A stretch of DNA of 64,000 nucleotides. It comes from a virus. The stretch lies in IMG/VR virus record IMGVR_UViG_3300035180_001820, positions 3,268 to 67,267 of that record. The stretch is one strand, 5' to 3'. How positions within the stretch are numbered: position 1 is the stretch's first letter; each line of letters opens with the position of its first letter. Both the position numbers and the translations under genes were made by a program. Shown here piece by piece: positions 1 to 64,000 of the stretch. The notes beneath the pieces are model-generated. The model was given only the letters and a program-made list of their open reading frames with translations, was not told where the DNA came from and made no database searches.

Positions 1-1435
1 CCCTATTAAATAATGCAGAATCTATTCCAATCCCAGGAATGTTATAAAAATAATTACTTAAATTACTACCATTATAATGAGTGTTCATTATATTAGTGTT
101 CATTTTAATATAATTTGTAGTTTCTATTATACCATCATTTAATACTAACACCGGTGCCAATAGCGGACGTACAGTTTTGCTTGAGCTCCAATAAATACCA
201 CGAGTATATCTTACTTCGGGTGCCCATACAATATCTATATAATTATCATTACCAAAGAAATAGCTTTCAAATGTAGAGTTAAGATATATTTTATTTGTTA
301 AATTCTTAAATAACCTATTAGACATTGCTTTAAAAATTGACAATAAATGATTTAGATAATCTAAAACAACAACTTCACTTTCATCATCTAAAGATGAAAT
401 AAAATCATCAATACCATCATATGTAACATTTACATAATTTCCACCATAATATTTTACATAACCATAATTGAATGCTTTTAACATATCATCAGTATAATAA
501 TTACCTATATTATAATATCCTAATGTAAATAAATCTAAATTGTATGATTTGAAATTTATATTTAGATTTAATGCATTTGTACTTAACAATACATTTGAGT
601 TATTAAGTATTTGCCCTACAACATTTATATAAAAATATGTTGGTAAATCATAATTAATACTAGCATTTCTAGAAATAGGTAAAAAATTAAAACCAGTTTC
701 ACTACTTCCAGTATATTGAAATAATGAAAGATTGTTGTTATTATTAAGATTACGTAAAATATAATTACTATTCTCAATAGTATAATCAAATATATAATTA
801 AACATATTATCATCACCATTGCAAAATGGTCTAGGTAATGAATATATTTTATTTAATAAATCTCTTATATATGTTATAGCATCTGTTTTTTGTATAAGTT
901 TAATATTATCGGAAATGTTAATTTCATTGGATCTTGTAAAATTTATTATTTCATCATTTGAATAGTGTGTTATAACCCAAGTTGGTATTACGGCTGAAGC
1001 CGTTGGATCCGGTAATATACCTGCGCTTTGTGTTGGTAATGAATTATAAATATATTTCAATGCTGCATTTAAGTAATAAAAAGTATTAGGTTTATTTAAT
1101 GCAAATCCAACATTATGCATTTCATTATTAAATGATTGTTTATATTGTACAATATTATCTTTAATTTCTTCTAAGTTAACTTGAAGATTTGCGCCTGTTA
1201 AATATAAATTTTTATAATCTTCCTTTTTTACTTCTTCAATATCATTAGGTAATTCAGTATTAACAACTTCCGCTATATCATCTATATGTGTTAATGTAAA
1301 AGGTGGGTTGTTTCCTGCATGCACATATAACATATCGGATGCATCAAGTTTAGAATCATTTAAGAAAATAGGTTCTAAATTTGCACTGCGAGTTAAATAT
1401 GTCCCATCTTTAATTTTATCAAGGTCAAATCCCAT
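1..1435 (-). CDS. Hypothetical, probable virion/baseplate-associated protein (3' end runs off the window)
   Basis: Not in the ORF track. ATG at 1435 overlaps the upstream stop (TAATG); frame reads MGFDLDKIKDGTYLTRSANLEPIF... and is still open at the edge (...NIPGIGIDSALFNR); follows baseplate genes. Confidence 0.75.
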   Translation of the reverse strand, partial: MGFDLDKIKDGTYLTRSANLEPIFLNDSKLDASDMLYVHAGNNPPFTLTHIDDIAEVVNTELPNDIEEVKKEDYKNLYLTGANLQVNLEEIKDNIVQYKQSFNNEMHNVGFALNKPNTFYYLNAALKYIYNSLPTQSAGILPDPTASAVIPTWVITHYSNDEIINFTRSNEINISDNIKLIQKTDAITYIRDLLNKIYSLPRPFCNGDDNMFNYIFDYTIENSNYILRNLNNNNNLSLFQYTGSSETGFNFLPISRNASINYDLPTYFYINVVGQILNNSNVLLSTNALNLNINFKSYNLDLFTLGYYNIGNYYTDDMLKAFNYGYVKYYGGNYVNVTYDGIDDFISSLDDESEVVVLDYLNHLLSIFKAMSNRLFKNLTNKIYLNSTFESYFFGNDNYIDIVWAPEVRYTRGIYWSSSKTVRPLLAPVLVLNDGIIETTNYIKMNTNIMNTHYNGSNLSNYFYNIPGIGIDSALFNR

Positions 1436-2568
1436 TAGTCAGTAACCATAAATGTATTGTTATTATCAAATATATGTAAATTATTTCCATATGTTAATTT
1501 TATTTTTATTTTATACATTCTTTGTGGTACTAAAGAGTCCATCCAAATGTTAAAATAATTACCATCAATGTCAGATGATATTTTTGTATATTCCGAAAAA
1601 CCTATAATTTGTTCATCGGTTACTGCATCAAATATACCATAAAAAGATTCAGTTGGTAAATACAACACAGGTGTATCGGCCAAAAATAAATTATATGAAT
1701 CTCTTTGCCATTTTGGTCTACTATTAAGTCGTATTGCAACAACATCATTAGCGGAATATTCTTTAGATAAATTTTTATAAAAAATAAAAATATTACTTAA
1801 TAATACATTACCTGATAACTCATATATAGATGTATTAATATTTGATGGTACATAATTATCATCGGTAACTAATGATAGAATAGTGTCCTCATCGGTAATC
1901 TCTAAAGCTCGTACATAATCATCAAAATAGATATTTAATTTTGGTCTATATATTGTATTTGATTGTTTTGAATAAAAACATAAAGTTCCATAATCAGAAT
2001 CATTTGATTCTACGGCATCTTGAAACTTAACTAAAAATCCATATTTTAGATCTGATGAACCACTTATATAATATGATTGAACAAATTCGGTAATATCAAA
2101 TTTTGGATCCTCTAACATTGTAGATTCATTTAATCTACCTTTAACCTTTTCGATAATTGTACAAGTCTTTGGATTAACACTTGCTACATCTCCTCCAGCA
2201 ACATCCCAAGCAACATTATCAGTGGAATATAACCAATTTGAATCATTTGTATTTATTTTTGTTTCTGTGAATTTACCAAAACCTTCACTCCAATAATGTT
2301 TAACTGGGAAGCATTCTAAAGTTAAACCTTTAATGCGATCACCTGCTATACAAATAGGTAGGGACAATTCAACCTTATCTGGCATTCTACCTAACGCTGT
2401 AAATAATCTATCTAAATCAAAATATACTAATGACCTTGATATTACAGGTTCTATATTTATATTTCTTTTAGTTAATTCTAAAATTTCATCTTCACCTGTA
2501 TTTTTATTATCATATGATTGACTATGATATAAAGTAGTATCTTTATCTACATAAAAAATAATTTGCAT
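1435..2568 (-). CDS. Probable virion structural protein (DNRLRE-like beta domain)
   Basis: 377 aa; DTTLY...NTG.DEILEL, SRSLVYFD, W.EG.G, W...GGD, FDIT, GFLVK, RPKL pattern; directly follows the baseplate wedge gene. Confidence 0.5.
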   Translation of the reverse strand: MQIIFYVDKDTTLYHSQSYDNKNTGEDEILELTKRNINIEPVISRSLVYFDLDRLFTALGRMPDKVELSLPICIAGDRIKGLTLECFPVKHYWSEGFGKFTETKINTNDSNWLYSTDNVAWDVAGGDVASVNPKTCTIIEKVKGRLNESTMLEDPKFDITEFVQSYYISGSSDLKYGFLVKFQDAVESNDSDYGTLCFYSKQSNTIYRPKLNIYFDDYVRALEITDEDTILSLVTDDNYVPSNINTSIYELSGNVLLSNIFIFYKNLSKEYSANDVVAIRLNSRPKWQRDSYNLFLADTPVLYLPTESFYGIFDAVTDEQIIGFSEYTKISSDIDGNYFNIWMDSLVPQRMYKIKIKLTYGNNLHIFDNNNTFMVTD

Positions 2569-2576
2569 TGTGTTCC

Positions 2577-4457
2577 TTAATTAACAATTGTACCAACAAT
2601 ATCATTGTCTGGTAATTTGACTTCAAAAATAGATGGGTCAAGTGCCGTATAAATTACACCATTTACATTTGCCTTTGACATTATATCTGGGTAATAGACA
2701 TTTGAATATGGTGAACCACCAATACTTGATTTATTTACTATCTCAATATCAACTATAGATCTTACACCTGGGATAACTGCTAATAGATTATAAATTTCAT
2801 GAATAATAATTGGTTGACCAATTGTCCATTTTGAAATATCAAAATAATCTTTTAATGCAGTAATACATTTTAATAGAACTTCCTTTTTATCAATAATATC
2901 ATCAAATATTGATACACTAAAATTAACACCTATATTAATAACATACGCATCTCTTATTTCTATAGTATCAGTAGCCATACGATATTCATCTAAGTATGTT
3001 TTTATATTACCTTTTATTAAATCTGATAATGGTACCAAATTGTTATTTTCATCATATCCTAAACAAAATGCACTCAATGAAGAAACTGATAATTTATTCA
3101 ATGTTTCATCAGGTGAATTTGTAGTTGCTATTAAGTTTGAATTATTAACAACTTTTACTTTTGCAACTGAACCATATTTAGGATGTAATGATAAAATTCT
3201 TATTTCATAATCAGGTGTAGTTACACAACGATTTTGTGTAGGATATGATGCAATTGCATTTTCCTTAATTTCATATAATGATTCAGGTCCTCTTCCACCA
3301 GTTGCGGCTGTTATATTGTTTACTGTTAATGTTGATTTAATATAATTAAATGTTTGTAAATCACTACCAATTAAATTAGCACCATTACTTATAAAATTAA
3401 CATTCTTTATCTTATTCAAACTATCAGCCGCAAAATTTGTATTTCCGGTGTAGCCTTTTAGATATCTAATTGTTAATGTAACATTACTTGGACTTAAACC
3501 ATAACTTCTATTTAATAGAAAATTTCTTGGGTCTATATTTTTATTAAATGTTGCGGTACCAATATATTTTGGGCTAGGTAATATATCAATATCTGATAAT
3601 TGTGTAACACCACTACCAAATTGTATCATTAATTTATTATCAACTAATCGTGATATAAATCTAGTATCTACATTTTTATAGTTTAATATATAAGGTGTAT
3701 TATGTTGCGCATGCGCATATCTTAAATCATTTTTTACAGGAATATCATCCACTATTTTATTATATGCTAAATATGGTACTTCATACCAAACTGTACCATC
3801 ACTACCTACAACATCAATAATTTCTAAAACATTATCATCAGGTATTGTTATAGTTAAAAACTTTTGAGCATTACCTACATCATAAGTATATGTTTCAATA
3901 CTACCCGATTTTCCAGCTATTGGTTTTTCTAATAAATAAAACAATACACTTCCATCATTACCTTTTGAATATTCCGATATTACAGTTCCATCTGTTAATG
4001 TATTTGAAAAATCAATTATACCATCATTAGGAATAAATGTCGTATCGCTACCATCTGCACCTATTTGTAAATCCGATAATATTAACGAATAATTCCAATC
4101 TGGTTTTTGAGGCATTTCTGTTGTAGCAGGTATTAATTGATATAACATAAATTGTGCATGTGATTGTGCACTTACTTTTGGTCTATATCCAAAAAGACTT
4201 TGTGCTTGATTTATAATATTAGTCCTATCGGTTGCCGAAAAGAATAATGATTCTGTAAATTTTACATTTTGATAAAATCCAGTTAAATCGGTTATATATG
4301 ATAATAATTCTACTATTATCATTTCAACTGATTCATTTGAAATTGATGTAAATTCATTTGGAAAATATACTTTAAGAAATTCAATTAATGCATTTCTAAC
4401 ATCTTCAAAATTTCTATTAATATATTTTACGTTTTTATTTATGTCTTTAGTTATCAT
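2577..4457 (-). CDS. Baseplate wedge subunit (T4 gp6 / baseplate J-like)
   Basis: 626 aa; YINRNFEDVRNAL, ELLSYITD...FY, GYRPK, IQFGSG, AATGGRGPESLYEIK, QNRCVTTPDYE motifs typical of gp6-like wedges. Confidence 0.85.
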   Translation of the reverse strand: MITKDINKNVKYINRNFEDVRNALIEFLKVYFPNEFTSISNESVEMIIVELLSYITDLTGFYQNVKFTESLFFSATDRTNIINQAQSLFGYRPKVSAQSHAQFMLYQLIPATTEMPQKPDWNYSLILSDLQIGADGSDTTFIPNDGIIDFSNTLTDGTVISEYSKGNDGSVLFYLLEKPIAGKSGSIETYTYDVGNAQKFLTITIPDDNVLEIIDVVGSDGTVWYEVPYLAYNKIVDDIPVKNDLRYAHAQHNTPYILNYKNVDTRFISRLVDNKLMIQFGSGVTQLSDIDILPSPKYIGTATFNKNIDPRNFLLNRSYGLSPSNVTLTIRYLKGYTGNTNFAADSLNKIKNVNFISNGANLIGSDLQTFNYIKSTLTVNNITAATGGRGPESLYEIKENAIASYPTQNRCVTTPDYEIRILSLHPKYGSVAKVKVVNNSNLIATTNSPDETLNKLSVSSLSAFCLGYDENNNLVPLSDLIKGNIKTYLDEYRMATDTIEIRDAYVINIGVNFSVSIFDDIIDKKEVLLKCITALKDYFDISKWTIGQPIIIHEIYNLLAVIPGVRSIVDIEIVNKSSIGGSPYSNVYYPDIMSKANVNGVIYTALDPSIFEVKLPDNDIVGTIVN

Positions 4458-4462
4458 ATACC

Positions 4463-4825
4463 TTAAACTTTAATTTTAACTACTGCTGATGTACCAAAAT
4501 ACATAAAGTTTATTGAAACTTGAGTATCATGATCCGTTATTTTTTCTATTGTAACATTAGTAACCGTTATTTCTGGAATGTAAGTCCGTAGGCTATCAAT
4601 AATATCTTTTTTTATTTTCTTATTGCTAGTTTCATCATTTTGTTCAAATAAATACTTTGTTAATGACATACCAGTAAGATTGAAATATCTTTCATTTTCT
4701 TCACATGAAAACAATATTCTTATTTTTGTTTTTATATGTTCAAGCGTTGTATAATTTAAACTAAAAGATCCATCTTTTTTTGATGGTTCTATAGGATATT
4801 TAATACTTAATGGGTTACTTATCAT
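4463..4825 (-). CDS. Baseplate gp25/GPW-like sheath initiator
   Basis: 120 aa; IKTKIRILF...ERYFNLTG.SL.KYLFE...YIPEI.V..V pattern; adjacent to gp6-like gene. Confidence 0.8.
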   Translation of the reverse strand: MISNPLSIKYPIEPSKKDGSFSLNYTTLEHIKTKIRILFSCEENERYFNLTGMSLTKYLFEQNDETSNKKIKKDIIDSLRTYIPEITVTNVTIEKITDHDTQVSINFMYFGTSAVVKIKV

Positions 4826-4828
4826 TTA

Positions 4829-5188
4829 TTAAATTTGACCTGAATAATCTTTGTTGAAAACATTATCTAAAAATGTACCATATTTTTTATCTGTTACTGA
4901 TATCGCATCTAATGCATTAGGAGCGGTATCACCTTCAGGAATATCATCTATAGTATTATTCATGATATCATTCAATACTGGATTCTTAAATTGTATTTTA
5001 GGGCGTTGTGATTCTTGTACTTTTTTTTGTTGTTTTTGACCAACTCTTGGAACGTTATTATTAATAAGTTTTAATACATCATCTTTATCATCAGAAAGAA
5101 TATTATTTTCTTCTAATTTCTTAAATGCTATTTCTAACTCTTGTCTAACAACAGTTCTTAGTATTTTTATAAATCTTGCTTCATCCAT
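4829..5188 (-). CDS. Hypothetical protein in structural block
   Basis: 119 aa ORF with AGGT-type RBS; no family recognised. Confidence 0.6.
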   Translation of the reverse strand: MDEARFIKILRTVVRQELEIAFKKLEENNILSDDKDDVLKLINNNVPRVGQKQQKKVQESQRPKIQFKNPVLNDIMNNTIDDIPEGDTAPNALDAISVTDKKYGTFLDNVFNKDYSGQI

Positions 5189-5220
5189 TTTTCTTAACCT
5201 TTTTATAATAAATATATGAA

Positions 5221-6288
5221 TTATATTATTTTTACATTATTACTTAATATTCCAGTTACTTCACTATTCAATGCTAATATTGAAGGTAAATTAACAGGTG
5301 GTGTCCCAGGTGCACCAAATGTAAGTTTAGTCATTTCTTGTATTATCTTAGAAATTAATTGTGTTAATTTTGTTCCTAAAACTGCTGGGATTGTTGCACC
5401 ATCTCCAATGGTAATTTTATTTGCTTTCAATGAAATTGATTTTGCTGTAGAAAGTATTATATTATCACCACATTCAAATATTATTTTTTCATTAGCACTA
5501 CCATATAAACTACGTTTTGAAAATATTGAAATTTCATTTTGATTTGAATTTAATATTATTCTATCTGAATTTAATATTATTTGTTTACCCTTAAAAACAG
5601 GTTCTGATAAATTATTATAATAATACTGTTTACCATTTGTTGATGCATTAAATTCGACATTTTGCTCACATATAAATATACTATTATCATTGTTCAATGC
5701 ATTATTAGTAATTGTTATGTTTTGATATCTTGCATCTTTATCGTATGAAAATATCATAGCACTTCCAAACCTACTTTGAATCATTAACATTCCAGGGACC
5801 ATATCAACCTGTTTAGATTTATTTAGCTTATTTAGCTTATTATCCGTTGTTGGTGTTGATGATGGTGCGACCGTTGGTTTAGGGCCACTTGATTTGAAGT
5901 TTGAAATGTTGGTAGATGATGATGTTACTTTATCACCAGTAACTAACTTATTACTTGTATTTTCAAATACATCTCCAATATAACTAATAGGGGCTTCATA
6001 ATATACTTTATCTAAAATATAATAAAATTTTACCAATTCACCAATAATTGGTATTACAAAAATATTTTTAGTCCCAGGTGTTGCTAATACACCTTCAGGA
6101 TTAGGATTTCCATCAAGTATATTTATAACGGCCTTACCAATGTCATTTGGACCCGTATAAAGTACATGATTTTCATCTAATATAATATCAGTTACTTCTG
6201 CAATGTTTGATTTAATACCATTTTGATTCTGTGGTAACTTACTTGATAATGTTGAACTACTTATTAATTCATTGTTATTTTCAAACAT
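5221..6288 (-). CDS. Putative baseplate hub/spike (gp5/gpV-like)
   Basis: 355 aa; N-terminal OB-like segment (PIIGELV), QSRFGS, C-terminal beta-helix-like repeats (KQIILNSDRIILNS, ISLKANKITIG) and PAVLG. Confidence 0.6.
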   Translation of the reverse strand: MFENNNELISSSTLSSKLPQNQNGIKSNIAEVTDIILDENHVLYTGPNDIGKAVINILDGNPNPEGVLATPGTKNIFVIPIIGELVKFYYILDKVYYEAPISYIGDVFENTSNKLVTGDKVTSSSTNISNFKSSGPKPTVAPSSTPTTDNKLNKLNKSKQVDMVPGMLMIQSRFGSAMIFSYDKDARYQNITITNNALNNDNSIFICEQNVEFNASTNGKQYYYNNLSEPVFKGKQIILNSDRIILNSNQNEISIFSKRSLYGSANEKIIFECGDNIILSTAKSISLKANKITIGDGATIPAVLGTKLTQLISKIIQEMTKLTFGAPGTPPVNLPSILALNSEVTGILSNNVKII

Positions 6289-6718
6289 TTACATTTTCAC
6301 CTTCTAAATCTTTTATAGCGGCATCCGCTTTATCAATTAATGTTGTTAATCTATTACTAACATTTGTATCTACTGATTTTGCTAATGCACGTTGGGCATT
6401 AATATCTTTAATTAAACTTTGTCTTTCATCTTCAGTGAATGCACCTGTTTCACCACCTCCGCCTATTTTTATAGCACTTATCATACGTTGTATAATAGCT
6501 GCTAATTTAACCATATTTCCATCATTAGCAACCGCAACCTCAAAATATTCTTTAATTAAAGGTACAATAATCATAGCATCTTGTGGTTGTTTAATTAGAC
6601 TATTTAATTTTTCTAAAAAGAAGTCTATTTGACTTGATTTATTTTTAGAACTATTATAAATATCTGCATAAATATTTGATAGTGATATCTCACCAAATAT
6701 TGTAGTATCTTTATCCAT
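6281..6718 (-). CDS. Hypothetical helical protein
   Basis: 145 aa ORF with AAGGA RBS; overlaps the start of the spike-like gene. Confidence 0.65.
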   Translation of the reverse strand: MDKDTTIFGEISLSNIYADIYNSSKNKSSQIDFFLEKLNSLIKQPQDAMIIVPLIKEYFEVAVANDGNMVKLAAIIQRMISAIKIGGGGETGAFTEDERQSLIKDINAQRALAKSVDTNVSNRLTTLIDKADAAIKDLEGENVNV

Positions 6719-6782
6719 ACTTTCCTTGAATTGTTATATTATAACCTTGTCTATATAAATATAAGAAAGTACTAAAAATAAA

Positions 6783-6814
6783 TAAAAAAGGCGGGTACCT
6801 TACGATAACCGCCT
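6783..6814 (-). terminator. Intrinsic terminator
   Basis: Minus strand AGGCGGTTATC-GTAA-GGTACCCGCCT then TTTTTATTT, just after the 6834..7577 gene. Confidence 0.75.
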
Positions 6815-6833
6815 GCTTGTAGGAGTATAATGA

Positions 6834-7577
6834 TTAATTATAATATTTTTTTGACATATCTAAATAACCATGTTCTTTATATGAAGAATATGCATTTAGG
6901 TATATTTTTTTCATTACGTTTAATATTCTGTTGATGTTTTGAGATGTGTCATCTGTCATTTCGCGGATGTATACAAATATTGATTTCTTTGAAATGATGT
7001 CCATTCCCTTATTTTCCAATAGGTGTATTATTGCTGATAATATATTTTGGTATTTTTTTCTACCTTTACATATTTCATATGAATTTTCTTTAAGATAAAT
7101 TATAAACTGTTGTATGAATGTTGATATATCATCATTTTTTTCATCAATATCATATGATTCATCTTTTATGTCCAATGCAAAACTATTTTCAGAATCATCA
7201 TTACCTGACATTGACATTTCATTTTTCATTCGTCTTTCACATCGCCTATTCCATAATATTAAATAATTAATCATAGAACGTGTAAAGTATGAAAATGCCC
7301 TACCTTTTTCTGGAGATATTTTACTTATGTTTAATAAAATATGAGCAACTAATTCATGCTTAATATCATAAAATGATTCATTAATATATGAAAACTTTTT
7401 AGTATTAATAATACTTTCTGCCATTTTATCCAATGCAAACTCAATACGATCTTTATAGATAATACTTCGTTTTAACACATCAGGTTCAGCAATATATTCT
7501 AACACTGCAGCTTCAGTATCAGGTGTAAAATACACCTTACCCTTTTTCTTTTTAATTTTACTCAATTGAGTTAACAT
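6834..7577 (-). CDS. Putative phage late sigma factor (gp55-like)
   Basis: 247 aa; YFT...E.A..EY and KGRAFSYFTRSMINYL resemble sigma region 2 of gp55-like factors (AF.YFT); lies just upstream of the structural genes. Confidence 0.5.
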   Translation of the reverse strand: MLTQLSKIKKKKGKVYFTPDTEAAVLEYIAEPDVLKRSIIYKDRIEFALDKMAESIINTKKFSYINESFYDIKHELVAHILLNISKISPEKGRAFSYFTRSMINYLILWNRRCERRMKNEMSMSGNDDSENSFALDIKDESYDIDEKNDDISTFIQQFIIYLKENSYEICKGRKKYQNILSAIIHLLENKGMDIISKKSIFVYIREMTDDTSQNINRILNVMKKIYLNAYSSYKEHGYLDMSKKYYN

Positions 7578-7579
7578 AT

Positions 7580-7885
7580 TTATTCCGTAGGTTTATTAGT
7601 AAAATAGTTAACAACGTTTTCGTGTAACTCTTTAATTTCATTTGTTATAAATTTATAAGTCCATCCAATTTCATCATCGGCTTCAAATGAACCACGAATA
7701 TCAATATCCTTAATTTTCTTAAGTGCATCATTAAATCGTAATATCATTAAACTTTTATAATGTTCAAATGAAATTAATATAGATTCCATAACTGTTAGTT
7801 TTCTATAAGTATTAATAGCAACATATGTTGCAACTAATGCATATATAGTAACTATTGTATTATATAATTCAATATGTATTTCCAT
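7580..7885 (-). CDS. Hypothetical membrane-anchored protein
   Basis: N-terminal hydrophobic helix; GSFEADDEIG motif. Confidence 0.55.
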   Translation of the reverse strand: MEIHIELYNTIVTIYALVATYVAINTYRKLTVMESILISFEHYKSLMILRFNDALKKIKDIDIRGSFEADDEIGWTYKFITNEIKELHENVVNYFTNKPTE

Positions 7886-7886
7886 A

Positions 7887-8660
7887 TTATGACTTCTTTT
7901 TATTTAATATTGCTGACATGTCACCTAAAGTAAATTCTTTGAAAACATCAACTGCTTTTGCTTGTGCCGACTGTTTTCCTGATTTAAGAACCTTTATATT
8001 CTTTTCACCAAATTTCCAATCTTGGTATTCAATACGCATAGCCATCATATCGGCTTGATGAATTATATATGGTAAGTTATTTTTGATTTGTTTAGAATCA
8101 TACCAAGAAACTAAATATTCTTCATTACCTTTATTATATAAACCATCATGAAGTCTAATTCCGATAAATTCATTTTCAGTAATACGAATATCATATTCTT
8201 GTAAGAACCATAAAGCTCTATCTTGATGTGGCATTACATTTTTAATAGTTGTATTTGTATCATACATTTCACCACGTTTGCGTTTCCAATCTTCAGTTAC
8301 TGGAACATATAATTCATTATCTAAATCTCCCAATTTACCAATATCATGATTTAATGCAACGAACATTAATTCTGAATATTCATAATTCTCAAATTGACCC
8401 ATACGAATCCACAATTCATGCAATTCTTCTGCACATCTGATAACATTCAAAACATGATGAACATAACCACCAACAAAACATGAATGAAAATGTTCTTTAC
8501 CTGATGCCGGCATCATAGTAATTCTCTCTTCAAATTCACCATATAATTTTAATAGTTTATCAATACGATCTTGTGAAAATCCATGTTTAGATGAATCTTT
8601 AATCCATTCGATTAATCTATCATAATTTGCTTGAACTTGTTCTGGTGTTAATTCTTTCAT
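7887..8660 (-). CDS. HD-domain phosphohydrolase (YhaM-like HD)
   Basis: PAS...FHS..GGYV.H.L.V, ALNHDIGK, I..HDG, IIHQAD motifs. Confidence 0.8.
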   Translation of the reverse strand: MKELTPEQVQANYDRLIEWIKDSSKHGFSQDRIDKLLKLYGEFEERITMMPASGKEHFHSCFVGGYVHHVLNVIRCAEELHELWIRMGQFENYEYSELMFVALNHDIGKLGDLDNELYVPVTEDWKRKRGEMYDTNTTIKNVMPHQDRALWFLQEYDIRITENEFIGIRLHDGLYNKGNEEYLVSWYDSKQIKNNLPYIIHQADMMAMRIEYQDWKFGEKNIKVLKSGKQSAQAKAVDVFKEFTLGDMSAILNKKKS

Positions 8661-8672
8661 TTAATAACCTCT

Positions 8673-9185
8673 TTATTTTGTAATTGATTTGGCATAATCA
8701 TTAACCACTTTATGCCCAGTATTGTATACACCAAATGCAATATCCCATCTATGATATTTTGCATATAATGTACTTAAATATTTCATTGACACTTTTATGT
8801 TAAGGTCTATATCATATAACACTTGGTCATATGTTAATACACTATCCGACATTGAATTTGCCGTACTTAACATTACTTGTGCAGCTCCTAATGCATTTTG
8901 ATTTGAAATTAAATTTGCATTATAATCTTTATCTATTGGGCCACGATATGTTGATTCATGATATAACATTCTTAGTGCATATTTCGTTGGTACATTATAT
9001 TCTTTAGAATATTTTACAGTACTTAAATAAACCTGCACTTCAGGTGAAATAATATTTTGCTTTGTTTGTATATTATGAATTTTTACAACTTCTGCTTCTA
9101 TATTATTTATTCTAACTATATCAGTAATAAACATAGTCACTGTTATAAAAAATAACAGTGACATATATAAATGTGTTAATTTCAT
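8673..9185 (-). CDS. Lytic transglycosylase (SLT domain) with N-terminal membrane anchor
   Basis: HES, S..NALGAAQVM..TA, NI...MKYL, A...YNTG motifs; hydrophobic N-terminus. Confidence 0.85.
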   Translation of the reverse strand: MKLTHLYMSLLFFITVTMFITDIVRINNIEAEVVKIHNIQTKQNIISPEVQVYLSTVKYSKEYNVPTKYALRMLYHESTYRGPIDKDYNANLISNQNALGAAQVMLSTANSMSDSVLTYDQVLYDIDLNIKVSMKYLSTLYAKYHRWDIAFGVYNTGHKVVNDYAKSITK

Positions 9186-9631
9186 TTTATTTTATTCAAA
9201 TATGAACGTTGCATTTGCGCTTGTATTTGACCGTTAATAATTGTAGTTGATGAATCATCAAATATAGTAACCGAATTTGCTTTAAAATCAATTATATTTA
9301 ATTGACCTTTATCATCAACCATAATACTAATACTATCACCTGTCTTAAATTCAAAGACTTTATGTTGAACTGTTGTTCTAACAGTGTGCACTAAATAACC
9401 AAAGACAATAGATAATATTATTAAGCTATAAAGTTTTACAAATTTCCAAAATGATAAACAATACACTTTGATTTTTGATAAAACTTTAGTCTCAATTTCT
9501 TTAATCTTTACTTTAGTTACCATAATGACCAACTCTTCCATAAAATTTGAAAATAAGATCTTTAAGATCTTCGCATGTCCAAACACGAGCACCAACATCA
9601 TTATTATATAAAAATACACGTGTTGCAACAC
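9182..9631 (-). CDS. Hypothetical membrane protein next to SLT (true start probably downstream, MVTKVK)
   Basis: One TM helix; the track N-terminus overlaps the neighbouring ORF. Confidence 0.5.
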   Translation of the reverse strand: MLQHVYFYIIMMLVLVFGHAKILKILFSNFMEELVIMVTKVKIKEIETKVLSKIKVYCLSFWKFVKLYSLIILSIVFGYLVHTVRTTVQHKVFEFKTGDSISIMVDDKGQLNIIDFKANSVTIFDDSSTTIINGQIQAQMQRSYLNKIK

Positions 9632-9835
9632 CAGCCGTTAAAATTGAATTTAATTCACTTTCAACTTCAGGTCTTGGTATTAGTTTTCTTTTTGTATCAA
9701 ACATCTTATCACGACGATCATCTTTAGAATGACCATAATTTTCATTAAGCCATGCTAAAAGTTTAGGTTCATCTAAATCAATATTTATATAGACTAATTC
9801 AGGTGCAAATTCACCATGTCTAATTAAAATAGTTT

Positions 9836-10663
9836 TCATTTATTTTCCTTATTTTCTTTTACTGAAAGTCTATAACCATTTTTGAAATGCTTATCTGCAT
9901 TTTTATATTTATCAATGATTTTTTCATTATTATCATTAATAAATTCAACTTTTTCATTCCTACCAATTTTAGGTTCAGTACGAACATGAGTAATACCTGC
10001 ATATGATCTATCAGTCATTAGAATACCCATCAAGTGATCATATTCATGTTGAATAGCAACACATTCTAATAAATCCAAATCGGCATATAATGCCTTTTTG
10101 CTTTTAATAGAATCAGGATCTTTAATACCAAACTCACGTACACCTTCAAAATTATCTGCTTTAACTTTTATTGAAAGTCTACGAACGGTTTTGCTTGATT
10201 TATTTGGAATTGACATACAGCCTTCTACATAAGGAACTGTTTCATATGAGGCTTCGATAATTTCAGGATTTATAAAAATCTCAGGTTCTTTTACGTTTAC
10301 AACAAAGACCTTTCTAAAAATACCAATTTGTGGAGCTGATAAACCGATACATGGATTTTCTTTCATTGATTGTAAAAGTAACAATGCAATTTTTTCACCA
10401 TACTCAACGGATTCAACTTTTTGTGAAACTTGGCGTAGTTTATTTTTATCTTTTATAATATTAATTCTACCAACACTATCAAGTCCTAATGTAATACTAG
10501 GATCATTTCCAACATTGGAATAATCTACACTTTCTATTTTATCCGAAGCCATAACATTTTCAGATGAAACAACTTCAGCATCTTCGGCAGAATTTAATTT
10601 TTCATCAATCACAGGAAATGCTTGTTTAACAGCGCTTAAATCATTGGAATTATTCAGTAACAT
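9836..10663 (-). CDS. def: Peptide deformylase
   Basis: All three PDF motifs: GLSAPQIG, EGCMS, QHEYDHLMG. Confidence 0.93.
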   Translation of the reverse strand: MLLNNSNDLSAVKQAFPVIDEKLNSAEDAEVVSSENVMASDKIESVDYSNVGNDPSITLGLDSVGRINIIKDKNKLRQVSQKVESVEYGEKIALLLLQSMKENPCIGLSAPQIGIFRKVFVVNVKEPEIFINPEIIEASYETVPYVEGCMSIPNKSSKTVRRLSIKVKADNFEGVREFGIKDPDSIKSKKALYADLDLLECVAIQHEYDHLMGILMTDRSYAGITHVRTEPKIGRNEKVEFINDNNEKIIDKYKNADKHFKNGYRLSVKENKENK

Positions 10664-11123
10664 TTAATTTTGCCTTTGCTTTCTTTTTTGAAATTTTCTT
10701 TTCTTTTTTAGCTTTGTTATATCTTTTTAACAATCGTGCTTCTTTTTTAATTTTATTTGCTTCACGATTTTTACGTTGAGTTTCTTTAATTGCATCAACA
10801 TCGGTTACCGGTAAAGTACCTTTTAATTTTGGAGATTCAACACCAAATCTATAAACAGTACCATCTTTGTAAACAAATTGCTGCATTAATTTCCACCCAC
10901 GTGGATATCCTACTTTTTTCTCAACTTTTGCTTTCTTTGAAGGTAATTCAAATGGAACTAAAGCACTTGTACATTTTGAACAAGTGACAGAAACAGCATC
11001 GGTACTAGTATGTGGAACAACAGTACCACATTTACATTTTAGATCTTGAGATTTTTTAGCATTCAATAATCTATCTGCTTGAGCACCTGACATTTTAACA
11101 ATTTTACGTTTTTGTTTTTTCAA
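10650..11123 (-). CDS. Basic zinc-finger-like hypothetical protein
   Basis: CKCG...CSKC, PRGW and Lys-rich tail; first gene after the promoter at 11153-11181. Confidence 0.55.
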   Translation of the reverse strand: MKKQKRKIVKMSGAQADRLLNAKKSQDLKCKCGTVVPHTSTDAVSVTCSKCTSALVPFELPSKKAKVEKKVGYPRGWKLMQQFVYKDGTVYRFGVESPKLKGTLPVTDVDAIKETQRKNREANKIKKEARLLKRYNKAKKEKKISKKKAKAKLNVTE

Positions 11124-11190
11124 TTCTATAACCGTTTAATTTTTATAATATAAATATAACCATTTATAAACCAAATGTCAATTGAGTTTT

Positions 11191-12150
11191 TTAACCATTA
11201 TGCATTGATGACCTAAAAGGTGGTGCTTGTGGTTTAGAAGATTGTAGTTTATTTAATTCTTCAGAAACATTAAAAGTTTCAGGTTTAATTAGAGTATCAT
11301 GTTGAGTATCATTTATGGGATCACTTACAGGATCATTTATTTTAGGTTCTTCTTTTTTAGACTTAAACGCATCTAAAATATCATCCTGAGTTTTACCGCC
11401 TCCACTATAAATATAGTTAGCCGCAATAATTAAACATACTGCAAGTGGGTCAAATACAAACACAAATAATAACATAAAATATTGAGATATTACATCAATA
11501 TCTTTATTTAGTATTTTACTAATATAAATTATAGGACCTAATTCACCCTTTAGATTGGATGTTTCTAATGTAGATATTTGAAAATCACATGACATTATAG
11601 AATCATTTAATGCAGATATGTTTTTATTTAATAATTTAATATCACTTAAATTACCTGAGATTGTTGATTCAACACGATTACCAATCTGATATCTGTTATG
11701 CTTATATAAGGTGTCTAACCTATCTTGTTGTTGATTATATGACTTATTTAATGATGTTAATTGATTGTTTGAATAATCCAACTGTTGTTTGAAATATGAT
11801 TTTTTATTTACCAATAATGTAACATTATTACTATTCGCCGAATATGATTCTTTAGTTTTTTGATATGCATCTGATAAGAATCCATAAATTCCTGCGGAAG
11901 TTATTAACATTAAAACCATTAATGCAATTGTCATATAACTTTTCATTAATGTATTAACAGTTTTCCAATATCTATATAGAAATGTAGATAATATGAATTT
12001 AGAATATTCTAATGTTGATGCCATAATCATTACAGAATAATAATGACCAGAAAATAACAATGATATACCAAATACAGAAAAGAATGCGGCTGACATAGTC
12101 AATGCAGCCGCAGATAATGACACTAATGTAAGGAATGAATTAAACTTCAT
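11191..12150 (-). CDS. Multi-TM plus coiled-coil membrane protein
   Basis: Three N-terminal TM helices (AAFFSVFG, LEYSK, ITSAGIYGFLS), long coiled coil, C-terminal TM with FVFDPLAV. Confidence 0.7.
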   Translation of the reverse strand: MKFNSFLTLVSLSAAALTMSAAFFSVFGISLLFSGHYYSVMIMASTLEYSKFILSTFLYRYWKTVNTLMKSYMTIALMVLMLITSAGIYGFLSDAYQKTKESYSANSNNVTLLVNKKSYFKQQLDYSNNQLTSLNKSYNQQQDRLDTLYKHNRYQIGNRVESTISGNLSDIKLLNKNISALNDSIMSCDFQISTLETSNLKGELGPIIYISKILNKDIDVISQYFMLLFVFVFDPLAVCLIIAANYIYSGGGKTQDDILDAFKSKKEEPKINDPVSDPINDTQHDTLIKPETFNVSEELNKLQSSKPQAPPFRSSMHNG

Positions 12151-12537
12151 TGATTAAAATTGTGTTTCGTTTTCTAATTCAACAACTTCAATTAATTGTG
12201 TTAACTCTTCTAATAGAACAATAAGAGTTCTTTCTAATGATGTCTTATCAACAGTATTAGAATTTACAACTCTATTTATCGCATCAATTTGATTGTTCAC
12301 CGTGTTGAGAAGACTCAACACTTTCTTCTTGTTTCTCATTTAATAATCCTGTTTCTTCATTTATAATTTCAAATTCGGCATCTAATATTTTTTCACATAC
12401 GTATAAATATCCATCTGAACCTTTAATAATTGTATATGAATCACCTTTTCGAGAATTTAAGTCAACTTCATTCTCTTTGTTATTTTTATAAATATAAAGT
12501 GCATTATATTTGTCATCATTTATGGTTATTATCATAA

Positions 12538-12897
12538 CTACCTAACAAACTTACAAATATACATATATGTATATTGTGGATATTTGAATGTTATAATTGC
12601 TGATTTATTTTTATTAATATATACATATGTAATTAACGTATCATTTAGATAGTTTATACATTTGATTTTGTATGATACTTCAGTTAATTGTTTTGAATCT
12701 AAAACTTTAAGTGGTAAACCATCTGATATTTTTATCACACCATTATCACTATCTAATTTTATTATAATATTTTGTGATTTTGTTGTAGTATCTTTTTTAT
12801 AAATCTCAGTAACACTTGATGATAGAAATGTTAATGATTGTGTAAATGATACACAAGTTAGAAATAAAAACAAAAATAGTACTTTCAATTTTATCAT
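12538..12897 (-). CDS. Hypothetical secreted protein
   Basis: Signal-peptide-like N-terminus (MIKLKVLFLFLFLTCVSFTQ). Confidence 0.55.
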   Translation of the reverse strand: MIKLKVLFLFLFLTCVSFTQSLTFLSSSVTEIYKKDTTTKSQNIIIKLDSDNGVIKISDGLPLKVLDSKQLTEVSYKIKCINYLNDTLITYVYINKNKSAIITFKYPQYTYMYICKFVR

Positions 12898-13136
12898 ATA
12901 CCTAAACCTCTAACCCTAACTCGCATATTCCATTTATCAATTAATTTATGTATATTATCAACATGACTATTAATTCCATTACCATATTTCAAATAACATC
13001 CTTCGGTTAAACACATTATATTATATTCTTCATCATCTATATTTATAATTGTTGGATGTGCACCACAAAATGGACATACAACCAAAGTATCTGATAAAAT
13101 AACTAATTCATCGTCGGTAAGTTTTACACTACCCAT
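12894..13136 (-). CDS. Lar-family (restriction alleviation-like) zinc-finger protein
   Basis: CPFCG...C...C and ..I.KWN.R signature. Confidence 0.65.
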   Translation of the reverse strand: MGSVKLTDDELVILSDTLVVCPFCGAHPTIINIDDEEYNIMCLTEGCYLKYGNGINSHVDNIHKLIDKWNMRVRVRGLGI

Positions 13137-13963
13137 TTATTAACCTCTATCATCTTATTAATAGTAATTGGTAATATTTTATTATTAACTAAACATTCTA
13201 ACATTTGATGCACAGCTAATCTGGTTTCAGGTTGAGCATGATCACTAAGACGTTGATTAAATAAATGTTCTAATGAATTAAGGTTTAATATAATTTGCAT
13301 ATCGGTAAAGAAAGCAGTACCTAAAATACCACGATAAACTTCACGAACTCTTCTTAATTCGCTAGCAGTAATAATATTATGTTCTTTACCAAATTGTAAA
13401 AACTTAACTAAATTATCATACATTAGTGATGCATATTGATTTACTCTATCATATAATTCAACAACATCTGGACTGTATTTGGTTTCATGTTGATATTCAA
13501 AATCTTCATGATCATGTATTCTATTTATAATATCAACCGCATCCGTTGGTAATGGAATATATGTATTAGGCATTGTTTTATATCTTAATGATAATTCATT
13601 TTGAGATATACCCAATCTACCAAAACTACCATCGTCACTATCAACCGTCATATTCTGAACTTGTCTAGACATACGATATTTATCAAGTTGGCGTTCTACA
13701 TAAATAGGAACATGTAAATAAAACTTAAACCATACACACTCTTTAGGTGTATCGTGATGTAAAGGAACAATTGATGTTTCTAATACTCTTTTAACATCTT
13801 CATCAGGACGATATGTATTAGGTCCTTGAGTACTTACCCAAGCAGATTCGGCAACATCTCTATCACTATTCCAATGATCCAATAAAACAACTCGTATTTC
13901 ATTGTCTATCACATTTGGTTTATTATTAGCAGGTGTATTTGTTTGATTATCCATTTTTACCAT
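13124..13963 (-). CDS. thyX: FAD-dependent thymidylate synthase, divergent
   Basis: VAESAWVS, HDTPKEC..F.F, PIYVERQL, NELSLRY, REVYRGIL, NLNSL.HL..QRL..HAQPETR. Confidence 0.85.
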   Translation of the reverse strand: MVKMDNQTNTPANNKPNVIDNEIRVVLLDHWNSDRDVAESAWVSTQGPNTYRPDEDVKRVLETSIVPLHHDTPKECVWFKFYLHVPIYVERQLDKYRMSRQVQNMTVDSDDGSFGRLGISQNELSLRYKTMPNTYIPLPTDAVDIINRIHDHEDFEYQHETKYSPDVVELYDRVNQYASLMYDNLVKFLQFGKEHNIITASELRRVREVYRGILGTAFFTDMQIILNLNSLEHLFNQRLSDHAQPETRLAVHQMLECLVNNKILPITINKMIEVNKWVV

Positions 13964-14319
13964 AAAAATTTTACATTTTGAAAATCTAATTTATCTTTAA
14001 TTTGAGGTTCGATTACTTTCTCAAATATATGATACTTATTAGCCAATCCTGCACCTAACATTGAAATTAAAAATAAATTATTAGGTGAATGTTTAATAAT
14101 ATCTATTAATTTATCCAATTCTCGTTTGAATATTAACTCATATTCTTTAGGTTTATAATATGCATCATCTTTATATGATGGATATTTTTTAGTTATAAAC
14201 CCATATGAATTTGAATGATATCTTAGTGCAGCTGCACCTTTTGTTCCTCTATGAAGAGAATTATCACCAAATACGAATATATGTGTAGGATTATCTATTA
14301 AATATTTTGCTGTTATCAT
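13957..14319 (-). CDS. Conserved phage protein, macrodomain-like (IFVFGDN family)
   Basis: IFVFGDN...G..GAA.LR, YGFITKK, LGAGLA. Confidence 0.55.
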   Translation of the reverse strand: MITAKYLIDNPTHIFVFGDNSLHRGTKGAAALRYHSNSYGFITKKYPSYKDDAYYKPKEYELIFKRELDKLIDIIKHSPNNLFLISMLGAGLANKYHIFEKVIEPQIKDKLDFQNVKFLW

Positions 14320-14732
14320 ATGCGTATATTATTATGAAATTTCATTGCAGTCCAAACAAATGGAATTACCGTTGACCTATCACCTAATAATTCATGCATA
14401 TGAATTGCAGCTGTAGTGTTAAGTGAATGAATAATAATTGGAGTATACTCATTACGTTTATTATCATAATCTGGATTACTTAAAAATCTAGCAACTTCGG
14501 CACCAGTATTGTCATTATTACTATCAACATATACTTCACCACCAAGATCATGATCTAAAAATATTAAATCATACTTAATCATACTTAGACGTTTGCATGC
14601 ATCTATTACAGTTTCACAAAAATCTACATACACATCAACATGATTACGCCATTGTAATTCATTGAATCTTTTCTTAAATTCATCAATTCTTTCATAAGAA
14701 TCTTCTAATACAAGAATTTTATATTCATTCAC
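14316..14732 (-). CDS. Cyclic-phosphate-processing receiver (cREC) domain protein
   Basis: ILVLEDSYERI, DLIFLDHDLG, TGAEVA.FL, IIIHSLN; the DHDLG and HS.N motifs distinguish it from ordinary REC domains. Confidence 0.75.
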   Translation of the reverse strand: MNEYKILVLEDSYERIDEFKKRFNELQWRNHVDVYVDFCETVIDACKRLSMIKYDLIFLDHDLGGEVYVDSNNDNTGAEVARFLSNPDYDNKRNEYTPIIIHSLNTTAAIHMHELLGDRSTVIPFVWTAMKFHNNIRI

Positions 14733-14749
14733 TTATTCACTCCATTTTA

Positions 14750-15220
14750 TTATAATGTTAGTTTATTTTTAGGATCATTAACATCGGTATCATTAAGACT
14801 ACAATTAATTGCATGAACGGTTTCTAACCATTTAATACCATGACGGTTAATTAAAATAGCAAAATCTTTTACATCATGATCGCGAAGTTTATATGATACA
14901 TCACCAGTCTTATCATTGGTAACTGGTAGAATATGTAACAATTCATGAAACATTAGAATATATTGACTTTCATCCGAAAGCGAATCCCAAAGTTCACCAC
15001 TCATCTTAATAACATAATCACAGTCACTGTAATATTTCAAATCTTTATTTGCTCTTGTACATTGACCTGCTATGGTTTTACTAACATTAGGATATACTAA
15101 AACATATCCAATATTAGCACCATACATGTTAAGTTTTTCTTTTTCTATAATATCAGCTGCCAAATCTTTTAATTGTGGAGCATCAACATAATCTTTATTA
15201 CCGATTTTTTTATTATCCAT
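14750..15220 (-). CDS. Putative phage metallopeptidase
   Basis: W..LSDE....LMFHELLHI followed by LRDHDV.DF. Confidence 0.75.
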   Translation of the reverse strand: MDNKKIGNKDYVDAPQLKDLAADIIEKEKLNMYGANIGYVLVYPNVSKTIAGQCTRANKDLKYYSDCDYVIKMSGELWDSLSDESQYILMFHELLHILPVTNDKTGDVSYKLRDHDVKDFAILINRHGIKWLETVHAINCSLNDTDVNDPKNKLTL

Positions 15221-15815
15221 TTTTGAACTGTCCTTTTCTTTTTACTGTTCTAAATAACCAATCATCTTCGCCTTCTAATTTTTGTCCGCGAATAAATGAT
15301 TTTTCTTTAATAGCATATTTTATTTTACCTTCATCACCTATAACATCAGCCCAATCTTCACCGCTATCAATATCTTCACATATTAATTTGCCATCTATAA
15401 CGTTTGGTACGAATATTTTTTCCTCCAAAACAACTTTAGATATAATATTTCTTTTTGCTGAATGTTTAACGTTTATAACAATTGATGAACTAATCATATC
15501 ATTTAGAAATGTTAACAACTCAGGTGCGCCAGTTGCATTTGATAAACACCATTTAGTAAACATTTCATCATCACCAAATGCCTTTACAAATTCTTTAAAT
15601 GATGATAATTCTTTTTCGTATGGTTTATAAATTACATTATTTGATTGTATATTTTCTAATAAATTAATTGCTAATTTTAGATCTTCGATATCATTTAATG
15701 TACTTTTACAATGTGTAGTGATAGGAAATTGTAATTTTTTAGAATGCAATTTTTCTACTATAAAGTTATATAATATCCTATTATCGGATATCATAGCAAG
15801 AGAATATAATTCCAT
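15213..15815 (-). CDS. Hypothetical protein
   Basis: 200 aa ORF, AGGT RBS. Confidence 0.6.
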   Translation of the reverse strand: MELYSLAMISDNRILYNFIVEKLHSKKLQFPITTHCKSTLNDIEDLKLAINLLENIQSNNVIYKPYEKELSSFKEFVKAFGDDEMFTKWCLSNATGAPELLTFLNDMISSSIVINVKHSAKRNIISKVVLEEKIFVPNVIDGKLICEDIDSGEDWADVIGDEGKIKYAIKEKSFIRGQKLEGEDDWLFRTVKRKGQFKNG

Positions 15816-15839
15816 AACCTACTTTTATTTTATTAATAA

Positions 15840-16355
15840 CTATTTTTTTATTTCATTACGAATTAATTTTACATTAAGTTCGTCTTCCGCTTTACTCAAT
15901 ACATCAGTTTGTGATGTAGGAATATCAACCAATCTACCTTTTGTTATTTTGTTTGTTATTTTGATAGTAAGTTTATTTGTTTTTTTATTTATATTGACAT
16001 ATGAAAATTTTCCAATGTCATAATATGAACTATAAATATCAAGAAATTCTTTACACGATTTTCTAAGCCTATAGAATGATATCATATCATTTTCAGTTAA
16101 ATATTCATGACCTGCTACAACACCTTCTTTAGAATATATCTCTAAAATTTTGTCATAAATATTAATTTGTTCATTAATATCTATCAAAAGGAATGGTGAT
16201 AACAATTCATCATGTATATATCCACTGATTAAATCAAACATATAATCATATAGTTTTTCATCAGTATCTAATTCTGATACATGAATCATTCGATTATTCC
16301 TTCTATCCAAAGTATAATCAAAACGAGTAAAATTTTTGGGTTGTTTCTTTTTCAT
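15840..16355 (-). CDS. Hypothetical protein (start moved to MKKKQPK)
   Basis: Track start at 16397 lies inside a hairpin; ATG at 16355 follows a TATATTTAT motif. Confidence 0.55.
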   Translation of the reverse strand: MKKKQPKNFTRFDYTLDRRNNRMIHVSELDTDEKLYDYMFDLISGYIHDELLSPFLLIDINEQINIYDKILEIYSKEGVVAGHEYLTENDMISFYRLRKSCKEFLDIYSSYYDIGKFSYVNINKKTNKLTIKITNKITKGRLVDIPTSQTDVLSKAEDELNVKLIRNEIKK

Positions 16356-16412
16356 ATATAATAAATATAATAGGGATATGAAATTTTCATTCCACATCCC
16401 TAAAAGTATTAA

Positions 16413-16703
16413 TTAAACCGCAAATGATTTCTTCAACTTTGCAGTTGCAACATATGTACCGGCATCACGAGTATGCTTGAACAATTTCCCTGCATTTGCA
16501 CGTACTAAACGCATCAAATAATTATGAGTATATGATCTCTCAGGGGCAGATTCCAAACCTAAGCTTTTATATGACTTTTTAGCTAGTTTAGAAACTGAAT
16601 CATTTGTGATTGTAAATGAACCATCAGATACTGAAGCATTTGCTAATAGTACGAATAATGATTCTTTGATTGTAGGGGCAAGAGCCTTTGTCTTCTTTGC
16701 CAT
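16413..16703 (-). CDS. Small basic, possibly DNA-binding protein
   Basis: 96 aa, K/A-rich, own promoter (16746-16774), GAGGT RBS, downstream hairpin at ~16371-16402. Confidence 0.6.
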   Translation of the reverse strand: MAKKTKALAPTIKESLFVLLANASVSDGSFTITNDSVSKLAKKSYKSLGLESAPERSYTHNYLMRLVRANAGKLFKHTRDAGTYVATAKLKKSFAV

Positions 16704-16815
16704 AGAGTAACCTCTTTGTTTGTTTTGTTAATTAATTGATATACAAATATAATTAAAATATATTGTAATGTCAATTGTGTTATTTAATAATTTATTTTCT
16801 AAAATATATATTAAA

Positions 16816-16904
16816 AAGCCGTAGGCTTAGTCGTTCTCCGACTTCGGTAGATGCTTCGCATCTGAGTCGCATGCGACTCTTAAGGTAGCGGATTTCTAAT
16901 CCGC
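16816..16904. repeat. Cluster of five short inverted repeats
   Basis: AAGCC-GTA-GGCTT, AGTCG-TTCTC-CGACT, AGATGC-TTC-GCATCT, GAGTCGCATGCGACTC, GCGGATT-TCT-AATCCGC. Confidence 0.85.
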
Positions 16905-17056
16905 GAATTTCTGATATAAGTTCCACAAAAACCTATAAATTTAATTATATTATACATTTAGGTTTTACCATTAAAATTAAAAATAAAGATATAAATTATA
17001 AAATTTCAGTCTATTTATTTTATATATTAATTTTTTTCTAAATAATAGGATAACCA

Positions 17057-17395
17057 ATGTCTACATTCTTTCATATTTTATTTAATTTGTGGTTAGTATC
17101 AAGATTTACATATAATCCAATTTTATATATAACGGTAATAATATTATCAGCAAGACCTGATGTTATTAGATTATTACAAAAAGATAAATCTGATTGGACA
17201 ACATATAATGAATGTCATAAAATGACGTTAAGTAATATGTTAATTCCATTCTCAAATGATCATATTCTTATGGATTATTATTGTCATCAACCAACAGGTG
17301 AATGGAAACCTTGGGTTTTACCGCTTGAAATATGTCTTTGGATAATATATATCATTTTATACATATATTGTCCGCAATATGTTAGATTAATCTAA
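17057..17395 (+). CDS. Membrane-bound metal-dependent hydrolase-like protein (YdjM-like)
   Basis: AGGA RBS; H...PD...H...HxxxD pattern (FFHI, ARPDV, ECHK, DHILMD) among hydrophobic helices; no competing minus-strand ORF. Confidence 0.6.
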   Translation: MSTFFHILFNLWLVSRFTYNPILYITVIILSARPDVIRLLQKDKSDWTTYNECHKMTLSNMLIPFSNDHILMDYYCHQPTGEWKPWVLPLEICLWIIYIILYIYCPQYVRLI

Positions 17396-17561
17396 AATAA
17401 CATAAAATAGTGACCTTTAGATGCCCACCAGATGCATCAAATTATCAGACCATTGAAATATACAGTCTGTTTATTTGGCTCTTCTAGTAAGCATTATATG
17501 AATTTTCATAGTTTTATAATAAAAATGCCGAGATTAGATAATACCAATCTCGGCACTAATT

Positions 17562-18056
17562 TTAGAAGCTACTAGAATCAAAAGAACTACTTGAGTCAAA
17601 AGACGATCCGCTATCTGAACCAAATGAACTACTACTAGAATCAAATGAAGAACTAGAATCGGATCCTGATGAATAACTAGATTCTGAATCTGAAGAACTT
17701 CCCCAATCAGCAGTAGAACCGCCGCCGCCAAAATCTCCACCTTGACCTTCAAATCCAGTATTAGAATCTGGCAATCTTTCTTCAGGAAGTTGACTATCAT
17801 TTTCTAACAATTGTTCTGCGGCATAATAACCTGCTACACCAAATGGTGTAATATTATCATCTTCTTCAGATTGTTTACGTAATCTTTCACGTTCTTCTTC
17901 ATCCGCAATTCTTTTGCGTCTGATTTTTTCAATATCAGTTGCGGTAAGTACGGTAGTTGCATTTTCTTGAACTGGTACATTATCATATACTGTATTTGGT
18001 TCAGCATATTTGCTTGGTTCTTGTTTCTTACCGAAAAGTTTAGTAATCCATGACAT
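17562..18056 (-). CDS. Hypothetical protein with Gly/Ser-rich low-complexity tail
   Basis: GFEGQGGDFGGGGSTADW followed by SSSFD repeats. Confidence 0.7.
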   Translation of the reverse strand: MSWITKLFGKKQEPSKYAEPNTVYDNVPVQENATTVLTATDIEKIRRKRIADEEERERLRKQSEEDDNITPFGVAGYYAAEQLLENDSQLPEERLPDSNTGFEGQGGDFGGGGSTADWGSSSDSESSYSSGSDSSSSFDSSSSSFGSDSGSSFDSSSSFDSSSF

Positions 18057-18057
18057 A

Positions 18058-18609
18058 TTAGAGCTCCGTTTGTTTGTTTTTTAGTGTTTGTTTAAACTCA
18101 ATACTTCCATCTGGAAATATTATTATATAATCTTTATTTGAATTTCTTGTGTATCTAAATGTTGCCCATGTACCTGAACGAATTTGTTCTTTAAACTCAT
18201 TTGGACAAACTATCATTAAACTTACTGCATCTACAATATCATGATTTCTAACAAGATATGGTTTTTCTTCATGAATAATAGTATTACCTTCTTGAGGTGT
18301 TTTAGGATGTTGACTACAAAGATGCGCATATGCTCTATAAACATTTATATTAGGCGGATGTATTTCATAACCAACTACACCTAATTTAATACACAATAAA
18401 TGAAATTCAAGATCTGCACCTTGACAATCTCCATGATGTACTATATAAGGATCTAATGCTTCAACAACCATCTTTAATGATGCAAGTTGATTCATCGTAC
18501 AACCATATTTAGTTCCGGTAAATCCAACTATATTTACTTTAGGAATTGTATCATAAGTAGGTTTAGGTATTTTTTCAAACATATGATACCCAACATATTG
18601 ATATAACAA
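18058..18609 (-). CDS. Stand-alone SLOG superfamily protein
   Basis: VGFTGT, HHGDCQGAD, RNHDIVD, SGTWAT motifs. Confidence 0.75.
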   Translation of the reverse strand: MLYQYVGYHMFEKIPKPTYDTIPKVNIVGFTGTKYGCTMNQLASLKMVVEALDPYIVHHGDCQGADLEFHLLCIKLGVVGYEIHPPNINVYRAYAHLCSQHPKTPQEGNTIIHEEKPYLVRNHDIVDAVSLMIVCPNEFKEQIRSGTWATFRYTRNSNKDYIIIFPDGSIEFKQTLKNKQTEL

Positions 18610-18999
18610 GTGTTAAAAAAGAAGGATTTGTAAAACACATTCCAGCAAATTCTAACATAGAATATATTTCATTACATGTTTCTGCCAATTTAATCTGACT
18701 TTTTGTTTTTGAGTAAATCTTATCACCAATCCAATAACTATTATCACATCCTTTTGGATATAAAATAATAGCTTTTCTTTTTTTACCAGCTCTGAATATT
18801 GTTCTCTTTACATACATTTGATCTTAACTCTTTTAATGTAGATTCTACTATATTTAGTTTATTAGCACATTCTATTAACTTATTAATATCACCACCAATA
18901 TCGGCACAACGTTCTTTAAATTCTTTATCAAGAACTTTACGATAATTCTCAAAAAATCATTTCAGTTGTTACACCATTACCTAAATCATTGTTGTGCAT
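18575..18999 (-). pseudogene. Apparently frameshifted gene
   Basis: After promoter 19026-19054 an ORF MHNNDLGNGVTTEMIF stops at a T6 run (18951-18956); coding-like sequence continues in other frames into ORF 18575..18817. Confidence 0.4.
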
Positions 19000-19060
19000 A
19001 TATTCTTGTTTTAATTTATATATCAAATATAACTATTTATAAACCAAATGTCAATTGAGT

Positions 19061-19660
<600 letters not shown>

Positions 19661-20474
19661 TTATTTCAAAACCCAGGTTTTTTACGATATTCATATTTTT
19701 CCCAATCCCAAGTTGGTTCTCCAACAACATCTTTCCATTTCAATATTTCTCCAGACATACCAACATGGTATCTATTTGCATATTGAAGAACTATTGGTTT
19801 TTTTGAATTTTTTGATTGTGTATAACTCAATTCCAATTTTATTTCATTTGGTGTTAATGTATATGCCATTTTATTCCCAATCCAATTCTTTAATAATATC
19901 CGATAATACAGTATCAGATTTAACTTCAGGTACACTTCTAACTAAAATGCTATATATGACAACAGCATCTTCATATGATAAATAAACATCAAAATCAAAA
20001 TAACTTGAAACTGTATTACTAAATAAACTTTTCAAATTATTAATACGTATTTCATGTCCGAGCTTTTCAGTAACCAAAATACCATTTGAATCATATTTAT
20101 ACTTTGACTTTGATACTGATAAATCATAATTAAATTCTATCATTTCCTGTATGGTCACACCATAATATATAGCTAGGAAAGTATATTTTCCTAATTCGAT
20201 TACATTAAAAATTTTATTGTTTAATAAAATTTTGCTTCCAATATTTATTTTACTTATCATCTAAAAATCTCGAGTATTGATAGGTTTGTGATTAATTAAT
20301 GCTCTATAAATTGTTTTTTCAACAATACTATAAAACAATTTGTCTGATAGTTGATTATTACTTTTGAATGTTGCACATGCATTAACAAAGTCATCACCGG
20401 AATTATGTAAATATATTATTAATAAATCGGATGACATATTATTTAACATTGTCTTATATGGTGTTAACCTATTT

Positions 20475-20894
20475 TTATCCTCCATAATATTGACTTTCTT
20501 TTAATTTATCATATGCATCTATTCCATATTGATGATCGGTTGTATAATTAGTCCAATCTTCTTTTAAAGTATGTTCTATAAAATCAATAGGTAATATTAA
20601 ATCATGTTCTTTTACATAATGTGATAATTTATCAGGCCAAATGTATACATAATCGGTTCTTTCACATGATCCTAATATATCACTACAAATTCTACATGTA
20701 GAAAAACCTCTATAATGATTTAATCTAATACCACCATCTAAATACGTAACAATATAATCTTTATGAATATAATATTTTTTATAAATATCATCCCAAAATT
20801 GAGAAGATAAAAATTTATTAGGGTTAGGATATTTTTCATTTTCTTTATAATTATTTTTCCAATACCCAAGTAACTTAAGTTTTATTTGTTCCAT
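20475..20894 (-). CDS. Conserved hypothetical metal-binding protein
   Basis: YRGFSTCRIC...GSCE...WP..LSHYV..H...P..FI. Confidence 0.6.
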   Translation of the reverse strand: MEQIKLKLLGYWKNNYKENEKYPNPNKFLSSQFWDDIYKKYYIHKDYIVTYLDGGIRLNHYRGFSTCRICSDILGSCERTDYVYIWPDKLSHYVKEHDLILPIDFIEHTLKEDWTNYTTDHQYGIDAYDKLKESQYYGG

Positions 20895-21384
20895 TTAATA
20901 TCCATTCCGCTTTATATATAGCATGTGGTGTTAAACCACAATAGCTATCAATTTGTATAAAATTATTTCTTTGCCAATATAACATATCAGAATCATCATC
21001 AAAAATAACATACTTTACATAGTCCCAATTATATTGGCCTAAATATTCTTCATTATCTTTAATCCATCTTAATATTTCATTACCACGAAGTGCGGATGAT
21101 GTTGGTGTTAATCCAACTATTTCACCTTTGAAACCATGTTTATTAAACATCTCTTGCATAGATTCTACAGTTTCACCGATTCTCCAAACGGATGATATAA
21201 CAACTTTGGCATTTGTTTTTTCAATTAGAATATTAAGTAAATCCATACATCTAGGATCAATGTCATCTCTACCTCTTTCTAATTCACTTATATATGAAGG
21301 TGTATATGCTAATTCATTGTTCATAACACCATCAATATCCAAAAATATTATTTTAACTATTTCATCTGACATTTTATACCACAT
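20875..21384 (-). CDS. HAD phosphatase of the Swiss-Army-Knife RNA-repair type
   Basis: IIFLDIDGVMN, VVISSVWR, RGNEI..W, YVIFDDDSDM, GLT. Confidence 0.85.
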   Translation of the reverse strand: MWYKMSDEIVKIIFLDIDGVMNNELAYTPSYISELERGRDDIDPRCMDLLNILIEKTNAKVVISSVWRIGETVESMQEMFNKHGFKGEIVGLTPTSSALRGNEILRWIKDNEEYLGQYNWDYVKYVIFDDDSDMLYWQRNNFIQIDSYCGLTPHAIYKAEWILNGTNKT

Positions 21385-21789
21385 ATAAATTTTATTTTTT
21401 CAAAAAAAGTTAATTTCATTTCATCAGGTCCATAAAAAACAGGTTTAGTTTCTTTATATTCAATTGAATCTAAATACAATTTTTCTACTTCATATGTACC
21501 ATTATGTTGTCTTGATATCTCAAAATTTAATGCACCAGTAGTTTCAAATATTTCCTTATCAATTTTTCGTATTCTATCTCTTGCATATTCTTTCATAGCA
21601 GCACTCATAGAATCACTTAATTTTTCATCATTGATACTTCGTATAATCTGTGGACTTTCAGTATCTGCTTTTGGATATTTTATATTACATTTAATATCCT
21701 CTACACTTGATGTTAGTGCTATAAGTTCAAATGATTTTCTATGATCATTTAATGCAGCTAATTTTTCAATATGACTTCTTAAATAAATA

Positions 21790-22776
21790 TTATAAACCAA
21801 AACCTGTTACCTTTTCTTCTTGTTTTAATATACCTAAAGGTGTACCATCTGAAAATGTATAATCTGATAGTAATGTATCTTTTGTAATTATACCACCGCG
21901 TACTTTAATAACAATAGCATGTTTAATGATCATAAATCTAATATTTTCTTGTTCTATTACATTACCATTTTTCTTATGTTTGATTTCATAATTATCACGA
22001 CTCTTAAACGCATCAATTAATTCATCATCGGTAAATGCACGATATTCAGGTTCAGGTTTTATCCTGTAATAGTAACTTTGCCAATTCCATGCTGGCTCTA
22101 AACAATCATCATATATAGTGCTTTTCTTTTTTAATGCACATTGTATCTTAATAGGTTTATTTGTTTTAAGTGACTTTGCATATTCCATCATTAATACAAT
22201 TTGATTAATTAATATGTCATATTTAACATCATCAACAATATTAGTTACCTCTTCATTAAGATCATCTTTAGGCTTTTCACGATAATCATTATAAGTTGGC
22301 CAAGATACTATAGGTCCACTGTTTTTTGTTTCTTTAACATCTAACCAATCTTTATCATCTTTATGTTTATATTGTAACACCATAGGTTTACCAATAGCAA
22401 TTTGATGATAATATCTTTCTTTTAACAATTCTAATTCACTTGGTAATTCACGATACTCGGTACCATCTTCCCATGAAGGATCTAAATTGCACGTATGCCA
22501 AACCTTCATCCCAGGTTTCTTATATTGGATTGTGATTGGTTTTTCATAATGTTTTGATTTATTATATTTTTCAATAAGTAATTGCCTTTCACAAAAAACT
22601 TCCCTAAATTCAAATTTAGAAAAATCCCAAATAGGTTCACCAGCAACAGGATACCATACGGAAAATCTTGCTCTTAATGTCTTATCGCGATATTCTAATT
22701 TTATTGGAGTACCTCTTTGTTTCATTACATAATATTTTAACTTTAAACCCATGTTTGGATTTTTAACATTTTTCAT
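21790..22776 (-). CDS. Hypothetical protein with four tandem ~45-aa Trp-containing repeats
   Basis: Four copies of PI.(I/L)(Q/E)Y....W......P.W.....YR(E/I)KP-like units. Confidence 0.7.
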   Translation of the reverse strand: MKNVKNPNMGLKLKYYVMKQRGTPIKLEYRDKTLRARFSVWYPVAGEPIWDFSKFEFREVFCERQLLIEKYNKSKHYEKPITIQYKKPGMKVWHTCNLDPSWEDGTEYRELPSELELLKERYYHQIAIGKPMVLQYKHKDDKDWLDVKETKNSGPIVSWPTYNDYREKPKDDLNEEVTNIVDDVKYDILINQIVLMMEYAKSLKTNKPIKIQCALKKKSTIYDDCLEPAWNWQSYYYRIKPEPEYRAFTDDELIDAFKSRDNYEIKHKKNGNVIEQENIRFMIIKHAIVIKVRGGIITKDTLLSDYTFSDGTPLGILKQEEKVTGFGL

Positions 22777-23033
22777 TATTTACCTATTTCTTTAATTTTT
22801 CTAAAAATGGTACGAATCCACATCCAAAATGGAATCACCAAATCAATTAAAAGTTCTTTTTTGGATTTATATTCTTCTTCACCTACAAATAGCTTTACTA
22901 ATATGGTCATATAGTATACTGCCAAAATTACACAAATTGTAATGATAGTATCAATTGGTAACTAAGGTCCTACAGGTCCACTATTTGTTGGTACGAAAAC
23001 AGGCATAGGAATTATTTGTAAAATATTATTCAT
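22776..23033 (-). pseudogene. 86-codon membrane-protein ORF interrupted by an in-frame TAG
   Basis: ATG 23033 and TAA 22776 overlap both neighbours; single TAG at 22962-22964 (codon 24). Confidence 0.55.
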
Positions 23034-23349
23034 ATTCACTCCATACTAATATAGTATCATTTACTTTAAGTTTAGACCATTTTTCATAAGTCTCAATCAT
23101 AGGTTGAAATTTACCAGTTGAATCTTTTCCTAGCCATCTAAATTGTGTTGTATTTTCTAAAAATCCAATTTTAGTAAGTGTCCATTTTCCAACGACAACA
23201 TATGTTTCATAATACTTATAATGTGGTTTAGGTGTATGATCACATGATGTTAATAATATACTAAATAAAAATGCTAAAAATAATACTTTATACTTTTTCA
23301 TATTCTTCTCTATTAAATTTTGTTGCATATGGAATCCTAAGACTTCCAT
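23026..23349 (-). CDS. Putative lipoprotein (true start probably MKKYKVLF)
   Basis: MKKYKVLFLAFLFSILLTSC lipobox. Confidence 0.6.
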   Translation of the reverse strand: MEVLGFHMQQNLIEKNMKKYKVLFLAFLFSILLTSCDHTPKPHYKYYETYVVVGKWTLTKIGFLENTTQFRWLGKDSTGKFQPMIETYEKWSKLKVNDTILVWSEYE

Positions 23350-24385
23350 CAGGTGTATAATTTTGAAATTTAATTGTCACCGAATGTCCAATATAATCAT
23401 TTTTATTTTCAAGCAATTTCTTAAGAAAAGGCCAAGGACCAACAATATTTGATTTACATGTCTGACCATTTTTCAATTGTACTCGAATGTAACCTGCCAT
23501 ACCTGATTTATTACCTTCACCTTCAAGAATATCAAGAAGAATGAATTCATCATCCATAAAATCTTTTCTTTTTAAGAGATATTTGGATTTTTTGTTTTCA
23601 TAAAACCCATCCAATCTAATAATAGATCCTTCATATCCATCAGCGATAAATTGCTCATGCAATACATCAAGTTCTTCAAATGAGTTTGCAACATATGTAG
23701 GTACAAGTATCCAGTTTGCATAATTTATTTCCTTTACTAAATTGGTTAAGTATTTATATCTTTCGGAAAAAATCATATTAGGAATGTATATATCATATAC
23801 ATAAAAGAATAATGATTTATTAGTTTCGGCAAGTTCAGCTGCGGTAGGAGTTTGTTTTTTAGCAAGGCTCATGATTGCATCAAAGTCTGCTTTTAATTCA
23901 TGATTATAAAGTTCACCGTCAACAAACTTAACATTTGGATAATTTTTTACTTTATTTGAAAAGATATTAGGCCATTCATAAATATGTTTATCACCACGCG
24001 AACGTAATTCATCTGGACGATGAGCACAACGCATGCCATCAAGTTTAGGTTGGACAAAAACTGGAAAAGTAAGCTTCTTTTTATTATCAGCATAACCTTT
24101 AGCAGTCATAGGATCCATTTTTTCTTTTGAATCAACATGCTCAATAGTTGTTGAATAACCTCTACTTAATTTTTTTATGTGCATGGCTTCGGCTTCGGCT
24201 CGGGCTTGTGAAGCTCCAGTTGTTTCATTCGCTTTACCAACATTTTTTGGTTTACAAATTGTCCATTTTGAGGTAACCATCTTACCATTAAGTTTTCCAC
24301 TTATGGTTCTATATTTATTATCAACGACTTCAACTTCCCATGTTTGAATAGTACCCGTTGATGTTCTTTTATAAATAGTTATCAT
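23288..24385 (-). CDS. ATP-dependent DNA ligase
   Basis: QPKLDGMRC, VDGELY, FYVYDI, GYEGSIIR, LLKRK and an OB domain ending DGSLRIP. Confidence 0.93.
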   Translation of the reverse strand: MITIYKRTSTGTIQTWEVEVVDNKYRTISGKLNGKMVTSKWTICKPKNVGKANETTGASQARAEAEAMHIKKLSRGYSTTIEHVDSKEKMDPMTAKGYADNKKKLTFPVFVQPKLDGMRCAHRPDELRSRGDKHIYEWPNIFSNKVKNYPNVKFVDGELYNHELKADFDAIMSLAKKQTPTAAELAETNKSLFFYVYDIYIPNMIFSERYKYLTNLVKEINYANWILVPTYVANSFEELDVLHEQFIADGYEGSIIRLDGFYENKKSKYLLKRKDFMDDEFILLDILEGEGNKSGMAGYIRVQLKNGQTCKSNIVGPWPFLKKLLENKNDYIGHSVTIKFQNYTPDGSLRIPYATKFNREEYEKV

Positions 24386-24912
24386 TTTATTTCTCTTATT
24401 TTATTTAATTTTTTTTCTTCTAAACGAATTTTTTCAAAATTAGTTATAATTTTATTTGCATCATTAATATCATGAAAACCACAATCGGTGTTATAACATG
24501 CCTCTGCACTATAACCTTGATAAAATTTTCTATCTTTAGGAAAATACTTATAATCAATTTCATTCCAAATTAATTTATATTTTTTTCTAAAACATAATTT
24601 TTTCATATATTTAGTTTCAATATGATATAAACCATCATATCTAAAAACTCTATATTTATGAGTATCGGTGTCCATATATCGTATTATACTAAAATCAACA
24701 TCTAATTTCATTATATTAGAACCTAATGATTTAACCCAATTGTCTGCATTTTCCTCTGTAGAAAAATCCAAATTTTTGAATGGTTTCCATTGGCCATTTC
24801 TTATAGTATGTACCCAATATCTATCATTAAACTTAGTTATTTTGTATTTCATATAATCCAATAATTTTAATAATTAAATATAACTATAAATTTACTAAAT
24901 GTCAATTAAGAA

Positions 24913-25245
24913 TTAAATTATATTAAAACAACCATATTCACCAATTATACAGACTTTAATATTATGTAATTGTAACAATAAATCGGTTGAGATATCATCA
25001 CCTTCATTATCTGAGATATCTTCATTTATAAATAAATATTTATGGTTATCATCTAAATATTCTATCTTAAAAAATAACCTATTTATATTATAAAAATATT
25101 CTACATATTCGGTTATTATTTTCTTTTCTGATTTATTTGAATAATAATCTTGCAGCCTATCTGAGGCTGTATTGATATATTTATTAAAAACAATAAGTGG
25201 TAATAAAAATACTAATAGTATGTAAATTATCATCCATCTCGCCAT
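24913..25245 (-). CDS. Hypothetical membrane-anchored protein, last gene of the radical SAM unit
   Basis: Hydrophobic N-terminus; probable start at 25233 overlapping the upstream stop; ends just before the next promoter. Confidence 0.55.
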   Translation of the reverse strand: MARWMIIYILLVFLLPLIVFNKYINTASDRLQDYYSNKSEKKIITEYVEYFYNINRLFFKIEYLDDNHKYLFINEDISDNEGDDISTDLLLQLHNIKVCIIGEYGCFNII

Positions 25246-25541
25246 GCATATTCATGAGTACCTAATTTATAATTTGTTAACTCAGGAAATTCTGTTTTTA
25301 TTAATGTAGCTACACGTTCTTTAAACTGTGCACCTGTTTCATCATCTTTAACATTATCCCATGATAAACCAATATATAACTCATCACAATATTCGGGTGA
25401 ATGTGTTTCTAATTTTACAGCCTGTTCACCATATTCAAAAAGATCCATACCTTCAGGTATATCCGAACTCTCAACAGTTATTCCAAAAATTAAAAATGAA
25501 CTTGTAGAGCTATTACTAACGAACCCTTGTCTTATTTTCAA
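25230..25541 (-). CDS. GFVSNSS-motif protein, paralog 3
   Basis: TTG start at 25541 overlapping the upstream TGA gives (M)KIRQGFVSNSSTSSFLIFG; shares KDDETGAQ(F/Y)K with paralog 2. Confidence 0.8.
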   Translation of the reverse strand: MKIRQGFVSNSSTSSFLIFGITVESSDIPEGMDLFEYGEQAVKLETHSPEYCDELYIGLSWDNVKDDETGAQFKERVATLIKTEFPELTNYKLGTHEYAWRDG

Positions 25542-25873
25542 TTGTATTCTTCTCCACAATAATGTTCAAAGCGAGCTTTACTTTCATCATAGAATGGTAA
25601 TGCCGTTTTAATCATACTTAATATACGTGCTTTATATTGTGCACCTGTTTCATCATCTTTCATTGAGTCTGGGTCGACACCTAATATTGCACCATACTCT
25701 GTCTCAGATCTATATGATAAACCTAAATTATCAAAATACTCTTCATAATCTTCATCATGTTTATCTTCAAAATCAGTAGGAAGATATTTTGATACATCTT
25801 CACGAAGTATAATTCCGAATAAACAAAATGAACTTGTAGAACTGTTACTAACGAACCCTTGTCTGATTTTCAT
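25538..25873 (-). CDS. GFVSNSS-motif protein, paralog 2
   Basis: MKIRQGFVSNSSTSSFCLFG; AGGAG RBS. Confidence 0.85.
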   Translation of the reverse strand: MKIRQGFVSNSSTSSFCLFGIILREDVSKYLPTDFEDKHDEDYEEYFDNLGLSYRSETEYGAILGVDPDSMKDDETGAQYKARILSMIKTALPFYDESKARFEHYCGEEYN

Positions 25874-25884
25874 ATCAGTACTCC

Positions 25885-26376
25885 TTAATGTTTACTTAAT
25901 CTAATGTGAGGAATTTTATTGAATATTCCACCGTGCTCCATAGTTCCTGTGTAGGAATTATCATCACCATATTCTACAATAAAAAACTCACAATCTTTAT
26001 TTTCATTAACAAATTCAGTTGCAACTTGTGTTGCATAAATATTAGATGCCTTTTCGTATGCATCCCAATCAATTTTATCAGTACCTTTTATTTCATATTG
26101 ATGATAATCAGGAGCTCCTGTTAACCAACCGTTAGTAAGCTCTTTTGAAATTTCATCAATAGATGCCGATTTCTGTTTTTCAATATCCATAAATATTGTT
26201 TCGGCAAAGCCTATTGTTTGATATTCTTCACCAGTATCTGGCCATGAATATTTCTTTATGGTATTACTATCAAATAATATTGATTTAATTTCTTGTGGTG
26301 ATTTTGGTTTTCTTTTAAATGCTATAATAAAACTTGATGTTGAACTATTGCTTACAAAACCTTGACGTACTTTCAT
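25885..26376 (-). CDS. GFVSNSS-motif protein, paralog 1
   Basis: MKVRQGFVSNSSTSSFIIAF; remainder not obviously similar to paralogs 2 and 3. Confidence 0.85.
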   Translation of the reverse strand: MKVRQGFVSNSSTSSFIIAFKRKPKSPQEIKSILFDSNTIKKYSWPDTGEEYQTIGFAETIFMDIEKQKSASIDEISKELTNGWLTGAPDYHQYEIKGTDKIDWDAYEKASNIYATQVATEFVNENKDCEFFIVEYGDDNSYTGTMEHGGIFNKIPHIRLSKH

Positions 26377-27023
26377 ATTACATCCATTTCATTGTTTACT
26401 TCTTTTAATACGGCATCTTGACCATATTTATTTTTTAATCTTTCAAACCAATCTGCCGTTTTTGCTTTAACCATCCAAACTCGTTTATCAACTCGTTTTG
26501 TTTCATGTAGTCCTTTACAGATTACACCCTCAACCAATCCAAATTTATTATCATGAACATCCTTTACAAAGGACTTATTTAGATTTCCTTCATATACAAC
26601 TCTTGGTATACCTATATTAGAAAACTTTTTAATAAACTTACGAGGCTCTACCCATCCTCTTTGATGCTGCCAAATATCAAACATTGTTATATCTTTAACA
26701 TCATTAGGATCATGTAAACCAAATGCAGAGTTCGGTCCATAAAATTCTGAAAATACTATAAAGTTTTTAATATTTCTATAATCTTTATCAGTCTTAAATA
26801 TTTCAGTTAATGGTTCTGCATATTTTTTCATGAACAAAATTATAGCTTCACCAAATACATCGGCCTTTTCATTTATAATTTGATTACGAGTTCCAAATTT
26901 ATAAAATCCTAATTTGTATGACCATTCGCATCTAATATTTGAACCGTCCATTTTATCAAATGCAACTATTGGTGCACCAATAGTTCCGTGCTTCCAATAT
27001 TCTATGTGATGATATTCTTTCAT
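26373..27023 (-). CDS. RNA ligase-like nucleotidyltransferase (Rnl2-type adenylation domain only)
   Basis: Motifs I (DKMDGSN), III (FSEFYG), IIIa (FDI), IV (EGVICK), V (VKAK). Confidence 0.78.
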   Translation of the reverse strand: MKEYHHIEYWKHGTIGAPIVAFDKMDGSNIRCEWSYKLGFYKFGTRNQIINEKADVFGEAIILFMKKYAEPLTEIFKTDKDYRNIKNFIVFSEFYGPNSAFGLHDPNDVKDITMFDIWQHQRGWVEPRKFIKKFSNIGIPRVVYEGNLNKSFVKDVHDNKFGLVEGVICKGLHETKRVDKRVWMVKAKTADWFERLKNKYGQDAVLKEVNNEMDVI

Positions 27024-27034
27024 TATTTACCTTA

Positions 27035-28063
27035 TTAAATTGTATAAACTGGACATGCTTTAGAACAATCCCTACATCCTAAAACATCTTTTCTAAATGC
27101 ATATGTTCTAGAACTATGCCATACTTCATCCATAGATTTTGCATCTAATAAACTAATACCATTTTTCCAACCTTCAGTTCCTTCAATAAAAGAACATGGA
27201 AAAAATTCACCTTCAACATTTACATAACTTGAAAATAGTGTACTTTCACAAGGTTCAATAAATGTTGAAAATTGTTTATTTATATCTGCTTTAAATGCCT
27301 TTTGTGCTGAACATGAATCAAAACCAATGTTAACATTTTTTTGTAATGCAGTTTGAAATAATATACCAAATGATTCTTCACTAATACTATTATATCTTTT
27401 AACGGCTCTACCTTTTGATTTCAAAGATAAAAATACAATGGCATTTAACTTTTCTAATCTAGAATCGGTTTTTACTTTATCTAATAAACTCATAGCAATA
27501 TCATATGTTTCTTTAGATAACATAAAATGAATATTACATTGTGTTAAACCAAGATCCGTTAATTTTTTAATAGTATCCAATGTTTTATTTTCATCATAAA
27601 AAGATACTGCAATTGCTCCGCATCTTTGAACTAACTTATTAGCAATTTCATCAGTAATTCCTTCACCATTTATTGTAAGATTGGGTGTAATTCCATTTAA
27701 GATACAAAAATCAAAAATATCCCACATATCAGGATTAGAATCAATATCACCAATACCAAAAGCTATTTGTGTTAATGTTCTATTGAATTTATAAAATACT
27801 TTTTTGAATGTTTCTAATGTCATGTAGGTACCATTAGGTGTGTTTGCTTTATAACAAAATTTACATGGTCCTATACCATCTACACCTTTACATGTAGTTG
27901 AAATTTCTATATCAGCAATCTCAGGTCCATATTTAGACCATTGTGGATCTTCTTCTTTTGTTTTTCCCCATCTAGCAAAATAACCAGTTTTTTTATCAAA
28001 TACATAGTTATAATCTGTACTTGAAAAAATCTTTTTGTCTTTATTTTCTAATAATTTTGCCAT
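27035..28063 (-). CDS. Radical SAM enzyme with SPASM/twitch domain
   Basis: CKGVDGIGPCKFCY (CX8CX2C), PNLTING, C-terminal PCES...G.FFPCSF...CRDCSKACP. Confidence 0.88.
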   Translation of the reverse strand: MAKLLENKDKKIFSSTDYNYVFDKKTGYFARWGKTKEEDPQWSKYGPEIADIEISTTCKGVDGIGPCKFCYKANTPNGTYMTLETFKKVFYKFNRTLTQIAFGIGDIDSNPDMWDIFDFCILNGITPNLTINGEGITDEIANKLVQRCGAIAVSFYDENKTLDTIKKLTDLGLTQCNIHFMLSKETYDIAMSLLDKVKTDSRLEKLNAIVFLSLKSKGRAVKRYNSISEESFGILFQTALQKNVNIGFDSCSAQKAFKADINKQFSTFIEPCESTLFSSYVNVEGEFFPCSFIEGTEGWKNGISLLDAKSMDEVWHSSRTYAFRKDVLGCRDCSKACPVYTI

Positions 28064-28131
28064 TGTAACCTATTTATTTTAATTTTTTATAATATAAATA
28101 TAACCATTTATTTACTAAATGTCAATTGAGA

Positions 28132-28482
28132 TTAATCATCACATACATCATTACACCAATTATCCTGATTAAATATTATTCTCTCATAATCTTCAGTTTT
28201 TAGTGTAGGTTTAACAACAAATGTATTATCGCTATATTTAATAACGGCCTCATTTTTGTGCAACTTAACCCATTCATCTTTTACACGAATAAACCAAATA
28301 GGATTCCTAGCACCGTCATTATCATCAGAATCAAAATCAAAACCTATAAAGCAATTTGCACCTTCAGATTCCATCGGTGCCCAAGGTCTTTGTTCAACAA
28401 AATCAAAAATAGCCCTGTCATTTTTACCATCGTATGTAATTCTATCTACGATATATCTAATATCCATTATGATATCTTCCAT
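28132..28482 (-). CDS. Hypothetical protein, probable paralog of 28467..28931
   Basis: Shared IKYSDNTFVVKP / VKFSDGTYTVVKP. Confidence 0.55.
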   Translation of the reverse strand: MEDIIMDIRYIVDRITYDGKNDRAIFDFVEQRPWAPMESEGANCFIGFDFDSDDNDGARNPIWFIRVKDEWVKLHKNEAVIKYSDNTFVVKPTLKTEDYERIIFNQDNWCNDVCDD

Positions 28483-28931
28483 GATAATTTTGAAATTTCT
28501 AAATAATTAGCATTTTTAGGTTTAACAACAGTATATGTTCCATCGGAAAACTTAACAATTAAATCACCAAATTCTGCATTAATATTAATTCCTAAAAATA
28601 AATCTTTTATGACCAAACCACATTTTGGATTTTCAGACCAACTTATATAAAAATTTTTACCGGATGAATCCATTTTTGCATTTTCACCTTCAAGAAAACT
28701 ATGCATTATACTATCTGTATTTGGTGCCCATTTTAGTACATCTTCTATTGCTAGATATTTTAGATTTTCCATAGTTTGTTTAATGCCATCCGCAAATTCT
28801 TTAAGATCTTTAATTCCTTTATCAACACTACCCCAAGATGCATTACTAACATCTATTTTATGTACCTTTTGTACAGGAAAGTCTCGTGTTTCAATTATAA
28901 TAGTATCAGTGAAACTCATATTATTCTTCAT
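28467..28931 (-). CDS. Hypothetical protein
   Basis: Shares a C-terminal motif with 28132..28482. Confidence 0.55.
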   Translation of the reverse strand: MKNNMSFTDTIIIETRDFPVQKVHKIDVSNASWGSVDKGIKDLKEFADGIKQTMENLKYLAIEDVLKWAPNTDSIMHSFLEGENAKMDSSGKNFYISWSENPKCGLVIKDLFLGININAEFGDLIVKFSDGTYTVVKPKNANYLEISKLSWKIS

Positions 28932-29192
28932 TAGTTACTTTAAAAAAATTACAATTCATTTTAGCTTCAACATCTTTAGAAGCTAATGTATGATTTTCAT
29001 TTGTACATATATACAAATCTTTATTACACTTATTTGCAAAAATACAATTTTCACAAACTTCTAAATCTTTTCTATATTTATAATACAATTCCGCAAATGC
29101 TGTAAAATTATATTTACAAAATTGATATGCAACACCTGGGTCATTACGCGGAATCATATCTGCATAAAATTCATCAGCAGTCATTATCTTCA

Positions 29193-30116
29193 TTATACTA
29201 TCCACTCTTGACCTTGTTTAACCATACCTGCGAACCCATCATCTTTTACCATTTTGAACCAATCACAAGGTTGTCCATAAAAATCAAATCCTTCGGTAAC
29301 ATAATCTTGATAGTGATCTAAAAACATTTTTTCTTTAATATCATCACTCAATCTTATTGCATTTACATTTTCATAACCTTTAAGTTCACCATAATTTGCA
29401 TGAACTTTAGATGAAAAATTCATTATTTTTTTAACGGTATCAACACCATCACATTCACAATCTTGGAAGATGATATCTGATTCCTTATAAAAAATTTCAG
29501 ATTGGCGAGGTGAACAATGTTGACTATCTGTAACAAAATATACTGTCTTATGACCTTCTTTTTTAAAGAGTAAACCAAATGTAGGACTTGTTATACTACC
29601 TGTCATAATATGAATTTGTTGAATCAAAGATACGGTCCAACCTTGCCAAATAAAGTTTTGATTTTCTTTAATTGGATATAATGTAAAAAATGATTTTAAT
29701 GTTGCAGGTTGTCCTTCAATTGATTCTAATCCACCTCTCCAACTCTTCTTCCATAAATCTTTAAGTAACTTTCTGTTACAAATAAGATTAGGTACATAAT
29801 CGGAGTTTGTTCTTATGATAGGTGTTTCTTCAATTGGCATTTCACTTCTCATTGCAACTTCAGGTTTATTATACCAATCATATCTCTTAAATGCAACAAA
29901 CTCAATTGATGCATGATCCGCATGTGCGTGACTAATATAAATATCATCAATTGACTTGATAGGAATATTATATTTATGAAGCATTAGAGGTAGTGCCCAG
30001 CCAGTATCTATTAATAGGTTTCGTGTTTCACCTTCATGCTCTTCGGTTAATAAAAAACTATTATTACCATTTAATATTGAGAATGCATTGCCATATCCAA
30101 TTGATTTAATTTTCAT
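29193..30116 (-). CDS. MBL-fold hydrolase, Apyc1-like (anti-Pycsar cyclic-nucleotide phosphodiesterase family)
   Basis: G.G.AFS, NNS, LLID.G, SID.IYISHAHADH, LW..S..GGL, IFQDC, VHA...EL, MFL.HY.D, QG in the order recalled for Apyc1. Confidence 0.72.
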   Translation of the reverse strand: MKIKSIGYGNAFSILNGNNSFLLTEEHEGETRNLLIDTGWALPLMLHKYNIPIKSIDDIYISHAHADHASIEFVAFKRYDWYNKPEVAMRSEMPIEETPIIRTNSDYVPNLICNRKLLKDLWKKSWRGGLESIEGQPATLKSFFTLYPIKENQNFIWQGWTVSLIQQIHIMTGSITSPTFGLLFKKEGHKTVYFVTDSQHCSPRQSEIFYKESDIIFQDCECDGVDTVKKIMNFSSKVHANYGELKGYENVNAIRLSDDIKEKMFLDHYQDYVTEGFDFYGQPCDWFKMVKDDGFAGMVKQGQEWIV

Positions 30117-30672
30117 TTTAATTTGCTTTCATTTGCTAATTGTTTTATTATGGACCCATTACATAAACGAATCGGAACTGTATTTGTTCTGAACCAATGT
30201 CTTATATCCTTACCTGCTTCTATAAGATTATTACATTCTGTTTTATGTTTTGATAATACAGTTAATGCAAATTTAATATCTGAAAGATTTGCATGTATAA
30301 TTTTGTAAAGTTTAGAATCTGCAATTTGTACACCAATTGTTGTGTATGTATTAAATCTAGTAAGTACACCATTTTTAGTTAAAAATATTGGACCTGATTT
30401 ATCACGACATACAAATGTATTGTCCAATGATAATGCATCATATTCATCATGGCGTCTTATAAATGACTCATATAAATAACTACCATTATCATTATAGCTA
30501 TCATTATATGCATACACTAATGGTAATTTTTTATTAGTACATTCTATCATTCTAGTCATAAATCCAACAGCTGCATTATAATTTACAAATGTTCTATGTC
30601 TAAACAAATCAACTCTTGCATTACCATTATCGGTTACTGTTATTTGTGTACCATGTAAGTATAAAGTTTCCA

Positions 30673-31206
30673 TTAAAAATCAGATCCTATTATTAATTTA
30701 CCATTTTTGATTTGCAACCTATGTAATATATCAGAAAGATATTCTTCAGGTTTTGTTATTTGCCATTGTGTACAATCAGTTGCACTTTCATTATCACATT
30801 CAAAAATAAATTTATTATAATTTTCTTCCATAAATTTAACAAATGCTTCAGTATTTCCACGATCTTTATATCGTTGTATAAAATGATCTCTCAGTTGATA
30901 AGTTGGATAAATTAAAAAATACTTTATTCCATTTTTCTTTAATGCATCCCGAACTACACTATGACATGATATCATTATAATATCGGCTTTACCAATATTA
31001 TTTTTAATATGGTTCATATAGTTTTGTGGAAATGATGGATCTCTAATAGGTGCGGAATCTTTATGAGGTATGGCTGGATATATCCATGAAAACTTGCTTG
31101 AATCGGAATCTAATATAATTAGATCTTTATTGTTTTCAAAAACTTTTGTTTTACCAATCCCAGGGAAGGCTGAAATTATAATTGTTTCTTTCATTACTTT
31201 ATCCAA
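30673..31206 (-). CDS. P-loop kinase-like protein
   Basis: IISAFPGIGKT Walker A, DSDSS, R...RGN. Confidence 0.75.
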   Translation of the reverse strand: MDKVMKETIIISAFPGIGKTKVFENNKDLIILDSDSSKFSWIYPAIPHKDSAPIRDPSFPQNYMNHIKNNIGKADIIMISCHSVVRDALKKNGIKYFLIYPTYQLRDHFIQRYKDRGNTEAFVKFMEENYNKFIFECDNESATDCTQWQITKPEEYLSDILHRLQIKNGKLIIGSDF

Positions 31207-31435
31207 TTATCATAATTATTAATTGTTCTTAACAACATTGGTTGTTCTTTTTTCTTTACTTGGTATGTGCATACTGGAACAAATGCGCCTTCTTCAGGAA
31301 CATCCATATCACGCAAGCTTTGTCTCCAAAGTGCAGATGCTAATTCCATTAAATGACCATAACCAATTTGTTCACCTAATACTTTAACGCGGTCTGCTTG
31401 GTTTTTTATTTCTAATTTACGTTGGGCAATATCAA

Positions 31436-32098
31436 TCATCTACGTGTACACCTTCTAACAAATTCATTATCTGCTTTTAATTGAAGCCTACAATATTTTT
31501 CTTCCCATGCTGTCATGTATTTAATATCATCGGCTAAATGTTTTTTATATTTTCTTTTTAATTTTTTAATTTCTGTCCAATTATCTCCACATTTATTTTC
31601 CCAAATGTCAAAATAAATAGTATCAAAAATTATATGTTTAGGAAAGTTGCATGTGAAGACATCTTCATGAATTATGTTAACCTTTTTATTAAAACCTGAT
31701 ACTTCATTCATTATATCTATTAATGTTTTATTTTTTTCAATAATAGTAATAGATGTAACATGTTCTAAATCTTGTATTGCATAAATTATTAAACCTAAAC
31801 CTAAACCAGCTATTAAAACATTACCGTGTGCATTTCTAATAAAATTAATATTAGTTATAACTTCCATAGGTGTATTACTCATAAATAATTTACCATTTAT
31901 AAATAATCTTTTATATGAACCTATTTCAATAGAACCATGTCCTTGGTAGCTATTACCTATTTGACACATCATTTGCAAACGTTGGTATTCTTTTTCATCT
32001 ATAGAAAATGAATCTATTTTAACATCATCCGAAATAATATCAGGTAACTTATTAACCTTAGAAATTATAAAATTCTCAATATCTTTATAGTCAAACAT
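31436..32098 (-). CDS. Class I SAM-dependent methyltransferase / spermidine-synthase-like
   Basis: VLIAGLGLG, ITIIEK, IIHEDVF, FDTIYFDIW. Confidence 0.8.
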   Translation of the reverse strand: MFDYKDIENFIISKVNKLPDIISDDVKIDSFSIDEKEYQRLQMMCQIGNSYQGHGSIEIGSYKRLFINGKLFMSNTPMEVITNINFIRNAHGNVLIAGLGLGLIIYAIQDLEHVTSITIIEKNKTLIDIMNEVSGFNKKVNIIHEDVFTCNFPKHIIFDTIYFDIWENKCGDNWTEIKKLKRKYKKHLADDIKYMTAWEEKYCRLQLKADNEFVRRCTRR

Positions 32099-32147
32099 TA
32101 ATAACCTATTTTAATTTATATAAATATAACTATTTATTTACTAAATG

Positions 32148-32777
32148 TCAATTAAGATATTCAATTAATTTAGTATTAAAATTAACTTCATTTTTTCCAA
32201 GAAATTGCAATTCTGAAATATGTACAGTGTATTCATATTGAGTAACTTCTTTTTTGTTTATATATGCATAGCATCTACATTTTACATAATCACCATCTAA
32301 ACCAACTACACAATGATCACTATTATCTACATAAATCATTACTTTAGAATCTGGAACATTTAACATATCTAAAATTTCATGTGAATATAATGGTCGCCAA
32401 TCTCTAATATAATCAACGGATATTCCATAATTTGGAGTATTAATATATGTTAGTAACTCACCGTTCAAACCGGTTATTTTCCATGAACTATTGGAATCAT
32501 CCATAGGTTCTATTTTATGTATATACATCTCATTAATTTTACCACCTACACACCGTGTACCAAAATGAGTTTCTAATTTATGTACTCTCATATTTTTCTT
32601 TTTATTAAATCGTTTTTGAATTTCATCATGTTTACGAACATTTAATTGATTAATTAATTCTTCTTGTTCACCTTCAGTCATTGACGGCCATTTACGAATT
32701 TCTTCGGATGTACGTAAACAACCTAGACATAAACCATCCGATGATATTTTACATATCTTATTGCATGGACTTTTCAT
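32148..32777 (-). CDS. Protein with N-terminal DUF1289-like Cys domain
   Basis: SPCNKICKI...LCLGCLRTSEEIRKW..M. Confidence 0.75.
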   Translation of the reverse strand: MKSPCNKICKISSDGLCLGCLRTSEEIRKWPSMTEGEQEELINQLNVRKHDEIQKRFNKKKNMRVHKLETHFGTRCVGGKINEMYIHKIEPMDDSNSSWKITGLNGELLTYINTPNYGISVDYIRDWRPLYSHEILDMLNVPDSKVMIYVDNSDHCVVGLDGDYVKCRCYAYINKKEVTQYEYTVHISELQFLGKNEVNFNTKLIEYLN

Positions 32778-33685
32778 TAATGTCTAGCCTCTAATAATTG
32801 TTCATAAACATATTCACAATAATGTTTGAAAACATCATACTGAATATCAACAGTACTATTATATATTTTACAATATGGTTCACAACCTTCAAAACAAAAT
32901 AACTCTACACAAAGAAACTTTCCTTGACAATCATAAACATGAGCAACATTTATTTTTATTTTATTATCAATAACATAACCTCGTGAAAAGGTAATATCAT
33001 TATCTTTATCCATTACCCAATATATAGCGGTTTCTAATTTTATTTTCTCTAAATCATTCATTAGAATTTAATCTTTCTTAATTCATTAAAACTTTTATTA
33101 AGTTCTTCAAAAATCATACTTACATTAGCAAACATATTTGGTTCCCAATGTAAACCTTTACAGTCTTCCCAAGCATACATACATAACTTCATTATTTTTT
33201 GTTTGCTCCAAGGATTTCTATGTTCAACGGTTAACTTACATAAATAGTTTCCACTACTTCTATTAAGATAAGCATGTACACAGTTTAAGCATTCTTTATT
33301 CATTCTATTTCCTGCCAATTTCCATAACATGATTGTTCATAAGGTTCTTTAATATCAATATTTAATATTCTACATTTGTAAACTTTAGTTAAATGTGTGT
33401 ATTTATCTTTAACCATATTTCTACATGTATTACAAATTTCTATTTTATGATGGGCTCTTATTAATTCTCTTAATGGATTAAAATAAAAATAAATTATAGG
33501 ATTACCATTTTCATCAGTCTGAATATGACCATATTTTTTGAATAATTCTAATTCGGATGGAATATTAATAATTCTATCTAAATTAGATGCTAATCTTTGA
33601 CCAGCAATTCTTCCACATTTTTCACATGGATGCGTTATATGATTTCTACATCCTGGGTGATTACAATAATTTTTATTGTTCATTT

Positions 33686-34387
33686 CTATAATTCCAAAAT
33701 ATGAAAACGAACATCACCATCTTTCATCATACAATCGGTATTAATTAATATTGAATCACCAACAAGTGCAGTTGTTATTTGAGGGCGGTGAGAATGTCCT
33801 ACAATTTGATGTAATTTTCCAAATGGATTATTAACAAGCTCTCTCCAATCAGCCCACAATGGGCCTCCATGAGCATGCCAACCGCCACGATATTTACTAC
33901 AATGTGTTAATGATCCATTTATTTGACGATATAATGTATTTAGAAATTCATCAATACCCCAATCATCATTATATAATCTAGCTAATTGTGAATCCCAAAA
34001 ACCTTGGGTGATACCTGCATGAGTCCATAAGATATTTCCATGTTGATATGCTAATGTAAATTTATATTCATTCTCATCATATAATTGTTTTATTTGCCAT
34101 TGACATTCCGTTTTGAATCCACTACACCAAAGTGCATTTTGATTTTGGACTCTACCTAACATAAAATATTGATAATCATGATTACCAACTAATAGTTTTA
34201 TCTTATCTGGAAATTTATCTTTCCATCTAACAATTTCTACTAAATTCAAATAACATTCACTTGGTGTATGTGTAAATGAATCTAAATAATCACCAATAAA
34301 TATAATAGTATCATATTCATGTTCATGCCCAATTACATCTTTCCATGAATCACGACCATGAACATCTCCAATAGTTAATATTCTCAT
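33686..34387 (-). CDS. Calcineurin-like metallophosphoesterase
   Basis: IGDVHG, IGDYLD, VGNHD, THAG, VGHS. Confidence 0.92.
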   Translation of the reverse strand: MRILTIGDVHGRDSWKDVIGHEHEYDTIIFIGDYLDSFTHTPSECYLNLVEIVRWKDKFPDKIKLLVGNHDYQYFMLGRVQNQNALWCSGFKTECQWQIKQLYDENEYKFTLAYQHGNILWTHAGITQGFWDSQLARLYNDDWGIDEFLNTLYRQINGSLTHCSKYRGGWHAHGGPLWADWRELVNNPFGKLHQIVGHSHRPQITTALVGDSILINTDCMMKDGDVRFHILEL

Positions 34388-35058
34388 TTGTCTAAAGTCT
34401 TTCTTAATTTTTCTAATTCAACCGACATGCTATCATTTTTGTCATAAGGTAAAAATTCATATTTATAAAGTTGTTTATGTATATCATAAAATCCATAAAT
34501 ACATTTTAATATTATTTCAAGTCTAAATAATAATGTCATTACTAAATATAATGATATAAAGAACCATGTTATCATTGATAAATCAGCAACGGCCGAACCT
34601 GCTAAAACTTTATTTGTAGTTAAATAATTAATTACATTATTGGAACATGACACTAACCAATATGTAAAATAAAACCATATACTATGACATATCATTAATC
34701 CAAAACAACCTGCTTGTGCTACATAATATGTACGTTTATATTTAATAAGTTTCAATATGTTTCTTTCGTTTTTATTTTAACAAAGTTACCATTATAAAAG
34801 ATTAAAAATTTTGATTCTAATTCATATAATGAATATTCATTTCTATCATCAACATAACATACATATGTATTTGTTTTACTTGAGCTAAAACATTTTGTAA
34901 TTTTATGTTTTAATTTATGTTTACAACCAATAAACATAACAGGCCTACCAATAAATGCCTTTGGATCTGTAATTAGATATGAATCTTCTGGAGCCTCTTT
35001 CCATAATTTCCAACATGATTTTTTACTAACTGGTATATCTTCATTAACTTTGAATTTT

Positions 35059-35994
35059 TCAATCATTGGTAATTCTGATATGATAATCATTTGGAAATTT
35101 TGATTTTATATAACCACCATCAATCATTCTATGAGCCCAATCCAAATGTCCTATTTGTCCTACTTCATAAAATTTACCATCAGGTGATACCCAACCGTGC
35201 ATATGATTTTTATTCAATATATCAGGTTCATAGAAATTTGCACGAGGAGGGGCTAAAAATTTATCTAAGTTATCAAGTGCTTCTTTACTAACATTTGAAA
35301 GTCCATCACCTTTAAGTATACTTAATACTTGTCTTGGTGATTTAGGTGTACGTGCATCAGATGCATAACCCATTTCTGCCAGTTCAATAATTGAATTATC
35401 TGAAAATATTTTATGCCAAGGAAAGTCAGACATTTTCATTCCAAGAAATTCATAAAGAATCTCAAGACCTTCAAAATGTTTTTTAATTTTTTTATTTCCA
35501 TTTTTTATTTTTTCAACATCGACCTCTCTGTCTGAAAAATAATCATTAGGACCTCTTCTATATGTTCCGCCAGTTGCATTGGCTAACCCAGGCACTTTAC
35601 GAGCCTTATCTGAAAACCAAGGTTCATCAGTATCATCATCAGGTTCACCACACATAAGAAGAATATCTCTTTTAAGAGCTGTACAATTTGAGATATCTCT
35701 AAGAGCAAGATCTTCAATCTTACTAATCATTCGCTCAACAACAGGTTTACAGATATCTAAATTAATAGTAAACAGTTGCAATTCATGAGGAGGTTCTTGT
35801 GTACTACCTCTTAATTCCATACCACCTGTACATATACCAATAGCCTGAGCAACGGTTGCGCCCAAGCCAAGTGTATAAATATCTATTGCCTTTTTAATAT
35901 CATAAGATTCCCAAAGATCTCGACCGATATTATTCATTCCTTCACCTGTAGTGTAGAAATGTAATACTTCTGTTTTGTTTTTAGTTTTAGCCAT
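35059..35994 (-). CDS. Hypothetical protein
   Basis: 311 aa; C-terminal GWVSPDGKFY....GH..WA motif. Confidence 0.65.
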   Translation of the reverse strand: MAKTKNKTEVLHFYTTGEGMNNIGRDLWESYDIKKAIDIYTLGLGATVAQAIGICTGGMELRGSTQEPPHELQLFTINLDICKPVVERMISKIEDLALRDISNCTALKRDILLMCGEPDDDTDEPWFSDKARKVPGLANATGGTYRRGPNDYFSDREVDVEKIKNGNKKIKKHFEGLEILYEFLGMKMSDFPWHKIFSDNSIIELAEMGYASDARTPKSPRQVLSILKGDGLSNVSKEALDNLDKFLAPPRANFYEPDILNKNHMHGWVSPDGKFYEVGQIGHLDWAHRMIDGGYIKSKFPNDYHIRITND

Positions 35995-37409
35995 TTTATA
36001 TTAAACCTTTTTTATGCAAATCATTTAAGACATTTATAGTTGTAATAAATTGTGCTAATCTTTCACCTTCAACATTAAGTACATCCGTATTAATATAACC
36101 ATAATCTATTTTATGATTCATAATTGTTTCAATTGTACTAATGTCCTCAGGTTTATCGAAACACTTCTTCATCCAAGGTTCCATTTCCCATCTAGGAGTG
36201 TGCATTGGATATCCTTTCAAACATAGGTGTTAAATTCATCGCGGTTAATCTTTCAACTTCCCAACGTGCACGTTCTAACCAACCCAATCTCATATTTTCG
36301 GCAAACATTCTTAATGCCACTAATGACGATGACACATACATTTTTTCAGATACTTTATCATTAACTTTATATATGTATACATCTGATGCAGGTGCTATAC
36401 CATAGTCATCAGGTTTTATTTTAAAGTTATCTAAGTTACCTAAATAAAATGTTTTGTTTTTAAAGTTGATACATAAATAAAAATGACATTCAACTTCAGA
36501 TGTTTCTTCTAATTTTTTCATGACTTATACATATGAATTATTATACAATCGTGTGGGTATGAGATAAAGCAGTCAGTTCCAAGAAATAAAAGTTTCAAAT
36601 CAATTTTCATATAATCTATGATATTAGTATTTCTTGGAACTATAATCCAACAACCATTATCAGTAGTATCAAAATTAAGAATCTTACAATTTAAGATATC
36701 TTTAACTTTTGACTTTAATTCCTTTTTCTTTTCTGACTTTGTCATAAAAGTTCCAAATTAACCAATAGTCTTAAACTTCTCAATTTACAATCAGGATGTG
36801 TAGTATGATTTGACATATATTCATCAACATCACCTGCACCTAAATTACATCTTTCAACATAATATCCTCTTTCGGCGGAATCATATTCCCCAGTAAAAGG
36901 ACAATCCCAACAGGATGTAACTTTTAGATCTTCGGTTTTCTTTTCTGTATTTTCCATCTAATCCATTAAAAATTTTGATATATAAATATAACTATATTTT
37001 CATAGGCTGTCAATAGAGTTTTATAATCATTTTTAATGAAAATTAAGCCATTCAAAACTGTATCAAAACGAAACAGCCTAATACACAAATAATCAGTCTA
37101 TGGTTATATATGGATTAGGCTATTCAACACTGACTAGACTCTTCTAGCAAGTTAATTTTCATCTTATTTTATGACAAAATTTACAATCCGTCATATTCAA
37201 CAAATATCGTTTTTCCGCTTTTAATTCGTCTACGTATATTTTTAATTGGTATATTAAACATTGTTTTATCTAACTTTCGTTTATGTCCTTTTTGTACATA
37301 AACATCAATTGATTTTTGATTACCTTTTTTATCATAGTTAACAGATAATACGGTAATTATATTTTTCCTATGCTTAAAATGTTGTCCCATACGAAACACA
37401 ACAAAAGTA

Positions 37410-38520
37410 TTATTCTTCATCATTATCTCCACATATATTCCAATCATAATCAATTACATTTATAGTAGCTTCATGTGTAAAATTTATTTTTGAATTTTCA
37501 TATGAAACTTTTGGAGTATTAAACATTTCAGATATTTTTATCATATGATATAACTGAATTGTAATATCTTCAGATACTATAACGTAAATTACAGTGTGAT
37601 CTCTATAGATATGTAAAAATGCGGTACCGAAAAGTTCTTTAAGTTTTTCGGTATAAATCTCAACAAATTTAGTTGATGTCATATACAACATTTCTATCAA
37701 TATCAAGTACTGTGACTATGACATTGGTTCCATAAATAGTACTATCACTATAATCACCTACAGTAATATTTGTACTTTTCAATAATGCAGATAGTAATGT
37801 TAAATCAATTAACTCAATATCATGAACAGGATCTAAATCAATTATACAAAAAATACCAGATGCTTGTGTTTCTATAAAACTAACATTATGAATAATATCT
37901 TTACCAAAAATATCAAATATTTTTCCAACTAATGTTGTTGTTTTATTACCATAAATCTCATTCATTATTTTGAGTCCAATAATTTATCAAAAAAATCACA
38001 ATCAATTTGCATCTCAAAATATTCATCTTGACCATCATTGAATACTATTATTCTAATACTCTTTGCATCAAAATACTTTTCGATGTTTTTTAATTGTTCT
38101 AAATATATTCCACTATCAGGTGAAATTTTTACAGTAACTGCAAATGGATGAATATCAATATCAAGGACTTGTTTATCATACCACAAGTCCTTAACATATT
38201 TTTCCATTTCAATAAAAATAGGATTATCAATAACCATCTAAAATAGATCCTTTCTTTTGGAAAACATCGGTCTTTATTGTTACAAGTAAAAAATTAACAT
38301 CCATATCGGTTAATATTGAGACCGATATTTGTGATGGTTGAATCAACTCAAACATAAATGATAATTCATAAAGTTGGCTAACGGTTAATACCGTGTTACC
38401 TTGAAATAAAATTTCAGTTACATTTTCTTCAATTTCATCAACCTTTATAGCTACATATGATAATGCAAATGATCTTTGTAACATCCTATCGGCTTTTCTT
38501 AATTTTTTAGCATCTAACAT
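37410..38520 (-). CDS. Tandem block of four ~90-98 aa diverged paralogs (37410..37706, 37669..37965, 37965..38237, 38227..38520)
   Basis: Similar length and shared pattern I.L..L..(I/L)S..F....I.(I/V). Confidence 0.6.
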
Positions 38521-39644
38521 TATTTACTCGAATTTTTTAATAGAAATTTATTTGATACTGCTTTAAATGAAAACCTAGTACCTTTATTATAAACATTAAA
38601 TACTAAACCTTCTCGGTCAACTTGACTGTTTAACATACTTTTACCATCAGCCATTGCAATGAAATATTGAACTGCATTATCACGACTAGTAGGTGAAAAA
38701 TAAATAAGCCCATTTGCCACAATCCTAACAAAAGGAACGGTATGTATTGAATCGAATTTTTTAGATTCGTCGGTTTGTTTATAGTAACCTGTAATATTAC
38801 TTATGAAAGATAAATCCATATCATAAGGTTGTTTATCGTAAACGGTCCCATCAGTAATTAACATTATTCTAAAAACAAAAAACTGATGCTCTGTTAATTT
38901 ATAATGATTATCTTGAATGTTTGGACCTACGATTTCACCTTGAAACACAACCGCAATTGTACCTAAACTTTTTGCTTGTTCTGATTCCATAAAACATTTG
39001 AAAACATTTTCTATGTCATATTTTCTAGCAATTTCCCAATGCTTATTACCTTCAGTATCTTTCAATTGAAGATTCCTTGAACAAACACCAAATCCTTCAT
39101 CTTTATGATAAAAGAAAGTTGCAGATGTACCATCAAGCTTTTCAGTAATAAGAATTAATGCTTCACTTAAACCTGAGCATGCTCTATCAATCTTTATAGC
39201 AATTGCTGGAATATTTTGAACTCTCTCTTCATCGGTCTTTGGAATCCATGAAGGAAAATTACCTTTAGCCATTCCTTGAAGACATGCTGGAATTTTCGGT
39301 TCATATTTAAGAATGTCATACCATTCTGTCATATCTGAACCTTCAACAAATTCACATGCATCATTCTTAGGTGCAGGTATAATCAAACCTTGACTAATTT
39401 GTCCCCTAAGTTTAATGGTCTTAAGACGATACCTTTCACTAGTTTCATCTTTGAATAGAAACTCAAATTCAGGACGCCTTGGTAATAGACTATCAATTTC
39501 AAAATATACAATCAGCTCCCCTACTGAATGTAATCCCTTTTTAACAACAACGGCCCATCCTCCTACCATAGCAACTTCAATTGCATCTGCGTTCTCTATT
39601 GGTAGAATCTCTGTAATTTTTTTAATACTTGCTAATTGTCTCAT
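38520..39644 (-). CDS. RNA ligase, DRB0094/Rnl5 family
   Basis: N-terminal RQLASI..I..I.PIENADAIE, LRGQISQGL, FPSWIPKTDEERVQN, TEKLDGTS, QGEIVGP.IQ.N, REGLV, SFKAVSNKFLL. Confidence 0.92.
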   Translation of the reverse strand: MRQLASIKKITEILPIENADAIEVAMVGGWAVVVKKGLHSVGELIVYFEIDSLLPRRPEFEFLFKDETSERYRLKTIKLRGQISQGLIIPAPKNDACEFVEGSDMTEWYDILKYEPKIPACLQGMAKGNFPSWIPKTDEERVQNIPAIAIKIDRACSGLSEALILITEKLDGTSATFFYHKDEGFGVCSRNLQLKDTEGNKHWEIARKYDIENVFKCFMESEQAKSLGTIAVVFQGEIVGPNIQDNHYKLTEHQFFVFRIMLITDGTVYDKQPYDMDLSFISNITGYYKQTDESKKFDSIHTVPFVRIVANGLIYFSPTSRDNAVQYFIAMADGKSMLNSQVDREGLVFNVYNKGTRFSFKAVSNKFLLKNSSK

Positions 39645-41099
39645 TTTAATACCTTTACATTATCAATTGCTTTTTGTGATATGTACCTCATATCAACTTC
39701 TAAAATAAACTCTACATTTAACATATCATATGTATGACATCTAAATTCTGCGAAAGTATGTTCATATAAATCTAAAAATTTATGAACCATTTCTTTTTCT
39801 AACATACTTAAATTATAACCAGTATCTTTAACCATCCTAAATCTTACACGATATGTATTAGTTAGTCCATCATAATTTAATATAATTTTAGGTACAGGTA
39901 ATTGATACGCTTTACATAAAAAAGTTACGGTTTCTGTAATATTTTGTCTTACAACTTTACGCCTACCAAATGAATCAATATTAAAAAATGATAACGGTCT
40001 AAAGTTCTTCATATTAATCTTTCTTAAAATTAATTGATTTTAATGTCGTGATATCATCATTAAAACTAATAACATATTTTTGTCTAATTTCATCCGCTTT
40101 ATTAATTAATGCGTTTTTATTGTTAGAATAAAAATGGTGGTTTGATTTATTATATTGATATACTTCAGGGTTAACTTCTTCTAATAAATTAGACTCTAAT
40201 AATTTATCACTATCGGTTAAACTTAACAATAATATTAAATCTTCAAAATCAGTGTATAAATGATATTTAAGATGAATCATTTTTTCTTTCTAAGTATCAT
40301 TTTATAATGATCTGCATAATATTGATGCACTTGTTCAACTTGACGATTTGATGCAGCCCATGAAACTTTAATAAAATCAATATCATTCATTTTAGATTTC
40401 AAATCTTTAATAAGCGATAAAAGTTTCATACCACTATATAAATTATAGTAGTCATTTAATTCATCGGCATATATGCCAATCTGATGACCATCTATAGATG
40501 CACCATCAATTGAATGTAATGACCATTCATCAACTTTTGTTTTGTTAATTTTATTAACATAAATCTCAATTGAAGAATCATCATTTTCAAGATGATCATG
40601 AACTTCGATAATTGTCATATCATCAGTTTCACATAACTCATAAAGATCTTTGAAAAATCTAATATGTAACCTACCTAATTCTGAAGTAAGATTAACATAC
40701 AGTATATAAAAGTCTGGTGCATTTGGATCATTGCGTAATCGTACACCAACATCCTTTTGGTTATAATCCAAAGATATCTGACATACTTTTGATGTCACAT
40801 ATTCATTAGCACGTTCTAAATCGGTTTTAAGTTCGAACTGTTTATTCATCCTAATCCAAATAATGTTTAATAATAATTACGCGGCAATTTAATCTGTCCA
40901 ATGTTCTTCCCATTTTAATTTCACATGTATTATTAGGAAAAATCATACTTATTTCTTCTGAAATAATAATTGACTTTTTAGATGCAGAATTAAAACATAT
41001 ATATAAATTTTTACCTTTGATATATGTGCACAATAACGGTTCATCATAATTTGAAAAGACGTCACTTATACGCAATTTATCTAAAATTGGATTAATCAT

Positions 41100-41264
41100 T
41101 TATACACCAAATGTTTCTTTTATTTCAGGCCATACTAAAAACAATGCAATGATAGCAGCAATTCCTGCAATAGCAACACTACCTTCAACAGTAACAAATG
41201 CTACACCAACTAAAATCAATGCTGAATTAACACGTAATTTCTGAGTGCCTAAATGTTCGTTCAT
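41100..41264 (-). CDS. Small membrane protein (54 aa)
   Basis: Below track cutoff; MNEHLGTQKLRVNSALILVGVAF..., AGGT RBS, stop abuts the next start. Confidence 0.6.
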   Translation of the reverse strand: MNEHLGTQKLRVNSALILVGVAFVTVEGSVAIAGIAAIIALFLVWPEIKETFGV

Positions 41265-41271
41265 TGTAACC

Positions 41272-41418
41272 TTATTTTAATTTCTTATGTTTTGAATGTC
41301 TGCGATATTTTGTTTTATCGACATAAACTTTACCGCTCTTTAAAAAGCGATGTTTAACTAACTGTTTGTTTAATTCATCAGCCGTTAAAATTAACAAAAT
41401 TTCTTTTTTATTTTTCAT
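41272..41418 (-). CDS. Small basic protein (48 aa) with ArfA-like C-terminal motif
   Basis: MKNKKEILLILTADELNKQLVKHRFLKSGKVYVDKTKYRRHSKHKKLK; ATG 5 nt after the -10 box of promoter 41424-41452. Confidence 0.6.
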   Translation of the reverse strand: MKNKKEILLILTADELNKQLVKHRFLKSGKVYVDKTKYRRHSKHKKLK

Positions 41419-41458
41419 ATATAAATATAACCAATTAAACCTTAAATGTCAATAGAGT

Positions 41459-41818
41459 TTATTTGGCTTCAACTAAATATTTGAATAAATTCATTTCTTT
41501 AATAGTTAAATCAACCCAAACAAAACCAAAGGATGGATATGCAAGACGGAGAGCTTCTACAAACAGTGGCCATTTAGGATCGCTTGTTGACTTTGGCTTA
41601 TGTTCATATTCCCAGATGTATCGTTGTTTAGATGCTGCCCAGATTTTTTCTAACATACCTTTGTATAATTCTTGAGATGCACCGCGTAAATTGCGTACTT
41701 CATTTTTATGATACTTTAAAATTAGAATTTTTCCGGTTGGAGACTTTATTATAAGATTATCGGTCTCAAAATTACCGCTATTCCAAGTTGCTTCGCACTT
41801 AACTAATTTTTCTGTCAT
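41459..41818 (-). CDS. Hypothetical protein (single-gene cassette)
   Basis: 119 aa, bounded on both sides by promoter repeats. Confidence 0.65.
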   Translation of the reverse strand: MTEKLVKCEATWNSGNFETDNLIIKSPTGKILILKYHKNEVRNLRGASQELYKGMLEKIWAASKQRYIWEYEHKPKSTSDPKWPLFVEALRLAYPSFGFVWVDLTIKEMNLFKYLVEAK

Positions 41819-43379
41819 TTAATCTATTCTATTAAAAATTTTGATATACAAATATAACTATAATTTCATAGACTGTCAATAGAGTTAGTAAAATAATTAA
41901 GATTTTTATGGTCTTATTTTAAGCTTTTTTATGACCCATATAAAGGGTCTAGTAAGTGTATTTTACAGTGACTGATAGTTTATATTACTATCAATTTTGG
42001 GACATTTTAAAGCAATGATATTAACTGTAATATGATAAATACAATCCAAAATGGAACATAAATTATATGGAAAAATGGTACTACATACCAATTGAATAAC
42101 CACCAAAAACCAGTGTTTTAAGACTTGAGTATATCATAGAACTGGTTATCAATCGAGATGCTGATATATTGTTTGGTTTGTATGAACTTAATACTGCTCT
42201 TGAAATTGATTTAACAATTGAATTTAGATATTTAGGATCTATAGTTTCGTTAGATTCTGTATTTTGTGTGGACATTTTTATAACCTTTATTTTGAAATTT
42301 GGCGAAGCCTTTTGAAGTTGTTCTGCAACTTCAAAAAACTGAAGTCTATAGAATGTGGAGGTTCTCCCGACACATTCTATTTTAAGTCAGTAATAACCAT
42401 TTCCTTCAGTAGAACCAGATAAATAATTATACAAGTATTTTTGCTTTTAAACAAAATCTAAAGAAAAAATATTATTAATTTTTTTTAATCAAATTTTAAT
42501 CAAACTTTAATTAACACCTGCTATTGAACTATCTTTGTACATATAGTTTTCTAACAGTTCTTCAGGTGTAAGTGTTTTAACTGTAAATGGATTATTAGTA
42601 CTTATTGCAACTAAAGCTGTGTTCGCTGTTAATAATACACCAACAACTTCTATAACTTTTCCATTATCATAACTTTTTAATTTTACATATTTTTTTGAAA
42701 ACTTAGCTATTAACTCTTGAGTGTTATATGGTCTTGGATTTGACATGATATTCCTTAAATATTTTATTGTTTTATAATAAATATAAAGATATAATATTAT
42801 GTGTTATGATAATCAGGTTCATTAACTTTATATATTTTACGAAATAATTCAATAGGTACTTTTAATGTTTCTATTCCAAATTTTGTATATTCATTATATC
42901 CACCGGCTTGAAATATTTTAAGATCTTTGCTATTGAGTAACCTAAATAATTTATTTAGATTTTTGATTTCAATACCGCTTGGTTTATCAAAAACAAAATA
43001 TAATCTATATAAATGATCACTCATTGGATTTACTTCAACACTGACTAACTTGCTATTTATTATTTTTTCAAATTTATCAATAAACTTTTTAGTTGGTAGG
43101 TTTTTAATATTACTTAATATTTTATTCATCGTTTTGTCCAATCATGTACATCGTCAATTTGTCGAGTGTTGTTAATTCTTAAAGCTTCAATCCATTTATC
43201 GGATACCGATTTTGCATATGCCTGAATATCAGATAATGAATCGGAATAAATAATTCCATGATTTCTATACAATGCAGGCCAATCTTTTACCGGTTTATTA
43301 TCATCGTTTTCATGTGACCGTTTACATTTAACTATAGTAAGATGTTTCCTGTTACTTTCAGTTAATAACATATATGTTA

Positions 43380-43648
43380 TCACGTTCTATATTCCTTAAA
43401 TGTAACAAAAATTTGATTTACAGGATATGCATAATGTATACCTTCATAAAAATATGAATGTAAAAATACATTATGTTGTGTTGATACTACTAATACATTG
43501 TCACACTTACAAAAAATTCATATTGCTCAACACAACTTTCACCATATATAATTTTTTTATCCTTGACTTCAACTTTATCTGTAAAGATAACGCATTGAAT
43601 TTTTCTATCGCTAGAAAACATGTCTCTTAATTTATTTGCTATATTCAT
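43380..43648 (-). pseudogene. Frameshifted probable member of the ~95-aa paralog family
   Basis: MNIANKLRDMF...YEFF then KCDNVLVVS...FKEYRT* in another frame across a T6 run; 269 nt fills the gap between neighbours. Confidence 0.45.
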
Positions 43649-44383
43649 ATTAACCCCTTGCTGGTTGTATGGATGTATCAGAATTGAGACAGTCGAGGAA
43701 CCCTTCGGATCGTCCTCTTACAAGGGCATCATCTGCATAAGTCATCATAAATTCAATAAACTCATGCTCACGATAATTTTTCATTACCTTAAAAATAACA
43801 AAATCCTGATATTTAATCTTAGCATCCTTTGCCTGAAACTTATGATTAAAATCAGCAACCGCTCTCTGATAATCATTTTTATTATACTCATCAATTTCAT
43901 GCTTTGAACCAGCGATACGATTTGTGTTATCCATTTTCAATTTCTCATCCAATCATTTTTATCTGTTAATGGGTCTAAAAAATTTAATTCTATTAATTCT
44001 AAATTGACAAACTCTATTTCAATATCAGTTAAATCATATAACTTTATACATTCATCATAATGTTCTTTATAAAGTTTATCACTTATTCTGAACTTACTTG
44101 CATTATGTAAGTGATTAGCAATTGCTTTAAGTTTTGTTCTACGAAAATTGGGTATTAACATTATTAATAATCCTTCCCAAAATCATATCCAGATTCGTAA
44201 CCATCATTACGTGAAATTTCTAACATTTCACGCATTAACAAAAATACATCAGCATCTTCCAGATTATAATCATTTTTAATTCTTATCATATCCAAAATAA
44301 AGAGGTCATCTGATAATGCATTTTCATTAACTTTTTGCATTTCTGCTAAAACCTCAATGTACTTATCGTTTGTTCTTTTCATA

Positions 44384-44611
44384 TTACCTTATATCAAAAT
44401 AAACACTTAATGTATGAAGTAGGTTCTCATAGTCACCACTAATAGCTTCCTCTTGGATATCTTTCCAAGTGATATTAAGTGGGTCAAAATGTTTTCGATT
44501 GCTTATAAAAACTTTTCGAGCTACACCAAGAATAGCAAAAGCATTTCCATCGGTACCTACTATTTTAAGTTTAGGTCTTACGGCTGGGACAGGTGCATTT
44601 AAAGTTGTCAT
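44384..44611 (-). CDS. Conserved small phage protein (GxDGNAFAILG family)
   Basis: KLKIVGTDGNAFAILG...EAISGDYENLL; first gene after promoter 44644-44672. Confidence 0.7.
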   Translation of the reverse strand: MTTLNAPVPAVRPKLKIVGTDGNAFAILGVARKVFISNRKHFDPLNITWKDIQEEAISGDYENLLHTLSVYFDIR

Positions 44612-47600
44612 TTTTTAGATTCCTTAATTAAAATTGATATACAAATATAACTATAATTTCTTAGACTGTCAATGGAGTTTGAAACTAAATCTCAATAACC
44701 ATCATAATAATGTCTATTATAATAATCGATGATAGGTTTTAGATTTTTGACCATTTTCTTTAATTCAAGTTCTGTAAAAGTGGCATTTATTATCCATAAA
44801 TGTTCTTTATTTTCGGTGAGTATAATCTCGGCATTTTCAACTTCTAATGCATCTAAGATCTTATTTTTTTGACGTTGGTTTAACACATACCTTAAACCGT
44901 CATTTTTTGTTAAAGAAACTAATTTGTATTTTGTTACTTCACCTTCATGTTCAGGTGTAAAATAGGTAATCAGATTATCAGGTAAAACACTAGTTAATGC
45001 AACAATTCCTTCATTTGCAATTGACTCTATTTTATTCAGTTTATTTATTTTCATATTATCCAATCCATTAAAAATTTTGATATACAAATATAACCATAAT
45101 CTAGCTAAATGTCAATAGAGTTCAAATGGCTTATTTTAAGTGATTTTAAGTAGTCTTAAAATATGTAAAATTAAGATAGCAAATTTATGGTTATTATCTG
45201 ATTTATCAATAAGTAACATTCTATGTCTTAACATTTTTAACATTGATAATTTTGTCATTACAAAATACTTACCATTACAAAATTTAAAAGATGTTGATGT
45301 TACACAACTATGTTCATTACTTTGTAATAATAATTCCGTTACGACTGAATTTGTACATAATAATGGAAGTCCCTTAAATCCAGTATCATATACATATTCA
45401 CAATTTGAACATAATAAGTTACACATTATAATCTTACCAAATTATATAATGATACATTTTTTATAATTATTTCCGCGGTGTATTTTGAACATAACCTATA
45501 AGTATCATATGATTCATTATATGATAATTTGTTTACAAATACTTCTTGTGTTTCATAAAGGTTAGCTAGCTTTGTTAATTTGGAATATTCAATTGTATTA
45601 AAATTCAAACCAACAACGGTAAAGATATCATAATTACCATCACCTCTTATAAAAAGTTTAATATCTTCGGCTGAATATAATTCGGATCTTTTTTCATTAC
45701 CTGATGTTTGTAAGATGTGATTTATTTTAAGAACCGTCATTAATTTTGTAAATTTAGTTTCTCTTAAATCACAATTTGGTAATAGCTCTACTGGGTTAGT
45801 ACTATTCATTATCTTTTACTTACTTTTAATGTATCATTAATAACAGGTTTAGGACCAACTGGTTCGTAAATATAATAACCGCCAATAATAACAGGAACTA
45901 TAATCGTTTCAGAAAAAACGATTGCACAAACAAGCCCAGGTGTTGAAATTTTATATTTCACATCCGATTGTTTTTCTTCATCTGCATTAAATAAACCATA
46001 ATTGTTAACTACCCGACCGTTTATAATTTTCTCAGGCTGTTTATCAACATAAACAAACATTAATATTGCTAATATTAAAAAACCTACAACATATCTCTTT
46101 AACTTCATTATTTACTCATTTCTTTTATTATTTGACAAAATAAACCAATAGTGAATATCCTAATTACATATCCAACTATTTTATAAAATTGTTTTTTATT
46201 CATGATAAAAACCATGCTATGATTCCACCGATAATTAATCCGATAAATGTTGCATGCGTCATCCTATCGGTTTTTAACATATACCAAAAGTGACTATTCA
46301 TTTAACCAATCTCTCATATAAAATGTTTTTATATCCAAACTAATATATTCAATACCTCTTGAATGATAATGCATTATTTCGACAGATGTTCCATTTAATT
46401 TTTTAGTAAGATCCAATGCGGCTTGAACTGCAATGATATCATATACTGGAATATGAATATCAATATGATCTTTAGCAGGAATGACATCTAAAATTTTACA
46501 TTCCAAAATCCCTTGAGCATCTTTAATTACAGCTTCAATTCTTTTCATAATATTAACCTTTACTTCTTAAACAATAAAAAGATCCGATGATACAAATTAA
46601 CATCCAACCTATAATAAAAAATTTCATTTCATTTGGTATCATTGAAGATATCTCCAATAAAATTGTTCTCTACCAACAGGTACATTACCATCAGGATAAA
46701 ATCTATCCCACCCTGGGCAAATGTCATTCAATTTCAATGAATTATATTTTGCTTTTATTTGTGGGTCTTTAGCATGCTTAAGTTGATTCAGTAACTCTTC
46801 TCGAGTATAAATTTCAACTATATGCACATCACCAATGAAACTATATTTAATTAAATTTTCATCAATTATTTCATAGTCACCAGTTTCATCCAAATAAAGT
46901 AAGTGGATAACAGCTGCCATTTTTTTATTCATTTTATTTGCAATACAGTTCATTCATATGTTCCGGTTTATCAATTAAAACACCGTAGCCAATTATAGGC
47001 CACCAAGGACATCCTGATTTTTTAAGATTAACTTTATACCAATTTTTTTGATGTGGTGAATGCTTTTGGTAAATAAGTAAAGTATCATCATCGATATTAA
47101 CTCCGACAATATACCCTTCCAGATAACCGCTCTCAACCGCAAATGTTACATTAGGTGTAAAATAAACAGGAATATCTTTACCAAGTAATGGAACATAGTC
47201 CATAATATCTTTAGGTTCCATTATCCCAACTTCACAATGGTTTTTTCTTCAATCTTTTTAGCGATAGAATCAACTCTTTCATCAAAGATGATGCCGATAG
47301 CCTGTCTAATTTTTGATTTAGTAATTTGGCAAGTTGCATCCATATGACCATCAGGCCATCTGTAAAAATTGACAACTTTAAATTCGATATCTTCAGTTTT
47401 ATCTAAAAAACTATCAAACATACCTACCATTTTTTCGGCTTCTACGTTTGGGTCAATTTTCTTTTTCTTAACTAACATGTGAATTATTTCCTTATTAAAT
47501 CTACAATACAAATTTAACTAAAATCGTTTAGACTGTCAATAGAGTTTACAATTAAAAATCAGAAGTATCTGAATTTTCATCATATTCATATTCATTTCCA

Positions 47601-50600
47601 GCGCTCCATTTAGCTTCACCATAACTCCAAAAAACAACATACATTTCAAATGTTGTTAAATTATGTTCAAGTTCAAACTCAGCAAATGTTGACATTGTAT
47701 CATCTAAATCACCTTTACCATTTTCAACACACTTATTAAATAGATCTTTACCAAGTGATATTAAAAAATCTTTTCTATCTCTATCCATTTTTTCCGTTTC
47801 ATTAAAAATTTTGATATACAAATATAACTAGAATCTAGCTAAATGTCAATAGAGTTCTAACTATCATATTTTAAGTGTTTTTGGGTGGTCTTATTTTGAT
47901 GTATTTTAAGTGGTGTTTTAGATGCATTTTAATGCATAAATATTGAGGTTAGTTTGTATTTTATCGGTAGGTTAATTAAACTCCCACTAGACTCTTCCAA
48001 TGGGATATTTTATTCTATAGTTTTAATATATTTTAAGAATCCACAATTTGGACAATATGTAAACTCATTAAACATAATTGGATATAATTTACCACATTCG
48101 GTTTCGAATGATTCAGCAGTTCCACCTTTGAAAATCATAACCCAATTGCAAAACAAATTATCATATTGTTTTATTGCTTCTATAAAATCATATTTATCAA
48201 TTACATAACTATCAGATTCCTGACTCCAAGATGAATGTATTGTCCATATAGAATCTAATTCTTTTTTAACATCCTTCATTTTTTTATATCCTCTATATAT
48301 CCTTCATTTTTAAAGTCCCTATATTTGGATTCAACAAATTTAATCAATTTACCACAATGTTTACAATACTTATCATTCCTAGTTGGTGATTCATAATTAT
48401 GATCTAATATATTTTTACTAAATTCTGGACACGATGGCTTAAATGAATAACTCGAACCTTGCCACCATTTTAGTTTTCTCCAATACCAAACACATTCGGT
48501 TACTCCAGTATTTAACATATTAATGGATTCCAAATGTACAAGTAATTCATAATATGATTTAGCCTGAATATGTTGAATGTCATAATCATTAGGATCTGTA
48601 TATGAATGATTAATTGCCCAATTCATATATGATGTACCAATGTTCTTAAAACCTTTTAAACATTTAATTTGTAATTCTGTTAACTTTGGAATGTTTATTT
48701 TACCCATTTTCATACCCATCATTATATCCTATCATTGCTGCAACATTTGTAATACTAATCATTGTTTGGTACATTAAACTTTGAGCTTCATCAGGTGTTA
48801 ATTTATGTTTATTCAATATGTTATTATATATTGAAAGAAATTGTTTTTCATCAGCACATCTTGAATATTCAGATTCATCATCACCATTACCACATAACGT
48901 ATATGCTAAATCATTAGCTAGCTCATATTTTAATTCATCAGTCATCATATTTTTGTTTCACATTGTCTATATTCAGGTTTCAATGATTTTTGTTTTTTAA
49001 CAAGTAAAGCATTATTACTTAATGGTAAAATTTTTGGATTTGGTTCTCCAAGTTCACCATCAATTTCAGATACTTTAAGAAAGGCTAAAAGACTTAAAGA
49101 TGCCTTTGCATATTTAATATGCATAGAATCTTCAACCTTAGCCCCAATTCTCCAAAGATTATCATCTAATAAGTTATTAAATATTGTTTTAGCATGAACT
49201 TCCTTTTTCATATGCGGTATGACAATCTCAATAAGATGAAATACTCCATATGCAAATAATTCGGCCGGTTTATAATCTATCAATCCACAATAATCGGCTT
49301 GTAATTTTGCAATATCTGTTATGATATTATCTTCTTTATAATGACCTTTAGCATACAAATAAAAATGCCTATGTTCATTAAGCATATTAATAATTCCTTA
49401 TATTTAATTTTTCTTCATCTGGTAATTTTAATGATTGCTGAAGAAATTCTTCATCCTTAATTGCGGTTATTAAACATGCTGTTGAATAAACTTCTTCATA
49501 TGTTTCACATACATTAAAAATATTTTTAATAGCAGATGTCAATATTTTAACGGCTTCCTTTTTACCATCTTCGGTTAACTTCATTTCTTTTCTCCAAGTT
49601 CTATAAAATTACCACATGTACATAATGGATGATGATGTGGCCTATATGCATTTTTAATATTTAATTTTAGATATTCTCTATCTTTATCAACACCATAAGT
49701 TTCAGTTTCATAATCATAATCATATATATGAGGGTTCATATAAATATCATATTTACCATACTCTGGTTTTTCATCCATTCCTTGGTATGGCCATTTACAT
49801 ACACGATGTTTATACCAAGCTTGATCTTTTCTAAATCTAAGAAATGTAATTTCTGGTGACTTAATAAAATATCCAATAAAGTACTTATCACCAATTTGTA
49901 CATTGGTAATTACTACAACATTTGTTAGCAAATCATTACCATCACCAATGAAATTATTTTCTTTAAAATGTCTATCAAAATTTTCGACATCTAATTTATT
50001 AAAACCATTTGCTGACATTATCATTTATACTTATCCGATATTTTATATTTATAACCTACTTCGACTTGAACTATACTTACAGTCCCGCCATCATTTTTAT
50101 ATCTAAGTAACTTTTGGTGAAAGTCTACCAATTGTTTAATTGGTTCATCTATGATTTCAAATAATTTTGGGCAACCATCCTCTTTAGCTAAAAACCACAT
50201 ATGATTATCGGGTTCAACTAAAACACCAAATGATATAGTCCATTCAGATCTTGTATTTTTATTTTCATTATTTATTTTCATAATACAATTTAACTATAAT
50301 ATATTAGAATGTCAATTGAGATTTTTTAATCTTTGTTATTTTACCGATAGGTAATCCATCACCACCAACCCAATCATCCCATAATGATTTAAGTGTAACA
50401 ATATCTAATTTATTTGGATTTGATGTGTCATAAATTAAAACATATAAACATTTTTTCTTAGCAGTGTACACTATACGATTAACTTTATAGATTTTAATAT
50501 TTGGATCATCTCTTTTAATAAACAATCCACCAAAATCTGAATATGATTGTAATTCATCTGCTTTAAATTTTCTACCAGTAATTATTACTTGTTCCAATAT

Positions 50601-50766
50601 ATGTTATGCACTTCCGTTTTTATAGTTTCTATATCTGATTTTAATTTTTCAATTTCTTCAAATAAAATTTTATCACGTTCGGCGGCCTTTAGTAACATTC
50701 GTAATATTATATCAATTTCTTCTTGTAATATTACAACTTCACCTGCCACATCCTCAATCTTAATCA

Positions 50767-53586
50767 TTAAATTTTTACTTTCTTTGACTTTGTCATTCTA
50801 TTTCTAAGTTCAGTTGTCAATACACCAAAATTATTGTATGTTGAAATAACATTCTTCTCACCATATACAGTTGAGAATTGTAAAGGTGCATCTCCAATCA
50901 TAAGACAGATTGTTTCAATTCCAACATGCTGTAATTTAGTAAGCGATGTTTTAATATGTTCATATGCAGCTTCTCCGTTATACATCATTCTACCAACTTG
51001 TGTATAAGGACCACCATCACAGATGTTTAAGAAGTATGATTCTTTTCCACGACCATTAGCAATTATTTCTTTTGAGATGGCGTCATAGCAAAGGCTTTCA
51101 GGGGTGCAACCTGCAGGTATAAGATATTTCCAATTGTTAACTGCTGAAGATAATTTATTTTTATTTGAATCATAAATTACATAAAGGTTAGTCATATATT
51201 CTTTACCCATATCAGTTTCACCTCTTACATCGATAACAACGTGAGTATGAGTTTGTTCGTATGTTGATGCAATGATTGCTGCAATCTGTAATGATTTTTT
51301 GAATCTTGTCATATACATACGTTCTTCACCTCTGAAGATATTGTTATCGCTCATTGAACCGCTACCATCAATTGAAATATGTACATATGATTTATTATAT
51401 GCGGTTTCAATATGCTCTAAGAAAATTTTACGATTTCCAAATGATGCAAACTCTGACAGTAACTCTTCATCAATATCACCAGTATCTTTTCTTAAAGATT
51501 CCTCAATAGTGATATCATTTCTGAATGCCATCTTACTTGCATACATCTTACCGATTTGTATTGCTTGTTTATAAAGTATAACATCTTCTTCATTAGGATA
51601 TCTTGTGACGTTACCAGTTGTATTAATATCTAAAGCTTTAGAATTATTTATAAGTGATTCTAAATCTCTATAAACAATTGAAGGAATAACTTTATTATTA
51701 AATGTAGTTGACTGGACCGATCCGCTATTGATAACGGTGTTAATAACACTTGCATCATTCTTTGACTCAAATTTTTGTTTTTTGAATCCATTGCTTAATG
51801 CATCAACTAATTCATCTGAATATGTATCTCTTAAATCAGAATCGGCTGATGAATTTGATTCTCTTTCATTGGCTTCATTAATAGCATCAATTTCATCTTC
51901 GGAAATTTCATCTGATGTATCTTTAGTATGAGTATATTCTTCATCTTCAGAATCTACGTTACCAAAGTCACCTTTAAGAGTTGATTCTGAATCATCATGT
52001 TCAAGTTCAGGACTGTCTTCATCAGATTCATTATCTTCAGAATCAGGTTTGGTTTTATTGGTTGTACCTTCAGCATCAGAATCTTCAGCTTCATTAGCAT
52101 CTGCTTTTGAACCATCATCTTCATCTTTAGAATCTTCAGTTTTTTCGGCTTTTTCTTTAGGTGATTTTTCTGATTTTTCTTTTGATTCTGATTCGCCTTT
52201 ACTATCACCAGTTTCTGATTCTTTAGTATCATCACCATTTTTATCAGGTACCGATGGTGTAGGTACAGATCTCTTAATAGGCATTTGCTTATTTTGAAAA
52301 ACCAATTCCTGAACTACTTCAAAAACTTTAAGTGTTTTTTCAAAAGCAGCAACCATTGAATCTTTTGTAATATTATCTAAGTCAATAATTTTTGAAATTT
52401 CTTTTAATCCGATTAATGCATTTGCATTAAAATATTTTGTATGAATCATCATAATATGAGACATATAATTTGAAAAAGATTCCGTTCTTTTTTCAGGTAA
52501 AAGTAAAGCAGCTCCTCTTTCAGGATAATCAAAATATCTTTTATTTATTGCGTCATAATAAGGAACATACCCAGTTGCATCCGCTTTAGTTAATGCATCA
52601 ATTCTTCTATCTTCAATATAATTGAATAATGGAAAAATGAAATTACTAAATAGTGTAGTTGAATTAACTCTTGCTTTTGAATTGGAGTTAACTTTTAATG
52701 CATATACATTATACATCTCAATAAATTTTAATGTCTGATATAATCCTGTCATAATTGACTTAGTGATATCATACATATTAGGATCTGTTTTTCGTTGACC
52801 CAACTTCTGCATAACATCTCTTAATGAACGTATTATGTTTGTTTTGAAGTCTCCGCGGTCAAAAGAATAAATTTCATTGAAACAACCTGCTGCATCCAAT
52901 TTATTAAAAATATTAATAGGTAATATATGATAGAAAAAACTATCAGAATCATTTATACCTAGATTCCAACCTTTAGGTTGATTTAATGTTGATTCCAAAA
53001 CATCTGATAAAATCTCATTATATTTTTCATAAGAAACAAATGGAACAATAGTTCCAAATTGCGAAAATTTTGAACCTAAATACATTGTGTTGTAAGTTAA
53101 TCCATTAACCATATCTCTAACAGCAGTAAGTGCATACATATCAGTGTACACAATATGTGAAGCTTCATGTAAAGCCAAACCAATGTTAATGTCAAAGTTG
53201 GAAATGTCAGTTGAGAGGATAATAAATTCACCATCTGTTGCACTATCAGGACCTGCATATTTTACAGGTATATTCTTTTTAGTAAGAATGCTGATAAAAT
53301 TTTTAGCAACTGTAGCAAACTCATAATATTTTGAGATTGTGCGTTCTTTTTCAGAACCTGCATTTAATGCACGGTTCGATATCATCATTTGCTTAACATT
53401 TTCATCAAGCCAAAATGATGATGCCGGTGAGTTTTCAATTTGTTTTGTAAGTTCGGATTCAATACCCTTAATGACCTGTTTAGTAACCTTTGTAACTTTA
53501 GTTGTTTTACCTAAAGTTGACGGAGTCGATGATCCTGATGATCTTCTTCCACCTGATCTGCGATGTCTGCTTCTTGGATATGCCAT
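50767..53586 (-). CDS. vWA-domain protein (CobT-like) with HExxH segment and acidic linker
   Basis: ALHEASH, FNYIEDRRID, long D/E/S/K linker, MIDAS IDGSGSM, TPE, ICDGGP. Confidence 0.85.
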   Translation of the reverse strand: MAYPRSRHRRSGGRRSSGSSTPSTLGKTTKVTKVTKQVIKGIESELTKQIENSPASSFWLDENVKQMMISNRALNAGSEKERTISKYYEFATVAKNFISILTKKNIPVKYAGPDSATDGEFIILSTDISNFDINIGLALHEASHIVYTDMYALTAVRDMVNGLTYNTMYLGSKFSQFGTIVPFVSYEKYNEILSDVLESTLNQPKGWNLGINDSDSFFYHILPINIFNKLDAAGCFNEIYSFDRGDFKTNIIRSLRDVMQKLGQRKTDPNMYDITKSIMTGLYQTLKFIEMYNVYALKVNSNSKARVNSTTLFSNFIFPLFNYIEDRRIDALTKADATGYVPYYDAINKRYFDYPERGAALLLPEKRTESFSNYMSHIMMIHTKYFNANALIGLKEISKIIDLDNITKDSMVAAFEKTLKVFEVVQELVFQNKQMPIKRSVPTPSVPDKNGDDTKESETGDSKGESESKEKSEKSPKEKAEKTEDSKDEDDGSKADANEAEDSDAEGTTNKTKPDSEDNESDEDSPELEHDDSESTLKGDFGNVDSEDEEYTHTKDTSDEISEDEIDAINEANERESNSSADSDLRDTYSDELVDALSNGFKKQKFESKNDASVINTVINSGSVQSTTFNNKVIPSIVYRDLESLINNSKALDINTTGNVTRYPNEEDVILYKQAIQIGKMYASKMAFRNDITIEESLRKDTGDIDEELLSEFASFGNRKIFLEHIETAYNKSYVHISIDGSGSMSDNNIFRGEERMYMTRFKKSLQIAAIIASTYEQTHTHVVIDVRGETDMGKEYMTNLYVIYDSNKNKLSSAVNNWKYLIPAGCTPESLCYDAISKEIIANGRGKESYFLNICDGGPYTQVGRMMYNGEAAYEHIKTSLTKLQHVGIETICLMIGDAPLQFSTVYGEKNVISTYNNFGVLTTELRNRMTKSKKVKI

Positions 53587-53831
53587 TTGTTATTGTCCGT
53601 AATTAATAAATTTGATATACAAATATAACTACAATTTCATAGACTGTCAATAGAGTTTATAAATATTTGTAAATTGACACTATTTAAGTAGCCATCATAT
53701 TTTGATGTATTTTATGACTCTTTAGAAGGGTCTAGTGGGAGTTAAAATGATAGGCTGATAGTTTATATAGCCTTAAAATTAAGCTTATTTTGAAGCTTTA
53801 TACCGACTGTATCAAAATGATACAAAACGAC

Positions 53832-53851
53832 AATAGGACCGAAGTCCTATT
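53832..53851 (-). terminator. Terminator-like hairpin
   Basis: Minus strand AATAGGAC-TTCG-GTCCTATT (cUUCGg loop) downstream of ORF 53889..54137. Confidence 0.7.
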
Positions 53852-54143
53852 TGCCGCTGTAAATTTGAGTAAGGAAATACTCAAAATCCTAAATATCAAA
53901 AAATCCTTTCTCATATGATATTCTTCGATGTTCTTTTACTATATCGGAAGTTGCTTTTGATAACACTTTAACAACGAATAGTTTATCATATCCATATTTA
54001 ACTAAAAAATTATATATAACTTTATCATAATGAAATATATTTCCACTCATATATGCATTATATAATTTCTTACTTTCTTCATCCAATATTTCCTGTTGGA
54101 CGTATACTAATTCTTTATTCTTTTTTTCTTTTTTCATTTTTTA

Positions 54144-55394
54144 TTATCTTGGTTTTTGAATCATCTGTTTAACAAGTACTCTTTCCGATGCTTGACCACC
54201 GTCATAAGAATAAAGACCTTCAATAACCAGCGCACATGCTTCTTCATATGTAAAACCATCAGTAAGATATTTACCAAGTTCAATAAGCTTTCTTGTTGAG
54301 ACGGCTTGACTTAAAATTGAATTACCTGACATAACCTGAAGTCTAATGTCAATGATAAGAGTAACCACTTTTTCAATTAGTGGTTTTGTTATAGCAGGAA
54401 ACATTTCTTGCATTAAATCAATAAGATCTTCTTTGGAAATATTATCAACTTCAATTTTAGTAAATCTATCAATAACCGCAGTGTCCATTATTGATGTACC
54501 TGTATACTCCATACCAATGTTAGCCGTTGCGATAAAACATACTCCTTGAGCTAATTTAACTGTGTGATTTTCATGTTCACTTGAGTTGATTGAAATTTCC
54601 CGAATATTTTCATCGAGCAATGGCATCAATAAGTTTGCGGCATCTCGTGAAGCTCTGGAAAATTCATCTAACAAAATAATGCTATTGGGTATTTGAATAG
54701 CTCTGATAAAATCAGATTCTAAGAAATATGTTCCACCGTCAGCCGCATGTGTCTTACCAAGAATTGTAGTGTTTGCATCTCGGCTATTACCAAGATCCAA
54801 TTTGAAGAATGGCCTATCTAATACCTCTTTCAAAACATAAGCTAACATTGTCTTACCTTCACCCTTAGGACCGGTGATCATAATATTCTCACCACGGATT
54901 ACCGCGCGGACCGCAGCCTTCCACTTAAGTTCTGAAATTTTATAATAACTTGGTTTAATTGTATAAGACTGATGGATGAATTGAACTTTCTCAAATTCAT
55001 CAGTAAAAACAGTGTCGGCCTTATTGATACCTTCAAGAAGTTGGAGAATAGTTTTTGTGGCTTGATGCCGCATACCGATAGTTGCCATTCTTCGTGTTGA
55101 AGCAACCTTTGGTGTAGTTGCAGTAAGCTCTTTTACTACAGGAGTAAATCCACTTCGAATGCTCTTCTTAAGTCTAGCTGATTCAGGATCTCCTGCTTTA
55201 TAAATAAGTTCGAACTCGAACCCTTTATTATAACCGTATGAGATCTGAGACTTGTGTAAAAAATCGGTTACATCAAATTCAGTACCATCTGCACTTGTGA
55301 TGACTGCTTGTTTTGAAGTTTTGCATATGATAATTGAATTACCTGCTGAGTTCGCAGCCTCAATTAGGCGCAATTTATTTGTGATAGTAGCCAA
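54144..55394 (-). CDS. MoxR/CbbQ/NirQ-type AAA+ ATPase
   Basis: GPKGEGKT, ILLDEFSRA, FIATANIGMEYTGT, DTAVIDRF, STR sensor; partner vWA gene nearby. Confidence 0.9.
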   Translation of the reverse strand: MATITNKLRLIEAANSAGNSIIICKTSKQAVITSADGTEFDVTDFLHKSQISYGYNKGFEFELIYKAGDPESARLKKSIRSGFTPVVKELTATTPKVASTRRMATIGMRHQATKTILQLLEGINKADTVFTDEFEKVQFIHQSYTIKPSYYKISELKWKAAVRAVIRGENIMITGPKGEGKTMLAYVLKEVLDRPFFKLDLGNSRDANTTILGKTHAADGGTYFLESDFIRAIQIPNSIILLDEFSRASRDAANLLMPLLDENIREISINSSEHENHTVKLAQGVCFIATANIGMEYTGTSIMDTAVIDRFTKIEVDNISKEDLIDLMQEMFPAITKPLIEKVVTLIIDIRLQVMSGNSILSQAVSTRKLIELGKYLTDGFTYEEACALVIEGLYSYDGGQASERVLVKQMIQKPR

Positions 55395-58300
55395 TGAATT
55401 ATTTCCTTATTAAATTTACAATAGTAATATAACTATAAAATCTTAAACTGTCAATAGAGTTTGAAAAATTATTTTGAAAGAAGAGCTTTAACTTTTTTGT
55501 TTCTTGCTCTGGTGCGGGCACCTTTACAACGTCCCCATTTTTCACCTTCCATAAATTTCCAGTTTGCATACATAAAAAGAAGATCTTTAACTTCGCTTAC
55601 TGTCAGATTATGTTCTTTTTCAAACTCCGTAAGTTTATCATGATAACTACGTACGCAGTGTACATCTTCTGATTTGTGTAAAAGTTCTGCTAAATGTAAT
55701 ACCAATTTCCGTCTATCTAAGTTATTCAATTTTCTGTTCCATTAAAAATTTTGATATACAAATATAACTATAAATCTGACACAAGTCAATAGAGTTTAGA
55801 AAACATTATGATAGCTTAAAATACATCAAAATAAGACTGTATCAAAATGAGACAGATTTACTTAATTTTTGTAATAAATGAACAATTGATTTTTTTAAGA
55901 TCATTCTTAAAACCATCTTTATTAAATCGAAGCTTCTTCATATAATATCCTGAAGTGTCACCGAAAGTATCATTAAAATGAAACTCAACAATTACCATGT
56001 ATACATATGCATACTTACATATTTCAATGACTTCACCAATAGACCCATTAAAAACATTTTCATCATCATCAAGATAACTCGAACTTGCTCGAGTATACTC
56101 TACCTTATCACCAACTTTAAATTTTGTACAAATTTCTTGAGGCATAATTATTTTTTCTTTACAATTAAAACAAATGCAATAACCAATATAAAACATCCAC
56201 CAAATAATAACATTATTAATGTCATATCTTCAATAAGATTATTAAATAACCTAATCCATAAATTATTATATGTTATAATTCCAATTAATAATAAAGGAAT
56301 AAAAATTTTAGCAACATTAAAAAAATCTTTGAAATTAAACCAACTAATCATATGTAACATATTCAACTTCTTCTTCTGTAAATTCTCTTTGGTCTTTACA
56401 ACTATCACAATACCAAAAATATCTGGTTTGTATAGGTTCTTTAGATAAATTTATAAACATAAACTCATCCAAATCAACATCAACTTTAGTGTTAATTTCT
56501 TGAGTAATTACAGTAGTCATTTTATGACCACATTCAATACAGATGTTTGTAGGTTCTATCATTCTAATCCTTTATAACAATTTTCTTTATAATATTCAGT
56601 AACTATATTTAACATCTCATTAAAATTAAATTCAACAGTATCACTATTTACATCAAGGAATCCAGTACCCCTACGAATTTGTACAAATTTAATTGCATTT
56701 TCAAATACAGTAGGAGAATCATATTCTATATCTTTTATAAAACATATACTCCCATAGATATCTGAACAAAATATAGCAACTTCAATTTCACTAAAAACAA
56801 TTTCAGTATCATATTTACCATTATAATACTGACTAATAAACCTACAAATTTTATTTTCAATATATAATTCTTTATTCAATTATCTTAACTCCAATTGTAT
56901 GTACCTTACCTTTGTTAGGTCCACTTACAAAATAAAAATTAACATCTTGCCAACGTCCCCAATAATTACCTTCACATACAATATAAACGGATTTATCTAA
57001 AAGATTAATACCTTCAATTGTACCTTTAAGATATCCATCTTCAAAATTATAAAATGGTTTAAACCAAACTGGTATATCAGTACCAATAAGCGGTATCAAT
57101 GTTTTAATATCTGTACCTTCAATAGGTAACATAATTTCTTTATTCATCTTTCTTTCCTTTAACTCTTCCAGTTACTCCGCGCCATACTTCATCAATACCT
57201 AACGGAACTGTAAATTCTTTAACCACTTTAAATGGTAATCCACACATCGGACAAAAATTATACAACTCTCTCATATTAGATCTGTTTGAAACTAATCCAT
57301 TTCCACAACGTGTATACCAATTAGTATCATCACATCCAACGAAATGTTTTAGAGGCCTATAAACAACTTCACAAACTTTTTTAGTTTTCATTTTTACTCT
57401 TAATTAATTCTAATCTACTTTCAGATATCCAAAAATCATATTTTCCAAAACTGTTTGAATATTGAACCCAAGGTTCACCAAAGCATGCTTTTACTATGAT
57501 ACCTTTTACAACAAATTCATCAAACGGATATGCTTTTTCGCCATGTCCATTTATATTTTCTACGATACGAAGGGTATCACCAAGGTTATATTTTGTTTCT
57601 AAAATCATATTATTTTTTTATTATCCATTTAATAGCAGGAATTAAACAAAGACCAAAAGTCAAATAAACAATGGCTATAGCTAATATACTTTCTAAAAAT
57701 GTATTCATATTAATACTTTAAAAATAAATTTCCATTGAAATATTTCTCAGATGGTTTTATAATAAAAATATCAAAAACATAACTTTCAACTTTAGCATAA
57801 TCACGGGTGTTATATAATTTCAAAACATCCATTATTTTACCATCTAAAAAATCAACAACAGCTGATAATGTTTCTGAATAAAAAGTAAGTTTACCATCAT
57901 ATGACTGTTTTGCATATACAGGTTTTAATGGATAGTTATTAATAATTAAATTTATAATTTCAATTACTTTATCATTACTTAATGTTGTATTAGCTATATT
58001 ACATAATCCAAACTGATAACGATCCGTCCTTGACTTTAAAAATAAAATCCTAGCATCCATATAATCATGCTTTAAATCAACCATTAAAAACTCTCAATCG
58101 GACGAACCCAATGAAAGATATGCCATTCTAAATCACACATATCATAATCACCTTCAGGAACATATCCTGTTTGACCTCTAACAAAATCCCAAACATATTC
58201 AATATCTTTATTGTTTGGTTCTTCATCAAAATACTCAAAATAAAAATCAGCAACTATATTAACAATCTCCCTTTCAGAAAACTCAGAACAATCAACATAC

Positions 58301-59684
58301 ATACCATTTTCATATGTACTTAACCATCCTCTAACTTTTTCAATTGTTAACTTATCATCAGATATAAAATAACTAGATAATTTCTTATCCATTCTTTTTT
58401 CCAGTCTTTACATATTTTACAAAATATACCGAAGGATTAACATTATCCAAAAACGATACCCAATTACCATCAAGATCATTATGAAAATCTCTCCGCAACA
58501 ACTCACCATCAGGAGTCAAAAGCCAATCATCGGCTGTAGTAACATCCGTTACTTTTCCATCATAAGGTGATATTTTATAAACTTTAAATTTCAACATAAT
58601 TAATAATTTCTTAAAATTTTAACAAACTTGTATGACCTGAATAACTAAACGTTTCTGGAAACTTAATTTTTGGTTCAGGTCCAAAAAGAGTTTTTGGATA
58701 AACATAAACCGCAATTCTCTCTCCAATAAACCAAGGAACATCAATTGAATATTTTCTCTTAATTGTTTTGAACAATTTAACTCTATCGGAATGTCTGCCT
58801 TTTAGCACAACTTTTGCATTCTTTCCATTAAGTCTTTTGAACTCAGAAATGAATCTTCGACCTTCTGCATTATTTTCAACTATTGCAGTAGATGCAACAT
58901 TTTTAGCTGTAATATTAACAAACATTTTTTATTCCTTAATTAAAATTGATATACAAATATAACTATAATTTCTTAGACTGTCAATGGAGTTTGAGATTAA
59001 TCTTTCTCAATTTTACCACATAAAATACACCGATATGTATCTTTTTTACAACCATTATCTGTCCAAATATGACTGCATATTTTAATAGGTTTATTCGTCA
59101 TATCCCAAACACCATTAAAACTAATAGCAAATCTGCCAATGGTACCTTTTACCGAACTTTTATCCGAAGTAATCATTTCTAGTTGTTTTGCCGTTAATTT
59201 CATTTTTGTTATCCGTAATTAATAAATTTGATATACAAATATATCTATAAAAACATGGATTGTCAATGGAGTTTAGAAATTAATTTCTACTATCTTATTT
59301 TAATGTATTTTAAGACTTCAAAGTTACTAGCATAAAACGATGTATTTTAAGCTATTACTTATATCGTCTTTAAATGATGTTAAATAGCTTCCGAATAGAT
59401 AACCACAGAACACACATAATAACACTTACTAGACCCTTCTAACAAGACGATTACCGAGGCCTATAAATGCTTATAAATAATTAAACCATATAAACATTAA
59501 GTATACTAGTTTGACTCCCACTAGACTCATCTAACAAGCCGCCACATACTTGCTAGTGGAAAAAATTACAGTCCGGAGTATTTTACTAGTTTGTCAATAA
59601 TTGAATATATGACCATATAGAATTATCATAGTTTATTTTTTATACTCCCAATTTGATTTAAAGTCATATTGATTTATTTTTATA

Positions 59685-59811
59685 CTTAAAGATGCTTCTA
59701 TAATGTCCGGTAGAAATGCGGACTAATCCAATCTAAGTTATTTTATTTTTTTATATTTCTTAAAGATGCTTCTATAGAAGAAAAATAGTGTCCGGTAGAA
59801 ATGCGGACTAA
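59685..59811. repeat. Two-copy direct repeat containing a hairpin
   Basis: CTTAAAGATGCTTCTATA...TGTCCGGTAGAAATGCGGACTAA at 59685-59726 and 59759-59811. Confidence 0.9.
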
Positions 59812-59899
59812 AGTAAGCCATTCTCACATTACACACTTCCTAACCCCAAGTAACTAGGCATAACCTTAGCATCTATTAATGTGTACACTTATTTCTTAT

Positions 59900-61870
59900 G
59901 GGACTGAGATTATGGTAGGTAGTAACTACATACTACAAAGGACCACCAACAAATGTCAGCAGTCCTTTGAGCTAGCTAGCTATACAGCAAAAGCATCTAA
60001 TACTAAATGATCAGTAAAGTATGTCGATGCTTCCACTTTTGACGCGATTTTGAATAGACCATCGCTTACGGTCTCCTTTCCAACAAGTATGGATTGCTCC
60101 TCCTACTATCAGTATACTTGATAGTTAGTAGAGCTTCTTAACGTATAGCATCCTACGACATCCTATATTTAAAGCCTAGTATATGCAATTAAGGCACGCA
60201 GACAGTATACTTATTCAAGGTATACTAAATCGGCTACTGTTTAACGGCGGCAGTTTGCCGAGTACTTTTCTGAGTTAACTGTACATTAGTATTAATCTAA
60301 TCTGTCACGTTATAGATATCGTCAGCACAATATACCATATGCAGGTGGTTGTTACTCAATTTAGTAACCAGCAGCTACTGTAACGTCGATAGCGGCACGT
60401 GATACTCACTTTAGTATCCATCGGTATTTTGTAATGACAAAATTGACTAAAAACATCCTATACCTGTAGTCGATAGAAGAACTATAACTATATATCAGTT
60501 ATCAATATTATATTTACATATACTTAAATATACAAACAATCCTACATAAGATTATGGATGTAGTGCCATAGCCATGATTATTGAGTATAGACGACTCAAC
60601 ATAAGTTTTCGCGCTATGCCACGTACAAAGTGTTTATAGACTCTAAGTAAAAGTCTCCTAACCAGTTAATTATAATCCGTCCATGATCTGCACATGGCCT
60701 TCTGAGTTTCTGCTCAGCGGTTCTACTCCTAAACCTACGTGGTAATCACTTAATTAGTGTTTGATCTAAATATAATTTATATGTGGTACCACCCCACAAT
60801 TATGCACCGCTAAATGCAAACGTATATTTACTATAAATTGATATTAAGAATTACTTTAGATACAATTGGTGCATTTAACATTCGAGCCATTCATAACAAT
60901 GGAGCAACAAATAACGAGTACTTGTATATCTATCTAAAGATTTTGAGGTGATCAGCTGTATTCCTTGCGGCAGCTCAAAAAGAATATTTCTAACCTCTGT
61001 TATTACCGAGGTACCCGTCGGTTATTATATTCAATTGTGATTGAAGTGGGAATTGAACCCACAGTTATCATGCACCAAAGTAAATTTGTTTGTGAGACGT
61101 GCAAGCTAAGGTCAATTACGATTTAAGGTTGTAATCTTCTAGACTCAATCAACTATCATTGGTTATTTTGACATGCAATGATAAGGCATGTGTTCCTAGC
61201 AAGACTTACTAGTGAGTAAAAGTGTTTATAATGGTCAACTTTCAATCGACCTTTGTACTATATCTTTTATATTCGATATAGTATCTCATTCTCTAATATA
61301 ATATAAATTTAATCATTAATAATATTTTACCTACGCTACGTCATTTTGATTCTCCTATCTTACTATATATTTCTTATTTCTAGATTTAATAAATAATCAG
61401 TAATACCAATGTTTATATCTTTACTGCATCTATACGTGATGGATTCAATTTATAAATCATTAATAACCGAATTGAATTTTTATAAAATAGTGGCAGATCA
61501 TTTATCTGTTGCTCGAGGCAGAAATGTTTTAGACTGCCTTAATTAATAGAACCCTTAAATCCATTTCCAGACCGCAGTCCTATAGTCAGTAGGAATTTCT
61601 ATTAAAATTATATCCGTATATGTTATGGCCAAACGGACTGGATTAATAATATTGTATATATGATAGACCAACAATATCTCCAAAAAATAGGTAACATATA
61701 TTTACTGATTGCTATTTCGTCTAAGCATATACACCATGTTACGGGCTTTACCCTTAGACAATATAGTCATTATTACCAAAAAAGCAAACTTAATCAATTT
61801 CCGACTTTCACGGACATATCTGCTGCGCAGTGCATTGTCGTTTTATGCTAGATGATTAAGTTTTTCAATG
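59900..61870 (-). ncRNA. Candidate large structured non-coding RNA or ncRNA array
   Basis: No credible ORF over ~2.7 kb; more than 30 stems seen by eye, several enclosing multibranch domains; minus-strand G.U-rich stems, GNRA and T-loop-like loops. Strand and boundaries tentative. Confidence 0.6.
61035..61150 (-). ncRNA. Oversized tRNA-like element
   Basis: GATTGAG/TTCAATC acceptor-like stem, U8, T-arm GTGGG-TTCAATT-CCCAC directly adjacent, ends A-CAA; no canonical D or anticodon arm. Confidence 0.45.
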
Positions 61871-61909
61871 AACAAATTTATTATAAATATAACCTGTAAT
61901 TTGTATTTA

Positions 61910-61945
61910 ATAACCCACCCATTACTTTTTTAATAAGTGGGTTAT
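61910..61945 (-). terminator. Hairpin, probable terminator of the 61993 gene
   Basis: ATAACCCAC...GTGGGTTAT inverted repeat. Confidence 0.55.
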
Positions 61946-61992
61946 CTCCAACTTACATCCTTTGCATATTCGATTGTATCATCGAGTATGTT

Positions 61993-62514
61993 TCAGGCAG
62001 GAACAACTTCGGTTTCGGTCGGTACTACAACTGTTGCGTTCTTGTTAGCGACCTGAACCTTTGCAGCTTCAAGAGCGGCCTTAGCGGCTTCTTTCTCTGC
62101 AATTTTCTTTGCTTTCTCAGCATCCTTAATGGCTTTTGCTTCAGCGGCTTTAGTCTCTTTCTCGAGTTTCTTTGCGGCTTTGTCTGCATCTTTCTTAGCC
62201 TTAGCTTCCGCCTTTTGGACGCGTTTCAATTCTTTTGCTTCTGCCTTTGCGGCATCTTCAGCAGAAGTGTCAACCTTAGGGGTAGGAACAAACTCAGTCG
62301 CGGTAGCGTCAAGCTGTTCAACAGTTCTGCGAATCTGACCGGTTACAAGCAGGTCTTTCTTTTCGGAATAGCGATTCAGTACAACAAAGGTCTTAATAAC
62401 TTCACCGAGTTCATTCTTAACCGGTTTGATACCGGTGATTTCCCAAGGGGAATTTGCGACGGTTTTTTGTTCTGCATTTTCAAATTTAACGCGGGTTCCA
62501 ACTTCGTAGTTCAT
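61993..62514 (-). CDS. Protein with small beta domain and long K/A/E-rich helix (start moved to MNYEVG)
   Basis: Track start at 62577 lies inside promoter 62556-62584; AEAKAKKDADKAAKK-type repeats. Confidence 0.75.
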   Translation of the reverse strand: MNYEVGTRVKFENAEQKTVANSPWEITGIKPVKNELGEVIKTFVVLNRYSEKKDLLVTGQIRRTVEQLDATATEFVPTPKVDTSAEDAAKAEAKELKRVQKAEAKAKKDADKAAKKLEKETKAAEAKAIKDAEKAKKIAEKEAAKAALEAAKVQVANKNATVVVPTETEVVPA

Positions 62515-62950
62515 GTGTTTGTCTTTCTTTAGATCTTTAATAATTTTTATATTCAAATTTAACCATTTTTTATTCAACTGTCAATAGAGTTTCAAATCTT
62601 TTTTCCGATGATTTGTGGTCCGTAATTTGTAACCGTTGAATTAATTGATATACAAATTTAACCATTTTTCGGTTCAATGTCAATAGAGTTTAATCATTTT
62701 ACCAATCCATTTTTCAAAGAATAAATAAAGGTCATAAAAAGCTGTATCAAAACGAGACAGATTTGTTATTGACAGTACGTCTGATATACCAAGATAATTG
62801 GGCTGGATTGTGATATTACTATCTGGTCCATATAAAATCCCAATATCATTAATAAAGTCAATTTTAGCCTGTTCTAACAGTTCTATATCGTTCAAATTTT
62901 TCATATTCAAATATAACTATAATCTAGCCTAATGTCAATAGAGTTTGAAA

Positions 62951-63400
62951 TTAATCTTTAACTAATGTAGCACAGGCAAAATAATTCGATTCTTTTACCG
63001 AATATCCTGATTTAGATTTACCTCTTTGTAACATCCTTCTAACGGCATTAACTCGGGCTGGACTTTGCATATCCCATGTACCTGCGGATATATCCATTTG
63101 TAAATGTACCTCATCACCAGTCCTTGCTACGGGCTTCTCAGCCACTATATCAACTGGTACTGGACTAAAGTTCAAATTATACATTGCGGATGTACGTAAT
63201 GCAAATGCAATATCAGCAACATGTCCTACGTGAGTACCCAATGACTTTACTGATTTACCTTCACAGTCACCTTCGGTTGTTACTTTCCACGTACCGACAG
63301 GATTTAGATTGTCAATGTATTGTGCATTTTTTCGTTCTTTTTTCCTGCGTTCAAGTTCAGCCTGCAGATCTTCATCAGATAATCTAGATAGGTTATTCAT
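62951..63400 (-). CDS. Hypothetical protein (single-gene cassette)
   Basis: 149 aa; LSDEDLQAELERRK, W.VTTEGDCEGKS...LG.H.G; bounded by promoter repeats. Confidence 0.7.
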   Translation of the reverse strand: MNNLSRLSDEDLQAELERRKKERKNAQYIDNLNPVGTWKVTTEGDCEGKSVKSLGTHVGHVADIAFALRTSAMYNLNFSPVPVDIVAEKPVARTGDEVHLQMDISAGTWDMQSPARVNAVRRMLQRGKSKSGYSVKESNYFACATLVKD

Positions 63401-63466
63401 ATTGTCTTTTCTTTAAAAATTTTGATATACAAATATAACTAATAACATGTTAACTGTCAATAGAGT

Positions 63467-63841
63467 TTATGCATTTTCTTTAATTCTTTTTTTACACCGA
63501 TTACATTTGAACCAATCATAATGACTGTCATGTCCATCTTCAACCCATGCGTGTCCACGATCCTTACAAGGGTCTTTCTCAGCTTCAGTGGTCAATTCAT
63601 TAACCGATTCAGTTAGTTGTGCCTGCGATGCTTTATATGCATTGTATGTAGGAATGTCAACAATATATGTATGACCGTCTCTCATTGTAGCAGTACCGAA
63701 ATAAGTCTCAATTGTGACAATCCCAGGGCCTTTTGCCGTTAGAAGTCCATTCTCAATTACACAACTCGAACCGCCTTCAAAAGATACTTCGGCATCTGTG
63801 TAAGCTTCATTCAGTTTGGGATTGACTATTTTGAGTTTCAT
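63467..63841 (-). CDS. Hypothetical protein with C-terminal zinc-ribbon
   Basis: C...GHAW......CNRC; AAGGA RBS. Confidence 0.65.
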   Translation of the reverse strand: MKLKIVNPKLNEAYTDAEVSFEGGSSCVIENGLLTAKGPGIVTIETYFGTATMRDGHTYIVDIPTYNAYKASQAQLTESVNELTTEAEKDPCKDRGHAWVEDGHDSHYDWFKCNRCKKRIKENA

Positions 63842-64000
63842 ATTGTTATATCCTTAAAATAAAAAGAGTGTAATTATATATAATATAGTAACAGCTATCC
63901 AAAACATATCCATATTTTTGATATGTTGAGATCTTTTATTTAATTGCTGTTTCATATTATCTAATCCATTAAAAATTTTGATATACAAATATAACTATAA

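Follow-up and report, generated by a model that had tools for sequence, protein, structure and literature searches.

A radical SAM enzyme and a family of small proteins that share a 16-residue N-terminal tag were found to be encoded together in many large phages, and this recurrent pairing points to an undescribed protein-modification system. The window, the whole stretch of 64,000 nucleotides analysed here, comes from a T4-like myovirus, as judged from matches to baseplate wedge and RNase H proteins, and it carries the enzyme gene and three tag genes in one unit. The genomic observations described below support a functional pairing between the tagged proteins and the clade to which this radical SAM enzyme belongs. 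On the sequence evidence, the enzyme most likely modifies the tag, and the joint reading that modification of the N-terminal tag gives rise to mature host-takeover or anti-defence effectors is, in our estimate, somewhat probable.

The unit, which is of the early type, runs on the minus strand from position 28125 to position 24913 and encodes the radical SAM enzyme, an RNA-ligase-like protein, three tag proteins and a small membrane protein. All ORFs lay on the minus strand at the positions given by the original prediction, with one start corrected. The enzyme gene (27035..28063, 342 aa) was assigned on the basis of Pfam, phrog_7293 (E = 1.8e-83), an AF2 model and a fold search. The RNA-ligase-like nucleotidyltransferase gene (26373..27023, 216 aa) sits between the enzyme gene and that of tag protein A; its product carries motif I as K-M-D-G, matches phrog_548 and PF09414 (E = 1.8e-10; 41.7 bits against a cut-off of 27), and lacks a C-terminal domain. 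Tag protein A (25885..26376, 163 aa, phrog_7397) was recognised from its ORF, tag and body, as was tag protein B (25538..25873, 111 aa), which is acidic and belongs with its paralog, tag protein C (25230..25541, 103 aa), to the B/C body family. The start of C was corrected to a TTG codon at 25541 that overlaps the stop codon of B, giving the length of 103 aa. The last gene (24913..25245, 110 aa) is an ORF encoding a hydrophobic N-terminus and an acidic tail; family searches with Pfam, PHROGs and NCBIfam gave no match above threshold, and it had no relatives in the 64 tag-anchored and 80 enzyme-anchored loci described below, where the module occurs without it.

Two sigma-70-type promoter-like sites on the minus strand flank the unit, one at its 5' end (28097..28125) and the other belonging to the next unit and marking the downstream end of this one (24877..24905). 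Both read TTGACA-17-TATATT and agree with the consensus at 11 of 12 positions. They are the sites named as promoters in the original prediction and the two best sigma-70 matches in the region 24300-28600; however, since a consensus scan of that region yielded 29 sites against a mean of 36.7 in shuffled sequences, both are to be regarded as consensus matches only.

The three tag proteins of the window start with MK[IV]RQGFVSNSSTSSF, their first 16 residues being identical except for V or I at position 3, in line with the shared serine-rich N-terminus that was originally described. The 16 codons of the tag occupy 26329..26376 in protein A (MKVRQGFVSNSSTSSF), 25826..25873 in protein B (MKIRQGFVSNSSTSSF) and 25494..25541 in protein C ((M)KIRQGFVSNSSTSSF, with the TTG start), all on the minus strand, and no further copy of the motif was found in the rest of the 67,267-base contig. 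Among the fetched loci, the same 16-residue start was present in 355 distinct genes, with a start codon at position 1 in 351 of them, and the tag is thus not a product of chance. Its consensus across the family, M-K-x-R-x-G-F-V-S-N-S-S-[ST]-[STA]-S-F, is the sole universal feature of these proteins, and the tag profile covers 24,451 protein clusters in public data. In the 355 genes, both AGY and TCN codons are used at every Ser, Arg is encoded by AGR as well as CGN, and the third-position identity of the tag is 0.49; the tag is therefore conserved and selected at the amino-acid level, across synonymous codon families. An F-x-S motif is present in the tag, with F7 in 228, V or I8 in 229 and S9 in 228 of 230 unique tag proteins, counts that have to be read with the search pattern in mind, which constrained positions 7-9 to sets of 4-6 residues each. 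The variable positions 3 and 5 agreed more often within a locus (0.56 and 0.33, respectively) than between loci (0.39 and 0.17), even for pairs with diverged bodies, which hints at a shared, genome-specific partner. In the AF2 model of protein A (pLDDT 89), residues 1-10 were the sole low-confidence part (<50) and the tag ran into the first strand, residues 13-20. From this model, the tag is predicted to protrude freely from the fold and would be able to reach into an active site.

The original prediction had proposed the co-occurrence of motif and enzyme as a check, and the two were found together from either starting point. The enzyme was encoded within 6 kb in 39 of the 64 viral loci fetched by the tag-protein family, a count that includes near-duplicates, and 1 to 13 tag genes lay within 10 kb in 72 of the 80 loci fetched by the enzyme family; the two sets overlap in some contigs. 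In the enzyme-anchored set every tag gene (272/272) was on the strand of the enzyme gene. When gene families were counted across the 80 loci, the enzyme occurred in 80, the tag superfamily in 74 and the next family in 14; the enzyme and the tag superfamily are the only two families conserved there. Other recurrent neighbours were ordinary T4-like early genes (metallophosphoesterase, 12; dUTPase, 9; NUDIX, 8), and no conserved protease, exporter or RRE domain was found beside the phage module in these loci. Where the enzyme was not adjacent to tag genes, five of ten contigs encoded it elsewhere and the other five were 8-88% complete, among them a 250-kb contig, estimated to be 88% complete, with a tag gene and no enzyme. 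Conversely, two of five enzyme contigs without adjacent tags had them elsewhere, the other three being 14-70% complete. In complete genomes, one enzyme was accompanied by 3-15 diversified tag proteins. Cultured phages carry the pair as well, one example being Escherichia phage Lw1; there the enzyme is gp161 and the two tag proteins, gp111 and gp116, are encoded ca. 20 kb away from it, and adjacency is therefore not obligatory.

Some bacterial defence islands carry the enzyme-tag pair as well. These operons encode, in addition to the enzyme and a tag protein, an MBL nuclease, an Avs2-like STAND NTPase and a small protein, and of 110 loci examined, 14 had the STAND gene next to the enzyme-tag pair. 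PADLOC analysis of four fetched bacterial operons gave matches to Avs2 (E = 1e-11 to 3e-27) and an Avs1a/LmuA-like MBL nuclease (E = 1e-36 to 1e-62). In the other bacterial setting, the enzyme and tag genes form two-gene cassettes. Its recurrence in two bacterial settings marks the pair as a self-contained functional unit. No ligase was found in the bacterial versions. As the pair occurs in phages, cultured coliphages included, and stands next to an Avs-like sensor in defence islands of bacteria, it is tied to phage-host conflict. No STAND/Avs-type gene was found among the window's 58 ORFs scanned with PHROGs.

The enzyme matched Radical_SAM of Pfam (PF04055) marginally, with 29.7 bits against a cut-off of 29.5, and SPASM with 22.7 bits against 21.5. 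Its radical SAM cluster motif consists of C58, C67 and C70, which were invariant in an alignment of 29 sequences. The CX8CX2C spacing highlighted in the original prediction is real in the window enzyme, but it is not a family trait, as the loop length varies and many relatives have CX3CX2C. Besides the cluster motif, only four Cys (C251, C272, C290 and C337) were invariant in the alignment of 29 relatives. Since four are sufficient for one auxiliary cluster, the tail, which had been described as SPASM/twitch, is best termed twitch-like, the complete seven-Cys motif of SPASM domains being absent. The AF2 model (pLDDT 92.5) has a partial TIM-barrel fold, and its best structural neighbour was SkfB (6efn; E = 8.7e-10, TM 0.64), followed by SuiB, CteB, TigE and anSMEcpe. 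BtrN and viperin were also among the matches, the E values of SkfB, SuiB, anSMEcpe and viperin being in the range 1e-7 to 1e-9. Judged by this model, the nearest solved folds belong to SPASM/twitch enzymes that modify peptides or proteins. Sequence comparison with the PDB at the profile level matched only the twitch tail of BtrN (E = 9e-4) and the core of SkfB (E = 1.3e-3). No anSME or FxsB model of NCBIfam matched at E up to 0.1, and the best NCBIfam matches (W cofactor maturase, MftC, NirJ2 and ScmE) scored 15-20 bits against cut-offs of 265-500. Residues 1-32 form an extra N-terminal beta domain, modelled as four beta strands without helices, which is strongly conserved in the enzyme family (Y-N-[YF]-x-F-D-x-x-x-G-F-F-x-R-W-G). 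Its fold is not that of an RRE, and no RRE/PqqD-type recognition domain was detected in the enzyme with Pfam or in the AF2 model; this beta domain may be a novel recognition domain.

Downstream of the tag, proteins B and C were similar (45% identity over the whole protein) and A differed from both, as had been noted originally for the second and third paralogs. The body of protein A has a conserved D64, E-Y-[SG]-D-x-D-G, MEHGG and a C-terminal [RK]-[VIL]-S-[NK]-H, and the signature of the B/C body family is YIGxSW...DDETGxQFK...AWxDG. The structure of protein A gave no PDB fold match. When 232 tag proteins were compared by BLASTP, they fell into 81 body clusters, and none of 38 body representatives reached a Pfam threshold. 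The proteins have a median length of 133 aa (range, 42-279 aa) with predicted folds, and are mostly acidic with fast-diverging bodies. At the C-terminus, G was found in 36 and H in 31 of 230 tag proteins, following N or D. An hhalign comparison aligned the strand-turn of the A family (E-Y-S-D-N-D-G) with the C-terminal A-W-x-D-G of B/C at a probability of 98.9, and this sequence similarity suggests a core shared across body families that comprises the tag strand, a helix, a strand and a D-G turn. Since the tag appears to enter the first strand of this putative core, part of its conservation may be structural.

The anatomy of the unit, the genomic coupling, the selection on the tag at the amino-acid level and the fold class of the enzyme are established by these results; a substrate role for the tag, a chemistry and a role for the proteins are inferred as described below. 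The core is a two-component module consisting of a dedicated radical SAM enzyme with a single auxiliary cluster and a large family of tagged small proteins. In each tagged protein, the enzyme would bind the N-terminus, which is free and flexible, and, by hydrogen abstraction, modify a residue within G-F-V-S-N-S-S-S-S-S-F, turning each gene product into its mature form. By analogy, two chemistries seem the most plausible, namely oxidation of a serine side chain, as in anSME and BtrN-type dehydrogenation, and cross-linking of side chains within F-V-S, as by the Phe-x-Ser cyclophane formers. In each genome, a single enzyme would thereby serve 3 to 15 diversified proteins. Given the early-type promoters and the fast diversification of the bodies, the matured proteins are presumed to be host-takeover or anti-defence effectors.

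In the original prediction, the motif was put forward as a candidate substrate or autoprocessing site. The genomic coupling fits a docking or adaptor role of the tag as well as a substrate role. The tag might plug each protein into the enzyme, for instance into its N-terminal beta domain, and remain unmodified itself, the variable bodies then acting as adaptors or regulators that present the enzyme with different targets, be they nucleic acids or host proteins, or as on/off switches, much as F-box proteins serve one ligase core. The number of diversified proteins per enzyme, the strongly conserved non-RRE beta domain, the resemblance of the acidic, fast-diverging bodies to binding modules and the bacterial arrangement, in which one tag protein and the enzyme stand downstream of a sensor NTPase, would all suit such a role. 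However, six invariant small polar residues in a row make an odd docking surface, the strictly free N-terminal position and the flexibility of the tag are better suited to threading into an active site, and we know of no adaptor-directed radical SAM enzyme. We regard docking without modification as rather unlikely.

A further alternative, which we judge less likely again, is that the tag acts together with the conserved D-G turn, either as an oligomerisation strand or as a site that binds a ligand or a metal, with the enzyme linked only indirectly, for example by making a bound small molecule or cofactor. The second half of the tag is indeed modelled as the first core beta strand in protein A, the hhalign match relates the strand-turn of the A family to the C-terminus of B/C, the G and H enrichment at the C-termini may reflect a common site, the invariant D, E and H residues of the A family are reminiscent of an enzyme, and nucleotide-modifying enzymes of the viperin type are among the structural neighbours of the enzyme. 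Against this, the most invariant part of the tag, residues 1-10, is unplaced in the AF2 fold, no fold or family match of the tag proteins suggests a binding site, the C-terminal trend is seen in less than half of the proteins, and the closest folds of the enzyme are peptide and protein modifiers.

The locus encoding the T4 internal proteins comprises diversified small proteins with one shared N-terminal decapeptide beginning with M-K, and the prohead-protease cleavage site is defined as L/I-x-E. The arrangement in the window, itself from a T4-like myovirus, may be likened to that locus, and the tag could accordingly be a virion-targeting or processing signal resembling the T4 capsid targeting sequence, with the proteins packaged and injected. 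This is improbable: no Glu is present at tag positions 1-16 and hence no L/I-x-E-type site, the genes belong to an early-type unit away from the window's baseplate genes, and both the radical SAM coupling and the bacterial operons and cassettes with the same pair would be left unexplained. Least probable, and disfavoured, is the earlier suggestion that the enzyme, ligase and tag proteins form an RNA repair or modification unit, for which the location of the window's ligase-like gene might speak, as might the 14 of 80 loci with an Rnl2-type ligase no more than 10 kb from the enzyme, but 66 of 80 loci have no Rnl2-cluster ligase nearby, the other recurrent neighbours are ordinary early genes, the bacterial versions are without a ligase, and the window's own ligase has no relatives in either the 64 tag-anchored or the 80 enzyme-anchored loci, so that the link is unsupported and the ligase is placed outside the conserved module despite being in the same transcription unit.

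If the enzyme does modify the tag, a maturation step common to thousands of early proteins now annotated as "hypothetical" in T4-like and jumbo phages would be recognised, these proteins would gain a handle by which to study them, and a new radical SAM reaction on whole proteins would be at hand. A broader and more tentative possibility is that the enzyme and the universal 16-residue tag constitute a general platform for arming proteins that serves both parties in phage-host conflict, with large phages maturing or aiming 3-15 fast-evolving early effectors per genome and bacteria placing the pair downstream of an Avs-like STAND sensor to deliver the defence response. In that case, a hidden store of effectors modified by radical chemistry, or of adaptors that direct such chemistry at chosen targets, would lie in the approximately 24,000 tag-protein clusters. 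The tag is a simple sequence signature by which the family, currently nameless in genome annotation, can easily be recognised.

We found no description of the enzyme-tag system in print, and the known systems that it resembles differ from it in definable ways. Like the proteins that bear the T4 capsid targeting sequence, the tag proteins are several fast-diverging small proteins with one short N-terminal sequence starting from M-K, but the tag has no protease site, is coupled to a radical SAM enzyme and is present in bacterial operons too. The anaerobic sulfatase-maturing enzymes (anSME; AtsB, anSMEcpe) likewise combine a radical SAM domain with a C-terminal Fe-S domain and act on a short motif of a folded protein rather than on a free peptide, and anSMEcpe is among the structural neighbours of the window enzyme. 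According to PMC10114670, anSME abstracts a C-beta hydrogen and thereby oxidises the side chain of a serine (or cysteine). In contrast to the window family with its four invariant extra Cys, anSME has two auxiliary clusters; the tag consensus does not contain (C/S)-x-P-x-R, the motif that anSME acts on, and anSME serves sulfatases, whereas the window enzyme goes with dozens of unrelated small N-terminally tagged proteins. SkfB and BtrN have a single auxiliary cluster and provided the best structural match (SkfB) and the sole PDB profile matches. However, SkfB acts on a short peptide, in which it makes a Cys-to-Met thioether, and the substrate that BtrN oxidises is an aminocyclitol; neither enzyme is partnered with a Ser-rich protein tag, and their sequence identity to the window enzyme is 12-16%.

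In the FxSxx-COOH/FxsB systems, as outlined by Kaur et al. 2020 (PMC7159879), variable proteins with a short F-x-S motif in common are associated with a radical SAM/SPASM enzyme within STAND NTPase conflict systems, and FxsB is listed among the cyclophane formers in PMC10114670. The tag holds F7-V8-S9, and the bacterial relatives adjoin an Avs2-like STAND NTPase. Unlike the FxSxx-COOH motif, which is extreme C-terminal and released by a metalloprotease, the tag motif is at residues 7-9 of the extreme N-terminus; besides, the phage module has no conserved protease gene and forms arrays of 1-14 genes per locus. The RiPP maturase clusters (SuiB, CteB, PqqE and EpeE) are similar in that one maturase of the same fold class lies beside a gene or genes sharing a conserved recognition sequence. 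The partners here, however, are not short precursor peptides but proteins of 80-280 aa with predicted folds, in which the first 16 residues, rather than a leader that is removed, form the conserved part, and the phage module has no conserved RRE domain, protease or exporter. Thioether cross-links made by SPASM enzymes in whole proteins are reported in a 2026 paper (PMC13692751), and protein-sized substrates therefore have a precedent.

The 64,000-nt window belongs to a 67,267-base viral contig, and its DNA (GC content, 25-36%) is present in four sequencing runs labelled microbial mat and sediment metagenomes; no RNA data set was listed as containing it. Of the 122 ORFs with an ATG start and at least 70 aa, 115 are on the minus strand, and the PHROG matches correspond to a T4-like myovirus (baseplate wedge, RNase H, thymidylate synthase, peptide deformylase, DNA ligase, and Rnl1-type RNA ligase). 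Six minus-strand genes lie in a transcription unit bounded by the two best sigma-70-like sites of that strand (28125-28097 and 24905-24877, each with 11 of 12 matches). They encode the radical SAM enzyme (27035-28063, 342 aa), an RNA-ligase-like protein with no C-terminal domain (26373-27023, 216 aa), the proteins A (25885-26376, 163 aa), B (25538-25873, 111 aa), and C (25230-25541, 103 aa, with a TTG start overlapping the stop codon of B), and, as the last gene, a protein of 110 aa whose N-terminus is hydrophobic. Residues 1-16 of A, B, and C read MK[VI]RQGFVSNSSTSSF, a stretch hereafter called the tag. B and C are paralogous over their full length, and A has only the tag in common with them at the BLAST level. 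The gene content and the common N-terminal start noted in the original prediction, which had put forward the radical SAM enzyme, the RNA ligase, and the three Ser-rich proteins as a candidate modification system, were confirmed.

Some further features of the phage genome were recorded. Three ligase-type genes are present (38520-39644, 23288-24385, and 26373-27023), namely an Rnl1-type RNA ligase (phrog_968, E 2.6e-76), an ATP-dependent DNA ligase (phrog_114), and the short RNA-ligase-like protein of the unit. The longest ORF (50767-53586, 939 aa) had no PHROG match at E up to 1e-5. A stretch of ca. 2.8 kb in this otherwise densely coded genome (59203-61993) has no ORF of at least 70 aa on either strand and gave no tRNA and no Rfam match (E up to 0.01).

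Protein A matched phrog_7397 (E 7.5e-9), a family listed with unknown function, and in 17 relatives the N-terminus was invariant while the identity of the body went down to 31-51%. Scanning IMG/VR with the A family yielded 64 loci, mostly on contigs of 50-550 kb, which contained 283 tag ORFs (230 unique) in same-strand arrays of 1-14. M1, K2, R4, and G6 were found in 224-229 of the 230 unique proteins, though the search pattern had left these positions free. The tag proteins have a median length of 133 aa and a body net charge of -0.09 per residue, and their bodies fell into 81 BLASTP clusters. None of 38 representatives reached a Pfam threshold, and searches with the tag proteins against Pfam, NCBIfam, and PADLOC returned nothing above threshold; Atlas searches returned unnamed viral clusters only, and neither blastn with the region nor tblastn with protein A found a match in a cultured phage. 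A 36-position profile of the tag region matched 24,451 of 1.84 billion cluster representatives (E ≤0.001), and the match begins at residue 1 in most of the best 150 of these 24,451. In four complete genomes, there were 3, 6, 8, and 15 tag genes, against 0 in the control with the reversed pattern. Of the 355 distinct tag genes in all fetched viral loci, 351 have the start codon at tag position 1. Every Ser position was encoded by both AGY and TCN codons and Arg by both AGR and CGN codons; this mixture indicates selection on the peptide and not on a nucleic-acid element, and a DNA- or RNA-level repeat was therefore ruled out. In-frame fusions of two complete tagged units, the second tag still beginning with M-K, occur in the database proteins P0020, P0022, P0023, P0024, P0027, and P0029; they may be genuine, or they may result from merging of gene calls or from stop-codon reassignment in the phages concerned.

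The enzyme alone as a query returned one related locus, and an alignment of 29 enzymes found 205 IMG/VR relatives, from which 80 loci were kept. The check for co-occurrence of the motif and the radical SAM gene was positive: the enzyme lay within 6 kb in 39 of the 64 tag-anchored loci and at least one tag gene lay within 10 kb in 72 of the 80 enzyme-anchored loci, counts from two sets that overlap in some contigs and still include near-identical loci. All 272 tag genes of the enzyme-anchored loci were on the strand of the enzyme. Five enzyme contigs had no nearby tags; two of them had tags elsewhere, and the other three are 14-70% complete. Similarly, five of ten tag contigs with no nearby enzyme had it elsewhere, and none was found in the other five (8-88% complete). 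Relatives of the window's RNA ligase, membrane protein, and neighbour genes were found in none of the 64 tag-anchored loci, and those of its DNA ligase in one. When the co-oriented ORFs of the 80 loci were clustered, only two families were widely common, the enzyme in 80 loci and the tag superfamily in 74; the next were ordinary T4-like early genes, namely an Rnl2-type ligase (14), a metallophosphoesterase (12), a dUTPase (9), and a NUDIX protein (8). This clustering defines a two-part module of the enzyme and the tag superfamily, with the RNA ligase outside it; in these 80 loci, neither a protease nor an exporter nor a separate recognition protein was conserved with the module.

The enzyme narrowly passed the Pfam Radical_SAM and SPASM thresholds and strongly matched phrog_7293, a family listed with unknown function; its own family comprises 2,825 clusters at E ≤1e-20, with generic names only. 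All aligned relatives retain the cluster cysteines C58, C67, and C70. The non-canonical CX8CX2C spacing pointed out originally is present in the window enzyme, but it is only a local variant, the loop between the first two cysteines having 3-20 residues in relatives. Four further Cys are invariant in the family, enough for one auxiliary cluster. The solved structures nearest to the AF2 model (pLDDT 92.5) were SkfB, SuiB, CteB, TigE, viperin, anSMEcpe, BlsE, BtrN, PqqE, and EpeE, and at the level of sequence profiles, E values near 1e-3 were reached by the BtrN twitch tail and SkfB alone. A conserved N-terminal stretch, Y-N-[YF]-x-F-D-x-x-x-G-F-F-x-R-W-G, was modelled as four beta strands and not as an RRE fold. 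In a quick, unrooted maximum-likelihood tree of 73 enzymes, for which 45 of 89 viral rows were sampled at random, 17 cellular enzymes were set apart from 56 viral-type enzymes by branches with an SH-aLRT of 100. The radical SAM gene is split in the viral loci L050 (2637-3182 and 4204-5175), L008, L020, and L023, and in Cronobacter phage vB_CsaM_leB, whose record shows the enzyme match divided over two CDSs annotated as radical SAM. In L050, the start of the second piece resembles an intein end (...LLVHN|CYKGN) and falls within the cluster motif CxxC|YK, which suggests inteins or homing elements aimed at the conserved cluster-binding codons.

Among cultured phages, 172 records contain the enzyme, with identities of about 41-43%; most of these are T4-like phages of Klebsiella, Enterobacter, Cronobacter, Citrobacter, and Escherichia. 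One of them, Escherichia phage Lw1, for which E. coli BL21(DE3) is the stated host, encodes the enzyme as gp161 and, ca. 20 kb away on the same strand, the tag proteins gp111 and gp116, the latter of the A family; the annotation of each of the three is either hypothetical or 'putative radical SAM protein'.

The tag DNA pattern also occurred in 111 stretches among 185,579 species genomes, many of them on MAG contigs of viral appearance. The enzyme was present in 39 of 110 such loci (flanks ≤2 kb), and 14 of the 110 have one operon in common, its carriers being Veillonella parvula, Acetatifactor, Lachnobacterium bovis, other Bacillota, Verrucomicrobiota, Sulfuricurvum, and Terriglobales. Its complete order of genes was read in four fetched 19-kb regions (operons at L258:4424-11125, L259:4436-11207, L260:8118-13711, and L261:8988-14998). 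It consists of an Avs1a/LmuA-like MBL-fold nuclease (three of the four regions, absent in Sulfuricurvum), an Avs2-like STAND NTPase of 845-984 aa (two of the four NTPases gave weak trypsin-like N-terminal matches), a protein of ca. 140 aa, a tag protein of 137 aa (tag sequence in the four operons, MKIR[NKT]GFVTNSSSTSF), and the radical SAM enzyme. Two of the four regions have SIR2-HerA, a type IV restriction enzyme, and a GajB-like helicase near the operon, and PADLOC v2.0.0 had no model for the tag protein or the enzyme, giving weak pVip matches only. A metallo-beta-lactamase-fold hydrolase (phrog_392) is also encoded at 29193-30116 of the window, ca. 1.1 kb upstream of the phage unit, and its presence there and that of the MBL nuclease in the bacterial operon may be a coincidence. 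A further group of Bacillota carries bare two-gene cassettes of the enzyme and a tag protein. In one Bacillota locus (L180:2001-3524), the tag protein directly after the enzyme (MKYRVGFVTNSSSSSF...) has 507 aa, compared with at most 279 aa for phage forms in the examined set.

These observations show that the enzyme and the tag form a self-contained pair under strong selection, reused in three genomic settings. The AF2 model of protein A (pLDDT 89) is confident save for residues 1-10 and has its first strand at residues 13-20, and the tag is thus predicted to be a flexible overhang running on into the first core strand. Protein A matched no solved fold (Foldseek against the PDB, best E 0.74; VIA wide, best Z 3.9), and a PDB profile search with the tag proteins gave nothing under E 0.28. 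The most likely reading, to which we give somewhat better than even chances, is that the enzyme modifies the tag, since the tag is located at a free, flexible N-terminus and presents small hydroxyl residues between two flanking aromatics, the enzyme shares its fold class with modifiers of peptides and proteins, many proteins are served by one enzyme, and no further partner gene is conserved. Agreement at the variable tag positions 3 and 5 was commoner within a locus than between loci, which fits a shared partner and could also result from common descent. By analogy, the closest precedents for the chemistry would be serine oxidation of the anSME and BtrN type or a Phe7-Ser9 cross-link of the FxsB type, both of which are covered in sections of PMC10114670.

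The main rival, clearly less probable but deserving of some weight, is that the tag merely docks the proteins to the enzyme, with the bodies acting as adaptors or regulators. Rather doubtful is the explanation that the tag is a structural or ligand-site element and the enzyme is linked to it indirectly. In a profile comparison, a helix, a strand, and the 'S-D-N-D-G' turn in the A family aligned with the stretch 'Q-F-K ... A-W-x-D-G' at the C-terminus of B/C-family proteins, and many tag-family members end in [ND]-[GH]; a small common core may therefore exist, and part of the tag conservation may be structural. A T4-like packaging signal is very improbable. Least probable of all is an RNA-repair unit, a link tentatively drawn in the original prediction that found no support, since the RNA ligase lies outside the module conserved in the 80 clustered loci. 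Besides, a glycyl-radical site was rejected because the tag has R-x-G-F where the GRE fingerprint is R-x-x-G-Y, and because the enzyme does not belong to the activase type; no fold supported pyruvoyl or Ntn autoprocessing, which was dropped.

No description of the tag or of its pairing with the enzyme was found in the literature searched, which left out most subscription journals, so that earlier work is possible. Modification of the tag by the enzyme is directly testable in E. coli. The nearest concept is that of the conflict systems combining FxSxx-COOH peptides, a radical SAM/SPASM enzyme, and a STAND NTPase, as outlined in sections of Kaur et al. 2020 (PMC7159879). As far as those sections describe them, these systems differ from the enzyme-tag pair in motif position, processing, and enzyme family. 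In kind, the pair would belong with the radical SAM maturases that act with a partner bearing a motif, set apart by its unusual features and wide distribution.

What the first reader, a model, noticed from the sequence alone, without database searches (positions are those of the whole stretch)
59900..61891. ~2 kb ORF-free, densely structured region: candidate giant ncRNA or ncRNA array
Seen: in a genome with overlapping genes, 59204-61992 has no credible ORF yet is more GC-rich than normal spacers and is tiled with stems, e.g. CAAAGGAC/GTCCTTTG (59936-59969), AAGCATC/GATGCTT, CCACGTA/TACGTGG enclosing several hairpins (~60619-60742), CTTTAGATA/TATCTAAAG, TTTTGAG/CTCAAAA, TTAATAGAA/TTCTATTAA, GTCTAAG/CTTAGAC. 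AT-rich linkers (~60480-60540, ~60760-60850, ~61290-61440) split it into modules. Minus strand is favoured: 59936-59969 becomes a 15-bp stem with four G.U pairs; loops CC-GCAA-GG (60963-60970), GGTCGAT-TGAAA-GTTGACC (61233-61251) and CCG-TGAAAGT-CGG; upstream TATATTTAT and a terminator-like hairpin. Some stems have G.U on the plus strand, so strand is not settled. Known: phages carry large RNAs such as GOLLD and ROOL; I could not match one by eye. Inference: a new large RNA or polycistronic set of decoy/scaffold RNAs.
Basis: partly seen in the sequence, partly recalled or inferred. Interest (0 to 1): 0.9.

Follow-up and report, generated by a model that had tools for sequence, protein, structure and literature searches.

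The report
Gene-free phage island with tRNA-like element
A 2.8-kb stretch of an uncultivated large phage truly encodes no protein and holds one tRNA-shaped element, so it is probably a non-coding RNA locus, but it folds no better than the phage's ordinary genes and nothing related was found to test the idea.

Summary
The window is a fragment (CheckV estimate 33% complete) of an AT-rich, T4-like uncultivated myovirus with all genes on the minus strand. The gene-free stretch 59204-61992 is real. It has no credible ORF under four genetic codes, no period-3 signal and negative codon scores in all six frames. Its core is GC-richer (0.34-0.39) than the phage's other spacers (0.24).

"Densely structured" is not supported. 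The listed stems exist, but short inverted repeats and 150-nt folding z-scores match the phage's coding DNA.

Rfam gives nothing at curated cut-offs, and GOLLD and ROOL are absent. The one specific feature is a 113-nt cloverleaf-shaped element at 61038-61150 (-). It has a 7-bp acceptor stem and a perfect T arm but no canonical D or anticodon arm (19.6 bits, cut-off 29).

A perfect 14-nt inverted repeat brackets the stretch. The whole 2.5-kb minus-strand RNA folds 49 kcal/mol better than block shuffles (z -4.9). Two coding controls gave -2.5 and -1.1.

No homologue, RNA data or population data could be obtained.

Best reading (0.42): a minus-strand non-coding transcription unit processed around the tRNA-like element. 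Rivals: inert spacer or relic (0.25), one giant RNA (0.12), DNA-level element (0.10). Interest is moderate.

The parts
61993..62577 (-). Upstream gene (194 aa, Lys/Glu/Ala-rich tail, no Pfam family), driven by an early promoter at 62584-62556. It ends immediately before the gene-free stretch.
61909..61946 (-). 16-bp uninterrupted hairpin with 3 G.U pairs, so specific to the minus strand. It follows the stop codon of the upstream gene. The tail is AAAUAC, not a U run, so it is a weak terminator or a stabiliser.
61883..61892 (-). TTATATTTAT element without a -35 box, 17 nt behind the hairpin. It is the candidate start signal for transcription into the gene-free body (inference).
   Evidence: Of the 5 other -35-less copies on the minus strand, 3 lie 5-36 nt before an ORF start and 2 lie inside genes.
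61838..61851 (.). Right arm of the perfect 14-nt inverted repeat (TCGTTTTATGCTAG on plus).
59327..59340 (.). Left arm of the perfect 14-nt inverted repeat (CTAGCATAAAACGA on plus). It sits between two copies of a promoter-upstream repeat.
59830..61900 (-). Unique non-coding body: GC 0.336, no period-3 signal, no similarity to anything searched.
61038..61150 (-). tRNA-shaped element of 113 nt. It has a 7-bp acceptor stem, U8, and a 5-bp T stem with loop UUCAAUU. Two oversized arms replace the D and anticodon arms, and no CCA is encoded.
   Evidence: (Rfam tRNA 19.6 bits, cut-off 29)
60941..60980 (-). Irregular hairpin capped by a GCAA (GNRA-type) tetraloop on the minus strand, 60 nt downstream of the tRNA-like element.
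   Evidence: read from the sequence
60530..60760 (-). Module with the best-defined fold: a closed multibranch structure, z -2.84 (2 of 200 shuffles as good), centroid close to the MFE. The plus strand gives z -1.22.
59936..59969 (-). 15-bp uninterrupted hairpin with 4 G.U pairs. The surrounding 301 nt fold with z -2.48 (0 of 100 shuffles as good).
59785..59811 (-). Repeated hairpin GUCCG-9 nt-CGGAC followed by a U-rich tail, terminator-like. A second copy at 59700-59726 lacks the tail.
59425..59556 (-). Repeated 9-bp G.U-containing hairpins (CUUGUUAGA...UCUAGU). Related motifs occur in other intergenic regions. The distal copy is followed by a U-rich tail.
59238..59266 (-). Early promoter TTGACA-17-TATATT of the downstream gene 58997-59203. 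It is one of about 20 near-identical promoter cassettes in the window, and none lies inside the gene-free body.

Best explanation
The stretch is a real non-coding island in the early-gene block of an uncultivated AT-rich T4-like myovirus. It is most likely a minus-strand non-coding transcription unit of about 2.1-2.5 kb. Transcription would enter either by read-through of the weak hairpin behind gene 61993-62577, or from the -35-less TTATATTTAT element at 61892. It would stop at the tandem terminator-like hairpins at 59811-59425, just before the next early promoter. The transcript carries one tRNA-shaped domain (61150-61038). Its intact acceptor and T-arm 'top half' is the part of a tRNA that RNase P and 3'-end enzymes recognise (established knowledge). 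Host enzymes would therefore cut the precursor there. That would release a roughly 113-nt tRNA-like RNA and flanking RNAs of a few hundred nucleotides, for example the 60530-60760 module. In kind, this is the phage's counterpart of a tRNA or stable-RNA island, but without any canonical tRNA. Shown: non-coding, GC-elevated, a tRNA-like element on the minus strand, end-bracketing repeat. Inferred: transcription, processing, any function.
For: (1) The stretch is non-coding by four independent measures.

(2) GC of the modules is 0.34-0.39, against 0.242 in the phage's 28 other spacers. A neutrally decaying spacer in a 28% GC genome should drift towards spacer composition. A foreign 2-kb piece would usually be coding and keep a period-3 signal, which is absent. 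Selection on an RNA or DNA function explains this best (inference).

(3) The only GC-rich T-arm motif in 64 kb, both strands, lies here on the transcribed strand. It has a contiguous 7-bp acceptor stem. Rfam tRNA gives E 1.2 after correction for 4227 families, so about 3e-4 for the tRNA model alone (my arithmetic). The free MFE and the centroid of the 117-nt piece are both a four-arm cloverleaf.

(4) Minus-strand bias: module 60530-60760 has z -2.84 on minus against -1.22 on plus. The whole 2541-nt RNA has z -4.9 on minus (8 block shuffles) against -2.1 on plus (6 shuffles). Two coding controls gave -2.49 and -1.08.

(5) A perfect 14-nt inverted repeat brackets the stretch and closes the global MFE. 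Of 300 shuffles, 18 have a repeat that long, and none of those 18 brackets both ends.

(6) Terminator-like hairpins cluster at the distal end.

(7) Precedent from passages read: GOLLD and ROOL lie near phage tRNA islands, with tRNAs sometimes in the GOLLD linker (PMC12286853). Phage K has abundant lncRNAs beside its tRNA genes (PMC9241854). T4 RNAC and RNAD are RNAs of unknown function (PMC9697503).
Against: Local folding is no better than the phage's coding DNA. Two of the five modules folded on the minus strand are at or near chance: 60130-60470 z +0.64 and 60940-61160 z -0.75. None of the phage's roughly 20 canonical early promoters lies inside, and promoter-like sites are at shuffle level: 21 found, 19.6 expected. 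The TTATATTTAT start signal is conjecture, since 2 of the 5 other copies sit inside genes. The whole-RNA excess rests on few shuffles and two controls, and much of it may be the 14-bp helix alone (my estimate). If transcription ends at 59811, the left arm of that helix is not in the RNA. The phage has another terminator-to-promoter spacer of 830 nt (16704-17533), so it tolerates non-coding DNA. No homologue, covariation or expression evidence exists.
Confidence: 0.42

Rival explanations
1. Inert spacer or relic. The hairpin at 61946-61909 terminates transcription. The 2.7 kb up to the next early promoter is untranscribed DNA, either a decayed tRNA or small-gene island or a foreign insertion. 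The tRNA-like element would then be a tRNA pseudogene.
For: No internal canonical promoter. Local fold and stem statistics equal the background. Dinucleotide odds are all near 1 and CTAG is 6.5-fold above the rest of the window, so the stretch lacks the phage's usual sequence biases. The phage has another 830-nt terminator-to-promoter spacer. The D and anticodon arms of the tRNA-like element are unrecognisable. Two phages carrying a homologue of the neighbouring 149-aa gene have tRNA arrays beside it: 2 of the 9 loci scanned, L009 and L012.
Against: GC of 0.34-0.39 is far above the phage's spacers at 0.242, which long neutral decay should have erased. There is no period-3 or codon trace of former genes and no fragment of any protein of the window. 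A tRNA profile finds no second tRNA remnant: 1 hit at 6.3 bits, against a maximum of 3.3 in 40 randomisations. In the tRNA-like element, exactly the top half is perfect while the rest is replaced, which random decay does not predict.
Confidence: 0.25
2. One giant structured RNA of a new class, about 2.1-2.5 kb. It would be closed by the 14-bp terminal helix and carry an embedded tRNA-like domain, analogous in logic to GOLLD, which can carry tRNAs in its linker.
For: The terminal helix brackets the stretch and closes the MFE. Whole-RNA z is -4.9 on the minus strand against -1.1 and -2.5 for the controls. GC is elevated across 2 kb. There is precedent for large phage RNAs near tRNAs.
Against: Local z-scores are at background and several modules are unstructured. 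AT-rich linkers of 60-240 nt with GC 0.13-0.25 break the body. A length of 2-2.5 kb is well above what the passage read gives for GOLLD, 'many members exceeding 800 nucleotides'. There is no GOLLD or ROOL signal. The ROOL control rang nowhere, so that answer is weak by itself, but cmscan at E<=10 also gave nothing. No covariation data exist.
Confidence: 0.12
3. A DNA-level element, such as a replication origin, a packaging or injection-control region, or a transcriptional insulator between early operons.
For: It is an ORF-free, unique locus with AT-rich tracts beside GC-richer blocks. It has a bracketing inverted repeat. It lies in the early region a few kb from the contig end.
Against: There are no iterons or repeated boxes in the body. 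The direct repeats lie mainly in the left 550 nt (4 of 6 families, and both long ones), and the three 9-mers that occur three times with a copy in the body are AT-rich. There is no switch of GC skew. The tRNA-like element is unexplained.
Confidence: 0.1
4. Hidden coding capacity: small proteins, recoded genes, or genes split by introns.
For: There is a mild period-3 bump at 59980-60460. A 19-codon ATG frame with a purine-rich site upstream lies at 60060-60001 (read).
Against: Codon log-odds are negative in all frames. Three alternative codes give nothing. No minus-strand ORF has an ATG start. No intron family is found at E<=10.
Confidence: 0.03

Closest known systems
Phage tRNA and stable-RNA islands (T4 tRNA region with RNAC and RNAD)
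   Same: A non-coding island in the early or middle part of a T4-like genome, on the same strand as the genes, containing a tRNA-shaped RNA. T4 RNAC and RNAD are likewise RNAs of unknown function (PMC9697503, passages). That they lie in the T4 tRNA cluster is recalled, not read.
   Different: No canonical tRNA is present: ARAGORN finds 0 in 64 kb and Rfam has no hit at the cut-off. The island is far larger than one tRNA-like element needs. No sequence similarity was tested against T4.
GOLLD and ROOL large phage RNAs
   Same: Large non-coding loci of phages associated with tRNA islands, with tRNAs sometimes inside the GOLLD linker (PMC12286853, passages).
   Different: No match to RF02032 or RF03087 (cmscan at E<=10). 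There is no evidence of ornate conserved structure. The length would be 2-3 times greater.
Phage K (Kayvirus) lnc001 and lnc002
   Same: [quoted passage not shown]
   Different: Those were found by RNA-seq, and no expression data exist here. blastn against 50,697 phage records gave no match.
tRNA-like structures that mimic the tRNA top half (bacterial Y-RNA-like YrlA, tmRNA tRNA-like domain)
   Same: Acceptor stem plus T arm are retained while the rest is replaced. PMC4201824 reports that bacterial Y RNAs mimic tRNAs (search-listing title and start of abstract only).
   Different: No Rfam match to a Y-RNA or tmRNA model at E<=10. ARAGORN finds no tmRNA. The third acceptor pair is U-A, not the G.U used by tmRNA (sequence; the G.U rule is recalled).

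Membership tests
tRNA (Rfam RF00005) | 7-bp acceptor stem with the T arm directly adjoining its 3' strand | tested here: met
   GAUUGAG pairs with UUCAAUC (6 Watson-Crick pairs plus 1 G.U). The T stem is GUGGG/CCCAC with loop UUCAAUU.
tRNA (Rfam RF00005) | D arm and a 5-bp anticodon stem with a 7-nt loop | tested here: not met
   Infernal replaces 15 and 18 model positions by 33 and 41 nt. ARAGORN reads a tRNA only at 85% threshold, with a 39-nt insert and a 3-pair D stem.
tRNA (Rfam RF00005) | Score at or above the curated cut-off (29 bits) or detection by ARAGORN with default settings | tested here: not met
   19.6 bits. ARAGORN default finds 0 genes.
GOLLD (RF02032) | Match to the conserved 3' domain model | tested here: not met
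   0 matches at E<=10 in the whole record; 10 candidates were scored.
ROOL (RF03087) | Match to the covariance model | tested here: inconclusive
   0 matches, but the control genomes also gave none, so this search has no positive control. cmscan of the region at E<=10 also lists no ROOL hit.
tmRNA | tRNA-like domain plus tag reading frame, as detected by ARAGORN | tested here: not met
   No tmRNA even at 80% threshold.
Group I or group II introns, riboswitches and other Rfam families | Any covariance-model match | tested here: not met
   0 hits at gathering score in 64 kb. At E<=10 there are only weak chance-level hits.
Protein-coding gene or pseudogene | Open frame, period-3 composition, codon bias, similarity to proteins | tested here: not met
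Transposable element with terminal inverted repeats | Terminal inverted repeats | tested here: met
   Perfect 14-nt inverted repeat at 59327-59340 and 61838-61851.
Transposable element with terminal inverted repeats | Target-site duplication, transposase gene or remnant, further copies | tested here: not met
   The flanks differ (read). There is no coding remnant. Only these two arms occur in the window at up to 2 mismatches.
Large structured ncRNA (generic) | Covariation-supported structure and a detectable transcript | not testable with these tools
   No relative shares the sequence. No RNA run holds it. Read laying gave nothing.

The most novel reading that the evidence does not exclude
The stretch encodes a new class of very large (about 2-2.5 kb) phage RNA. 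Its ends would pair in a 14-bp helix and it would carry a built-in tRNA-like domain. This would be a GOLLD-like design, a large RNA with a tethered tRNA mimic, in a lineage unrelated to the known GOLLD and ROOL hosts. Its target might be host tRNA-directed defence or the translation apparatus. The same phage fragment carries two RNA ligases and a metallophosphoesterase; their usual role in RNA repair is established knowledge, and the link to this locus is speculation.
Probability: 0.12. Interest if true: 0.8.

Novelty: new variant of a known kind. Interest (0 to 1): 0.38.

Why it matters
Large phages are known to keep non-coding RNA loci beside their tRNA genes, and what those RNAs do is still open. 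If this island is transcribed and processed, it would be a tRNA-island-type locus that has kept only a tRNA mimic and about 2 kb of other RNA. That points to a function other than decoding, such as a decoy for tRNA-targeting defence, a processing scaffold or a sponge. If it is inert, it shows that a compact phage genome can carry 2 kb of GC-rich non-coding DNA, which would itself need an explanation. As it stands the locus is an orphan with no comparative or expression support, so its value is as a candidate for RNA-seq.

Tried and rejected
**Homologues: none found.**
- blastn 'distant' against 50,697 phage records and 72,556 plasmids gave no match.
- The neighbouring 194-aa gene has no relative in viral contigs.
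- The 149-aa neighbour gave 20 viral and 41 metagenome loci, at most 56% identical.
- The AAA ATPase gave 1 distant locus. The baseplate wedge gave 30 loci at 34-37%. GenBank phages (Mel-JY01, Flavobacterium 'immuto', an uncultured 484-kb phage) are at 33-36%.
- blastn and nhmmer of the region against all 92 fetched loci (789 kb) gave only chance-level hits.
- Exact patterns from the tRNA-like element gave 0 hits in viral contigs and 0 in genome contigs.
- Relatives cannot be drawn for a virus record.
- Mel-JY01 shows no comparable gap in the 45 kb inspected and has a single tRNA elsewhere.

**Expression and population data.**
- No RNA holder was listed. Four DNA runs hold 94-99% of the sampled words, and two of them may be the source.

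**Closed or failed tools.**
- The first fold-scan script timed out.
- One Rfam call exceeded the size limit and was resent with fewer loci.

**Readings considered and dropped.**
- Alternative genetic codes.
- Pseudogenes of the window's own proteins.
- A decayed tRNA array with several remnants: only one remnant was found.
- A tRNA with an 850-nt intron, proposed by ARAGORN at 90% threshold. Its 5' half overlaps the gene-end hairpin and its stems are poor.
- A 21-nt identity with gene 45136-45426. It is an isolated near-palindrome with no extended protein similarity.
Full report
**Context.** The window is bases 3268-67267 of a 67,267-base IMG/VR virus record that CheckV rates 33% complete. Every gene of at least 150 aa but one doubtful frame lies on the minus strand. 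GC is 28.3%. Recognisable genes are a baseplate wedge, two RNA ligases, a DNA ligase, an AAA ATPase, a metallophosphoesterase, an MBL-fold protein and a radical-SAM protein. The nearest named phages are Microcystis phage Mel-JY01, Flavobacterium phage 'immuto' and an uncultured 484-kb phage, at only 33-36% identity in the baseplate wedge. The 30 IMG/VR relatives found with that protein are at 34-37%. For practical purposes the phage is an orphan.

The right half of the window is a block of small genes. Each sits behind a nearly identical promoter cassette, CTCTATTGACA-17 nt-TATATTTGTATATCAA. About 20 copies occur, all on the minus strand.

- Between 59204 and 61992 the longest ORF is 63 aa, on the plus strand. 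Minus-strand ORFs are at most 42 aa and none starts with ATG.
- The longest stop-to-stop frame inside is 81 aa.
- Codes 4, TAG=Q and TAA=Q open nothing credible.
- It is by far the largest gap in minus-strand ORF cover of the window. The next gaps are 830 and 302 nt.
- The period-3 statistic averages 6.0, its null value, against 19.7 for coding DNA. Only a mild bump appears at 59980-60460.
- A codon log-odds score trained on the phage's genes is negative in all six frames.
- tblastn of the window's own ORF translations (minus strand, at least 40 aa, outside the stretch) finds no gene fragment.

The composition claim also holds. The core 59830-61900 has GC 0.336. Modules of 0.34-0.39 lie at the 93rd-99th percentile of the window. 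The 28 other spacers average 0.242. AT-rich linkers separate the modules as described. All listed stems and loops are present.

**Is it more structured than chance?** Against shuffles, somewhat. Against this genome, no.
- Perfect 7-nt inverted repeats within 150 nt number 72, against 38 or 44 in shuffles. Six coding controls of equal length give 41-89.
- Thirty-five 150-nt windows average z of about -0.7 on both strands (my arithmetic). The 87 coding windows average -0.27 and -0.55, sd 1.2.
- Module by module on the minus strand: 60530-60760 z -2.84 (plus strand -1.22), 59830-60130 z -2.48, 59290-59560 z -1.76, 61600-61900 z -1.25, 61140-61380 z -1.23, 60940-61160 z -0.75, 60130-60470 z +0.64.
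- Long G.U-containing hairpins on the minus strand are a genome-wide trait: 20 against 6 on plus, with 2 of the 20 in this stretch.
- The whole 2541-nt minus RNA folds to -625.1 kcal/mol, against -576.1+-10.0 for 8 block shuffles (z -4.9). The plus strand gives z -2.1. Two minus-strand coding controls give -2.49 and -1.08. This is suggestive, but it rests on few shuffles, and a single 14-bp helix accounts for much of it.

**What specific features are there?**

(a) A tRNA-shaped element at 61150-61038 (-).
- It has a 7-bp acceptor stem, U8, and a T arm GUGGG-UUCAAUU-CCCAC. Two oversized arms stand in place of the D and anticodon arms.
- Rfam tRNA scores it 19.6 bits against a cut-off of 29.
- Its free MFE and centroid are a cloverleaf.
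- It is the only GC-rich T-arm motif in the window on either strand.
- It is the only hit of a tRNA profile built from 53 tRNAs of relatives.
- ARAGORN calls it only at 85% threshold, as tRNA-Thr(GGU) with a 39-nt insert.
- It fails tRNA membership. Its perfect 'top half' is what decay would not preferentially spare.

(b) A perfect 14-nt inverted repeat at 59327-59340 and 61838-61851 brackets the stretch. Of 300 shuffles, 18 contain one that long, and none of the 18 brackets the ends. It closes the global MFE. There is no target-site duplication and no further copy.

(c) A 16-bp G.U hairpin lies directly after the upstream gene, followed 17 nt later by a -35-less TTATATTTAT. Of the 5 other such sites, 3 lie 5-36 nt before an ORF start.

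(d) Tandem terminator-like hairpins, repeated and related to those of other spacers, lie at 59811-59425, just before the next early promoter.

**What it is not.**
- Rfam gives 0 hits at curated cut-offs in 64 kb, and only chance-level hits at E<=10.
- GOLLD gives no match.
- ROOL gives no match, but that search lacked a positive control.
- ARAGORN finds no tRNA or tmRNA at default settings.
- No similar DNA occurs in phage or plasmid collections or in the 92 fetched loci.

**Interpretation.** A 2-kb sequence that is non-coding, free of any coding trace and much GC-richer than the phage's own spacers is hard to explain as old junk, because AT-biased drift should have lowered its GC. It is also hard to explain as a random foreign fragment, because that would mostly be coding. 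Selection on a non-coding function fits better.

The function is most likely an RNA on the transcribed strand, because the one recognisable element is a tRNA mimic in that orientation. I therefore favour (0.42) a minus-strand non-coding transcription unit whose precursor is cut at the tRNA-like domain by RNase P and 3'-end enzymes into a few stable RNAs. That would make it a tRNA-island-type locus without tRNAs.

The precedents were read only as passages. They are GOLLD and ROOL near phage tRNA islands, with tRNAs sometimes in the GOLLD linker (PMC12286853). They also include phage K lncRNAs beside tRNA genes (PMC9241854) and T4 RNAC and RNAD (PMC9697503). A screen of IMG/VR reported tRNA-like candidate RNAs in viruses (PMC10690425, abstract and section 2.3). 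Its supplementary tables, which might list this contig, could not be opened.

The rivals are:
- An inert spacer or relic (0.25).
- One giant RNA closed by the terminal helix (0.12).
- A DNA-level element (0.10).
- Hidden coding (0.03).

**Limits.** No covariation, expression or population evidence could be obtained. No relative shares the sequence. No RNA run holds it. The single read-laying run was lost to a filter on a stretch outside the finding. The transcription start, processing and function are all inferences.

**Verdict.** The finding is a real and unusual non-coding island with one tRNA-like element. The claim of an exceptionally structured giant RNA is not supported by the tests that could be run, and it is not excluded either. 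Interest is moderate (0.38).

Noticed in passing
window, about 20 sites on the minus strand (e.g. 63460-63432, 62938-62910, 59266-59238, 58984-58956, 53650-53622, 47849-47821, 45115-45087, 44672-44644): A conserved promoter cassette of about 75 nt (CTCTATTGACA-17 nt-TATATTTGTATATCAA, with CTTAAAATA-type upstream repeats) precedes many small genes. This looks like a host-takeover-style early block driven by host sigma-70-type recognition.
   Followed up: partly
window 16704-17533: A second, smaller gene-free gap of 830 nt (GC 0.255). It lies between a canonical terminator (17557-17524) and the next early promoter (about 16781-16752). It shows that this phage tolerates sizeable non-coding spacers.
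   Followed up: partly
L012:17558-17707: A phage contig carrying a homologue of the neighbouring 149-aa gene has a good tRNA (54.4 bits) interrupted by an 80-nt insert in the anticodon loop. That is too short for a group I intron. The same locus has a CUA-anticodon (amber-reading) tRNA and a dispersed array of about 16 tRNAs.
   Followed up: partly
window 29193-30116 (-), 38520-39644 (-), 26373-27023 (-), 33686-34387 (-): An MBL-fold protein sits at the Pfam cut-off for anti-Pycsar Apyc1 (50.3 bits against 50). The fragment also carries two RNA ligases and a metallophosphoesterase, a possible RNA-repair and counter-defence gene set.
   Followed up: no
window, whole: Uninterrupted hairpins of at least 12 bp (G.U allowed) number 20 on the minus strand against 6 on the plus strand. 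Many lie inside coding regions. This reflects either strong G+U richness of the transcripts or widespread mRNA hairpins.
   Followed up: no
window 60424-60444 (+) and 45268-45248 (-): A perfect 21-nt identity between the gene-free stretch and the coding strand of gene 45136-45426, in opposite orientation. The sequence is a near-palindrome, and no extended similarity surrounds it.
   Followed up: yes
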